Origin: Octopus sinensis
Taxonomy: Eukaryota
Assembly (NCBI RefSeq): GCF_006345805.1
Contig: NW_021833277.1
Coordinates: 16,198 to 80,197 of the forward strand
DNA length: 64,000 nt
Direction: 5' to 3'
This document shows, in pieces, positions 1 to 64,000 of the stretch (its first letter is position 1; each line of letters opens with the position of its first letter). Made by a program: the position numbers and the translations under genes. A model generated the notes under the pieces. The model worked only from the letters and a program-made list of their open reading frames with translations. It ran no database searches and was not told the DNA's origin.

Positions 1-268
1 CAGTCTCAATTTGATCTTTTCTTTTTTAGTCATTGATTTCATGACCAGACTACAGTCTAATGTATCCCTCACCTTGCTTGGTCTGATATTTTACTGTACG
101 TGTCACAATTGACGTCTCTTCGAGTAGTTCCAATGCTCACTAATATCATATTATATTATTTTGATTTAAATATAGAATGAAAACCAACTTTTTTTAGTTA
201 TGGAAGGCATCACATTGTCGTTAAAATTGGTATGACTTGATTTATTTAATATTTATTACTTTAATTTA

Positions 269-3200
269 TTAAAATTCGTGTTGTCTAGTAGACTTTTTGA
301 ATTATTTCTGCTTGGTTTTGTAGCATACATGTCATATTGGGGTGATTGAGAAACTTCAAATCCAGATTTAAGGCAATTTAAATCGACTGCCCGAGCTTTA
401 AATTCTTCAAAAACTGTCTTCAAATTATAAATTTCCTAAAATATTTAAAATTTGAATACTTTGCCAGTCCGAATATTTTCCAACATTTCAAATAAAATTC
501 GTGCTTTTCCGTTGCTTTTAGCGGCCAATGATTTTATGTTTATTTGACAGTTTGTGAGTATTTTACCGATGTCACTCAAAAAGTGGACATCCTTGGAATG
601 TTCACCAAGTCTAGCTTAATTAGTAAATAAACTAAACAAATTGTGACATTCGGAGCAAATTCGGGAATATTGTAACATTCGTTTAGATTCAGTCGCCTCT
701 AATTGGTCCAATATTTCCAATTCAGTGTTGTCAATTTCTTGGGATATTTTGTGAATCTGTTGACGGTACAAACCAACTTCTCCAGAACTAAATGTCCCTC
801 CGTCACAGATCAGCCTACAAAATCAATTCAGAGAAAACTTGAAAGACTGTACGAGAGAATATGTTTTTTCTCTGCACTCCTGACTACACTGTTCTAAACT
901 TGTTCGAAAATTACGAAATGAAGATTTTATTGTTTTTGAACAGTTTTCCATCTCCATTTCATAATACTCGCTCACTTTTGAGAATCTAGTAAATTTCTTA
1001 GTTCTTGGCAACTTGGAAATGTGATAGGTGTTGTCCAGTATGGTCTCGAGTTTAATCACGTGGTTTTGAAGCTTGTTCACAGTATTGCACTGAGTTTCTT
1101 CTACCCGACTAAATTCTTCTGATATGTTTTTCAACAGCTCACGCACATTCCCACAAAATTTATTAAGTTGTTCATAATGTTGATTGATTTGATCTTACTT
1201 ATTTAGCATTGCAAAGCTAACCAACTCGGAATCGATAAATATCGATTTCAATGCGTTTCTGACGGGGTTTTAGTAGATTCAATTTTATTTGAAGTTCTGA
1301 TTTGACTTCCTCACTCTTTAAAATTTAATTTAAAGTAAGACCTTAAACTCTACGATATCTTTGGTTTTTTCTTCCACCTCGATTTTCCATTCAGAAAATT
1401 TACTTTTGAACAATTTTTTCAATCTTTAGAGTTATTAAAATATTTCAGACCTTTCTGCTACATCAGTAAAAAACAAGTCAGAGATTGTCAGACTTTCCTG
1501 AAAATTTTCTATCATTTTTCTTTTAATATTTTCAGTGATTGTATCTGATCTGGTCAATTGATGACTTGTTTTTCGATTTTGAAAAAATTCTGTAATCGAT
1601 CTATGAATTTCGCGTAAAATTGTCCGTATTGTTCCCGGGTAAGATTTGAGAAATTTTATTTGATTTTTTCCAAAATTTTCGTAGCTAAAAATACTAAAAC
1701 AAAATACCTTGATTTAATGTTATTCAAATATTCCACTGCCTTAGTGAAATTGTTGTTGAGCTGATCTTGTGTGTAATCCTCTCGCATATCCTCGATATAT
1801 TTTGTGATGTTATTTTCAATTTCCAAAGAAAAAAATGTAAATAATATACTTCTAAATATTCTCGATTTTCTGTTATATCACGGAGCATTGTTTGATTCAT
1901 TTCATCGAAGGATGAATTCAACTTCGTTTCTCCATTATTCCAAAGAAGGATAGCTTTTTCTGTGAATTGAACGGTTTCGGATATTTTTTTGGACATGTTT
2001 TTTTGAAATATTTTAATTTTTTTCTGAAAAAATACATTTGAAATACTTACCATCAGAACAGTTGCATCATTATTCCAAATTAAAGTTTTTCGTCTTAATA
2101 TGCTCATAAATGAATTATTAAAGTCTTCTATTCGTTGTTCTGCCTCTTCGACGGAAAAGATATTGTCCAAAGAAGTCTTTGAATTTATATGTACAACTTA
2201 CCATAAACTCGTCTTTCCTGTTTTTCATTTCTAGAATTCTCTCAGATTTTAACAAATTCAGTTCTTCTTTAAGTTCAACAAATGTATTTTCTATAAATAG
2301 TTCTTTATTATCGATGACCATATTCTTTATCAATTTCTGTAATTTGGAAGGCCGCATTTTCGGTTTGTTCGCGAATTTTATCAAATCCCGACGAACTGCA
2401 TATTTTAAATTAATCCACAATAAACCCAAGAGTTTCAAAAATGAATAAAATTTGTTTATTTATTTGAGCAAATCTATTTACATAATTTTGTAAAGTTTCT
2501 TTATATATATCATACATGTTGAATGATACGCCTTCAATTTGCTCACTACAAAGTTACACAATATATTTTACAGAAATTGTTTTATTGCAATCTCCATCTT
2601 GTCATTCCGTAAATTACTCTTTACTATGGTCCATTTTTCCAACATAATATGTTTAATCTCGATATCTCTCATTTTTAGTGCTTTTCGCACATTTTCATAT
2701 TTTTTGAGATTTGATACTACAGATAAATTGAATAACTGAATATTTAATTATGTTTCTGATACTAGTGACTTTTCGTCCAAAATATCGTCGACTTGTTGGG
2801 GGAGAATGTGTGCAATGGCGATTAGATTTTTTTTGGTTTGTGTAAATAAATCAATCATCTTTGAAAATAATAATTTAGCACATACTGATTTGAGTCGTCT
2901 ATTCTCCAATTGTTTTAATTCGTCATAAAACGATAAAATAATCATTTCTCTTTTTTCCATTAGACTTTCTAGCTGAATTTTCCGTTGAGGAAGTTGGTCA
3001 TATTCCATGTCGTTTTTCTAAATAAATATAAATTATTACTTCTTCTAGAGAATTTGAAATGTCCTCAATTTCCTTTTTATATTGATGTGATGATTCTGTC
3101 AATTTGTTGCATATTGATTTCACTTGATGGTACAATTCCTATAAATATTGAGGTAAATAGATTCTACATTCTGGATGAGGAGAGATTTATTTTCATGTTG

Positions 3201-3570
3201 CTTCAATTCGTTTTCGTGTCTGTTTATATTATAATATCGTTCACCGTTCTTTCTTATTTTCGTTATATTGTTTGATATATTTTGAAGGCATTCTTGTAGA
3301 CGGAGAATTAATTTTTGGCAACTTTTTTACAGAGTCAATATTTTCTTGTTGTTCTTTGATTAAATCACTTAAAATAATAGCAAATAATATTTCACTTATG
3401 CTGAGTCTGGATTTTCCGATCAGCAACAGTTAATATCATCTCGTTGTTCTGTAGACTTTTTTTTCTTGTCTTATACACATTTAGAGACTTAACCAAGCTT
3501 GTCTTTAAACTGTAAACATTCAAACCAACTATACTTGAGCTAAAAATAGCGGACGGTATGATTCCTCCAT
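269..3570 (-). CDS. CCDC180: CCDC180/CFAP76-like coiled-coil ciliary protein (multi-exon, 3' end approximate)
   Basis: Spliced N-terminus MEESYRPLFLAQ|TSLVKSL resembles CCDC180 YQQIFQAEVQLVHSL. The segment LIAIAHILPQQVDDILDEKSL..LFNLSVVSNLKKYENV..EKWTIVK..AIKQFL resembles its DUF4455 region. A chain of minus-strand coiled-coil ORFs is separated by short GT-AG introns. Confidence 0.7.
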
Positions 3571-4983
3571 TATATATCCAGAATTGTTACGATTCCATAG
3601 AAACAATTTTATATTAAAATATCGTTAAAATTATTCTATTTCAAAAAAATAAAATCAGTTCAACACAACATTTTTATTATCAGCTTCCTCTATGATTTTT
3701 ATCTGCTTAAAAAACAATGTTTTAACTTTGCATGAAAATAATCTAAATTTGATTTAATATTAATTTACGTTCTCTAGAGAAAATTTATGATTTACAAGAC
3801 TACCTTTAATAATGTAGGGTCCTTTGAGTCCTTATAATTTAGAATTTAGAATATTCTGAACAATTTTAAAGTATTTAAGTCTTAGAAATTTGAATAATTG
3901 GTTCTGATTTGGCTGGAATTGTATTTGATGTTTGTACACATAAAATAAGTAAAAATTCTTTGATTTTTGAAATCAAATCTTTTACAGATTTCGATTGAAG
4001 TAGTTTGCATTTACAATTAAGTAGTTTTGAAATTTTATCAAACTGTCACATTTACTACACTTCATGTTAAAGAGGATTCATACTTGAGAACCATTCTTCT
4101 AGCAGAATGTTTAGTTTTTTAAATGTTATTTGGTCAGCGGGGTTTTGTGAAAGTTTTATTTTTAAGACTAACCTTGGAGAGTCCATTTGTGCAAGAGCTA
4201 CCTTATTTTGGAGTGACGTTCGAAAAGAATAGTAAATTAAAAAAATACATAAACCGCTCCAAAAGACATGCTCAAATTAAAAAATTTTGTTTTTGCCAGT
4301 CCTCTGAACGTACTCAGAGCAAGCAAAAAATTTGCCTAAGATAAGCAAAATTACATGAATGTATTAAAGACAATCCGTGGGACTTGATACTCCATAGACT
4401 AAACTTAGGAGAGCGTCTAAACAAAGATCGAAACTCGAATTTAACTTCTTTTCTCATTGAAATATAAATGAAAAAAATGTTTGGAAAAATAGTCTGAATG
4501 TCTTAGAGAAGGCATTGGATAAATAAAATAATACTAATTCGTGCTTTCTAAAAAGTCTTCAATCATAAATATTTTCAATTTAATTTTATAAATAAATTCT
4601 GAGAGCATTTAGAACGAATGAATTTGAGTACGATTTTGAGAGTTTGAATGATTTTAGCGATTTTAATTAAATCGATTAATTAGTAAATTAATCAAAAAAA
4701 GTAAAATCACAGTTTTTTAGTTATTAAAGTAGTTGAGATTGTTGGGATATAATAATTTGTTATTTTTAGTTAACAAATATTTAGATTTTGATTTAAAGTG
4801 AACAATTTTATTAATTTTTTGAAGATTTAAAAAATTATTACATATTTCAATTTTATAACAAAAATATTTATTTATTATTATAATTAATTTATATTAAAAA
4901 TGTATACTATTTTATCTTTGGCTTACCATTTACAAATAAATATTTTAAATTTTAAATCAAATCTGAATACAAATTTGATCAAA

Positions 4984-6732
4984 ATGTTCTACATACATCA
5001 ACTTTTACAAAGAAGGACAGGAAAATTTGGAATTATTTGGTACTAATTAGCCACATATTTAAGGATCGCTGCCACCAAAAGTGGGAGAATCTCAAAACTC
5101 GAATATAACAAGACCAATATTGTAGAAAATTGGTTTTTCTGTACAAAAATATTCATTTAGCGAGGAATTGGCTGCCCATGTCCTTGGTCTCCTCGACACA
5201 GAGCGTGGGAGGAGAAAGACTCGCTTCTCTTTATATCTTTCGGCCAAATTAGTCATTGGAGTAGTCCGAGTTTACTCTAAGCAAATCGAATACCTGATAA
5301 GTAAGCAAATCATTAAATTTCCTAGCCGACATCAAGTCCTTTACTCGATCTTTCTACTCGAGGCACTTGTCTGCCAGTTTTACTCCCACAAAGAGGCCTA
5401 TTCGGAGACAGAGAGTTAAAAGAAAAGAGTTTTTTATTCGCGATGAAGACCAGAACAATTATTTTGACTTTAATTATCTGGTTTTAGTTCACTATATTTA
5501 TTCTTAGGACGAAATCACCGATTCTATGGGTATTTTAATTTATTATATATTTAATTAATTCCACCACGTCATTCAAAATAATTTTCCCGCTCTTTTTAGA
5601 TTTGTACACGGTTAACCAACAATTAATAACACTTCAAGAAGAAAATTTCAGCAGAAATACAATCCAATACAATCAAGACATTATTCCCCCCTTAAACGAA
5701 GAAGAATTCCAAAGTCTCCTCAACGAATTACAAAATCAAGAACAAATCTCCTCCATTTCCGACACAAGTCCATCCAAAAGACCCCAAAGTGTTAGAAATG
5801 AGCAACCAAATACTCCAATTCCAAAAAGAAACCGACCTTTGGACGAGGCATTGGGCCTTCAGGGAATGTCCATCAGTCAGGGAATCGAGCTCAGTCAACC
5901 CAGAGAATCGGTAAGTGAGAATTATACACTTAATAAGTCAAGTAGTGAATTTGTCACATTTGAATAGCACTTGTAGTATAAATTTGTAGAATAATTAAAT
6001 TAATTTTATAAAATTGACTCTTTAGCAAGTCAAGAGGTGTGTTCGGAAAACTAAAAGACTAATTGTAGATCAAGTGACTAACTACAGCATTGACAAATTA
6101 AAAGAAAATAAAAACAGAGCTGAATCAACAAGTAAAAAACTTAAATTGGTTAATCACGAACTTCCTTTGTCATTTGAAACACTTTCAAGCAAATTTGCCA
6201 GTCTTTTTAACAATAAATCAACTTTTAGAAAACTTTAATAACCTTTGGTCTCCACCGATTGTAATCCATTTTCCGAAACGCGGAAAAATGGCGAAATATA
6301 ACAGCATTGAGGTGGCAAGGAGAATGCAAAGTGAAGAAGAAGAACCAAGTGAAAGATTTCACAAATCTCCTGCAATTCTAACAAATTATGAACCAATGTA
6401 ATTTTGACTTGAAAATTGATAACAGAAGTTTTAATTCTAAAACTGAACGAAGTATTCAAATCCCCGAATTGACTGAAACGTCGCTTAATAGTTCTGCCAC
6501 GTCCACATTTGATGAGAGAGTGTTGGAGAAATGTAAGGAACAGTCATTTCTGAGGGGGGTCACTACATTCGACCAAATTTGTCCTCCAACACGGAACAGT
6601 CGAAAAACTGCAGCGAGATATTTCTCGAGTTTGTTGGGTGAGTTTTTTGTAAATATTTTATCAGTTCTTTGCAAAAATTGTAAAATTATGTGCCGACAAA
6701 ATGAGAAGATTATTGAAATTTCTATTTTATAA
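4984..6732 (+). CDS. REC8: Meiotic cohesin kleisin Rec8 (Rad21/Rec8 family), multi-exon
   Basis: N-terminal MFYIHQLLQRRTGKFGIIW|IAATK and RFSLYLSAKLVIGVVRVYSKQIEYL (Rec8-type). C-terminal winged helix TFDQICPPTRNSRKTAARYFSSLL|VLCK. Confidence 0.85.
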
Positions 6733-7107
6733 TTCTGTTTTTTTACGTGTTGTTTGTGTTTTTTGTTTATCTATTTTTAATGTATATAAATTTATAAATG
6801 AAGATGTTTTTTTAGTTTTACTTTTCAGATTTTATCACAAAGTCTATTAATATAAAACCCGAGCTTTGGTCCCTCAAAAAAATTAAGTAAAAAATAAATT
6901 AGAAGTATTTTTTAAAGATTTTTTATCGTCACAAACTGGGGGTACCGACTATATTCCAATAACTGGTCAACCAAACTATATTTTAAATAAAAGTGAAGAG
7001 TGAAGAAATAGATTTTAAATAAAAGCTTATTAATGTTAAGTATTTTTATAAATATGATAATTTATTAATTAATAAATACCACGTGTATTATTGTGTTCTA
7101 GTGAGCT

Positions 7108-7620
7108 ATGCAGATATTCGTCAAGACTCCCTCTCAAGGAACACTGTGCTGTAATGTAATGCTCAGTTAAACCATCTAATCTAGGTCTTAGAGACCGACC
7201 AGACTCGAACATTGCTTGAACAAATTTCCATAAAGATAGGTTCCGTTTAATTCTCGAACATTTAAAGGAATTTCACTCAATGAGGTGTATATTAGCCACA
7301 AGGGTTCAACATTGAGTGCAGATTGTTCGTTGGATTCGTATGGAATAAAAGATCTGTCAACCCTCCATCAATTTGTGCCCCTCCTGGGAGGAAAGAAGAA
7401 GAAGAAATCCAAAAAGCACACCACGCCAAAGAAGAGGAAACACAAAAGAAAGAAAGTCGTGATGGCTGCTCTGAAATACTACAAAGTCAACAACGACGGA
7501 GAAGTCACGTTGTTGAGAGATCGGTGCCCCAATCCTGAATGTGGGCCTGCATCCATGATGGCCAAACACAAAAATAGGAGCACATGTGGGAAATGTACCA
7601 GGACAATCATGGCTAATTAG
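7108..7620 (+). CDS. RPS27A: Divergent ubiquitin-like domain fused to ribosomal protein S27a/eS31 (3 exons)
   Basis: Spliced 76-aa Ubl MQIFVKT...STLHQFVPLLGG, then KKKKKSKKHTTPKKRKHKRKKVVMAALKYYKV and the zinc ribbon CPNPEC..CGKC. Confidence 0.93.
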
Positions 7621-10071
7621 GACGTACTCTTTCTTATTCATTAATTCTTGTTTCTTTTCGTTGGTCAGTTTAGGCTGTGTGTTTTGAAAATAGGTTTTAA
7701 ATTGGGTTATTATTAATAAAAGTGCATTTAAGTAAATCTATTCAGGAAAAGATCGTGTATGTAATATTTAAAATACATATTTTTTTAAGGAAGAATATGC
7801 TTTTTAAATACTTTATTGACCAAAGGATTTGTAAGTTGTATTATTTTTTTATTTTTTATAGCAGATTGTTTTCAATTTGTGAGTATTTTTCGGGTTTCTT
7901 AAATTAACTTTTATTTTTGAAATTTTTCATAAATGTTCGATTAAATTGCAGTCTGGCGATTGATTTGGTCATTCCAAAACATTTATTTCGTTTTTAGCAA
8001 ACATTTAGCAGTCATTTTGGAGTTTTGTTTTGGATCCTTGTCAACTGGAATGTGTTGTATTAACTTTAATTTGGTGATCTGAATGTAAAATATATTTTTC
8101 TAGGATTTTGCAATATTTGACTGAATTCATTATTCTATCTATTACATATAGTTGATGAAAAAGCCACATAACATGATACTTTCTCCCCCGTATTTTATGG
8201 TAGGTATGATGCATTTTTGGAATATGCGTGATTGAATTTACGCCGAATTGATGGTTTGTAATTTTGATTTTTCCGGCTATAAAAAATTGTTTATGTATTC
8301 ATTTTCTTTATTAAAGGAATAATTGACATATTTAATTTGTCCAGAAATGTATTTTTCTAATAACGGAACACGACTGGATCTTCGTTTATTAGTACGTAGT
8401 GAAAGGGACACTGGAATAATCCCATCATTTTTTCCACATCAATTTACATTTTTTATAAGTAAAGTACAGTTTCAACTTTTTCAAAGGCAAAAAATTCCTC
8501 ATCTCTTAAAAATTTTCAAAATTTCATTTGAATTCATTTTTGGCTCGAAATATTCGTTTATTCTACAAGTATTTTCGTTTACCCAGGAAATTGAAAGCTC
8601 TCTGGATACAAAAGTTAGTGAACTCAATATCACTAAGAAAATTGACAAGTGGAGAATATTGATTCCATATTTCCCTTAAATCAATAAGAAAGACTGCTGG
8701 GAGAATTTTGACGAAGAAAGTAATTCTGGGGAAAATCAGAGAAGTGCTAATGAAGAACATGCAAGAAACGATGCCTATCAATCACTTGATAGATTCAAAA
8801 AATATCAATCCAACGAATGACTTCGAGAAATTACACATAAAAGACCCTTATTTTAGCCCTTTTAGTTGGAAGGGACATAAACCGACGACACCATAATATC
8901 ACATTATTATTTTTGGTTTCTGTTTTTCCAGTGTTATTATTTTATTAATTCAAAAATTTTAATAAAACTTGCAAAACGGCTCGATTTGTAGATGTTCGAA
9001 AACAAAAACTCTCAATTCACAATTCAAAAACGATAAAGGCTTTTAGCACCTATCTGATGACTACATGCTTATAAAAGTCTAACGTACAATTAAAATGAGG
9101 GAAAGTCATTTTTCTTTAACTTCCAGTTGAATTGGAGCTGAATGAACTGTGAAGTACTTCCTAGTCTTTTCACTTTTAATCGTCCCATCCAAAGTCTGGA
9201 ATACAACTGATGCATTTGGCAACAATTTTAATGCTATGTAATAAGATTGTTGATTTGAAAATCCGTTATTTTTTCAATGAGAATATTTAAAAAATTTTAT
9301 TTACAGGGGTCAGTTTCATCTACAATTAAGAAAATCTTTTCATTAACTAACAATTCTATTTTATCAATAATACGTTTCTCGGCCAAAATTTTGACATTTT
9401 TTCGACATTTTGAATCTGAATTCAAATCCAATATTATTAAAAAAATACTTAGAAAGGATTCCGTAGGTTATAAAATAGAATATTTGCTGAAATAAATTCG
9501 CCAATCTGTTTTTTCTACAGACCATTTTTACGGAATGCTACGCGAATGTTGGATACATTGCAATGTAAAATTTAACCAGGAATAATTGAAACATTCATGG
9601 ATGATTCTCAAGACTTTATAATGAGAGGATTTTGTAAATTTAAGCATGAAAATAACAATTGAACAATTAAAATTGACAAAATTGTCCTAAAAAACATAAA
9701 ATAAAAGCTTTTTAAAACACCAAATGTATTTCTAGTATTTTATAGCATAATAATTTTTTGTTGACGTAATTACTAATAATATTATTAAAATTTTTTTACA
9801 CATGATTTGAATCACTTTTCTGTACCATTATTTAAATTTCTCCCTTGAATGTGCTTTAATACACAGTAATGAAGTTATAATTAGTGTGCTTTATATTTAT
9901 GAATTCTTAATAAATTAGAATTCAAAAAATTAAAATGCATTCAGCATTCAGGGTAGTAATTTCGATTTAAATTTGAATGAATGAATCTTTAATGAATTCA
10001 ATATAGGATAATTGTTGAAATCAATGTTTTTCACTATTTATAAATATGAAATCAACTACTATATATTCTAA

Positions 10072-11023
10072 ATGCAGCAAGAATTCCAAGTAAATATTTA
10101 TTATATTATTAAAAATTGTAAATTAGGAAGTTGTACTCTTAAAAGAAACAAAACCATATTTTCATCAGGTTGCAGGAATAAGCTCTAAAGGGGAAAAGGA
10201 TGGTAGTATCACAAATTTTGTTTAAATATTAGAATTTCTTAGTTATGGAGAAGGAAAGTTATTAAAAAAGTTAAAAAATGATAATCGAGGAATTATGGAA
10301 ACAAATTACTACAAAACAGTTTCACAAGCTCCGATTGGTAGTATACAAAATCTTTTGTATACATTCACTGCAGATTATTTTTATACTGTATATTGTAAAG
10401 AATCTGAGAATTGTAATTTAACAATTAATAAATAATTAATTTTAGATTATGTTTGTCTCGAAGATCTATCAGCAAAATTTCAGAATCCTTCATTAATTGA
10501 TATCAAAATTGGTCAAGTCACATGGGAATCTGAGCTTCAAAGGGAAAAAAAGATGAAAAAATTTCCATTTGCAGATATCATCAAATTTCGAATATGCGGA
10601 ATGAGGGTTTTTGTGTCAATACTTAAATTCTAAAGAGATGGTGCCGTTTGATTATTACGACGTTTACGATAAGGAATATGGCCTTCAGCTTACACCCGAA
10701 ACAACTCGTAATGGTGAAAAATATTTATTTTATTAATAATTACAGCATTGAGTCTTTTTTTCGCAAATGGGAGAGAATATTTAAAAATTGTAATACAAAA
10801 ACTGAAAGAGCTCCTAAAAATTTTCGAAATTCAAAAAACGTGGAGATTTATCGCAACATCAATTTTAATAATTTATGAAACTGATTTCAAAGAATGCAAG
10901 GAAGAGCAGATTGAAATAAAAATGATTGACTTTGCTCATGCATTGCCTTCTAATGAGTTAGACATGAACTATATAAATGGCCTCACATCCCTTATAACCT
11001 ATCTCGAAGATGTTTCTGAATGA
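10072..11023 (+). CDS. IPMK: Inositol polyphosphate multikinase (IPK family), multi-exon
   Basis: Motifs HQVAG, LEDL, PSLIDIKIG (PxxxDxKxG), FRICGMR, TSILIIYE and IKMIDFAH. Confidence 0.85.
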
Positions 11024-11119
11024 TCAATTTTGTTCTTTGGTTTCATTAAAAAATTCCTCAGTTTATTTAATAAATTTAAAAATCCACAATTTCTTTTTAA
11101 TTCACGAAAAATATTTTTT

Positions 11120-11302
11120 GAGTCGCGGCCTTGCCGACAATTCCTGAGGTTTCAAAGGCAAGGGAGACAAACTCAAAGAGTCCGAAATACATAGGGTGAG
11201 ACTCGCAGATGTTCAAGTCCAAGCGTAAACAGATCCCGATCCGTAAGGATTCATCGTCCAGTAGTAATCCCGTGCTGGGGATAGGAAGTGCTTTGATCCA
11301 AT
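11120..11302 (-). mobile_element. CRE-clade (REL-type) non-LTR retrotransposon fragment, internally deleted
   Basis: WIKALPIPSTGLLLDDESLRIGICLRLDLNICESH joined to FVSLAFETSG. Paralogous to 13330-13815. Confidence 0.7.
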
Positions 11303-11445
11303 AAAAAAAAAGAATAGAAATCTTTAAACTATAAAGCAAAGAATCACAACTTATTTTATTATCGAAGTAAAAGAGTTTTTTGTTCGCGAAGTAAATAATA
11401 ATGTAAATTAAGTATTAACTTATACTCAAACTATAAGTTAATACT

Positions 11446-12400
11446 TTACGCCAACAAAATGTAAATACGTGCTACCTGTGCTGAAAAAAGGTCTTCACCA
11501 CGAGTAACTTGGGGATAATACCTTTCAACCCGGTTAACAAATCCCATTAATTTTTGTGGTGTTAGAACCTTTTTTGCCTCTCCTGCGATTTCTTCCAACA
11601 TTTTTAGCCTATATTCAGAAATTGAAGAACCATCCGAAGTTTTCTTATATTTGAGAATTATTGGCATCTTTTCTCTTAGCATTTTTTTACTTCTGCTTTG
11701 AAAGTACTCCAGGCTAATTTAATTGGGTTTAATAAGTAGGAATATGGAGCCAATCGTAAAAGTTCAATATTTTCTTCTTGATCAACAACTGATTCCAATT
11801 GATTGTGAACAGGAGCATTGTCAATTATAAAAGTGGGATCTTGTACGCCTGAAGACCTGCATTCATTAATTAACTCTTTCATCCAATTTTTACAATCTTT
11901 TCCTCTGTAAGAACCTCTTTTGAATGAAAATTAAACAATGTTGAAGCAGACATTGCACTTATACAATGTAAGTTAGAGCCTCTCGAATTTGGAGTAATGA
12001 CAAAAGAACGAGATCCTATTTTTGATCGTTCTTCTTTTCTCTTACAATATAAATTAAAATTGGATTCATCGATCCAAATTAAAGTTCTTCCAGGAGACCT
12101 TGCTTTAAACAAGCAATCCAAATAATATATTCTTTTTTCTTTATTTTCAGGTGAATTTACGTTTGCAACTATTGGTCAACAGGTTTTGAGAGAAATAATT
12201 CCCCATCAAGCCAATTTTTTACTGTTGTAACCGACACAGACATTGAATAATTTTTTCGTATTTTCTCCGCGCATTCTTTCAAAGTGATCTGAGGATCAGT
12301 TTCAATCCAACTGATTAATTCATTTATATTTATTTGATTTTTTTGAATGTCTTTTACCTCCTCTTGGATGTCTTTCTTTATCTTTATTTTCAATCCAAAG
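11446..12400 (-). mobile_element. Degenerate Tc1/IS630-type DDE transposase
   Basis: Frameshifted pieces: HTH (PQITLKECAEKI..SVTTVKNWL), IWIDESNFNL, IIDNAPVH, LAPYSYLLNPIKLAWSTFK. Confidence 0.85.
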
Positions 12401-12639
12401 ATAAGCTGTTCTCAAATTAACTCCAGGAGAGGAGCATAGAGACTGCCAATCGCCAAAATTTTAATGTGCTTCAATTATTATTTTTTTTGTATCATCATTG
12501 TATTTTCGATATCTTGTTTTTTCAGGCATCAAACAATTTTCGATGTATTTTGACGAAAATTTCTTATATGCAAAATTGACTTTCGTAATTACAAATTTAA
12601 AGGTTGTTATTGACAAATTGATTTTTTCAGATGACATTT

Positions 12640-13250
12640 GAAGTTTGCCTGCGTTTTCCAAGAGGATGCCTGTCGAGCCAAGAGGAGACTACCGAATTCT
12701 TCCGCAATCAGCTCGCAGTGGTTTTGGAAGAAGATCCATCTGCCAGCCTCCAAAGAGGATAAGTTCCAAAGTCATAGAAAAAAACTAAAGTGTATATGGA
12801 AAACTTTCCAAAACATGTGTGCATCTCAACAAATGTGTTTATTTATGCTGATGACGTTATTATTACGTTCGAGGCAGCCTTTCAGGCGAATTCAGGAATG
12901 AAACTAAAAATCTACTTAAATAAAACAGTGGGTGACAGTGAATTACTTGACTCTGTCAATTGAGATGTCACACTCGAGTAGAAGTGCAAAAACCTTACCA
13001 TACACGATTGACATTATTCGGAAGACCTAATCGTTTTTATACCTGGGAGTCCAATTTTCTGAAAATGGAAAGTGTGACGAAGACATTATTCTAAGGAAAA
13101 AACGATGTACATAAATGAGCATGTGCCTAATCAAATTTTTCCTGCCCCTGGAGACCCTGCTATTTATTTTCCAGGTTGGTATTCTTCCTGTGGTGATGTA
13201 TGGGCTGGAAGGGTGAATCTTGTCCCCTTCTAAGGCAAGAATTATAAAAC
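12640..13250 (+). mobile_element. Decayed APE-type LINE reverse transcriptase fragment
   Basis: VFIYADDVII near 12835 and FLYLGVQFSENGKCDEDIILR near 13035. The region has stops and frameshifts. Confidence 0.65.
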
Positions 13251-13329
13251 TACTGGAAAAAACGAGGAGATTCGATATCAAGGTGGTTGTGGCGTAAATC
13301 TAACAGAGAAAATGCCGAGCTGTCACAAA

Positions 13330-13815
13330 ACCTTTCCTATGATTGGTGACCTTGTCCTTTCGAAGGCAAGGGGGCAAACTCAAAATAATCGTGTATTTTG
13401 GACTCTTTAACTCTTCGGCCTGATCACTGGCAAAGCCCGGGTTGCTGCAAGTTTTGAGTAACATGGTCACCAAGAAGGAGTCGAGGCAGGTGTCGTTCCA
13501 AACCAGGGACTTGCGTCCCCTGAAGGAAAGGTCGTCATCCCGTCGGGACGCTTATCGTCGCTCCCGGAAAGGCCGACAGACCTTAGAATGGAAGGGAAAC
13601 TAGCCGACTTTAAAGTTGAGTGTGGCGAGAAATTCTACCGGCACTCTTTGTACACGACAAGGCGTGGAGCTGTTCTACGAAATTGTGGACCCGCACCGGC
13701 AATGGTGGGGCTGGCAGATGTTCAACACAAGCGTAAACAGATCCCGATCGGTAAGGATTCATTGTCCAGTGGTAATCCCGTGCTGAGGATAGGAAGTGCT
13801 TTAAGCCAATGAAAA
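13330..13815 (-). mobile_element. CRE-clade retrotransposon fragment (zinc knuckle/REL region), degenerate
   Basis: WLKALPILSTGLPLDNESL..ICQPHHCRCG, LHALSCTKSAGRISRH, DKRPDGMT and LVWNDTCLDS motifs across frameshifts. Confidence 0.75.
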
Positions 13816-14789
13816 ACAAAATAGAAATCTATAAACTATAGAGCAAAGAATCACAAGTTATTTTATTATCGCAATAAAAACACTTCGGGAGAGGTATATG
13901 AGTTCATTGTTTGCAAGGTAAGCAAAAATGTAAGTTAAATAAACTATAAAAATACTTTGAACCAAACCCTAGTTTTTGATGGCACTTCCGCTTTAAATTT
14001 ATGATGATGAATACAAATTAAACAATTTTCATATTTCTTAGAAAGTACTAAGCTGACAGCAACATGTAGGAGAAAGGATTATTGAATTAAAAACATGGAA
14101 AATATTCAGGGGTACATGTACTTATGTAAAGAACAGTGAAAGTCTATTTCTTTTTTCTTTGATAAATGTTGAATTATAAATAAAGTCTTTTAAAGTCGTT
14201 TGAAAAATAATGAGTTATCAAATAAGCCATCTTATAGTAAGGTTCTTGCTGCTTGATGAATCAAAATTAGTTTCTTGCTTGGTCCACTCTTAAAGATATG
14301 CATAGTATTTGAGTTTGTTACTAAGACGTGAATTATTTTATGGAAAGCAGACTTTTTTGAGTTGGAAAAAACAATCCAGTCGCCTTTTACATAAAACAAT
14401 GAATTTTTGACTAGCTAAAGTAGTCATTTAAATTAATGTTTACTTTTGAAGCGGCCGAAGTTAAGAATAAAAATACTTCAGCCCAAAATGCTGCTTTGTC
14501 ACGTTGCGATCCATTTCAGTGTATATTTGTATAGAATTGGCCGAGATGAAAAAACTAAAGACTACTTAGACTGTTGGAAATGGATATACAAAATTCACAG
14601 CGATCTCAAAGCGTATTTCTTGGCTTGAAACTCAAGACGTGAACAAGAGACAACTTAATACTACAAAACATCCCCTCTCAGTTTAATCTGTCAAAACTCC
14701 TTGCCTACCCTGAGTTAGAAATATAAGACTAGCAAATGCAAAAACAAATAGAAAGATTTTTAATACAGTCAAATAGAACCGAATTTCAA

Positions 14790-17700
14790 TATCTACATCC
14801 TGTTCTTCCATGCAGAAATGAAACTAAAATATTAAATAAAAAATCAAACTCCAATCCGATAAAAAGAGCATCATTATTTACAGCAAAACAATTAATCCCC
14901 TTGTCACTAATTTTAAACGAGTCATTGCACTCCATCGACTCCGAATTCCACACTTTGACCACACTATTCCGACACCCACTAACAAACGCATTCTCCAAAA
15001 ACGGAATATCGTGGACACACTGAATACTCCTTCCAGAATGTTCCAGAACATTCCTCTAGAAATATAACCATAGACATCACATTGACTATTCTTAACGAAT
15101 CCCTCACATCCCATTTACACACACACCCGTCATGACTTACTGAGAATAGAAAACTCCCAATCACATATAGATGGACAATTCTATCATTGTGGGGAGTGCG
15201 AACAACACATCTGGGGTGAACATCCCCAAAAGTGTCCCCTTTCACATTAAACACCTTATCAAGTTATTCTCCCAAAATATACACAAAGAGTTCGATCTTT
15301 CAAAGCAGCAATGAGATAAAGAACATCCTCAATGACCACCTCAAGCAAAAATACAATCAAAGAGTCGCACATAAATGTATTGGGACGTGCTTCCATTCTA
15401 AAATAATGACCCAATGTGCAAACCTGGACAAATCCCAGACATTCACAACATTGGAATGAGAAGAATACAGACTTAGTCTATCCACAGATAACACACAACC
15501 AACGGCGTCGAACAAGCGTTGGGCATTTCATTAAAACTTTGTGCATTCCTGAATACACTTCCATCAGAACTGACACTCAAAATGTAAAAATAACCAAAAA
15601 ATAGAAAATTTCTTTTTAGCAGGCTCTCGAATGTCCCACACCATTGAGCAGTACGAAGCCGTCATGACCACCATCCTCAGTTCGGGGGAAAGGTTGATAT
15701 TCCTCGTGACGTGGGGGTATCCACTGTAAGTCTGCACTTCACAAAACGCCTCCAAATCCCACAAATTATTCGAACAGTCTGGAATCAGTTATTGAGAGTA
15801 ACCCTTGCTAGAACTCACAAGTCTATCCTGACTGGCACTCATTGACACAATTCCCCCACGTGGCCCTCTTATTTCGAACACATTCTCCAGGAATAAGGAC
15901 TTGGGTCCGCTCTTTCCTTCAGAAAAGTGGGAAAACCGAGAACTAAATTTGAGGTATGGACACTACCTCTCCATCGCGTCCTTTATTTTCTGTACATCTG
16001 AGATAGAGAAAGTGTGACTGGCCGACTTGATGAACATGTGATGAGGCACAGGTACAACACTTCCACTCGACGACGTAGCAATAGTACTAAACATGCAACA
16101 ACAGTTCAACCACCTGGACAAAGTGTCAATCATCGAGGGCATGGCAGTCAGTCTGTGTTTTCTTGGAATAACTTCCTAAAACTAAACCAAAATACCAACA
16201 TCTTGGACGACACCAACTTGAACTGTCCTGCAGTGTGAATCATAAGGTAATACAGTTCATTAGGATTGGTTGTGGAAGGAATGTCTCCGTCAAATTCATC
16301 CTCGGTCTCTGGGAGGAATATTAGTCACTCAACCTTCTTCATCGTCGAAATCTGGATCAGACACGTCATCTCCGAGGAAACTCAAGTCAATATTCAACTT
16401 GTCTTCGTCGTTGGGCACCAAGTCCATCAGATTGCCATACAATTCCGCCCTGAAACTACTCCGTGCGTCCAATTTGGAAATTCTCGCACGAAGTGCCTTA
16501 TTATCCACAATTGTCTTCTCCAACTGCACAATCTGTCTATTAGTCTACAACAATCAGCCTTCTCGATCATGTTCTCGAGGATATTGACCAGAATCGGCTT
16601 GATATCCTCAGAATTCTGTAAGTAATCACATAGACTGGAGGACAACTCGTCGGCAGACCCAAATTCATTCTATACTCATAATTCACTCACTCCACCTTTT
16701 TGGACATGAAATGTGTTATCTTTGACTGACAATCCTTCACGTGACTGCTTATAAACTCAATCGTAGACTCCACCGAGGATATCTTTGTATCCAGCAAATC
16801 AGCCTTATCCTTCTCGTCATAATTCATAACCAACTGTTTTATGAGCAGGGAGACGTGATCTCTTCTCCCTTAATGATACAAGCCGTTTTTTATATGAATT
16901 TTGTTTCTAGAAGGACTAGAATGTTCTCAAACTACCTTAACCCAACTGAACATGTCCTTTTCTATATTGTTGATTGTCACTTGATGTCCACTCATGTTGG
17001 AAATCCAATCCTCCACTGTTTTTATGTTCTTGTCGACCAATTCCTTCAATATCTTTCTCCTATCTAAGCATAAATAACACAGTCATACTCGATTTAGTCG
17101 CCTCCACACTGATTAGCCTATTCTTCCTTCTCAGACTCTCAATCTAATTAGTTAATCCACCACACTCCAACATCGGCCTGCTTCCTCTTTAGCAACGAGT
17201 CTTTCTGCTCCAACCCAATTTTTAGACTTCTGTTATCAGACAATGTTCGCTGAAACTTCCTTTCGAGTTGATTGACTTCTTTGGTATGACCCACATCCCT
17301 CTGTCGACTCCGAGTGGCTTCCTCTCTCATTTTCTTCATCATATTGACCTTAAATATATTTCACAATACACCTTTAATTTCTTCATCTCCGCCAATTCTT
17401 TCTTCAGCATTTGAAGGTCCCGCTCAGAAGTGGCAGTGATTTTGAGTTGCTGTGTCTTCTCTCGCAGTAATGACTTGTATTTCTGAACACAACTATTTAA
17501 TTCTGCGATCTTCTTCTCACATTCCTCCACTCTCTCGTTAGAACGGACATCCTTCTTGTCTATTGAGTATTACAGAGGTTAATTTACTGCTGTTTCGTCT
17601 TGATATCAAATCACGTTCTTGCTCCAAGGACTTTATTTTGCTGAGCATTGCTCCTATTTTAGTCTCGTAACAAGTCTCCATCTCTTTGCAGCGAATACGG

Positions 17701-19646
17701 GAGGTTTCAATCACTCGAATCAGCCTTTCTTTCGACTCAATCTCCTGTGCCAGACTGACCATTTGACTGGAATCAGAAATGCCGTCCACAGTCCCATCTC
17801 TCTCAATCAACGTGTTATCTTCCTCTCTGCTCTCCATATCCTCACTTTGTCTAATAAATTAACTAATTGGCTTATTATTTACGTATCAGAACACATTCTT
17901 GTAGATTCCTCTCTTTGTCTGCGCACTGTTTGGATGAGTTGATTAATCTATTAATTCATTTAGACCACTCACATCAGTGTCGGGTGTTTTGTCATCATGT
18001 TTGAGTGACTCCAAATCAAATATTTTATTCCTTCACATTACTCAAATGAGATTACTTGAGTGACGAGTTCTCTTCTATTAGTTCTTTTATGATAATATCC
18101 GAACAACCCATGTCCTCCCCACCACACACTACACTCAAATCACACAACTCACCTGCCAAATATTCTTCCAGCCTATTTTTATCTGAATTGATCTGAATCT
18201 CTTCAAAACGGGAAATATGACGACTAATTTCTAGCTTCTGTTCACTTATTTGCTGGTGAAGCTGCGAATTCTCCATTTCTAGGTCAATCAGTCTCAGTCT
18301 CATCCCATCCGAATTCTACCAGTCCACCACAAGTCCAAATACCCCACAACTGGCCAACTCCTTCTGCAATTTCAATATTTGTGTCCGAAGAGTCATAATT
18401 TCCCGACTATTGAGATCTTGGTTGACTGTTGCCTTATTTTCTATATTCTTTGCTCTATTTGCATATTCGACTGTCCCAGTTGTCTCAATACAGTCACGGA
18501 CAGAGGGGGAAACACACGCCAACATGACAGTCCGACTATTCCCCCCAAGCGAATCCTGCAATATTCGAGTCAGCTTTGAAGTCCGATAAGGCACAAATGT
18601 CCCTGTCTTCATTTTATCAGCCAAAGCTGAGATTACGTTGCCCAATGCAAACTAGAGTCCTCCAAACACACCAAACCAGTCCACAATTTATAGAAATCCC
18701 CTCCTTTGCCCTCTCTCCGGTCGCACCAGTCCTTTTTAGTCGTTCTGACCCAGCAAGATCCACAAAATTAAATTTAGATGTGAGAATCTCCTTGTGTGAC
18801 TCACCCTGATCCAATCAGACTAATTAATCAACTTTTTCCAACTCAATGACTTTCTCTTGGTTAATTAAAATAGAAAATATTGCATGAGAACGAGAAGATT
18901 GGTTGTTCATGTTAGTACTTCCTGTCGTTCTCTGATCACAACCCATTCTGAGTTGGTTTGTCACTTGTTCCAAGTCAGTCACCACCTTCATGGTTGCCCC
19001 CACCAAATATATTCCTCCCTGGGAATCCTCGTGGATTTTTATTTGACTTTTATTCTACGATATGACCATTTTGGACTACTTTTGTGCCAATGTCCAACAA
19101 ATCTCTGATTTCCTCGTTGTAAATCTGCCAATTTGAACTGACCTGACAAACCTCGACAAATTGGATGGACAGTTTGAATTCTGACTCAGAACGTGCTTTA
19201 ATCCCCGAAAATAAATGAGAAAGAGCACGAGGAATTATCCCCACTTGGTCTTCCTTCAAATCCACGTTGAATGACGAGCCCATCGAGAAAGTCTTCCCAG
19301 AACCGGTCTAAAGTAGAAAGGAGTTATAAAACCTGTCCATATGCGAGGATTGTGGCATTGTAGCCTTCGAAGGACCTACAATTAGATAGGGAAATACCCT
19401 TCCACTAAATTGTGGGCGATTGAGGAATAGATTTGAGATTGGTTGGATTTGACCCCAAAAACGTGGTCGAAAGTGAAATATTTATTGCCTCCCAACAATA
19501 TTTGGGAGGTCTCAGGTAGGACTTTAGTGTAGTAGGGATATTCCTCACATAACTCACTCCCGGTGAGAGGACGGACACTGGTGGTGATTGAAATTTATTT
19601 ACCGAATGGCCACCTTAACTTTCGAATTCTCGTTCAATTTATTCAT
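14790..19646 (-). CDS. KIF21: Kinesin-4 family KIF21-like (motor, coiled coil, C-terminal WD40), many tiny introns
   Basis: VKVAIR start, AYGQ|TGSGKT P-loop, [49 protein letters not shown], long coiled coil, then WD repeats ([26 protein letters not shown]). Confidence 0.88.
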
Positions 19647-19988
19647 TTATTCTACTAATAATAAATATATATAAATGTATAAGATATGGAAAACACTACC
19701 ACAACTTAAAACGACCGCTTGTTCATAATTTATTTATTATTTTATATAATTTATGAATATATATTTATTAATAAGTAAATAATATTTATTTAACCGATAA
19801 ATTGGTTTTAATTAAACAGACATTTTTGAATATTAAAGTAGTTCTTCTAACTAATTCATCATTGCTTGGTTACTATAATTAATCAATATTTAACATTTAT
19901 TTTTATAAAATGTAATTAAGATGTAGACGATTAGAATATTATAAATAATTTTAAATTAATACAAGTAATATATCACATTGTTACACAA
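19647..19988. promoter_or_regulatory. Probable bidirectional promoter between head-to-head KIF21-like and PSMC2
   Basis: About 340 bp of very AT-rich spacer between divergent ATGs at 19646 (-) and 19989 (+). Inferred from geometry only. Confidence 0.5.
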
Positions 19989-21501
<1,513 letters not shown>

Positions 21502-22027
21502 TTACTTTTTTTGTCATTTCATTTTTTGTTGTTTATTTTTTCTAATCTGAAGATTATAGTGATTTGACTTATAATTTGCTTTGAACAAGATAATTTGAAA
21601 ATAAAAACACAAATTGAAAATCAATCGAGTTTTATTTATAATTGTCAGAAACCTGGAATGAAGTTAATGTTTCTATTTCTAGACTTTGTGGTTAACTTAG
21701 TTGAGAATCTGGACTCATTATTATTTTTATCATTCTACATAACTTCTTCGGACCCTCCTCAGAGAAGTCGGGATCACCTGATTATTTAGTTCTATGATTT
21801 TGGACGGTGATCTTGGCTATAATAATACATACTCTTCCGGGGTCCCCAGTTTTTGAAAATTATTTTTAGAGTCGAAATTTTTATCACTTGACTCCAAAAC
21901 GAAATATACAACTGAATCTATTAGTGAGATCCTAATAGTCCGATAGATTTTTTAATAGGTCATTAAAATCAGAATCATAAAAAAAGATTATGGAGGATTT
22001 TGGCAGCGGTCTTACATATAAAAGAAA

Positions 22028-22901
22028 CTAAACCGTCAAGTTGATCAAGTAGAAGAGTTCCTCTTGAGTTGAGGCATTGATTTTTAGCCAAATCGGGCTC
22101 TTTGTTCATATCACCACAGATAAAGACATTACTGAGGGAATGGAGGTTTTGTATTGAAGGGGTCCACCGTAGACAGGATGACCAGGAGGGATGTACATGT
22201 TGATCAGCCTTCTGGTTGGCGCCTGTAGAGACCGTTATAGCCGTCAGCTCAATTACAGGGTCGTTATCGATTAGTGTGTAAGCTTGTGATGTACAGTTAG
22301 AGAAAGGGATTGATTTCTGATAAGGGTTCAAAGGCCCCCGCCATTACGGAGTTCGGTCTGTCGACGGATGTATGAGTACCCGGGAAATCGGGCAGGCGGT
22401 TTTTGGGCGAGAGCTTCGTTTCCTGCACCAAAGCAATGTCCACGTCGTACTTCTCCATGAAGGAACAGAGTTCAGTGGTCTTGTGGGCGATCCCATTAAT
22501 GTTTACTTGCAGGATACGAAGTAGGTTCTTCCTGGCGGGTCCAGGGTTTTGTTCGATGTCTCCGGAGAGGAGAAGGGCGTTGGGAGTGTAAAAGAGAGGC
22601 CTTGGGAGCAACGGCTTCGCGCCTGCTCTGCTGCCACCGACGTCACGGAAGGTATCCGATTCCGACAGGGGGGGGGTTGTGGGTCTTTTGGTAGTTAATT
22701 CCATGAGAAACTATCATTGCCACCACGAGAAGGTGACCCACATCGACAAACATCCGCTGCCCTGTTCTCCTCCTGTCCGCAGGAAATTGCTGTCCACTCC
22801 CCCGAGGTCCTTTGGGAGCAACCCGCGAAGGCGCTGTTGGTTCTGCTAGCCGCCGGTCTCATACCCTAATGTGAGACCGGGGTTATGCAACAACAACAAC
22901 A
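22028..22901. mobile_element. Ingi/Vingi-like LINE insertion: inverted 5' part (-; 2A + APE) joined to 3' end (+) with (CAA)n tail, 10-bp TSD
   Basis: TSD ATAAAAGAAA at 22018-22027 and 22902-22911. Minus strand encodes LLLSGDIEQNPGP then APE (ILQVNINGI..DIALVQETKL..ICGDMN). Plus strand 22752-22901 encodes LFSSCP..PEVLWEQPAKA..*, then a 9-bp hairpin and CAACAACAACAACAA. Confidence 0.85.
22678..22750 (-). ncRNA. HDV-like self-cleaving ribozyme (ingi/L1Tc Pr77-type) at the element 5' end
   Basis: Minus strand TTTGTC GA TGTGGGTC ACC TTCTCGT GGT GGCAAT GA TAGTT..AACTA CCAAAA GACCCACA: P1 TTGTC/GGCAA, P2 8 bp perfect, P3 ACC/GGT, P4 TAGTT/AACTA, C in J4/2. It also matches the CGATGnnGGnCACCTnnnCGTGGTG pattern of ingi 5' ends. 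Confidence 0.75.
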
Positions 22902-24049
22902 ATAAAAGAAAGCTCCGACACACAAAAAACGCTTTTTCACAAAAGTGATGATAATTGTGTGTTTTAAAATGTTCTGTATTAAACGAAATATTGCTCTTCT
23001 TAGGCAATAGTTGTTTTATGTTTCAAATCAACATAAAATTAAAGAAGCATTCTCTCCGCTGATTCCAGGCCTTTCCCAAATTCCTTTCTTGCATAAAATT
23101 GACGAATTTGGTATAAATATAATTATTTCGCATAATAAACAAAACAAAAACATTTAACAAAATCATAAATTATGAAAAACACATTTTTACACAAATCATT
23201 ACAAAACCTTAATTTTAAATAACGAATTTTTATTCTCTTCAAAATTCCGAAAAAACTATATTTATTTATCTTCTCCCTTGTAAGAAACTTGATGACACAC
23301 GGCGAATCTTCAAAAAGACGGCCTGCACACAGAAACTAATAACGACACCAAAGGTCTCAAAGTCCACTAAATAAGCCAAGTTTCTCTCAGTACCGAAACA
23401 GTAAATTGGTGTCCTCAACTACCATAACACCCTTATTCTTCAAATTAAATAAATGCACTGCCAAAAAGAATTTAAAGTTCGTCTCCGCCAACGTGACTAT
23501 TTGTTGTAGCCTGAAAATTAATAAATATCCCACCATTTCCACTTCCATCCATTTTGACCCTCTCCAAAACTCTTTTGGTGGAGTAACAAACTAAACAGGG
23601 AAACTTAAAAGTGAAAATATGACTATACATTTCTAAAAAGCATTGTGGGACAGGCTCAGATGACGCCTTTACTGCATATATGAACACCATCATTATTCAC
23701 ATGAAGATAGCCTATAATTACAAGAAAACAACCTTTCTAAATATTCTACAATCTTAAAATTGATGAAGCAGGATGGGTTGGACATATTTGGGATGATGAC
23801 TTAAAGAAGTTTGAGCAGCTTTTCCAATACCTGCAATAAAATAATTTGTTTTCATTAGAAAATAAAAATTGGTTTTATTTTTTATTATATGTCACAGTCC
23901 GAATAAAATACGCTAGAAATTTAAAAAATTAGTCTGACTATAGGCTCACAAAATTGGAATGGAATTTCTATTTTGAAAATGGAAAAACATATTTTTGAAA
24001 GAATGGGCTTAATTTGCGTTTTTTCTGTGAAGATGAAATCGAATTAAAG

Positions 24050-24440
24050 TGCGTTGAGGTGCAACAATAAAAGTTAGGCAGAACATTACACTTTGGGAGA
24101 GACCGGTTTTTTTCGAAATTAAGAAATCTCAATTATGGATTGAATAGTGAAGAAATTAAAAATTTCTAAGGTGATTTCGCTTTGTGCTTTCTGTCAAGTA
24201 ATAACTCTTTTCAATAAATATTTTTAGTCGAAAAAATTATAGTATATGAAGCCTCCAATTACGCCAATCATTGCAAGGAGATGTAGAGACAGATACATTG
24301 CGGATTTAATTGACCTCAGAAGATATTCGACGATGAATGATGGCTGGGTGTGATATGTTACTAAAATAGATTTTGGTAATTGTAAATTCTTTTTCCAAAT
24401 ATGTAATGCTTGAAATGTCGGTGACCAAATCTTCTGCTGA
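24050..24440 (+). mobile_element. Decayed retroviral-type integrase fragment (Gypsy/Ginger-like)
   Basis: HFGRDR, PPITPIIARRCRDRYIADLIDLR and LVIVNSFSKY with internal stops. Confidence 0.6.
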
Positions 24441-24995
24441 AGAGATTTAAATTATGTCTGGAGTATTTCAAACTACTTAAATCTTATTTCTTTGTTGAAA
24501 TCCGGTTTGATTTACTATTTAAATATTTTAAAAATTAATCAATCATGTAATGTTATTATATAATAATTGACTATATAATGAATGTAACTTGGTTTATAAT
24601 AGACTAATACAAAAATATCTGATAATATTTCTCTCACAAGTAACATATTGATCAAAAAATAGTCAGCAAAAATAATAATACATTTACTTTTTTATTAGAA
24701 AAAGTGAGTAATAATCATTATTTTAATATAATCAAATTTCGAATTTTTATGAACAACTTTGTATTTACAGAAAATTATACCTTCCACTTTATCAACATCA
24801 TTACTATTTTTTACTGCTTATTATGTCAGTTTTTCCAAAACAGCATCTTTTAAACAACAGAAACATTTCCAAACAAATCAACAATATGTCACAAGTAATA
24901 TTACATTTGCTTCAAACACATCTAAAATAAACATTATTACATATATGATTCTTATTTACCATCGTTTATCTATCTCAGAATTTATCCTCTTGCTC

Positions 24996-25449
24996 AATGG
25001 CACGTGCTAAAAATTCATATGTCAAAAATAAAAAAATTGTCCTAATTTTTTGGTATATTGTCTACAATGATACAAAAAAAGAACACAAAAATAAGGTTTC
25101 ATCTTTCCCTGTATATATTCCCTGTCCAAAAATCACCAAGTCCTCTCAAAAAATAAAAAAACAAATAAGAGCATAATAATCAAACAAATTAGACATTTTT
25201 ATCACGATTTGTTTGCCAAATAAAGATCCTGCTCATATTGACTTCCAGAATAGTCTTCTGGTCCTGAATATAGTTGAGTCGATCATCTAACTTGCAAATC
25301 TGTCTGAGTGCTTCCTTATAATTTTTGTCTAAAAATGCTTCTGCCTCATCCAACTCATATTCCATCAATATATTCGCCTGCATCCTTTATAACACATTTA
25401 TACTCCCAGCAGTAAATACACACTCGATACTGATTCTATTCGAGCCTTT
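24996..25449 (-). pseudogene. Partial duplicate of prefoldin subunit 3 (last exon, last intron, 3' flank)
   Basis: Near-identical to 39045-39504, including the intron GTATAAATGTGTTATAAAGGATGCAG. The 5' exons are absent. Confidence 0.85.
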
Positions 25450-27399
25450 GAATATTTTTAACGACAGAAACATTTCCAAATTTTATAATGATTAAACAAC
25501 AAACAAATCAACAATATGTCACAAATAATTACTTATCTATCATCGTTTATCTATATTACAGAATTTATCTTCTTGCTCTCCAAAAATTCCGAAATCGGAA
25601 TCGCCCTCTTATAGAGTCATTGACTCTTTCCACTTCTCTATGAAGTCATACGCCATTCCGTCGGCGATACTCTGATCCACAACAGCAACACACTCACCAA
25701 AATAACAAAACAGTACACACCAATTAAAGGCAAGAACAAGAACGGAAACACAGCTTTTGTCGTCAATGACAATATCTTTTAGTGACGACTCCTCTTTGAA
25801 AGGCTGAACCACCTAACTGGATAATCTAACGAAGATGAGTACAGCCATTTTGAAATCCGCCTGCCCCTTTTTTCCAGATGTCAATTTCGTCGTGAGCAAC
25901 GACAATGCAGTCAAAGTTGACCTCTCTCCCGACAGAATCTTCAATTGTTTCCAGAAATCTGGGAAGCGCCTCTCAACTAGTCTGCAGGCCCGCTCTTACC
26001 GTGGACTTTCGATTTCACGGATTTCTCTCCTGATCTCCATCTGAAGCCGGCTAATCCAGCTCTTCATAGACGTATTTCCCATAGTCTGGACAGCCGGGCT
26101 TGAACTTAATTTTATTTAACACCCGGCACGGAATCTTGGGATGTGACTGACCCTGCACTGAGTTCTGTTTGAAAAAACAACATCGTAACAGGCACGAGAC
26201 AACCCAATCATTTTACATGCTTTTGTCAAAATTCGTCTTCTTTTGATCCTAATCTTACTCGAACAGTCCAATCCAGCCACTCTCATCACAGCAGGAATCT
26301 ACTCAATCAGACAACACAATACCATTCTATAAATTGCACAAACCACCACTCCAAAATTGAAGTAAATCAATGTGGAATGAAGCAAACCGAGACTTTCGAG
26401 CACAACAGGCGACTGAGGATGTCCCAACATTCCAAACGTTTTTTTTAAACAGACTTTATATCATTGAACCCTATAAAGCAGTTTAGCTGTTTTTGGTAAT
26501 AAAAAAGTATTAGATTTTGGTTTTTCTATTTTTTCTTCAATCTTACGACACAAAAATAGTGAGTTGAGTCACATAAAAAATGTAATCCGAAACTAAACTT
26601 CATGGACGGGAAGCCGACGCGATCGAGAAATAATTAGAGCGTATTATCGCGAGGGATATCCGCTTGAAAAACCATCTTGATTCGCGGGCGTCGCCTGTGA
26701 GAGCAGAAATGCGGAAATAAGCTTTAAGTCAATAAAAAGAAAATGCTTAGTCAAAAAGAATAAACTCTTCAGCTATTCTTTTTCCATCGAGCAGAAAAAT
26801 TCTCCTGATATTAAAATTGTGTTTAATTAGACTCCGGTACCTGAAGATATACCAAAAAGTTATTCATGTCGCTGGATTCTTTCCACAGAATCCAGTTAAG
26901 AAGAATCGGTAACATATTTTTTCCAGGAAGAGTATCAAATGAAAGTCTTTACAAGATGTGCAGTTCGCGGCCATAAGCATTGATGTGGGGAAAAGCGGGG
27001 AAGGGCCCTTTAAACACATTCTAAAAATGGATGAAAAAACACCTTGTAATATCTACTTCATAATAAAAGAGTTTACTGAATTCAGGGGAAGGTTTAAATA
27101 TTAATCTAATAATTTGATTGTGTCCGAATCTGATATTTTCCAAGTAAAACAGTTGTCACAAGATCGCCTAGGTCAGGGGTCAGCAAATACTTTTGATGTT
27201 TTTTAGAAATTTAGAAAAATTGAAGAGTCACTTTTTACCACTCTTACAATTCGAAATTCTGTTTTACAGTCAAATCTCCCTAATTTACCACCTCTATGAT
27301 TTGCCACTCTCTTTTTTACCAAAAAATTGAAATTCTGTTTTTCTTATGTTTTTTCTATTTTTACCACTTTTTTCATGTATAAATTCAAATGAATTCAAT

Positions 27400-27500
27400 T
27401 TATTGTTGCTAGATATAAACATAAAGTTAAACAGGAAAATATTATTGATTTTTGACAATTGTTTAAGTCATAAAATTAGTTATCACAGTAAATTTATTGG
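27400..27500 (+). mobile_element. Possible pogo/Tigger DDE_1 transposase remnant
   Basis: LNRKILLIFDNCLSH resembles the pogo RKILLLxDNCxAH motif. Short match only. Confidence 0.4.
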
Positions 27501-29845
27501 AATATTATTCCATGTTGTGAACGAAATTGATTCCCAAAGACATGCTGAATTGTTATTTATTCGCAGATGAGACTTCCGATTCCTTGGGTGAAAAGGCAAT
27601 CAGCTTTGTTCAGGAGATCTGGTCCCGGATTTGATAAAGATAATAGAGGCTGATTCTTTTTCTATTCCCCAATACAGAATTTTATTATATGGGTTGAATT
27701 GGAACACCACAGGGGGACTACCTATCTCCAGTTTTATTCATCATATACCTGGAGTCTACTGAAAGCTCTCAGAACTATTTCTGGAGAATTAATGCCAATT
27801 GAATTATATGATACAGACTTTGTGTCAGAAAAAGATCTTTAACTTGTTTATGAAAAAAATTCATAACGAATTTAAGAACTGGTCCCTGCACGTTAATGAA
27901 GAAGTTCGATTTGTCTGTTAATGTGGCGAGTGAGTTGTCGTACTCACCCATAATGCAGAAACAACAACCCATCAATGTCATATTCTACTCATTATTGGCA
28001 TGCTTATGCTGTACACTGACGGCACAGGTTTGGGGGGTGGAGTGCATCTTCGTGCGATGGATCTGGTCGAGAATGTGTCTCCGGCAGTCGATAGAATTAA
28101 ATTAGCATTTCGGACTTGTCCTTCAAGCTTAGGCCCATGCTTGGGTTTTTTATTTGGAAAATATTAGATTAGGGTTTATTTAAATGAAATTGACGATTGA
28201 ATGTTAAATAATACTGTTCACAATAAAAGCAAAATTGTCGAATTTAGGATTCACAATTATATTACAAATAAAAAATGTATTGTCTTTTTTATTTGTGTTT
28301 TTGGATCTTTCTTTGATTTTTAATATGAAAGAATTAAAAATTGATTTATTTTGAAAATCCGGGTTTTAATGTTTAATTTAAATGTATTAGTAATTCATGT
28401 CGTTGTTTTGTATTGTTAATGTATTTCAAACAATTTTTCTAATACGTGAATTTTAGGTTGCTGATTAAAATGCACTAAATATTTTAGCGCATGTTTAAAC
28501 AAGGCGAGTTTAATTTATATTACTTATTATGTCATTTTTGCAATTTATATTAAGTAAAAATTTCATTACTGATCGATCGAATCGAGGTTTTCTTTTGAAA
28601 TTTCTATAAAATAAAAATAAATTGTTTAACTAAATCTCCAAAGAGGCTAATCCGATATTTGTTTTTATAATCTTTTTTTTATTAAATCGTTTATTCTCGA
28701 GAACACAAATGGTCACATCCATCCATAATTGTTCGATTTAATTCTTTTAATAGCCATTTTCTTATACACGTTTACATCCTGATTTTAACTAAGTCAAAAT
28801 TAGTCAATTTAAATTTGATTAACTTTTTTGAAGTTTATTTACTGTCGGAACAAATTACTTGTTTTCTGACAAACATTTTATTTTTGATATCAAGTGAAAA
28901 TTCAAATCACCGCCCACATAATTTTGGTTCTTATATTAAAATAAAAAAGCTCAAACATTATCTAGAAGAAATAGTTGATAAGATGCTAGCGCCTTATCAA
29001 AAGTAGCGTTAATGCCAGTTGTCAATGTAACACCACAGAAAGGTGGAATCTTCAATTATGATAAACAAATGAAATTCAGTCTCAAAAACCAAAAAAAGTG
29101 CAGATCCTGCAATACAGAAAAGTATCCAGGATGTAAATAATAAAAAACCAACTTACTTTTTGACAAACTCGAGAGAGACTCACCCCCAAAACCAGAACTA
29201 ATCAGGATAATCTTTATAAATACCCTTCTCTCAGACAACGAGCACCAGCTGATTGGTTAACCAGCGTCATTAAGATGAATTTTTGAGTAATAAATAAACT
29301 AATCTTTCTGCAATTAGAAAAAACATATTCTGCCTAAATGAGTTCACAGTCTCAAAAATACCAATTTATAGTACAGAATCGAGAAAGTCCTAATAACTGT
29401 AACTCGTTAAAAAATAAGCCAATCAAGGATGGACTACTCTGAATAACGCGTTTAAGAACAAACCAAAAATACTGATAAAATCTAATTCCGTTAATAACTA
29501 CCGACTTGTGTATCTTGTTTTTAATATTACTTAACCAATTTGATAATCAAAAGTCATTCGAAAACACTTAGTATAATTTTAATCATTACGAAGTTTTAAA
29601 ATTCGGGTACATTTTCATCCAGACACGAGTTCACTCAAAACAACAAAAATCTTAAAAATAAATAAAATCGACTAGAAGCAATATGACATTAAAACTGTGA
29701 AAGTTTCTTTTTTAAGCCCGGGTTTTTATTTATGAGAACTATCAGGTCAAAAACCACAGAAAAGCAATTTTTACTTCATGGACCAACAGAGTAGGCAATC
29801 TTGGAGACTCTTGAAATAATTCAGCTTAGTGTTTGACTAATGAAA

Positions 29846-31314
29846 TTATTATTATTATTAGCACTGTCATAGGAACATAATGTAATTTAAACTAATTAAG
29901 TTCCCACATGTGCCACATATGAGACTATCTTTTCGGTCATAATTTTCCATGATGTGCGGTTGTATGCTATACTCCTGAGAGTATCTAGGTCGTCTCCATT
30001 TTTCAGTTGTCTTTTAACGCGTTGTAGTTCTTTTGAGATTACAATAGGTAATGTATTTCGTGGGCGTCCTCGGGACGCAGATCTTTCGTCCTTTGCGTAA
30101 TATGATTCCATTGCCCAGTTAGCATAAACATCCTGGTCGAGTCTTAGAATGTGGCCCAATAGGCGCCAACGTGCTTCGGTAATGTCCACACTGACGGGTC
30201 TGCTGTTGCAGATATTGTATAGGGTGGAGTTCTTGATTTTCTTTGGCCAGTTGATGCCAATAAGAATTCTTAACTGTCTTCTATGGAATGCATCAAGAGA
30301 TTTTGATTCAGACTCAGATATTCCCCATGTTCCTCCGTTGTACAAAAGTATGGGTTTAATAAAAGCATTGTATAATTTGGCACGTAAGGCCGTTCCAACC
30401 TCGCGGTTTCGTAGCCAAGTGGTCCGCAGTTTGTTAAGTGCAACAGTCGATAGCATCTTTCTCCTCATAATGTCTTCACTATCTCCTAAAAGAGTTCCAA
30501 CTTTTTTCGAGTTTCGCCATTTTTCGTCTGTTCTATTTGCCTCCCGGTTGATTGTTACATATTCGGTTTTTTCTATGTTCACTTTTAAGAACCATTTTTC
30601 CAGTGCCTGGGGAGCAATGTTCAGCAGTTCTTCGAGTGTCGACTTATCATGAGACAAAAAGTCTACATCGTCGGCATATATCACTTCAGTTATTGAAGTA
30701 GTCTTCACTAGTTTTCTCAGATCTCTTAGTGCCGCTTCAAGATAGACAATGAATAGTACAGGTGATATTGAATCACCTTGGGGCGTTCCAATGCTTGTTT
30801 TGAAAGATCTTGATTGTACGGGTCCGATCTTCACCGTTAACTCGGTGTCTATAAGTAGTGCTCGAACCATTCTGATCGAGTCATTGTCAAGAATAGTTTT
30901 GAGGATCTCCATTAGCTTGTCTCTGCGGATTGTATCAAATGCCCTGCTCATATCAATGCCCATATTGTGGTCGCCATTTTAAATTTCTGAGATATGGCAC
31001 AGATCCATCTATGTCCCCATACTACATCTGCAGTTGATCGCCCAGGCCTGAATCCACTTTGGCTAGCCGACAGATATTCATTAACAGGGTCCTTAATACG
31101 TTCCAGTGTTACGAGCGAGAAGATTTTCCTTATTGTGTTCAAGAGTATGATTGGGCGAATGTTGTTAAGAGGACCTTGCGGCTTGTTGGGTTTTTGGAGA
31201 GGAATTAGCGTTCCTTTCCCAATAGGCGGTATGGTATTTCCATGGAACATCTCGTTCAGGAGATTTGTGATTATAGTTGAGATCTCCATTGGGGAGTACT
31301 TTATCAATTCACCG
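29846..31314 (-). mobile_element. 5'-truncated RTE-clade LINE with (TAA)n tail and 13-bp TSD
   Basis: RT motifs RPIILLN, QSGFRPGRST, IDMSRAFD, PQGDSISP, YADD, and RGRPR; one frameshift near 30960. TSD TTGACTAATGAAA at 29833-29845 and 31315-31327. Confidence 0.92.
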
Positions 31315-31440
31315 TTGACTAATGAAAGAAGAGATAAAAACAATTTTTTTTCTTTTTCAAAGCAAATAACTAAAATTAAATTTTTGTGAATATTTTTTAA
31401 TCAAATATTTAAAATAAAATTCCCTTATTCTTGTTGTGGT

Positions 31441-32469
31441 ATGGAAAATTCAACAGAAGATTGTCTAAACAATTGTTTGGAGTCTGACCAGTCAAACAAA
31501 ACCTCAGACAGCCAGACTAACCTCAAAATCACATCATTCAACTACAAATCACCCCTCAGTCGGGAAGATAGGCAATTAATAATATCACATTTTAGTACTC
31601 GACATATTCTTGTAGACACACAAAACGACGGTTTATTTAATAAGATAATCTTTTAGACACAAACCTGATCCAAGTATGAGGGCATTAAGCATTTCTGTAG
31701 TCCCCAAAGCCCCTCTCCAGCTCAATATTCCGGGATTTTGACCCTCTCCACATTCCTACTCCAGAAAATGGCGATCCTTTTATAGCTTCCAGCACAAACC
31801 TCAATTCGATAGAATTTCCCGCCATTTCTGACTTCCCGGAGCAGTCTCCTGAGGTGAATGTCCCTAAAAGGACTCTGGCAGACCAGCTTTTAGCACTGTA
31901 TAAATCAACGACCCTTGAAATTATGGGTTTGGAGTTTTTTTGCCAAAAAATAGACAAATATGAGTCGGAGGTTGCGAAATGGCGAGAATCTGAGCTCAAT
32001 TTGAAGAAAAACGTGGAATGTATGAAGAATGACTACACGGCACTGGAAGCCTCATTTCATAACCTCCACGACCGATTTGAGAAGGCTCGTGGTCTCCTGG
32101 TAGAGTCTGAGCAAGTTTGGGAGAGGGGTCTATTCGATAGGCTCGGTCAGAACTGGAGTCGACGAATGGCTTGTTGAACAAAGAAGTAGAAAAACTGACA
32201 GAAAAATATAATTTGTTGTTGGAGAAGGCGCAGAATAAGCTTGAGGAGTTAGGATGGGTGTATTATGGTTGTAGGGCTAATTCGGCTATTTGTGAAATGG
32301 GCAATCAACATAGCACTGATGTGGCTGCTGTCGAGGAAAATTATCGCAAGATTGAGATGAAGAATGCCTATTTGGTGAGTTGTCTCAATGCCAAGGTTTT
32401 CTGATTTTCAAATCTCAGGAAGCCGAGTTGGCCCAAATAAAGACAATTTTTAACCAATATATGACCTAA
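31441..32469 (+). CDS. TACC: TACC-domain (transforming acidic coiled-coil) protein, multi-exon
   Basis: DYTALEASFHNLHDRFEKAR..KYNLLLEKAQNKLE|ANSAI..LNAK|EAELAQIKTIF follows the C-terminal TACC domain pattern. Confidence 0.75.
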
Positions 32470-32486
32470 GTTCATTCTGTTTTAAA

Positions 32487-33420
32487 TGCTTTTCTATAAT
32501 TCGTTCATGTATCTTTAATGGAGAGTGGATAGCTTTTAAATACCCAAAGATTTAGTAAAGAGTCGCGGATTTGATAATGAAATTACACAAAGAACAAAAA
32601 ACTATATCAGAAGAGGGTTAGAACAAGTTTAATATTAGTAAAATTAAAAAATGTAATTATTCGGTGTCGATCATGAATTTATCATTAATGTTAATTAATT
32701 ATCATATTTAACGGCTGTTTAAAATGATTGAATATCTGAAATAAATTTTTCATTATGAATGATAAAAAGAGAATAATTATTAATCTAACTAATTTTTTTG
32801 ATTTTTGCTTTGATAAAATAGTTTGACTTGAATAAGACACAATTTCAATGGATAACTCTCAAATGCGTATTTAGTTGACTAAAAACACAATTTCATTTCA
32901 GTATCTTGCTACTAATGGGAGAGTGGATAGTTTTTAAATGCCCATTCAGTTCACTTGAATGAGACAAAATTTGTCTATTTTGTTGACCAAAATGATACAC
33001 AATTTCATTCAACTATCTTACTACTAATGGAAGAGGATAGCTCTCAATAAATGCCCATTTAGTTGACTAGAATAGCACACAAGTTGCCTATTTAGTTGAC
33101 TTGAATGAGACACGATTTCATTTAAGTATTTTACTACTAATGGGAGAGGAGAGCTCTCAATAAATGCTTATATAGCTGACTTGATTGAGACACAATTTTA
33201 TTCAACTATCTTGCTTTTCTATAATTCGTTATTCGTTCATGTATCTTTAATGGAGAGTGGATAGCTCTCAATAAATGCCTATTCAGTTCACGTGAATGAG
33301 ACAAAATTTTGTCTATTCAGTTCACTTCGGACTCTCCTTCCTACTCTCGATTAGTCACAACTAATGGGAGAGGATATCTCTTATGCCTATTTAATTGACT
33401 AGAATGAGACACAATTTGTT
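32487..33420. repeat. Degenerate mosaic tandem repeat between the 3' ends of TACC and WDR33
   Basis: Recurrent modules CTAATGGGAGAGTGGATAGCTCTCAATAAATGCCTATTTAGTTGACT and GAATGAGACACAATTT, roughly 6-9 imperfect copies. Confidence 0.8.
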
Positions 33421-33495
33421 TATTTTGTTACCGAATATACAAAAACTAATAAGGACGGTCATTGAACTCTCCCAGGTTGCTTTGATGACTGTCAT

Positions 33496-35086
33496 CTACA
33501 ACATTATAAACAATCCAAACAATAATCCCCACGAAACTGGCCATAGTTCATTCCATCTATCATATAAACACAAATAAATACACGAAGGACCAGAAAAGCG
33601 AGAACCAGATGGCCGACTGTAAACAGGAACCGGCCTCCGAGGAACCTCGAGTGGCTCAGTCCCCTCCAAACCAGGTATTTTCCCCACATATTTACAATTT
33701 TGCATATCACTGAGAATAGTCAGCACATCTGACTCTCCTTCCTCCTCTCGATTAGTCCCTCCATTGGCCACAAACTCAAGCTGAGATTGATCCCCAGGCT
33801 GATAACGCGTCCAGAACTTAATAGAATGGTCATTCGACCCAGAAACAAGCAAATGGCCAAGAGGATGCCACGACAGTGACCACACAGTACTGTCATGGGC
33901 GTCCTGCACCACCCCAATCTCCTTCTCAGTCCCCACCGACCAGTAGAAAATAGACCCATCATTCCCCCCACTCGCAAATACATCCCCATAAAGCGGATGC
34001 CACTCCAATACTACAACTCCCCCAATAAGGGTACCACTCACTTCCTTCTTGTGCCCCACAAATGACTGAATTGGCACACTCAGCTTCCTCGTATCAAATA
34101 ATTTGATCGTCCTGTCCTCCGATCCCGACAGTAGTCGATTCCCGTCCACACTCCACCGGACATGAGTCACCCCTGCCTTATGCACGTGACTAAACCCTCC
34201 TATATATATTTCTACAGTGTCCTCAGACTAGTCTCAGTCCGGGGGTCCCAAAACTTGATTGGACGTTGGGAATCCCTACTTCCGGAGACGAGGAGCCCCA
34301 TTTGAGGGTGCCAATCCACGGAGGACACATCCGCTCCGTGTTCTACACTCCCCATACCACGGAATACCACGGAATATCCTCTCTTCTCGACAGGATATGA
34401 AATCCCAGACCCTCACTGTCCCATCGTTGGAGGAGGAGGCGAATTTGACGTCGTTGGGGGAGAAGGACAGTGATCTGACTGACTCCTTGTGGGCCTGGAA
34501 CATTTTTACGTTGTTCATGTTGGGCTGCCAGTATTTAAGGAAGCCCAGACTGTCCCCCGAGACCAGCCAGTTGTCGTTGTGACTCCACGCCATTGCCTGA
34601 ATTGCCTCATCGTGGGCCTACTGCTTTAAAATATCACCAACTTGCAAAATTGTCTCGAAATTGAAAACCAGGCCATTCCAGAGGGTGAATTCTCCACTGG
34701 CCGAGCCTGTGGTCAATCTCCGGCCATCGGGAGTCCACTAGTCATATTTAGCCCACTGACCATGACAGTGTAGATTGGACACCTCTTCTTGTTGGTGGCT
34801 TGTTTGACAAATCGAGTGCACGTGACTGAGACTGCACTGGATAGAGAAGGGCAGGGCTTTCTTGTCTGGTTGTTTTATTTGTTTTTATTACTTGGAAGGC
34901 GTATAATTCGTTTGGTTGAATGCACTGCTTTCTTCGGCCTGGGAATTTTGAGATGTGTCTGTTTTGTACATAGTAGAGGGCAGAGGAGTTATAGTCGATT
35001 GTTTTACGGTATAATGACTTTCTTAAACGTTTTCCGTCGAAGGTCAGTTTTACGTTTGGCCGGGAAATGGAATCTTCTGTTATCAT
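33496..35086 (-). CDS. WDR33: WDR33/Pfs2 polyadenylation factor (3' end approximate)
   Basis: [43 protein letters not shown]|[39 protein letters not shown]. Confidence 0.95.
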
Positions 35087-35302
35087 TTTTTTGTTGTACC
35101 ACTACGATTAATAAAATTGTTTTATTTATTTTTAATATATTTTATTATTTGTTGTAATATAATATTTACTTTTTACTAATACTTATAAAATTAAATTAAC
35201 ACTTTATTAAAATTTAAAATAAACAATTTTTCTTTATTTTAATGTAGTTATTTTTTACAATAAATAATATAAAGTTAAAAAATTTATATAAAAATTAAAC
35301 AA

Positions 35303-36673
35303 CTAAAATAAAATAAATATATCAATATTCATCAGATGATTCTTGTGGTGCCATCTATTATAGTCACAAAACAAGCTCACTCGAATACAACTGGGACGAC
35401 CCTGAGACCTGATATACAAACTATCAACATGTGATGACTGTCCCCACCCAGTCCCATCAACATCTCTGTGTCCTGCATGATACACAGTCCCCGGAACAAT
35501 CCTCCCAACTTCAACAAAGTCAACAGACTTGACTGACTTAACCATTCTCACAAGCTTGGAGGGAAAATTCCCGACTTGCAAAGTTCTGAGATTCTGCCCC
35601 CTCCACTCATAGTCATCCCTCCAATCAATCACAGCAATACAGTCACGTGCTGTCACCTTCAGCCCCCTCTCCCACCTGTCCTTTGCCTCAACCACTGGAA
35701 TACACATCTACACTCAATATACCACTCATTACATCATTTAGTTGTAGAATTAATGATATAAATGAAGGTCTCTTCCTTGAGACCCAAATCCGCTTAAGGA
35801 TGCCTTCTAAGGGGAAAGGACAGGTGTCGTTCTTAGGGAGTGTCTTCTCTTTGTGTGCCACCAACAATTCTTGGGGACTGAAGCCTTCCCAGGGGGGTGT
35901 TTTATGTGCAAATATTTCCCAAACAGTCACTCCAAATGACCACACGTCACCATCTTTGGTTATTCTAGAACATTCTAGAAGTTCTGGGGCTCGCCAGGCT
36001 GGGTTGTTGAGAGAGAAGTCACATGGGAGGTAATAATCGGTTATTTTGACCACATTTACTGGAGAAAGAAGGACTTGGCTGGCAGAGAGAGAGCCATGGA
36101 TAATATTATTGATATGTAGAAAGGCCATTCCACTGGCTATTTGTCTTGAAAAGTGTAGGAGTCTGTTTATTGGGGGGAGAATAGGCTGATCATTCAGAAA
36201 TTCTCTAAGGGTCCCCCCTTGGATAAATGTGGTGATTATGAGGAGTGGGGATTCGACTGTTAGGCCTATTAACTGGACTAAATTGGCATGTTCCAGACTA
36301 ATGAACATATTTCTGTCCAGTTTTGAGGGTTTTGTGTCAATAGATTTGACTGCCACTCTCATTCCGGCCATAAATCCTTCATGGACAGTCGTGCTCTGTC
36401 CACTGCCGATGAGGCGTGTGTATGTTATGTCCTCATGTGGCACACAAATGACGGAATCAGCAGATGTGGATTGGTTTATTGCTTTTATTAATATTCGTGC
36501 AGAATTCTTGTTTATTCCCACTGATTTGATGAGTTTAATACTCAGTTGAGAATGTCTATTGGTATAAGAGGGTGGGTGTACTCGGAGATTTTACTTTTGA
36601 GAGGATAGTAGTGGTGGAGGAGGCCTAATTTGGCCATTGTGTATTTTAGAGTAGATTTGTCAACTGATGACAT
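35303..36673 (-). CDS. TNK2: Ack/TNK2-family protein (SAM-kinase-SH3-CRIB) with pseudokinase motifs
   Basis: SAM-like LIKSVGINKNSARILIKAI; kinase VAVK..HGSL..ITDYY..DVWSFGVTVWEIF; after a 25-nt intron, SH3 WRGQNLRTLQVGNFPSKLV and CRIB-like VYHAGHRDVDGTGWGQSSHVDSLYI. Confidence 0.8.
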
Positions 36674-36985
36674 CAAGGCACTGATTAGATACCACAAAAT
36701 AGTGTATTTTTTTCGGATTAAGTTTTATTTTATTCTAAATATTGAACAATTTTTTAATTTATTTTTATTTTTAAATAATTTGTTTTTTTGTGATTACACT
36801 TTGTAAATAAATTATAATTTATAACTCACGTGCTGGCTATTTTCATTAAGTCACAGGAAAAACCATTTTTTAATCTACAGTTGAAACTTTCTTAATTTTA
36901 TTCTGAGAATATTTTTTAGTTTATAAAAAAAATATTTATGATGTTTATGAAAACCCAGAAAATTGATATTAGTATATTTTAATGG

Positions 36986-37485
36986 TTAATAGGGTGTTCT
37001 GTTATTATAGTTGTCGGGAATGGAAAAGTGACAAAGTCCTGGTCCTCTGCGGCATTTGTCCTTGTATGACATTCTGTGTTGTTGTACTTTCTATTTAAAT
37101 TCAAAAAATAGCAAAACCTCATAAAATTCGTTCATTTCGGCCATTTTTTTGGGGGACGAATTTAAAAAGTCGAAATAATTTTTAGGGAAATTAGCTTTTC
37201 GAGTGTTTTGTCGTGCTTCCCAAACAAGGTTGGGTCTGTTTGTGAAATACGTGGGAATCGACCCTCCTTTAATACTCCCAGACTCCTCCACGCATTTGAG
37301 ACGATTATAAATAAAATAATCCGCACTTATATTCCCAAATGTATCCCCAAAACGATACTTTGTTGTCGGCACGTGTCCTAGGTAGCTGCCATGGCTTAGT
37401 TAGTTCACATTTACCCCGGCATTTGACTTGGAATGCAGTAAGTGGATTTATAAGTCGTTTCAGCGTTCTTCTTTGCCTCGCACAT
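36986..37485 (-). CDS. CIMIP2C: Ciliary microtubule inner protein 2C (C2orf70/FAM166C)-like, 3 exons
   Basis: Spliced MPG|YLGHVPTTKYRFGDTFG..KGGSIPTYFTNRPNLV..EMNEFYE|KVQQHRMSYKDK is colinear with recalled C2orf70 motifs (PGYQGHVPT, GGHFPT..PNL, NFYQMVQQHR..YQDK). Confidence 0.8.
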
Positions 37486-37599
37486 TATTTACTTATGTTT
37501 CCATGGGTATTCCGATTTATGAAAATAGTCCATTTTTATTAATTTGATAAAAATAAGCTTTTTTATTAAACAGGTTTGGAAAAAATTGTGTGAAATATC

Positions 37600-39045
37600 A
37601 CAAAACTGGAAAGCCTAAACTTTCAATATGGCCGGAATATTTTAACTTCTTGTCTCAAGGAACTGGAAACCTTCAAAAATAATGCACGAATGTGTCTGGC
37701 TGTTTAGAGAAAGAAAAGAAGCTCCAAATTTCAGCTCTCAACCAACAAAGGAACTGTAATATCGTACTCGGGGGAACAGGCGAAGCTTATAGCGGATTTA
37801 TTTTAACAACACTGAGCCAATTTTGTTTTGCTCTGGCTCACTGCGATTCCTGAGGAATATAATCACTTGCCGGAGTTTACAAAGGCAGTTAGCAGGCTTA
37901 AAAACAATCGACGACATCAATGCGAAGCTTCTGAAATACGGACCATTTTAGACCTAATTTCTATAAAATCTTATTCCTTGTCTAAATATAGAAATTTGGA
38001 ACATTAAGAATATACTCAACGATATGTTTGTCACAAACGACTTACTCCTGCTTGGCTCTGGGGTCCTAATTCCTATTTAAAAGTCGGACAAGTCCGTTGG
38101 CCCAGTAGAAAACCTCTGCCCAGTCATTCTGCTGAACTGCCTCAGGAAGATTCTCTCATTGATTGTGCTGGATTGAATCAAGGACAGATTTTTGTCTCCA
38201 AATCACAATGGTTTAAAGAAGGACGTTCAACTGCAGACGTCTGTGGAGTCACCGATGGCGGTTCACAACACACCAAAGATATAAAAAGGCATCAATATGT
38301 CAAAAGCGTTGACTCCATCCGTCGAGATTTACTCATGAAGAGTTTAAACGAAGATGACATCAAAATGATAAGAGTATTACTAACAAAGACGAAACTTGCT
38401 GTTCGTCTTGGAACAACATCGTCCAGACCTTTCCTGACAAATGTGGGAACCTCTCAAGGCGACTTTCTCTTGCCTCTGCTGTTTGTGATCTACTTCAAGG
38501 CTGCCTTGCGAGATTTGAGAAGTCTATATGGTGCAAATCACCAAACTAATTTACGCTGATGACTTTGTGTCGACCGACTATTGGTGATTGCACCTGGAAA
38601 ATGGTTTCTAATTATGAACAAAACCGATGTCACCTTCGAATAGCCAGCTTATGGAGACTGTCGAAAAAGCTTGGCTCACTGCTTGGAGACCGGGAGAACA
38701 TAATGCGCAGAAGAACTCTGGACGCTGCTGGTATAAAAACCGTCATAAAAAACTGGCTAAGAAATTGACCTCTCACTACGCTCAGAATCTACAATGCCTT
38801 TGTAAAACCCGTCTTAATGTATAATTCATCTACATGGGGCATTTCTGATACCGAACTAAGGAACAAACTGACGGCTGTTCTGCAACATGAAAAACCCTAA
38901 ACAATTGCGATGATCTGGACGAACTCTGCAGACAGGCCCAAATCCGCAGAAAGCGGAAAACGGTGGTTAAGCAGGTCGTATCATATGTGGCACGTGAATA
39001 TGACTTATTCTGTTCTTGTTCCTATGGGAAGTGCTATAACAACAA
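37600..39045 (+). mobile_element. Heavily decayed RTE-clade LINE, same family as 29846-31314
   Basis: PVILLNCLRK, GRSTADV, SQGDFLLP, YADD, KKLGSLLGD, YNAFVKPVLMYNSSTWG with many frameshifts. 3' end motif TGTTCCTATGGGAAGTGCTATAACAAC. Confidence 0.85.
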
Positions 39046-39243
39046 TGGCACGTGCTAAAAATTCATATGTCAAAAATAAAAAAATTGTCCTAATTTGTTG
39101 GTATATGGTATACAATGATACAAAAAAAGAACAAAACACAAAAATAAGATTCTATCTCTCCCCCTTATATCTCCTGTCCAAAAATCACCAAGTCCTCTCA
39201 AAAAATAAAAAACAAATAAGAGCATAATAATCAAACAAACAAA

Positions 39244-39878
39244 TTAGACATTTTTATCACGATTTGATTGCCAAATAAAGATCCTGCTCATATTGACTTC
39301 CAGAATAGTCTTCTGGTCCTGAATATAGTTGAGCCGCTCATCCAACTTGGCAATCTGTCTGAGTGCTTCCTTATAGTTCTTGTCTAAAAATGCTTCTGCC
39401 TCATCCAACTCATATTCCATCATTATATTCGCCTGCATCCTTTATAACACATTTATACTCCCAGCAGTAAATACACACTCGATACTGAGCTTATTCGAGC
39501 CTTCGAATAGACCTGACTACAAAGCAGATAACTGCACGTGAGATCCTCGTCTCCACTCAGCGTCTTTAGGTGTCTTACTGAGTCCAAGGAAGCCGTAAAG
39601 TCGGGGATTTGTTTCAGGTAACTTGATATTGAGAATCAATGATTTAAACCGAGATTTGCTTAGAGAAAAGTTTGATTCGATGTATCTGAATTTCCTGTGT
39701 AGATCTTGGAATCGTTCGAGTGCTCCTTGTGCGTCCCCTTTATTGAGTTCCATGAAGGAATCTACGTCTTCCTGGAATAAATTTGGAAATTTATTTTTTA
39801 TACCACAAATTCGGCTTTTATAAAATGATCAAAATTGTCTGGATTTTTGCTGATAGTTCCATTACCGTTTTCTGACAT
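39244..39878 (-). CDS. VBP1: Prefoldin subunit 3 (VBP1), multi-exon
   Basis: IKAEFV|EDVDSFM, LHRKFRYIE, VYLLLG|ANIMMEYELDEAEAFLDKN, IQDQKTILEVNMSRIF. Confidence 0.92.
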
Positions 39879-40576
39879 TATTTCGAACAACTACGCACAA
39901 CAACTGAAACTCAGGTTTTTAATTATGTATTTAAAAATATTAAAGATAATAAAAAACTTCAAATATTAACCATAGAAAAAAAAATAGAAAAATTATTCTG
40001 ATTCTTATTGTTTTTAATATCTACTTCACCCCCCACAGTAAGCCATCACTACAAACTTGCTACAAAGCCTCTGGGAATCAGTTCTATTAGAATTTAGTAT
40101 TAATCGGGCTCATAATGACAGAGTTGTTAACTTTTCTTATTAGCAGTGCTTACTGACTTTGTCCCAATATAATACTTGATATGTGGTTTAGAAATTTGAT
40201 CAAATAATTTTTTGTGTCTTTTTGGAATATTTAAATGTTTCTTTTTTGGGTGAATTCGAGAATTTCCCTGAGAAATTTGTATTTTTATTTAAAAAATGGC
40301 GGATTCGAGAGAGTTTATTGCATTCAAATATTTCATTTTTTGTTTTAGTTAATAAAAAACGCCAAAGAATTATTTAACCCTCATAATTTCTATTTATGGA
40401 CAATGAATAAGATTTTATGGAAATTTGGTCTAAAAATGAATTGTACATAGAAAAATAAAACAAAATTGTAGTAAAACCGTTAGTAAAATCGTATAAAATA
40501 AAATAGTTTTGCTAAGCCTAGTATTGCATAGCACATTAGTGGTGAGTGTGATCCATTTGAAACTACAGAAATATTA

Positions 40577-41506
40577 TTAAAAAAAAACTTTTCCAGAGTT
40601 ATGTCGACGTTGTGGGTCATATCTTGATTGGTAAATTGAATAATCGGTTGTTTCTTGATTATTTTGTAAGGAATTTCGATAGTAGTCAAAACTGGATGCC
40701 AGCTGTATTCCGTTCTCAGGGTTGATTTGAGGAATAAAATTCGACATTTGCTGATATTGGACAAACGCGTTTGGATTGTGAGGGAATTGTCCGTTTTGGA
40801 AACTAGTTCCAAAGTTGGAATATGCTTGATAGTTAAATGGATTTTGTTGAGAGTACAAATCAGTCAATGGGGGTCTCGTAAAGTTGCCATTTTCAGGGAA
40901 ATAATTTTCACTGATATTCATGCTATGACTGGATATAGGATGTGACACAACTTGATGTGTCATGTCCATAGGAATAAAATGATGGTCCTTTTTTGCCAGA
41001 TTTTTGTTTTTTCTACGTGGTCTGTATTTATAGTCCGGGTAGTCTCGCATGTGGATAGTTCGAAGTCTTCTGGACTCTTCGACGAAAGGTTTTTTGTCTT
41101 CCTCGGATAACATCTTCCAATTATTTCCCAATCTTTTTGAAATTTCAGAATTATGCATTTTTGGATTTTCCGAAGACATTTTTTTACGTTGGACTCTCGA
41201 CCAGACCATAAAAGAATTCATTGGTCTCTTGATTCTATTTTTTCCATTCGAAATTGGAGCACTTTCAACGTTCTGGTCTTGCTGGTAGTTAACAATCGAA
41301 GTTGATTGAGGATTGTTTTCAAATTTATCGGAGATTGAATTGTATTCCATTTGTGGAGCGGAGTACACTTTTTCCAAGTTATTAGAAACATTGAATTTGT
41401 AATGAGAATTATAATTTTCGTGGTATTTCTTTGATAATAAATTACCCGTTGAATCATTCTGATTGTATTCCAATTGTTGAATAGACATCAATTTATGCTG
41501 TTCCAT
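40577..41506 (-). CDS. SoxB: SoxB-group HMG-box transcription factor, intronless
   Basis: [60 protein letters not shown] in a single 309-aa ORF. Confidence 0.93.
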
Positions 41507-44051
41507 TTACTCTATAAATTATTATGAAAATAATAAGACCAACAAAATCTCCACACTCAAACTTTGTTTGCGAAACAATGACCATTTGTTCTCTTGAATA
41601 GTCGAAATAACGCGTTTATACGCCGCCCTGACGACGCGTATTTTATTTTTCAACAAAATATGTCTTTAAACATTCAACCGTAAAATTAAAGCTCATCCCC
41701 TTTTTTAAAATATCTCAACATCAAATATTCGGGGAATTTTTAATGTTTTTCTACACGTAAAATAATTTTTTGGGTTAAATTGGTTTTAAGTGCGGTATTG
41801 AAATATGCACTTGTGGGAACAAAAGGGAGCCATAAATATTGGATTTTAGGCAATAAATCACAGCTGAATAGAAAAACTCTTTGTTATTGAGGTTTTATTA
41901 ATGGGATGACGGAAAGTGGAAACAATAGGCTGACCCAATTCAAAATCTGAATTACTTTCGTATCCAAGGCATTAAAGAATTGAAGTAAATATGCCAACAA
42001 TGCAAGTATTAAGCCACAAATCGACATTCGCTTATTGACGATTAAAGATGGTAGATGATAGGAAACGCTATATAATTATTAGAAATATTGAACAAGGAAT
42101 AGACTGAAGACAATATCATTTATCAATTGCTGGAACATCAATCAAACCGCTTTGATTTGTGCACGTGCAAATACCCATTTTATATCCTAAAAAATATTTA
42201 TTTTACCAAAAATACATTCATTTTTGATTATATAAAAATTGAGTCAATCATATTATATCACAATAATATTAACTCATATGGTCTTAATTAAAACTTTTAA
42301 TTCTTTCTTCAATAAGTAGATGTATTATATCTTTCTTTAAAAATGATTGGTCTTCCTCACTTTGAATTAAACTATTACTTTATAGTAACTGGCAATGGAG
42401 TGTATTTTGTCGGGGAATTGTTTTTTATAGTTGAAACACAATGGACTTCCAATTAAAATTGGCCAATTGTAAAAATATAATAAGGTAATTCATTTATTTC
42501 TCAATAGACGTGAATATTGCTGTCATAAAATCATTTTATGAAAAACAATAATTACAAGAATAAGAGAATATTGGTTTTTCTATTATTTTACGTACATTAA
42601 TTACGAAATTTTCTTTTTGATTTCCCAAAAATAATTTGAGTCTCACTTTCAATATTTAAAATCATAAATTATATTTTTTCAGTTATTTTGCCTTTTTCAA
42701 ACTAGTTTCAATTATCAGGATTATTTTCTAGATTATAAAATTTATGTCAATATCCAAAGCTTTCATCAATCATAATCCGATTTATAAAAGTCGTCAACAT
42801 AAACCAATAATGAATGAAAATGTAGAAAAACAAATTCCATTTAATAATTGTGGATTCTTATGTCATTATGACGATCAAGATTTTCTACCAAAGCCATCAT
42901 ATTGCACGTGGCATCTCTTTTGGAAGCCGATCTTATTTCTGATGTCATTTATAAAGTCAGAAGTTAGTAGTTGTCAAGTCCTGTTTTTGCCTTTACAGCA
43001 GATTACTTCTGAGTTTCCAATGGCAGGATAAATGACAAATGAGAAAACATGTCCGTGCACGTTGAATTTAACTTTTTACTGAAATTTTGATTGTCGTTCA
43101 CATTTTCTTATTTTTAGGACTAAAGAATTTGAAATTGACACGAAAGAGTTAAAATATAAAAACCAACCTCATTGTTGTAAAATTTAAGAATCCCATACTT
43201 TCCTGAAACATTTGTTTATTTAAAAATATCCCAAAAGATATGACTGATTTTACCATTGGTGTATACTGTTTGCGGTATCTAAAATACATTGTTTGTGGTA
43301 TCTAAAAATAGAAGTGATTGATCGCTGCATTTTTAGGGTTAGGGTCTCCTCGGTGTATCGGGAAAAGTTCTTTTAAAATACCCTGAAAAGATGTGGGATA
43401 CATCCATATTTATGGTAAGGAATTTGTTACAAAATAAAAAAAGTTATCCAAATGTACAATTTGGTTAGCTGGCTTTTTCAGAAAATATCGGTCACTGTGC
43501 TTTGCGGAAACTGCTACTCAATACGGCGGCACTAAGCTGACTTTTAGGCTCAGATGTATTAACAACACAAAAATATAAGACCACCGGTGACATTAATTAG
43601 GGAAATGAATTATTCGATTGACTAAATTTTATTTATCAGCATATAACATGATCTAAAATTTCCGTTTCTAACTATCAGTGTCATATAGATGATCACATCT
43701 TCTAACAGTAAAATGAGGTGTTCGGATAGGACAGTAAAATGAGCAAAGTTGTTGAGTTCAAAAATCAAAAAAAAGACACTCCGAAGCAGTAGCAAAAGCT
43801 TTTTGTTTGAATTTCAATTGGTCATAAAAATATAAATGTCTTTTTAGAAGTATCTCACAGAACATAACATCCAACGTGATTTCCAACGTTTTATTTCTTA
43901 TTTCCTTTTTCTTTTTATAGGCTAGTCCTTATGGTGGAAACCTTAAATGTCTATTTATTTAAAAAATGAAATTCTTTGATGTTAGAATATTAAACTAAAT
44001 TATTTTTTGAATAATTAAATTTTTTAATTAATTTTATTATTCTATTTTGTG

Positions 44052-46434
44052 ATGGGGATCCTGTATCACCAAAAAATAGAAAGGCAAAAGACATTTCTGC
44101 TGACACTAATTCTGATCTCAATATGTGTCTTATCGTTCATAACAAGACTCCACTCCGTCATAAAATTCGAAAGCATAATCCACGAATTCGACCCCTGGTT
44201 TAACTATCGTGCCACCAAAATGATGGTCGAGAACTCATTTTATGACTTTATAAACTGGTTTGACGAGTCAGCCTGGTATCCCCTCGGAAGAGACGTCGGC
44301 GGAACAGTCTACCCAGGCATAATGAGTACATCCGGCCTCCTCCATTGGGCACTCCACTCCCTCAGCCTCCCAGTCCACATCCGTGAAGTCTGTGTATTCC
44401 TTCCTGCCTTCTACAGTGGTCTAATGGCCATCACAGCCTATTTATTTGCCTCAGAAGTGTGGAATAAATCAGCCGGGTTGATCTCCGCCTTCATAATGAG
44501 CATAAGTAGTCCCCTTCCACTCATTTCCAGTCCCCGGATATGTCTCCCGATCAGTTGCAGGGAGTTATGACTATGAATGTATTTCAATATTTATAATCAT
44601 GTTTACTCTGTATCTGTGGGCCAGGACTGTCAAGTCTGGGAGTCTCCTTTGGGCAGTTTTTACTGCTTTTTTCTACTTATATGCAGTTGGTGGAGGTTTA
44701 TTGACTTGTAGGTGGCTTCCTGGGGAGGATATATTTATGTAATCAACGTCATCCCTCTCCATGTATTCATACTTGTTATATCTGGTCGATATACTAGTAA
44801 ATTGTTTTGTGGTTTGGTTTATACATGTTTTATTATCAGCTTATACTACTTTTTATATTCTTGGCCTACTTATGTCTATGCAGATACCTTTTGTGGGATT
44901 CCTTCCGCTCACAACCAGCGAACATATGTCTTCTCTCAGTAATATTCGTATAATATGTCAGTGGTGTTTCTACTGCTCTGTTTGGTCGGACTTTTTAAGC
45001 ATTTGGGATCACTAAGTGACTCTCGTTGGGCAGCCAAGGTGGTTTTGTTGTGTTTGGGTGTGTTTGGCCTCGTTAGTGTGTTGATGGTGGGCGTCCTTAC
45101 TTATTTGGGTAGTCTTTTTGGGGGTTATTAGTGAAGGGGTTATTTCCCCTTGGACTGGCCGTCTTTATTCGTTGTTTGACACTTCCTATGCGGCCATCAA
45201 CATTCCAATCATTTCTTCTGTCGCTGAACATCAGATTTCTATTTGGACGAGATATTTTATTGACTTGCATTTTATTCCGACTGTTTTTCCGATTGGAATT
45301 TGGCTGGCTTTTTCTCGTTTGAGTGATCAAATGATTCTGGTTCTCACTCTGGCTGTCACTTCTGCTTATTTTTCTGGGATGATGGTCAGACTGGTGATTA
45401 TTCTGACCCCAATTTCCGCGATTGTGTCATCCTTTGCCTTGGAGTCCGTTTTCCGTAGAATTTCTCGATCCCACCGAACTGAGAAAAATTCATTTTTTTC
45501 ATTCTCGATGGCCACAACTTCACTTTTTGCCGCGATTGCGTTATTTGTTGTGCACAGCACGTGGATTACTGCCGTGATGTATTCGGGGACTTCGATCGTG
45601 CTGGAAGGAAGCGGACAGGACGGGTACTGGTCAGTCAACTATTGGCAGAGCCCACCACATTATCGACGACTACAGAGAGGCCTACTACTGGCTGGGAAGG
45701 AACACCCCAAAGGACTCCAAGATCATGTCCTGGTGGGATTACGGATACCAAATAACGGGGTTTTCTAACAGAACCACCATAGTGGATAATAATACGTGGA
45801 ATAATACTCATATTGCCACTGTACTGTTCTCCTAATCAAATTAGGTGGGCAAAGCTATGGCCTCCAATGAGTCACGGGCTGCCGAAATAGCTCGGGAATT
45901 GGACGTGGATTATGTTCTGGTGGTGTTTGGGGGATATTTGGGGTATGACTCGGACGATATCGCCAAGTTTCTGTGGATGGTCCGAATATCCGAAGGGGAG
46001 TACCCTAACGAGATCCACGTGCCCAATTGCCCGATATTTTAGGAAAATGAGTATTTTGACTCGGAGGGGAACTATAACATTGGAAAGGGCGTTTCTGAGA
46101 GGATGAAGTCTTCTTTGATGTTCCGACTTTGTTACTACCGTTTTCATAACAAGCTGGTAGTATTATACATATATTAAAGACTAATGGATATGACAAGTCG
46201 AGGAGACAGATGGTTGGGCATGTAGTCAATGAGTTGACTCACATGGAGGAGGCATTTACGAGCGAGAATTGGATTGTGAGGATATATAAAGTTAAGGATC
46301 TGCCTTTTCGTGTCAGACTTACATATAAGCCGACATTTCCAATAAGTCTGCCAATGTCTAGAAAAGTAGATTTGTGTGGTTGTAATGTGTAGAATTCGAG
46401 GACCACTAAGGGGTCCATTTATGGAAGAGGGTGA
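44052..46434 (+). CDS. STT3: Oligosaccharyltransferase catalytic subunit STT3, multi-exon
   Basis: [77 protein letters not shown]. Confidence 0.97.
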
Positions 46435-47092
46435 TTGTCTGGTTTTTTGACTTTATTTTTGGTTTAAACTAAAGTTTATTGGGATAGTTTTATTGTTATG
46501 TTTGTGCTGGTGTTGGGGGTTTTGTAGTTGCTGATTTTTGAATTAGGTGGTCTGATTAGACACAAAATATATTTAAAATTGTAGTATCTTCTTGGGAGAT
46601 TTCCTAACTGAATTTTCAACTACACTGAATTTAAAAAATATTTCAATTAGAGCTGTAATCTATTTTAGACTAAATTATCCAGGAATAGTTTTCATTTAGA
46701 AAAGAATAACGACGTCAGCAAAACTACAATTTATTGATCTCTTATAATCAATGATTGCTGTATTCCTGATCAAGTTGCAACAATCGCTTCAACTAAATTT
46801 AATATAGTTGGCAATTTAGATTTAAAAACGTTCAAGGTCATTAGAATGAATCAGCATTTCAACATCAACAATATGTTGATCTGTAGGAAGCATGTAATTA
46901 GCGTCTCTAACAATCGATTGCATAAAATTCGTAGCGGATTTATTATGTCCATTCACTTGGATATACCTTTCCTTGAGAACCAAATTTGCTGAGGAACATC
47001 AACAAATTATTATTTCCCACTCCAATAAAGTTCTCTCAAAAATGCACGTCTATTTTCTTGAATAAAATTGTCTATCTCTCCGCCTTCAATTG

Positions 47093-47170
47093 TGTACTTT
47101 CATCTTTCTTCCACTTTTAATACCATAGATTCGACACAAATTTAGATAGATACACCTTACAACTTTTACG
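47093..47170 (-). mobile_element. Small fragment of a REL retrotransposon related to the intact 48-52 kb element
   Basis: Minus strand VVRCIYLNLCRIYGIKSGRKMKVH versus VVKCIHLHLCRTYGIKRGSKLKTH in the intact ORF. Confidence 0.6.
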
Positions 47171-48352
47171 GGCCTGTGTTATAAATAGAGCGGACTAGGT
47201 ACCAAAGTTAAAATTTAATAATAGTAAGTAAATACTGTTATCATCCCAGAAACTGGAAATTTGATTGGGTAACCTTTCGACCTGAGATTACAAAAAATCT
47301 CGTAAACTTGGGCATTCAATTCGTGTCCAATTGTCGCTTTGGATGTTGAGAAGCCTTGAGCTAGGATTCCTTTTCTTGCTGGCAGGTATAGCATTCTTTT
47401 AGAGATGTTAAATCTTTCTCCTTAAAAAAATAAAACAGAAAATATTTAGGTCAGTTTTATCAAAGACGACTAGAATATTATAACCCTAGTCGATGTAAAT
47501 ATACAAATTTTCTGTAATTTCATCAATTCGTTAAAATAATTTAATTTAAATGTCACAAGGTTGAAGTATTGCTGTCGTATTTTCAGAAAGATATTTAAAC
47601 GATTTATATTTGAATAATTCTCAGTTTTATGGCACCCAGCATTATCCAAAATTAAAAAATTTCTTCTTCGATATATTATCCCGTGTTGAAAATTTTATTT
47701 GTCATCCACGAATTTTTTGAATGAATACATAGGATTCCTATCCAACATATCGAAATCTCTTAGCAACGATGAAATCTGAATTTTTTAATAACCAAAAGTT
47801 ACATTTTTCAAAATTAAATTTAGACATCAAAGAACTCTGGCTCTTTCTTTATTGTGTTCAATTCAATTGTTTAATTTATAATGTTAACTAAATTTTTTAA
47901 TTTTTTTGCTCGTGAACTAACTAAGTGGACTGACTATTGCTAATTTATAAACAAAAAAATCAATTATAATCAAATAACGAATAAATTTACCCTACAAATA
48001 TAAACACATCAAATTAATGTACAGAAATTTCAAAAATGTTATCTCTACGGACTATCCTCCATCCTGAATAGCTTAAAATATACGTTCACGACTTTAGTTC
48101 AAAAATGCCTTTTATTTCTGACCATAACTCGTCTCAAACGCGATTAATTTAGCATTGTTCAAGGTCGACTTTAATTCCTTTCAAGAGGCATTTTAAAAAA
48201 GGTATTGAAGCACACAACATCCCAGATGAAAAGTCTGCCTCCATGGAAAGATATAGCCATTTAGAAATTATTTTTTTAATTCAATAAATATAGCGTCACT
48301 ATAAATAACACATCAACTTTAATAACTGCTATGAAACTTATTGGATACTCCT

Positions 48353-51300
48353 AGTGTTGTTGTGGTGCTGTTCATGTCCGTTTTTCTCGATAAGAAGAAA
48401 ATGAATCCCATGGGCCCTCCTGCAGAAGTAAATTATAAAAAAGATATGGTGGATGCAGGAACGATGTCTCTGGGGCTGGATAATGCCACAAGAGCTTATA
48501 TAAACAATAACCCTACGTTTGGAAGTCGTGTTGCCAATACTAACTTTCACACTCTTTCTGCCATTATTGAGGATGTCGATTGTGTCTCTAAGAATGAATG
48601 GGTGTCACAGGCTGTTCATGCCACCAGACAAAGACTGGGGAGAATACCCAGAGGTGGCTGGAGTTTTATCCTTGAAAAGTTCAACGTGAAATTTTCTGAG
48701 AGTACGAGTCTAACCAGATTGAAAAATATGGCCAATCTCAAACCAGTAGTTGGTAACAATAATGAAGCTGGTGGATCTAATAGCAAACAATTCCCAACAA
48801 GGGAACAAGTGGAAATCTCCAATTTCAGAAATTGCCTGGAAGAGATTAATTTCCAAATTAAGGAAGTTAAATCGATACCGAGAGAGGCTCGTAAGCCTAC
48901 ATGGAAAATTCCAAGAAAATATGTCAAAGCTGATATTTTAATGGGATTAAACTCTGCAATATATCATATTACAAAGGACGATCCACCTCGAGATATCAAT
49001 GCAATTTGTGATATTTTATATGCTGCCCAGTGTGCCTACTCAGTCTTAACTAAGAAAGTTAAGCCACAGACCACATGGTTGGGAAATACCGAGGCGAAGA
49101 TCTCAAAATTATCCGCAGAACTAGAACTTGTAAATTGTTACGTAAGACAGGCTCTGCCACAGTGTGAAAAACAAAATGTGATGGATATTCTATGTCGTTA
49201 TGGATATAAAAAGAAGAAAAAAGGAGAGCTTTCGAGAATCGAATCCTTACTACATGACCTAATCAGAGTTAAGAAAAAACAAATTGCTGTATATAACTCG
49301 AGGAAGGACTTCCGTAAGGACAATGTTTGCTTCGAACTAAACAGAAGAAGATTTTACAGAAACTTATCAAAGAGTAATGAAGTCACAACATACTCTTTTG
49401 ACGATGAGGAGTGCATGTCGTTCTGGGAAAAAGTATGGAGCAAAAGGCGCGAAATATCCGTGTCACTGGACAATGTTAGTAAAAGAATAACCGGCAGTGA
49501 AGACATGTTGCCAGATTTAACAAATAATTACATAATGGAGATCATTAAATATCTTCCTGACTGGAAGGCACCGGGATGTGACGGAATATATAATTTCTTC
49601 ATTAAAAGACTAGAATCTCTGCATGAATTTTTATGTGTTGAAATCAAGAAAATAATCAACGGTGATTACATGCCAGAAAACTGGTTTTATACTGGAATTA
49701 CATATCTAATTCCTAAAAAGAACGATTGTGAGACCCCGAAAGATTTACGGCCTATAACATGCATGTCGACACTTTATAAGTTAGTTACCAAGTGTGTTAA
49801 TGGAAAACTGTCTGAGTTCATGGATGTATTTGGCTTAATTTCCGACAATCAACTTGGTACGAGGAGACAGTGTCAGGGTGCTAAAGAACAGGCCCTTATT
49901 AACCAATGCCTAAATAAAGAGTATGGAAATGGGCTATACTCTGCATGGATTGATGTCAAGAAGGCTTTCGATTCTGTTGACCACGACTTTCTATTTCATG
50001 TGTTGGAGTGCTCTGGGATACCTGTATGGATTGTTAACTTTGTGAAAAGGACTGTACGAATGTGGACTGTAAAGCTCCATGTTGACGGAAGGAGAATTGG
50101 TTCTGTAAAGTTGAGCCGAGGGATTTTACAAGGAGACTCGTTATCTCCGCAACTGTTTGTTATGGTGATGGACCCACTAAGCAGGATTCTTAATGCCATG
50201 TTTCCAAAGGTTCAGATTAATCAACAGGACCCAAATATGTTGACCTATTCTACTAATCATTTGTTCTTCATTGACGACCTAAAGATATTCGCTCTTAAAG
50301 AAGATGTAGTAATTAAAATGATGGAAGCTGTTGATGGATTCTTTAAAACTGTTGGCTTGGAGATGAATTCAGAAAAGTCTGCATCAAATGTCAAATCTTT
50401 ATCTTGTTGTGAGACTTTGGAAGGAGTCAAAGGATATCGCTACTTGGGTGTACTTGAAGATGCAGGAAGTAATGTTCTTAAGAGTAAAGTAATGGATTCT
50501 ATCCTTGGAAATGTAAAGGAAAGGATAACCATGCTTTCAAAGACGAAATTAAATGCGGTAAATTTATTCCACGCTATAAATGAACATGCCATTTCTCTAT
50601 ATAATTATTACATTGGACTCATTAATATTGAACCTCATGAATTTGATTGTATTGACCGTCAAATACGACAACTTCTTACGACTCTCAGACTCCATCTCAA
50701 ACCTGCAAATAAAGAGAGGTTATATTTAAATCGGAAATCTCTTGGGAGAGGACTTGCTTCAGTCTCTTTCAGAAGTGAACTGATACTTTTCCAGTTCATG
50801 AAAAGTTTAGAAAGACAGTCGACAGTATGCTTACGGAGATCGGGAATCCTGCGTGTGATACAAATAAATAAATGGCATATGGCCACAATTGCAGGATTTC
50901 TCGCCTCCAAGTATGCAATTCTCGACATGGAGAATTTGGGTGTTGAATTTATCAAAGATGCTCAAAGAAAATATTTGCTTAAGAACATCAATTGTAAAAT
51001 GCTACATTCGGTTCTATTCAAATGCATGGACGAACAAAATGTTGATCTAGCCACATCCTCAGAGTGGTTATCTAAAGGAAATAATGGTCCACGGAGTGAA
51101 GCATTGTACTGTCTCTTGCAGGATAGGAATTTGTTCTTCACATCCATGGGATCTTTATGCAGTCACTGCAAAAAATGCAAGAAAACAGTTGATCATTTGG
51201 CTACGCAGTGTGGAAAGATGTTAAACAGTGATTATCTGCGGAGACACAATGAAGTTGTGAAGTGCATTCACCTTCATTTGTGTCGAACCTACGGTATTAA

Positions 51301-51982
51301 GAGAGGAAGCAAATTAAAGACTCATTCTGTTCAGTCCATATTATCGACGCAGAATGTTGAAATCAGAGTCGATATGTCAATCATGACGGAAACTAAAGTT
51401 CAATCCAACAAACCAGATATCTTCGTGTATGACAAAACCAAACAAGAGATAACCTTAATTGAAGTTGGCATCACGTCACAAGATCGCCTCAAACAAGTAG
51501 AAATCGAGAAATTTCGTAAATATGATCTGCTCGCAAACGAACTTTCGATACTTTATGATGCAAAGGTAAAGATTATCCCGGTTGTCTTGACCTGGGACGG
51601 TGTTGTTTCGAGATATTTCAAAAACTATATGGACAAATTATCGATCGAAAAAGCCACAAGAACTTATATTCAATCTGTCGTTTTAAAAAGGACTCTAGAA
51701 AGCATGGTAGTTGAACACAGACATGGAGTGAGAGTATCTGCCGAAGAATACGCCTCTGCTGCTTACCAGCTTGCAGAAGTGGCATGCTGCCGTGACACGC
51801 CGGTGAAAGATGTGAGACAAATAGAAAATCTATCTGACTGGGAGATGGAGAGTGAGAAGGAACTGGTTGCAAGCTCTTCTCCTAAAAGGAGGAGAAAGAT
51901 TCCAATAAGCGGGACTGAGAATCTAAATTAAATAGTCTAGCTTAAGTTAAATTTTGTTTCTTTTAATAATAGACTAATATCA
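48353..51982 (+). mobile_element. Intact single-ORF REL-type (R2-superfamily, R4/NeSL-like) non-LTR retrotransposon with 13-bp TSD
   Basis: TSD ATTGGATACTCCT at 48340-48352 and 51983-51995, enclosing an uninterrupted ORF with RT, CCHC knuckle and restriction-like endonuclease. Confidence 0.93.
48374..51931 (+). CDS. Retrotransposon protein: RT + zinc knuckle + PD-(D/E)xK endonuclease
   Basis: WKAPGCDG, LRPITC, IDVKKAFDSV, QGDSLSP, FFIDDL, YRYLG, CSHC..HLATQC, RRHNEV, KPDI..IEV..EK..KY. First ATG inside the TSD boundary is at 48374. Confidence 0.93.
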   Translation: MSVFLDKKKMNPMGPPAEVNYKKDMVDAGTMSLGLDNATRAYINNNPTFGSRVANTNFHTLSAIIEDVDCVSKNEWVSQAVHATRQRLGRIPRGGWSFILEKFNVKFSESTSLTRLKNMANLKPVVGNNNEAGGSNSKQFPTREQVEISNFRNCLEEINFQIKEVKSIPREARKPTWKIPRKYVKADILMGLNSAIYHITKDDPPRDINAICDILYAAQCAYSVLTKKVKPQTTWLGNTEAKISKLSAELELVNCYVRQALPQCEKQNVMDILCRYGYKKKKKGELSRIESLLHDLIRVKKKQIAVYNSRKDFRKDNVCFELNRRRFYRNLSKSNEVTTYSFDDEECMSFWEKVWSKRREISVSLDNVSKRITGSEDMLPDLTNNYIMEIIKYLPDWKAPGCDGIYNFFIKRLESLHEFLCVEIKKIINGDYMPENWFYTGITYLIPKKNDCETPKDLRPITCMSTLYKLVTKCVNGKLSEFMDVFGLISDNQLGTRRQCQGAKEQALINQCLNKEYGNGLYSAWIDVKKAFDSVDHDFLFHVLECSGIPVWIVNFVKRTVRMWTVKLHVDGRRIGSVKLSRGILQGDSLSPQLFVMVMDPLSRILNAMFPKVQINQQDPNMLTYSTNHLFFIDDLKIFALKEDVVIKMMEAVDGFFKTVGLEMNSEKSASNVKSLSCCETLEGVKGYRYLGVLEDAGSNVLKSKVMDSILGNVKERITMLSKTKLNAVNLFHAINEHAISLYNYYIGLINIEPHEFDCIDRQIRQLLTTLRLHLKPANKERLYLNRKSLGRGLASVSFRSELILFQFMKSLERQSTVCLRRSGILRVIQINKWHMATIAGFLASKYAILDMENLGVEFIKDAQRKYLLKNINCKMLHSVLFKCMDEQNVDLATSSEWLSKGNNGPRSEALYCLLQDRNLFFTSMGSLCSHCKKCKKTVDHLATQCGKMLNSDYLRRHNEVVKCIHLHLCRTYGIKRGSKLKTHSVQSILSTQNVEIRVDMSIMTETKVQSNKPDIFVYDKTKQEITLIEVGITSQDRLKQVEIEKFRKYDLLANELSILYDAKVKIIPVVLTWDGVVSRYFKNYMDKLSIEKATRTYIQSVVLKRTLESMVVEHRHGVRVSAEEYASAAYQLAEVACCRDTPVKDVRQIENLSDWEMESEKELVASSSPKRRRKIPISGTENLN

Positions 51983-52290
51983 ATTGGATACTCCTTTCTT
52001 CCGTTGTTGCCAACACTCATTTTTGTAATTTACATAGAAGCTCGATTGCTGTTTCCAGCGAGAACTGTCAATTCATTCCATACACACGTGACATATAATA
52101 TCTTGCCGTGTTTATCCACATGAGCGACAATAGACGCACTAATCTTATCCCAAACTCTGTAGTATGTTGGACATGTTTGAAAATTGGGCACTGGGAGCAT
52201 ATAAAAAAATCAATCGTATTAACACTCTAAAAACTGATCCAAAATTGATTCATTTATGAAAATGAATCCTTGAAATGTATTTGCAACTTT
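51983..52290. repeat. Dispersed repeat copy 1 (right half; left half at 48277-48352), interrupted by the REL element
   Basis: Aligns with 55618-55960 and 56453-56500, e.g. GAAGCTCGATTGCTGTTTC and CCGTGTTTATCCACATGAGCGACAATAGACGCACTAATC. Confidence 0.85.
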
Positions 52291-53162
52291 TGTTGAGAAG
52301 ATTGTTGTGTTGAGAATTTTGTTGAATTTCCGGCATTTTCAATTCAGAGCAAACAGCCATTTTATTTTTGCTGCAAAAAATGTTTTTTAACAGTTTAACT
52401 TGATTGACACTAAATTTAATACTTGGTTTTTTAGGAAATAGGACGTAAAATAAAGACTTTAAAAAACTTGCAACTTTATCCTAAAATCGTTCAAATTTCT
52501 TTAAACTGAAAGTCTCTTTATAAAAGTCTGAAGAAGAGATTGTGGAAAGATTTATTAATTGTCTAATGAATACAAATGTGAAGCTTACTGAGTCTTTCCG
52601 GTGGTTTATATGTGAAGAAATGCTACGTTTGTTCGAGATCGGAACTTATTTTTCGAAAAACCGAATTAAAGTGCACTCATTCCAACATTGTAAAAAACAT
52701 TGATTATTTGGCTACAAAATGTGACCGAATGCTCATCAGTGATTATTTTTAGAATTCTACAAAAGACCGGTTTAATAAAAAAGATCCCAGAAAGTATTCG
52801 AGTTGAGTACAGCTGTGGGTGGATGACAAAGATGACTGTCAGCAGATTGAGGTCAATGATTTGTTCGACATTACAAGATTGAGGTCAATGATTTGATGAA
52901 GAATTCAAAGAACGACGCTTTAACGAATGACATGATGAGGACAATAAAAGGAGGTTAAAAAATGAACAGAAAGACTCTCAACTCTAAAAATCTTAGGATG
53001 AAGAAGTTTTTGCAGAAATAATAAGAATAGTTCAAAAAATGACGTAAAAGTTGAGAATTCCATCTTTTATTAATTTGATATGAATTAGTTATTTTTATTT
53101 AACTTTATCATAATTTTTATTACATTAAATTATAAGAATTAAATTTATACTGTTCTCATTTA

Positions 53163-55084
53163 ATGACCTCAAATACAGCTGTGTTATTCTCTCGCATTCG
53201 CGAATTCATAAAAGATGATAAAAATTTAGAAAGGGTACCAAATCATATTTCCACTTGTCTTCAAAATATTTTTTTTGATACGGAACTTGAAAAAAAACTT
53301 TTTGACCTTTACGAAAAGGCTCCTCAATTTGACTGTCATCCATCAATTCCTTTCAATGGCCTTCGAAGTTATTTCTCTATTTTGGATAAGTCAATCAAAC
53401 CAATCTATGACATAACCGTCGAAATATCCACAGAAAAATACAACAGCAAAGCCCAAACAAATAATCTACGTCAGCACGTTGATATTCTAGAACAGATGCT
53501 AAAACTGGCTGATGTGATGGACCTACTTGTGTCTCCAAATACAAGCAGCTCCAATCCTCGGCAAATGGAGCAAGTAATCGAAAAGATAAACCAAGTTGAC
53601 CAAACTGTATTTTTTCGCTCAAAAATGGCATTTTTTGTAATATTGATTGATAATTTTCGAGTTTCCAAGTGCCTTCCACAAACCTTTAAATCTCTTGGCT
53701 TCATTTTTTGTGGCCTGTCGAGTCAAAAATACGGCGACGAAAGGTAATTTTTTATCAAGTATGTTCGACATTGCAAGATTGACCAACTCCGACTATTTTC
53801 TCAGATCGAAATTTGTTTTTATTCATTTATTCACATAGATTGCTTTTTTTAATAATTTTGTGAACTTGCAGGCAGTTACTGATGTTTGGAATTTAACTGA
53901 AAAACCACTGTTTACTGTATTTCTAGTTCTTATTCAAGTTTTTTCTTAACAATTTGAATCGCCTTTCATTTAATAAATTGTTCGATGGTTTTCATTCCCC
54001 AAAAATCAATGACCTATTTTTGATACACCCTCCTGAGGGGGATCCCGTGTCTGTCCGACTTATATCTTACAATGTTCTCTATTTGTTGTGATTTTATTAG
54101 TTTTTTGATAAAGAAAGTGTGTCGGAGAATATTTCTGACGATTTAATAATTCACTTCCATGGGGGAGGGTTCATCGCCCATACATCTGCCAGTCACTTGG
54201 TGGTCTCTTATTTCGTATTTATAGACATATTTGACTGCGTTAAGTCGAGCTACCAATTTGCCCATTCTTTCTGTTGACTACTCGCTTGCTCCAACGGCTC
54301 CATTCCCAAAGGCGATTGATCAATGTTTCTATTCTTACAAATGGGCCCTTGAAAATCTTAAATTTCTTGGTATGTTAAATTATATTAATAAATATAGGCA
54401 CTAGAGGTCGAAAAATTATTATGTTCGGTGATAGTGCGGGTGCGAATTTGGTGTTGACAGTTGCGGCTAAAACTATAATGGAAGGTCTACGTAAGCCAGA
54501 TGTGCTTTTTTGGGCATATCCTTACTTTTCACTGTCATTGAATGCAACTCCTTCTCGTTTTCTCTCAGTTGTTGATTTTGTTGTCTCATTTTCGTCAAGT
54601 TATGCTGCTATTTCTGGTTCTTTTTATTGAAAATTTGGCAGCATATTTGAAGGTTGATATTCGTTCCGAAAACCAGCGAGTTCCTCAATTTTCTGGTTTT
54701 GATTCGGACACTATCGATTCCATGTTGTCCAAATACAATCTGGGGTATTGGATAGGCGACGTTGCATCCAAAATTCTGGACGAGGACATTAGAAACGACC
54801 CTTGGGTCTCTCCAGCTAATTTCAGTGATGAAATACTGAGGACATTGCCTCCTGTTAGAATATTTGTATTAAGCCCTAATAACCGAGAATAGGTGGGGAG
54901 TTATGACTCATTGTTGGATGATTCGATTTTTATGGCAAAGCGTCTTTATGATATTGGTCACAATGTTCAGCTTCGCGTCATTGACGGATTTCCTCATGGG
55001 TTTTTACACTTGTACGGAATTGCTGAAGAAATTGACACAGAAATCAAGATTGCGTTTGACAGTTTTTCGGAATTTACTAATTAA
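53163..55084 (+). CDS. LIPE: Hormone-sensitive lipase family protein, multi-exon
   Basis: HSL N-terminal FDCHPSIPFNGLRSY, HFHGGGF, VDYSLAP, FGDSAGANL, DSLLDDS, PHGFL. Confidence 0.9.
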
Positions 55085-55617
55085 CTATTTAAAAGTTTAA
55101 TGTCTTCTAATAATTGCCTCAATTAATATTCATACCGAGTATTTTTTTAGTTGTTTGCCTGTTAAGCGATGAATTTCCGATTATACATTTTTTCCATTCG
55201 GTAAGGACTATTGTTTTCTTGCTGGATTAATATAAAAACCATTCAAATAAAAAATATTTATTGTAACGATTAGCGTTGTTTCTGGTTTTATTCCACGAGG
55301 ACAGACAGCGAGTTATGTAGTAAAATAATTATTCTTATTTAATGCTGTCAAGATCAGAACTAATTTTCGGTTGGCTTAGCTATCTTACTAGCAGGTATGT
55401 TGAATCGATGATTTTTGTCCATATTAACGGTAGCTAATTTTTTATAGATTGAGGCTATGACGATTCACAAATTTTTTTAATAATGAAAATCTTGTCAACA
55501 TGAATCAATTTTTTTATATTGCATTTTTTAAAATATTATTTCTAGCATTAACGACAAACTTTCCAGGATCATTTGGCAGTTTTAATGTTGTTGAATTGCA
55601 TAAAATGACATTGTTTA

Positions 55618-55960
55618 TTAATTCAATAAAATTACATCATTCTATAACGTCAATACAAATAATACACCAATTTTAATAACTGCTACGAAAGTTATCAGAC
55701 ATTCCTTTCCTTTGCCGTTGCCAACACTCACTTTTATAATTTAAATAGAAGCTCGATTGCTGTTTCTAGCGAGAACTGTCAATTCCATACACACACGACA
55801 TACACACGTGACATCTAATATCTCCCCGTGTTTATCCACATGAGCGACAATAGACGCACTAATCCTATCCCAGACTCTGTGGTATGTTGGACATATTTGA
55901 AATTAGGCACTGGGAGCATATGAAAAATCAATCGTATTAACACTCTAAAAACTAATCAAA
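55618..55960. repeat. Dispersed repeat copy 2, uninterrupted at the REL insertion site
   Basis: TAATAACTGCTACGAAAGTTATCAGACATTCCTTTCCTTTGCCGTTGCCAACACTCA joins the two flanks of the 48353-51982 element. Confidence 0.85.
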
Positions 55961-56579
55961 AATGCATGAAAAATTGTACGGAGACTACAATCACAAAATT
56001 CACTGTTCTGGCCGACCTCATCACAAATATATTCATTTAATTTAAAAAGAAAATCGGATTCTATAAATATTCAAAAAAAAGTGAAGATAAGGCGGACGAA
56101 GATACGATAAAGGAAAACTATGAGGAGATTGTCGATAGTGATTCAGTTATTAATTTGTTTTGTTGATCTCAATTTATGCATACTGATGGTGCTAATACTC
56201 CTATTAATACCGATTGTTGTTTATTTGTTGCAGATTTAATATTTACCTTCAAATTTATACTACACAATTATTGACTCATATAAAAATAATTTATTCAATT
56301 GAAATTAATGATGGAATACAAGTTGGATTATGTCGTTTTTTATGAGAACATTATATCAAATAAATTATATTGTTTGAATGGTTTGTTTGTTTCTTTGAAT
56401 TTGTCACATTTGATTAATAAATACGTTTTTTTGATTTTAATATGATAAATTAAAAATTGATTCATTTATGAAAATGAATCCTTGAATTGTATTTGCAGCT
56501 TATGTTCTTTCAATGTATATTTAGAATGTTATTATGTTACGAATGATTTTTTAATAAAAGAATTTTAAATCTCTAAACT

Positions 56580-56713
56580 GGTTACTCCTCTGGCCGGTTG
56601 CTGTCGAAACCCTGGGATTGATTGGAAAGGAGTCGTTGTGCTTCCTCAAGTGTATTGGACGTCTCGAGACCTTGAGAACACACAATCCTCTGGAGACGAG
56701 ATGGCTCCTGGAG
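56580..56713 (+). mobile_element. CRE-clade C-terminal fragment; the adjoining part of the protein is at 57350-57450
   Basis: WPVAVETLGLIGKESLCFLKCIGR..LETRWLLE, and EVDWLLQRFSIAVIRGNSLAI at about 57370. Confidence 0.65.
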
Positions 56714-57099
56714 AATTTTAAATTAACTTGTGTTGATAAAACTATATTCAAATTTAACAGGATGTATTTAACTACCGATACTTGAATTTATATTAATTGT
56801 TATGTAACTATTCGATTATTATATAATAAATTTCATAACTTTCAGATTTTAAAGTCTTTCTGTTCAAATTTTATAAAATGGAACGAAATAGGTAATTTTA
56901 GAATAAAAAAGACAATTGACAAAAACTAGACAATAAAATATTTACAGAAAAAGTATTAGTTGCAAGTTCTAACTAAAAAATTGTTTAGTTACTAAGTTAA
57001 ATTTTTTGGTTAATTTTTTTTAGCTTTTAGGTCAATAAAGTTAGTTTTTGGTTAAAATTTTTATTTTTTAGCTTAATAGAATCGCCCTAGTTATTATAA

Positions 57100-58012
57100 T
57101 TAATTTGAAGTTTAAAAATTGAATTTTTAGTGTTTAAAAAGAGGCTTTACCTTTTTATGCCCCGCAACCACTGAAGGCCGCTTTCAACTTGACTGGTCGC
57201 ATTTAAATGCTTTTTGCTGTGACATGTTTATAGAACACTATCCATATGGCCATGCGGCCACTTATTCTTTACTATTAAATTACAAGAAAAAAGCTAATCG
57301 ATGTCAGTTTTAGTCTGCTAGAACATTTTAATTAATGTCAGTTTTAGTCTGTACCCACCATCCTCGGGAGGTAGACTGGCTATTGCAACGGTTCTCGATC
57401 GCCGTTATCCGGGGGAACAGTTTGGCAATCCGCCAGGCTGTAGTTGTTTAAACCAAACAGTTAATGAATAAAGTATTCCTTGTGCTCTTTTGGATGGGTT
57501 TTCATAAAATCTGTTTTTAGCAACAATGACAATATCTTCAGCATAGAAAAAGAGTTCACTCTAGCATAAAGCTCTAAATAAATTAATAGAATTAAAACTA
57601 AAAAAAGAACAATACCGATTTTGTAAATATTATTATAAATTTGTTTAATAAATACGAAAAATCTGAATTGGAAATAAAACAGCTCATTTGCAAGAATTAA
57701 CTAAAGATTGACGAATAAATTAAAATATTGTAGCAGACTAAAACTGTCAGTGATTAGCACTTTACTTGTAATTTAATAGTAAATAATAAGTGGCCGTATG
57801 GCCATATGGATAGAAATTCATAAACTCAAACGTACGTATCACAACAAAAACAACAAAAAGCATATAAATGCGACTACTCGATAACAAAGCGAGCTTCAGT
57901 GGTTGCGGGGCATTAAAAGGAAAAGCCTCATTTTTACACCAAAAAATTAAATTGACATGGAAAGTGTGCTGAAACAATTGAATCCTATGTTTATTTTTCA
58001 AACTTCAAATCA
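57100..58012. repeat. Long imperfect inverted repeat (arms about 57100-57322 and 57731-58012), foldback/MITE-like
   Basis: ATGCCCCGCAACCACTGAAG / CTTCAGTGGTTGCGGGGCAT; CTATCCATATGGCCATGCGGCCACTTATT / AATAAGTGGCCGTATGGCCATATGGATAG; CAGTTTTAGTCTGCTA / TAGCAGACTAAAACTG. Confidence 0.88.
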
Positions 58013-58149
58013 ATAATATTTAGTTTTTAAAATTTTTGACCGTTTGAGATTTTGAATTTCAGGTCAGTGAGAACGTAAACAATCTGACAAATCTCTGATC
58101 TTTCGTTTTGAAAAAAGAAGGCTTGGGGAAACAGAACTTTTCCGACAAA

Positions 58150-58855
58150 ACAGGACTGTCACTGTGTTCCTTTCAAAGACTATCCTGTGTTTCTTACAAA
58201 CAAGGAGATGGCCCTTACAAAAAATCGAGTAATAGCTCTTTGAATGACTTGGTTGAAAAAAATGCTATCTTCGGCACTAAGACTTATCGCCTTACCTGCC
58301 ACCCAGACATTATCTTTTCTAAGACCCTAGGGAAGCCTTTGAGGGACAATTCCTGGGTGTCCGAGAGCTCTACTCGCCATCCTAAGCCATGGGCTAGCCG
58401 GATGGCTCGTCTTCTGACTTTCTTGAGCGCGTCAACGTACTTCTCCCGGTCCTCGCAGAAGAACGTAAACAATCAGAAGTGCCAGGCATGTACGCCATAG
58501 GTCAACACGGGTAACACTATGGCGTTAAACACACGTAGCTAAGCACCTCTCCGCAGCCGGAAAGCACGCAACGCGCCTAATCGCTGCATTGCACGCATTT
58601 TCGTACGTGCAATGTGATCATCAAACTTACCGGACGGCTTAAAGAGCACGCCCAAATAAGTCATCCGATCAACTGAGCAATTGCTGACCCGTTCAGCAAT
58701 AACCTAGGGGCGTAATTAGTGTAACCCCTCGTCCTTTTACAGACTTTGAGAACACTGCACTTGTCCGCACGCATCTTTAGACCCCTACTCCCACACCAGT
58801 TTACAAGTCCATCCACAGCAACCTGTAGCCTACGACACGCACACTCAGGTTTCAT
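58150..58855 (-). mobile_element. GC-richer L2/CR1-like LINE 3' fragment, degenerate
   Basis: LQVAVDGLVNWC..LKMRADKC, YLGVLF..FDDHI, FNAIVLPVLTYGVHAW, LKKVRRRAIRL. Confidence 0.7.
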
Positions 58856-58879
58856 GCTCAGTCACAATTTTATAAAATT

Positions 58880-59090
58880 TGAAATAAATCAGGGTTTAAT
58901 TGAACGCTTTAATCAAACATTGACACGAGCTATGCCAAAACTATTGGATAAAAAAAGAACTAAAAATTGGCAACAATTTTTAGACAAAGTTACTTTTTCC
59001 TATAATACGACACATTACTCGGCGATCAATGAGACCCTTTTCAAAAAGTTTGGGATTATTTCTGGAATTAACAGTGTGATTCATGAAATA
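58880..59090 (+). mobile_element. Integrase core C-terminal fragment
   Basis: QGLIERFNQTL..NWQQFLDKVTFSYNTTHYSAI. Confidence 0.75.
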
Positions 59091-59228
59091 CAAGTTATAA
59101 GCTCATTTATAATTTAGATTAAAATATGAGGTCTCGTTTGTAGAAGATGAACTTGAAAGTAAAATGATGTATTTATTTTTAGAAACGAATAATAAAATTT
59201 CTGATTTTACTCCCCTAGGCATGAATTC

Positions 59229-59851
59229 CAGGTCGTCCCAGTTTTTGAAACTTTTGCCATGAAGTTTGAGATCCCTTTCCAGAATTGCCGGAAGAGTGGA
59301 TCTAGGTCTTCCACGATATTTGTCTCCATTTTCGGAGAAATAATCGTTCATTGCCCGATTGGCCGGAGCTCTGGGGTCCATTCGCAAAATATGGCCAAAT
59401 AATTTCCACCGGCCTCCAACAATTTCTTGAGACAACGGGGTAGCATCGTAATGTTTATACAGAGATAGATTGTTAATTTTTGATGGCCAGTATATTCCGT
59501 GTAAGAGACGTAGTTGTTTACGGTGAAAAGAGCCTATAGTCTTCAGTTCAGTCTCCGAGATCCCCCATGTTGACGAGTTGTATAGTAGAACAGTCTTTAC
59601 GAATGCATTATAAAGCTTTGATCTGAGGGCCATTTTTTACGTATTCTGCTCAGAGCCGTGGTAGCATCTTTCTGCGAGAAATGTCTTCACTATCTCCAAC
59701 TAGGGAGCCGAGTTTGGGGCGACCTATAATCTTTGCGGGATCTCGTCCGCAACAGAGAAGCATGGACGAGGATGGTCCAGAAGATTGTTTCGCTTGTGAC
59801 ACGTGTGGGATTATAACTTTGTTTATGTTCCTACGGAATGTGTTATAATAA
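59229..59851. mobile_element. RTE-clade insertion with 5' inversion and 13-bp TSD
   Basis: TSD TAGGCATGAATTC at 59216-59228 and 59852-59864. 59229-59715 is RTE on minus (KLGSLVGDSED..RGRPR..NWDDL). 59716-59851 is the adjacent 3' end on plus (DL*SLRDLVRNREAWTRMVQKIVS, TGTTCCTACGG..TATAATAA). Confidence 0.88.
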
Positions 59852-60239
59852 TAGGCATGAATTCATCTTATTTTAAAAGAATAAATAAAAAATGAGAGTA
59901 CACAAAAATATGATTTTGAAATAAGGAATGAGGTATAATTGAATAATAACAGTTTAGGTTCTATTCGAGTCAATGCGATTTAACATTTTATCAAATAGTA
60001 CATTTACAAACACATGTTTATCTGAATATAATGAGAAATTATGTAAAGACAATGCATCTGATTCAAATCCGGGTCACGTAAATTATTTTGTTTCAAATGG
60101 AAAAAAAATTATTGGAGGGAATCTGGAATTTTAACTCAACGATGTACCAGAAAGATCACCAATATCACGCGTCTTATTTAATTTATTATATTTATTAAAT
60201 ATCTGTCTAAATAAAATATAAATTCTGAATTCAATATTA

Positions 60240-63200
60240 TTACAAAATTTTTGTATTAGCCAAACAAACTGAAATTAAATTAGTAAATTCTCTTAAAAAC
60301 TGATCAGTAAACATAAAAAAGACATACCTCGTAGAATAAGCAAAGTTGCTTCCAGTTTTTTGTTTTCCCGCCACATTTGATTTAGGTTTACCATCATTTA
60401 AGCTAGCCATGATAATTGGCTTATCCAAAGAGATATTTAATTTTTTATTTAAACTGCCCTAAAATTATATATGATAAATTAAAACTTCATTAAGTGAAAT
60501 TCCAATGCTTCCTGCCAATGATTCCTAAAAAATCAAATCCCTGCCCAAACCCTTTTACTTCCCTTCAAAAATTCTGTCGACTGATTCAGAATCTTGTCGA
60601 TTATGGACTGGTCGTCTCCCTTCATGCTAATCATTTCACTCGATTCTGTTTCTTTTTGACGTTTCGATAATAATTCGACCTCCTTTTCTTTATTTTTCAC
60701 AATATTTTGTAGATCTTGCACTTGATTATTCAAATTATCAACATTTTTCTACAAAAAATCAACAAAACTAGATGCCTTATGTTGATTAGTCGCATTTTCA
60801 ATATCAAATCTCAATTTCTACAACAAGCTAACTTAAAAACAAACCTCGTTGTCCCCTTCCAACTTAGATATAACATCCAAATACTTGATTACAGCACTGC
60901 TCTCGTCCTTTAGCCACATTGCTTGGAAGGGCGGTTTTGAAGCTGACCAATTATTTTCTAACATAAGATAAAAAAAAACTACCCAAATTTTGATCAAATG
61001 TCAAATCCGTGTTTATTTCTTCTGGAATTTCTTTATTTCCACGGAATCGGCTAAGTTCAATTTCCTGTCTGACTTTAACCAGTTCGTCCTTGAGGAGATC
61101 CTTTGAGGTGGTCAACTTGTCGGATTCGTCATTCAAAAGTCCTGACATTTGGCATAAATTCTAAAACATTTTTATAGCGTTTTGTACATATATTTCCTCG
61201 TTTTTTGTGTTGAGTTCATTTTTTAAGCTAATCAACTCTAATTTCATTGTTTTGTGGGAAGATATGAGTCCATCCAGTTGACTGCTAAAGTTATCGCAAG
61301 CTTAATAAAATAAATTTTTATTTTTACTGGTTTGAAGGCGACACTTTTCTTCCTCCAACATGTAATTAGAGGCTTTGAGGGTGTCAAACTCCTTTAAATA
61401 AAAATAACTAAAATTACTTTCATTTTCTTGTTTTTCTCTTCCAATTCTGATTCCAAATTTTTGATCTCATAATTTTTAGATTCCAAAGACATTTTTAGGT
61501 TATCAGAATCTTTCATGAGTACTTTCAAGTATTTTTGCAAATCCTTAAATAATAAAAATAAAAACTTCTACTTCATTTTGATTACTTTTACGATTTAATT
61601 TTTCCGATTCCAGTACTTTGAGTTTTGTCTCGGCTTTTAGTTTTTCGCCCATACGAGATATTTCATTTTCCAAAGCCTTTAAAACTATTATTAAATAAAA
61701 AACGATTATTTTTGCTTCTTTTTCTTTCAAAATAATCTCATATTTGCCACATTTTAATTCTTGTGAATCAACCTCTCCCTTCAATATTTTCAATTCGTTT
61801 TTAGCCAAGTTCAGCTCATTTGAGACGTTCTAACATCTCAACCTCACAAAAAACTCACCAAATAGTCCTGATTGCGAATCGCTTCTTTACAGGGTGTTTC
61901 GTTTACAAAATTTGCTTGGAGAGATGGTTCGTTTTCAAAGTTGTATTTGTTTTCTCCTGCGCTTGTAAAATCTTTTCTGGTTATTTCAAATCGAGTTTGG
62001 CTGTTTTCGATTTCATTTTGAACTTTGATTATTTCTTCCTGAAGAAGGCTCCTTGATTTGGCAAGTTTTTCAGATTCGCTGTCTAAAAATCCTGACATTT
62101 GACATAAATCCTAAAATTCAGTTTCTATGCAAAAAATACATATATTTCTTCATTTTTGAACTTTAATTTGTTTTTTAAGTCAACTAACTCGTTCTTCATT
62201 TCCCTCTGAGACACGATTAGCCCGTCCAACTGTCCGTTAAATTCCTGGCAGTCTAAAATCCAATAAACCTACGAATACTCAAATTCAACTCCTCTTTATT
62301 TGTTCTCATATCAGAATTTTCCAATTTTTGTAATTCCTTAAAAAATAGTAAAAATGAAGTACTTCAAGTTTTTCAGTTTTGTTGTTGAGTTCTTGTTTCA
62401 AGTTCATTACTTCACAACTAAGAGATTCGTTTAGAATTTTGACGTTGTTGTAATCTGTCATGATTGCGTCAATATGATACTTTAGTTTCTAATAAAATAA
62501 GCTTTGTTATTTTACTTGATTTTCATCTTTTTCTATTTCCAATTTTTCTGTGATTTCTTTTGCGCTGGAAAAAGCGGTTTGCAATTCCTAAATTTGATTC
62601 AATTTGTCTACTCTAATCTGGGAGTCCTTTTCATTCGCAATCTCCTCGTTCTCAAATTTGTTTCTTTTTATCAATTCGTTTAATTCTCTTTTAAGGATTG
62701 AACATTGTTCAAGAATATTCTTAATAATCACACAAGTATAATTTTACTTGATTTTCTTGTTCTTTTTCGTTAATTTTGTCATTATATATATCATTATTTT
62801 TTTGAATACAATCCTTCAGATTCTAAAAATATTAGTTTTTATTTTACATTAATCTCCTGTTCATAAAAAAGCATATTTTCCTTCAAATCTGTCATTCTTG
62901 CCTGCCAATTAGACTCTGAGATTTCAGTTTGAGCATTCAAATCAGAAATCATATACAAAGCGTCGGCATAGTCGTCTTTCAAATTCTACCAATTATATAT
63001 CTAGACATACTTGGAGTTCCATTTGAGTTAAGTAAAGTCGATTAGACAGGTCATCTACCAATTCTTGATGTTCTTCAGAAGAAATAATTTCTTGGTTGTT
63101 GGCTTGAAGAATGAATTCTTCATTGATTTCATTTTCAACGTTGAAATAGTCTTTTTCTGGTTTATTTGCGGTTTGTATTTCTTCAGTCATAACTTGGTCC

Positions 63201-64000
63201 GAAAAATTGTCGAAATTCTTTTTTTTAATACAACAATATTACATTTTGTATTTCTGTTTGTCTTTCGGGATATTTTGATAATTTTTTTTCCAATTCTCGA
63301 ATTTGTGTTTTTAAAGCGTCATTGACCATATCCTTGCCCCGGATGACCGCCTCGAGTCGGACAGTCTCGTCGTCCGTAGATTCTGAATCAAATGTCACTT
63401 TTTTAGCCTTTCTGATTCCAGAATTCTGAAAATCATAACATTTGACGATTCAAACTTCTGGTTTCAAGTTTTCGAAAGTCTCTCCTATATTTTCAGGACC
63501 AAGTTCACCCAAACTGTCCAACTCACATTCAATAACAATTCCAGGAACACCTTCTGCAGTGCACTAAAGATTTTAAGAGCTATGTAAAATACAGGTTCGG
63601 ACTGATAGGACATCTCATGTTCAGGTTGTTCAAATTTCTCGAAATCTCTAAAATCGATTTTTTAAGTCCATGTTTAAACTTGATTGGAAAATCGATTTCT
63701 TCTATTTTTTGATTTTCCAAGTTCTCATCCTCAGATAAACTCGTGTCTAAATAAAGTTGTTTTATAATCAATCAAACGGTTATCAATGTTTATTTTTACG
63801 TCCGAATCAGATTTTTGTTGTCTAACCAAGTTTTCGGAGGTCTCCAGACGATTGTCGTCTGCAGTTGCAAACAGTGGAGAGAGCGTAGTGTAAAGAGCAA
63901 TTTTTGAGTCCTGCAAGTTCTCGAGAGCGTTGGAATAGTTTTTAGATGTGGAATACATAAATTCGTAATCGTGGATATATTTCTGATTTAAAGCTTCTAA
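60240..64000 (-). CDS. Long E/K-rich coiled-coil protein of unknown family, many short introns; 5' end outside window, 3' end uncertain
   Basis: Series of minus-strand coiled-coil ORF segments separated by about 30-nt GT-AG introns. It includes an internal duplicated exon block. Confidence 0.6.

Follow-up and report, generated by a model that had tools for sequence, protein, structure and literature searches.

We find in a 64,000-nt stretch of Octopus sinensis DNA (the window) one dead copy of a LINE, inserted with its 5' part inverted. The LINE, which lacks RNase H, encodes an APE endonuclease and a reverse transcriptase (RT) in one frame, and short inversions in its relatives end preferentially at one place in the leader, at or inside the far part of a segment predicted to pair with the 3' end of the same element. 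This inversion hotspot together with the predicted end pairing is the new part of the finding, the ribozyme-plus-2A layout ahead of the endonuclease being known. The best explanation that we can offer for the whole, namely a dead inverted LINE with an HDV-like ribozyme, a start at an AUG at nt 8-9 (positions preceded by nt count from the first base of the element), a 2A peptide and leader/3'-end pairing, is in our judgement a probable one. We found no account of a hotspot tied to end pairing in the literature, a weak absence since subscription papers, patents and Repbase mostly lay outside the search. Known systems are described here from parts of the papers cited.

Anatomy of the inverted insertion

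Read along the window, the insert consists of nt 741 to 1 in reverse, one extra base, and nt 3214 to the tail. The inverted 5' piece (22028..22751, minus strand) covers about nt 1-741/742 of the family that we call A and matches the full-length copies L031-L034 at 96%; full-length sister copies were recovered by searching the element's own genome. The extra base at the inversion junction (22752, plus strand) is likely untemplated, and the 3' piece (22753..22901, plus strand) holds the last codons, the stop (22867-22869), a hairpin (22853-22880) and a (CAA)n tail (22888-22901). An exact 10-bp target-site duplication, ATAAAAGAAA, lies on both flanks (22018..22027 and 22902..22911, plus strand), the last base of the left copy being shared with the element as a 1-nt microhomology. 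An empty allele is also present, in that a contig of public run X1, possibly but not certainly the assembly's own sample, skips 22028-22919 and retains one copy of the duplication. Because of the exact duplication and this empty allele with a single copy, we regard the insert as a single insertion event, and as one duplication encloses the inverted 5' piece, the 3' piece and the tail, as twin priming would leave them, we have little doubt that it arose through priming from both cut DNA ends. The window's own inversion junction was not seen among the contigs listed from public runs.

The inverted piece retains the N-terminal part of the APE endonuclease (22028..22512, minus strand), frameshifted and cut off; Pfam Exo_endo_phos scores it at E 4e-4, below its cut-off, as against E 1e-10 for an intact copy. 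Over 724 nt the window copy differs from L031 by 10 substitutions and 19 indel bases, 18 of them deletions, and part of these indels may be assembly errors.

The element and its families

Family A is 3.35 kb long with a (CAA)n end and has one frame of 1098 residues, counted from the second ATG, that holds APE and RT domains; Pfam at E<=0.1 matched no RNase H within this frame in its intact form. A protein search of the genome gave 150 scored matches, and the 20 fetched at length included families C-H at about 35-43% identity. In an RT tree that contains no labelled Ingi or Vingi reference, the RT domains of the families join two database proteins (100/99), and the adjacent pair has a protein with RNase H among its members. 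By eye, the closest RT among the entries viewed of the Odon supplement (parts 3 and 4 of 51) is that of Ingi-1_AC from Aplysia, which shares NKPAG..SYRPISL and DGF....KRTVLA..D.S.AFD.V, and judged from these sequences the element likely belongs to the Ingi clade. It has no RNase H and is therefore not filed as a typical Ingi; its organisation is of the Vingi type, with a single frame, APE and RT. However, the hedgehog, amphioxus and insect entries (of which we take the amphioxus and insect ones to be Vingi) read by eye DL[ST]AA[YF]DTV against DISKAFDSV in the present element. In the parts of the sources used, the Vingi clade is likewise compact and single-framed with APE and RT and without RNase H (PMC13708176, PMC3708506), and 2A was found in Ingi and none detected in Vingi (Odon et al., PMC3708506).

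Several further features of the families were observed. In the database homologs P0002 and P0004, Cys-rich (PHD-like) fingers lie between the same 2A motif and the APE. A near-palindromic site at nt 2939-2950 of family A holds several different insertions (L032 1003-2184, L033 283-2440, L095 2393-3247, L010 1927-2531, L009 1931 and L015 1927), one of which has a frame that we take to be a hAT-like transposase. At least five tandem copies of the element's first ~12 nt precede G1 in L061/L093 (about 1440-1501 in L061), which suggests repeated template jumps at the RNA's 5' end, and L127 of family C has a single 5' duplication.

An HDV-like ribozyme fold at the 5' end

The first bases of the element form a predicted HDV-like fold at 22678..22751 on the minus strand. 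P2 (22742-22735/22685-22678), P3 (ACC/GGT, 22734-22732/22724-22722), L3 (22731-22725), TC/GA for P1.1 and J4/2 (22691-22686) are all where the sequence-only reading had put them; what it had missed is P1 (22751-22745/22721-22716), which is followed by J1/4 (22715-22714) and P4 (22713-22692). In sister copies P1 is a 7-bp helix, GTTTGTC/GGCAAAT, that starts with a G-U pair, and the window copy lacks one A of its 3' strand. A distant 5' strand of P1 upstream of 22752 was considered and dropped because that DNA is the inverted 3' piece. An HDV descriptor, hand-written after the motif had been seen, matches once across both window strands, at 22750, only if one P1 mismatch is allowed, and once in 40 block-shuffled control windows; its strict matches in 244 overlapping loci (817 kb) all parse as these 5'-end folds. 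The Rfam HDV-family models gave no match at E<=10 in 21000-25000, which contains the damaged window copy.

The double pseudoknot of P1, P2, P3, P1.1 and P4 parses fully and in the right order in families A, B and C, which also keep the G-U at P1 position 1, P1.1 and the first C of J4/2 (22691), invariant among them and predicted to be catalytic. Moreover, the boundary of the element coincides with the first base of P1, as seven of nine family-A 5' ends start at this G1 with unrelated flanks (the other two at nt 3 and nt 36), and family C 5' ends likewise start there. The fold covaries among copies: in 15 rows from families A, B, C and D (four D rows being misaligned in L3/P4), 85.8% of cells are paired against 32-54% in slid controls, with a score above 500 of 500 shuffles, and 6 of 25 pairs show compensatory change on both sides between related families. 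Taken by itself, the number of doubly changed pairs does not exceed that in shuffles (164 of 500), and the other covariation measures are inflated by relatedness. The MAFFT alignment A2, in which family C is misplaced, was left out. Between A and B, P4 differs by 9 nt. Because of the covariation and the start of the element at G1 of P1, an HDV-like fold with 2A and APE in the L1Tc/ingi layout, as the sequence-only reading had it, is supported.

From these features it is very likely that the element RNA cuts itself at nt 1, which would leave an uncapped, unit-length RNA. Some details run against a ribozyme: P3 of family C carries an A-A mismatch, and family D has a short P1 with no canonical start and conserved bases upstream of it. 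Families E and F retain the fold helices, lack the J4/2 C in the copies seen, and still transpose with defined 5' ends; combined with the promoter activity known for the L1Tc head (PMC1874656, in the part used), this could mean that the fold no longer cleaves and acts only as a promoter, a 5' protector or a translation element. We consider that quite unlikely given that A, B and C start at G1 and retain the G-U, P1.1 and the J4/2 C. The 5' ends of L133, L139 and L137, together with L135 and L141, show this E/F loss and the changes of the 2A motif in G and H given below, and are natural loss-of-function controls.

Probable translation through the fold and the 2A motif

The idea that the start codon lies inside the ribozyme holds in principle, although the ATG that had been named, at 22704 in the P4 loop (22702..22704, minus strand), is the wrong one. 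Families B, C and D do not have that ATG, intact family-A copies have it out of frame, and its being in frame in the window copy and two other copies rests on small, homopolymer-type indels. The ATG common to A-D lies at nt 9 in A/B and nt 8 in C/D (22741..22743, minus strand), in J1/2-P2, and in intact copies its frame continues across the fold as far as the 2A motif; where open frames are long, the copies read in the frame of the ATGs at nt 9 and nt 36. Among copies that keep the ATG at nt 8/9, the frame is open from it to the 2A in 1 of 5 in A, 0 of 7 in B, 13 of 17 in C, 10 of 10 in D and 3 of 6 that are D-like; in two other B copies it is open from nt 36, and in family E from nt 1 in all five copies. 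We read the closed A/B frames, which count against this start, as decay or assembly indels; no 5' indels relative to L031 were found in contigs of three runs at the 20% listing level. Since frames are open from nt 8-9 to the 2A, the ribozyme fold itself is likely coding and would be translated from the AUG at nt 8-9.

Directly ahead of the APE, as had been described, is a predicted 2A-like motif (22581-22537, minus strand), a Leu-rich tract and GDIEQNPGP (NALLLSGDIEQNPGP). The 'NA' before LLLSGD in the window copy is the product of a 2-nt deletion, the family reading QLALLLSGD. GD(V/I)ExNPGP is found in families A-F and in P0002 and P0004; one copy of G lacks the motif, and one of H has it in degenerate form. 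A 2A motif is by itself insufficient for activity according to the part of Odon et al. (PMC3708506) that we used; it would here probably free a leader of 58-70 residues from the APE-RT.

Inversions end at a hotspot in the leader

Taken together, nine of the ten duplication-flanked inversions that end within the first ~200 nt do so at nt 150-163. In A/B, all 40 matches of the 5' search contain eight inverted events, of which six are short and duplication-flanked (ends at 133, 150, 154, 154, 158 and 159) and the others are the window copy (742), whose priming site lies outside the hotspot, and one at ~153; all except the last have a duplication of 10-16 nt. All 40 family C matches gave ends at 150, 158, 161 and 163, and two more inversions with no clear duplication end at 165 and ~160. 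A possible microhomology at the outer junction measures 1 nt in the window copy and, by eye, 2-6 nt in relatives. In each of the families D (30 of 31 matches looked at) and E (24 of 24), a short event that ends at 119 occurs once, as does a long or complex one. A uniform null, with scan-window widths set after the data were seen, reproduced the clustering in 176 of 400000 simulations for A/B, 545 of 400000 for C and 0 of 400000 pooled. As the queries were 5' ends, inversions that do not reach the 5' end were missed.

Inversions left out of the statistics are those with no clear duplication (L057, L237=238=240, L243=244, L215=216 and L184), and L081, L063, L064, L067, L093 and L019 are same-direction internal deletions that were not counted as inversions. 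When family-A loci were instead picked by their 3' end, three of 32 were inverted (two events, the window copy not counted) and about five were ambiguous because of interruptions or locus edges, compared with an inversion rate of about 30% for L1 in the sources used. One X7 contig departs from the element at nt 155; as a single case among 18 of the 71 loose ends, it is too little to count. Family C also has 5'-only pieces that end at 158, 160, 162 and 301; one of these (L176 1501-1662, nt 1-162) has a 9-nt duplication and no 3' piece, and is possibly a case of primary priming at the hotspot.

Predicted pairing of the leader with the 3' end

The leader that follows the ribozyme is colinearly complementary to the last ~80-110 nt of the element, both arms lying in coding sequence. 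In the window the leader segment (nt ~110-157; 22596..22642, minus strand), whose far edge is the A/B hotspot, is predicted to pair with 22804..22856 (plus strand) inside the last codons of the frame, with an 18-bp core at 22804-22822. By alignment score, nt 82-157 with 3267-3345 in A and nt 79-183 with 3170-3278 in C were reached by 0 of 2000 shuffles each, E by 3 and F by 42; the pairing is not significant by this score in B (159 and 256 of 2000), D (168) or G (135). The true 3' end outscores all internal windows in seven of eight copies, and the gain from cofolding, which charges for local structure, ranks it above every internal window in five of seven families (A, C, E, F and G), with no support in B or D. 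By eye A and C show a double change at homologous core positions, and the A leader scores almost as high with the C 3' end (72 vs 74). On the basis of these predictions we think it reasonably probable that an end-to-end duplex forms in vivo. A metagenome search for DNA of relatives gave 78 pattern matches and 0 confirmed, and the pairing test is thus confined to this genome.

With a duplex that ends at nt 157 in A, spans 79-183 in C and has a core helix ending near 122 in D, in every family the hotspot falls on or within the distal part of its duplex; the 119 ends of D and E fall within their own, earlier helices, with one event per family. For family C we had predicted in advance ends at 165-175, which missed those observed (150-165) by 5-10 nt. 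Moreover, B is the source of most A/B hotspot events despite its non-significant pairing, and B copies have scattered private mismatches. That the duplex keeps nt ~150-165 beside the integration site, where the second DNA end would then prime most often, falls somewhat short of an even chance in our view.

A proposed route and its alternatives

Drawing on L1Tc/ingi and general LINE knowledge for the ribozyme, start, 2A and 3'-hairpin steps, we envisage that the ribozyme cut would set nt 1 of the RNA, that a ribosome would start at nt 8-9 and read through the fold, with the 2A then freeing the APE-RT, and that the 3' hairpin and tail would recruit reverse transcription. The leader would be tethered at the target site through its pairing with the 3' end, a second DNA end released early could prime at nt ~150-165 and copy to nt 1, and the copied 5' piece would be joined there to the first cDNA. 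At present we can only tentatively generalise this to Ingi-type LINE RNAs that loop through a duplex of coding sequences, in which the leader downstream of the ribozyme and ahead of the 2A pairs with the last codons, and so deliver their 5' part to the second DNA end; the duplex would then belong to the normal route to full-length copies and the hotspot would be its mis-primed by-product.

Alternatively, a protein may set the hotspot, be it an element protein on the 5' RNA or a ribosome that pauses at the 2A and shields RNA downstream; R2 protein, for one, binds 5' RNA. The end complementarity would then be incidental or serve stability or translation, with ribozyme, 2A and twin priming unchanged. 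This would fit the breakpoints in A, B, D and E, which lie about 55-65 nt upstream of PG|P, as well as the weak pairing in B and D and the duplex-based prediction for C that was off. However, in family C the distance to the 2A is about 35 nt, not 60, and in L045 both the start of the 3' piece (3282) and the breakpoint (133) lie inside the duplex, which, though a single case, is what one would see if the priming site became free through the first copying step. We consider a protein-set hotspot rather unlikely.

It is also conceivable that a separate 5' RNA of about 150-165 nt, which premature termination or cleavage at the edge of the duplex would produce, sits in trans on the full-length RNA and is copied from near its own 3' end. 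The three family C 5'-only pieces at 158, 160 and 162, L176 with its duplication and missing 3' piece, and L059, which carries the tail only, would agree with such an RNA, but the ends scatter over about 15 nt with 1-6 nt of target microhomology (by eye), like internal priming, and no terminator-like run is common to A, B and C, so that we hold it to be improbable. Post-insertional recombination between the imperfect inverted ends, or long-read assembly artefacts in a copy as rich in indels as that of the window, are very improbable, as end recombination would flip the interior and not the outer piece, the duplications enclose the whole composite, the empty allele has one duplication copy and the outer junction of inversion L100 is present in X1 contigs too.

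Comparison with known systems and significance

The sequence-only reading had suggested that the module might be unreported; in the parts of the papers used the layout is known from L1TcRz (PMC3185411), and the 2A of Ingi-1_AC is highly active (section 7 and supplement parts 3-4 of PMC3708506). That reading had noticed neither the inverted insertion nor the complementarity of leader and 3' end. Similar to the present element, L1Tc/ingi have within their first ~75 nt an HDV-like fold whose predicted cut lies at nt +1 (PMC3185411, PMC3383444, PMC4035085) and a single frame with a 2A near the N-terminus before the APE (L1TcRz lying in Pr77), target duplications are of similar length (11-12 nt in L1Tc), and in Ingi-1_AC the 2A is also 40-80 residues from the N-terminus. 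End-to-end complementarity was not found in those parts of the L1Tc/ingi papers (PMC3185411, PMC3383444, PMC4035085). The present element further differs from L1Tc/ingi in having no RNase H, a length of 2.9-3.5 kb, microsatellite tails, and a start codon inside the fold. In L1Tc the start codon lies downstream of the fold, and T. brucei ingi may start at nt 9. As described in the parts of PMC2912911 and PMC4245944 used, twin-primed human L1 is alike in its inverted 5' piece and a 10-17 bp duplication round the whole insert, and its short outer microhomology may have a counterpart here; however, the present element is non-L1, most of its middle is usually missing, and its outer end clusters at one place. 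Inversions in human cells are reported there only with L1, plus one Nimb-2_DR insert (PMC4245944). Further background is found in parts of PMC2323293, PMC3894237 and PMC5814959.

If true, a conserved end pairing that leaves its mark in genomic inversions and can be broken, restored and moved would offer direct access to how APE-type LINEs complete the 5' junction, and the leader would overlap a ribozyme, a reading frame, a pairing arm and a 2A in about 200 nt; the ribozyme-plus-2A layout taken alone is ordinary. It would also bear on RNA-only gene writers from Vingi and RTE elements, with their templates carrying both native ends and their truncated products (PMC13708176, in the part used).

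Neighbourhood of the insertion

At 21750-21827 of the window, 200 bp from the insertion, is a 3' fragment of a family E element. An AAA ATPase gene nearby, which we take to be proteasome subunit-like, has GT-AG introns of 28, 25, 23 and 27 nt (20510-20537, 20707-20731, 20985-21007 and 21211-21237, by eye), and this gene-dense, tiny-intron contig in a 2.7-Gb assembly may stem from a second organism with a compact genome; for comparison only, the mean intron of dicyemids is 38 nt in the part of PMC6736024 used. Farther along the window, 32823-33419 holds a tandem array with a unit of about 113 nt and a 33/80-nt substructure.
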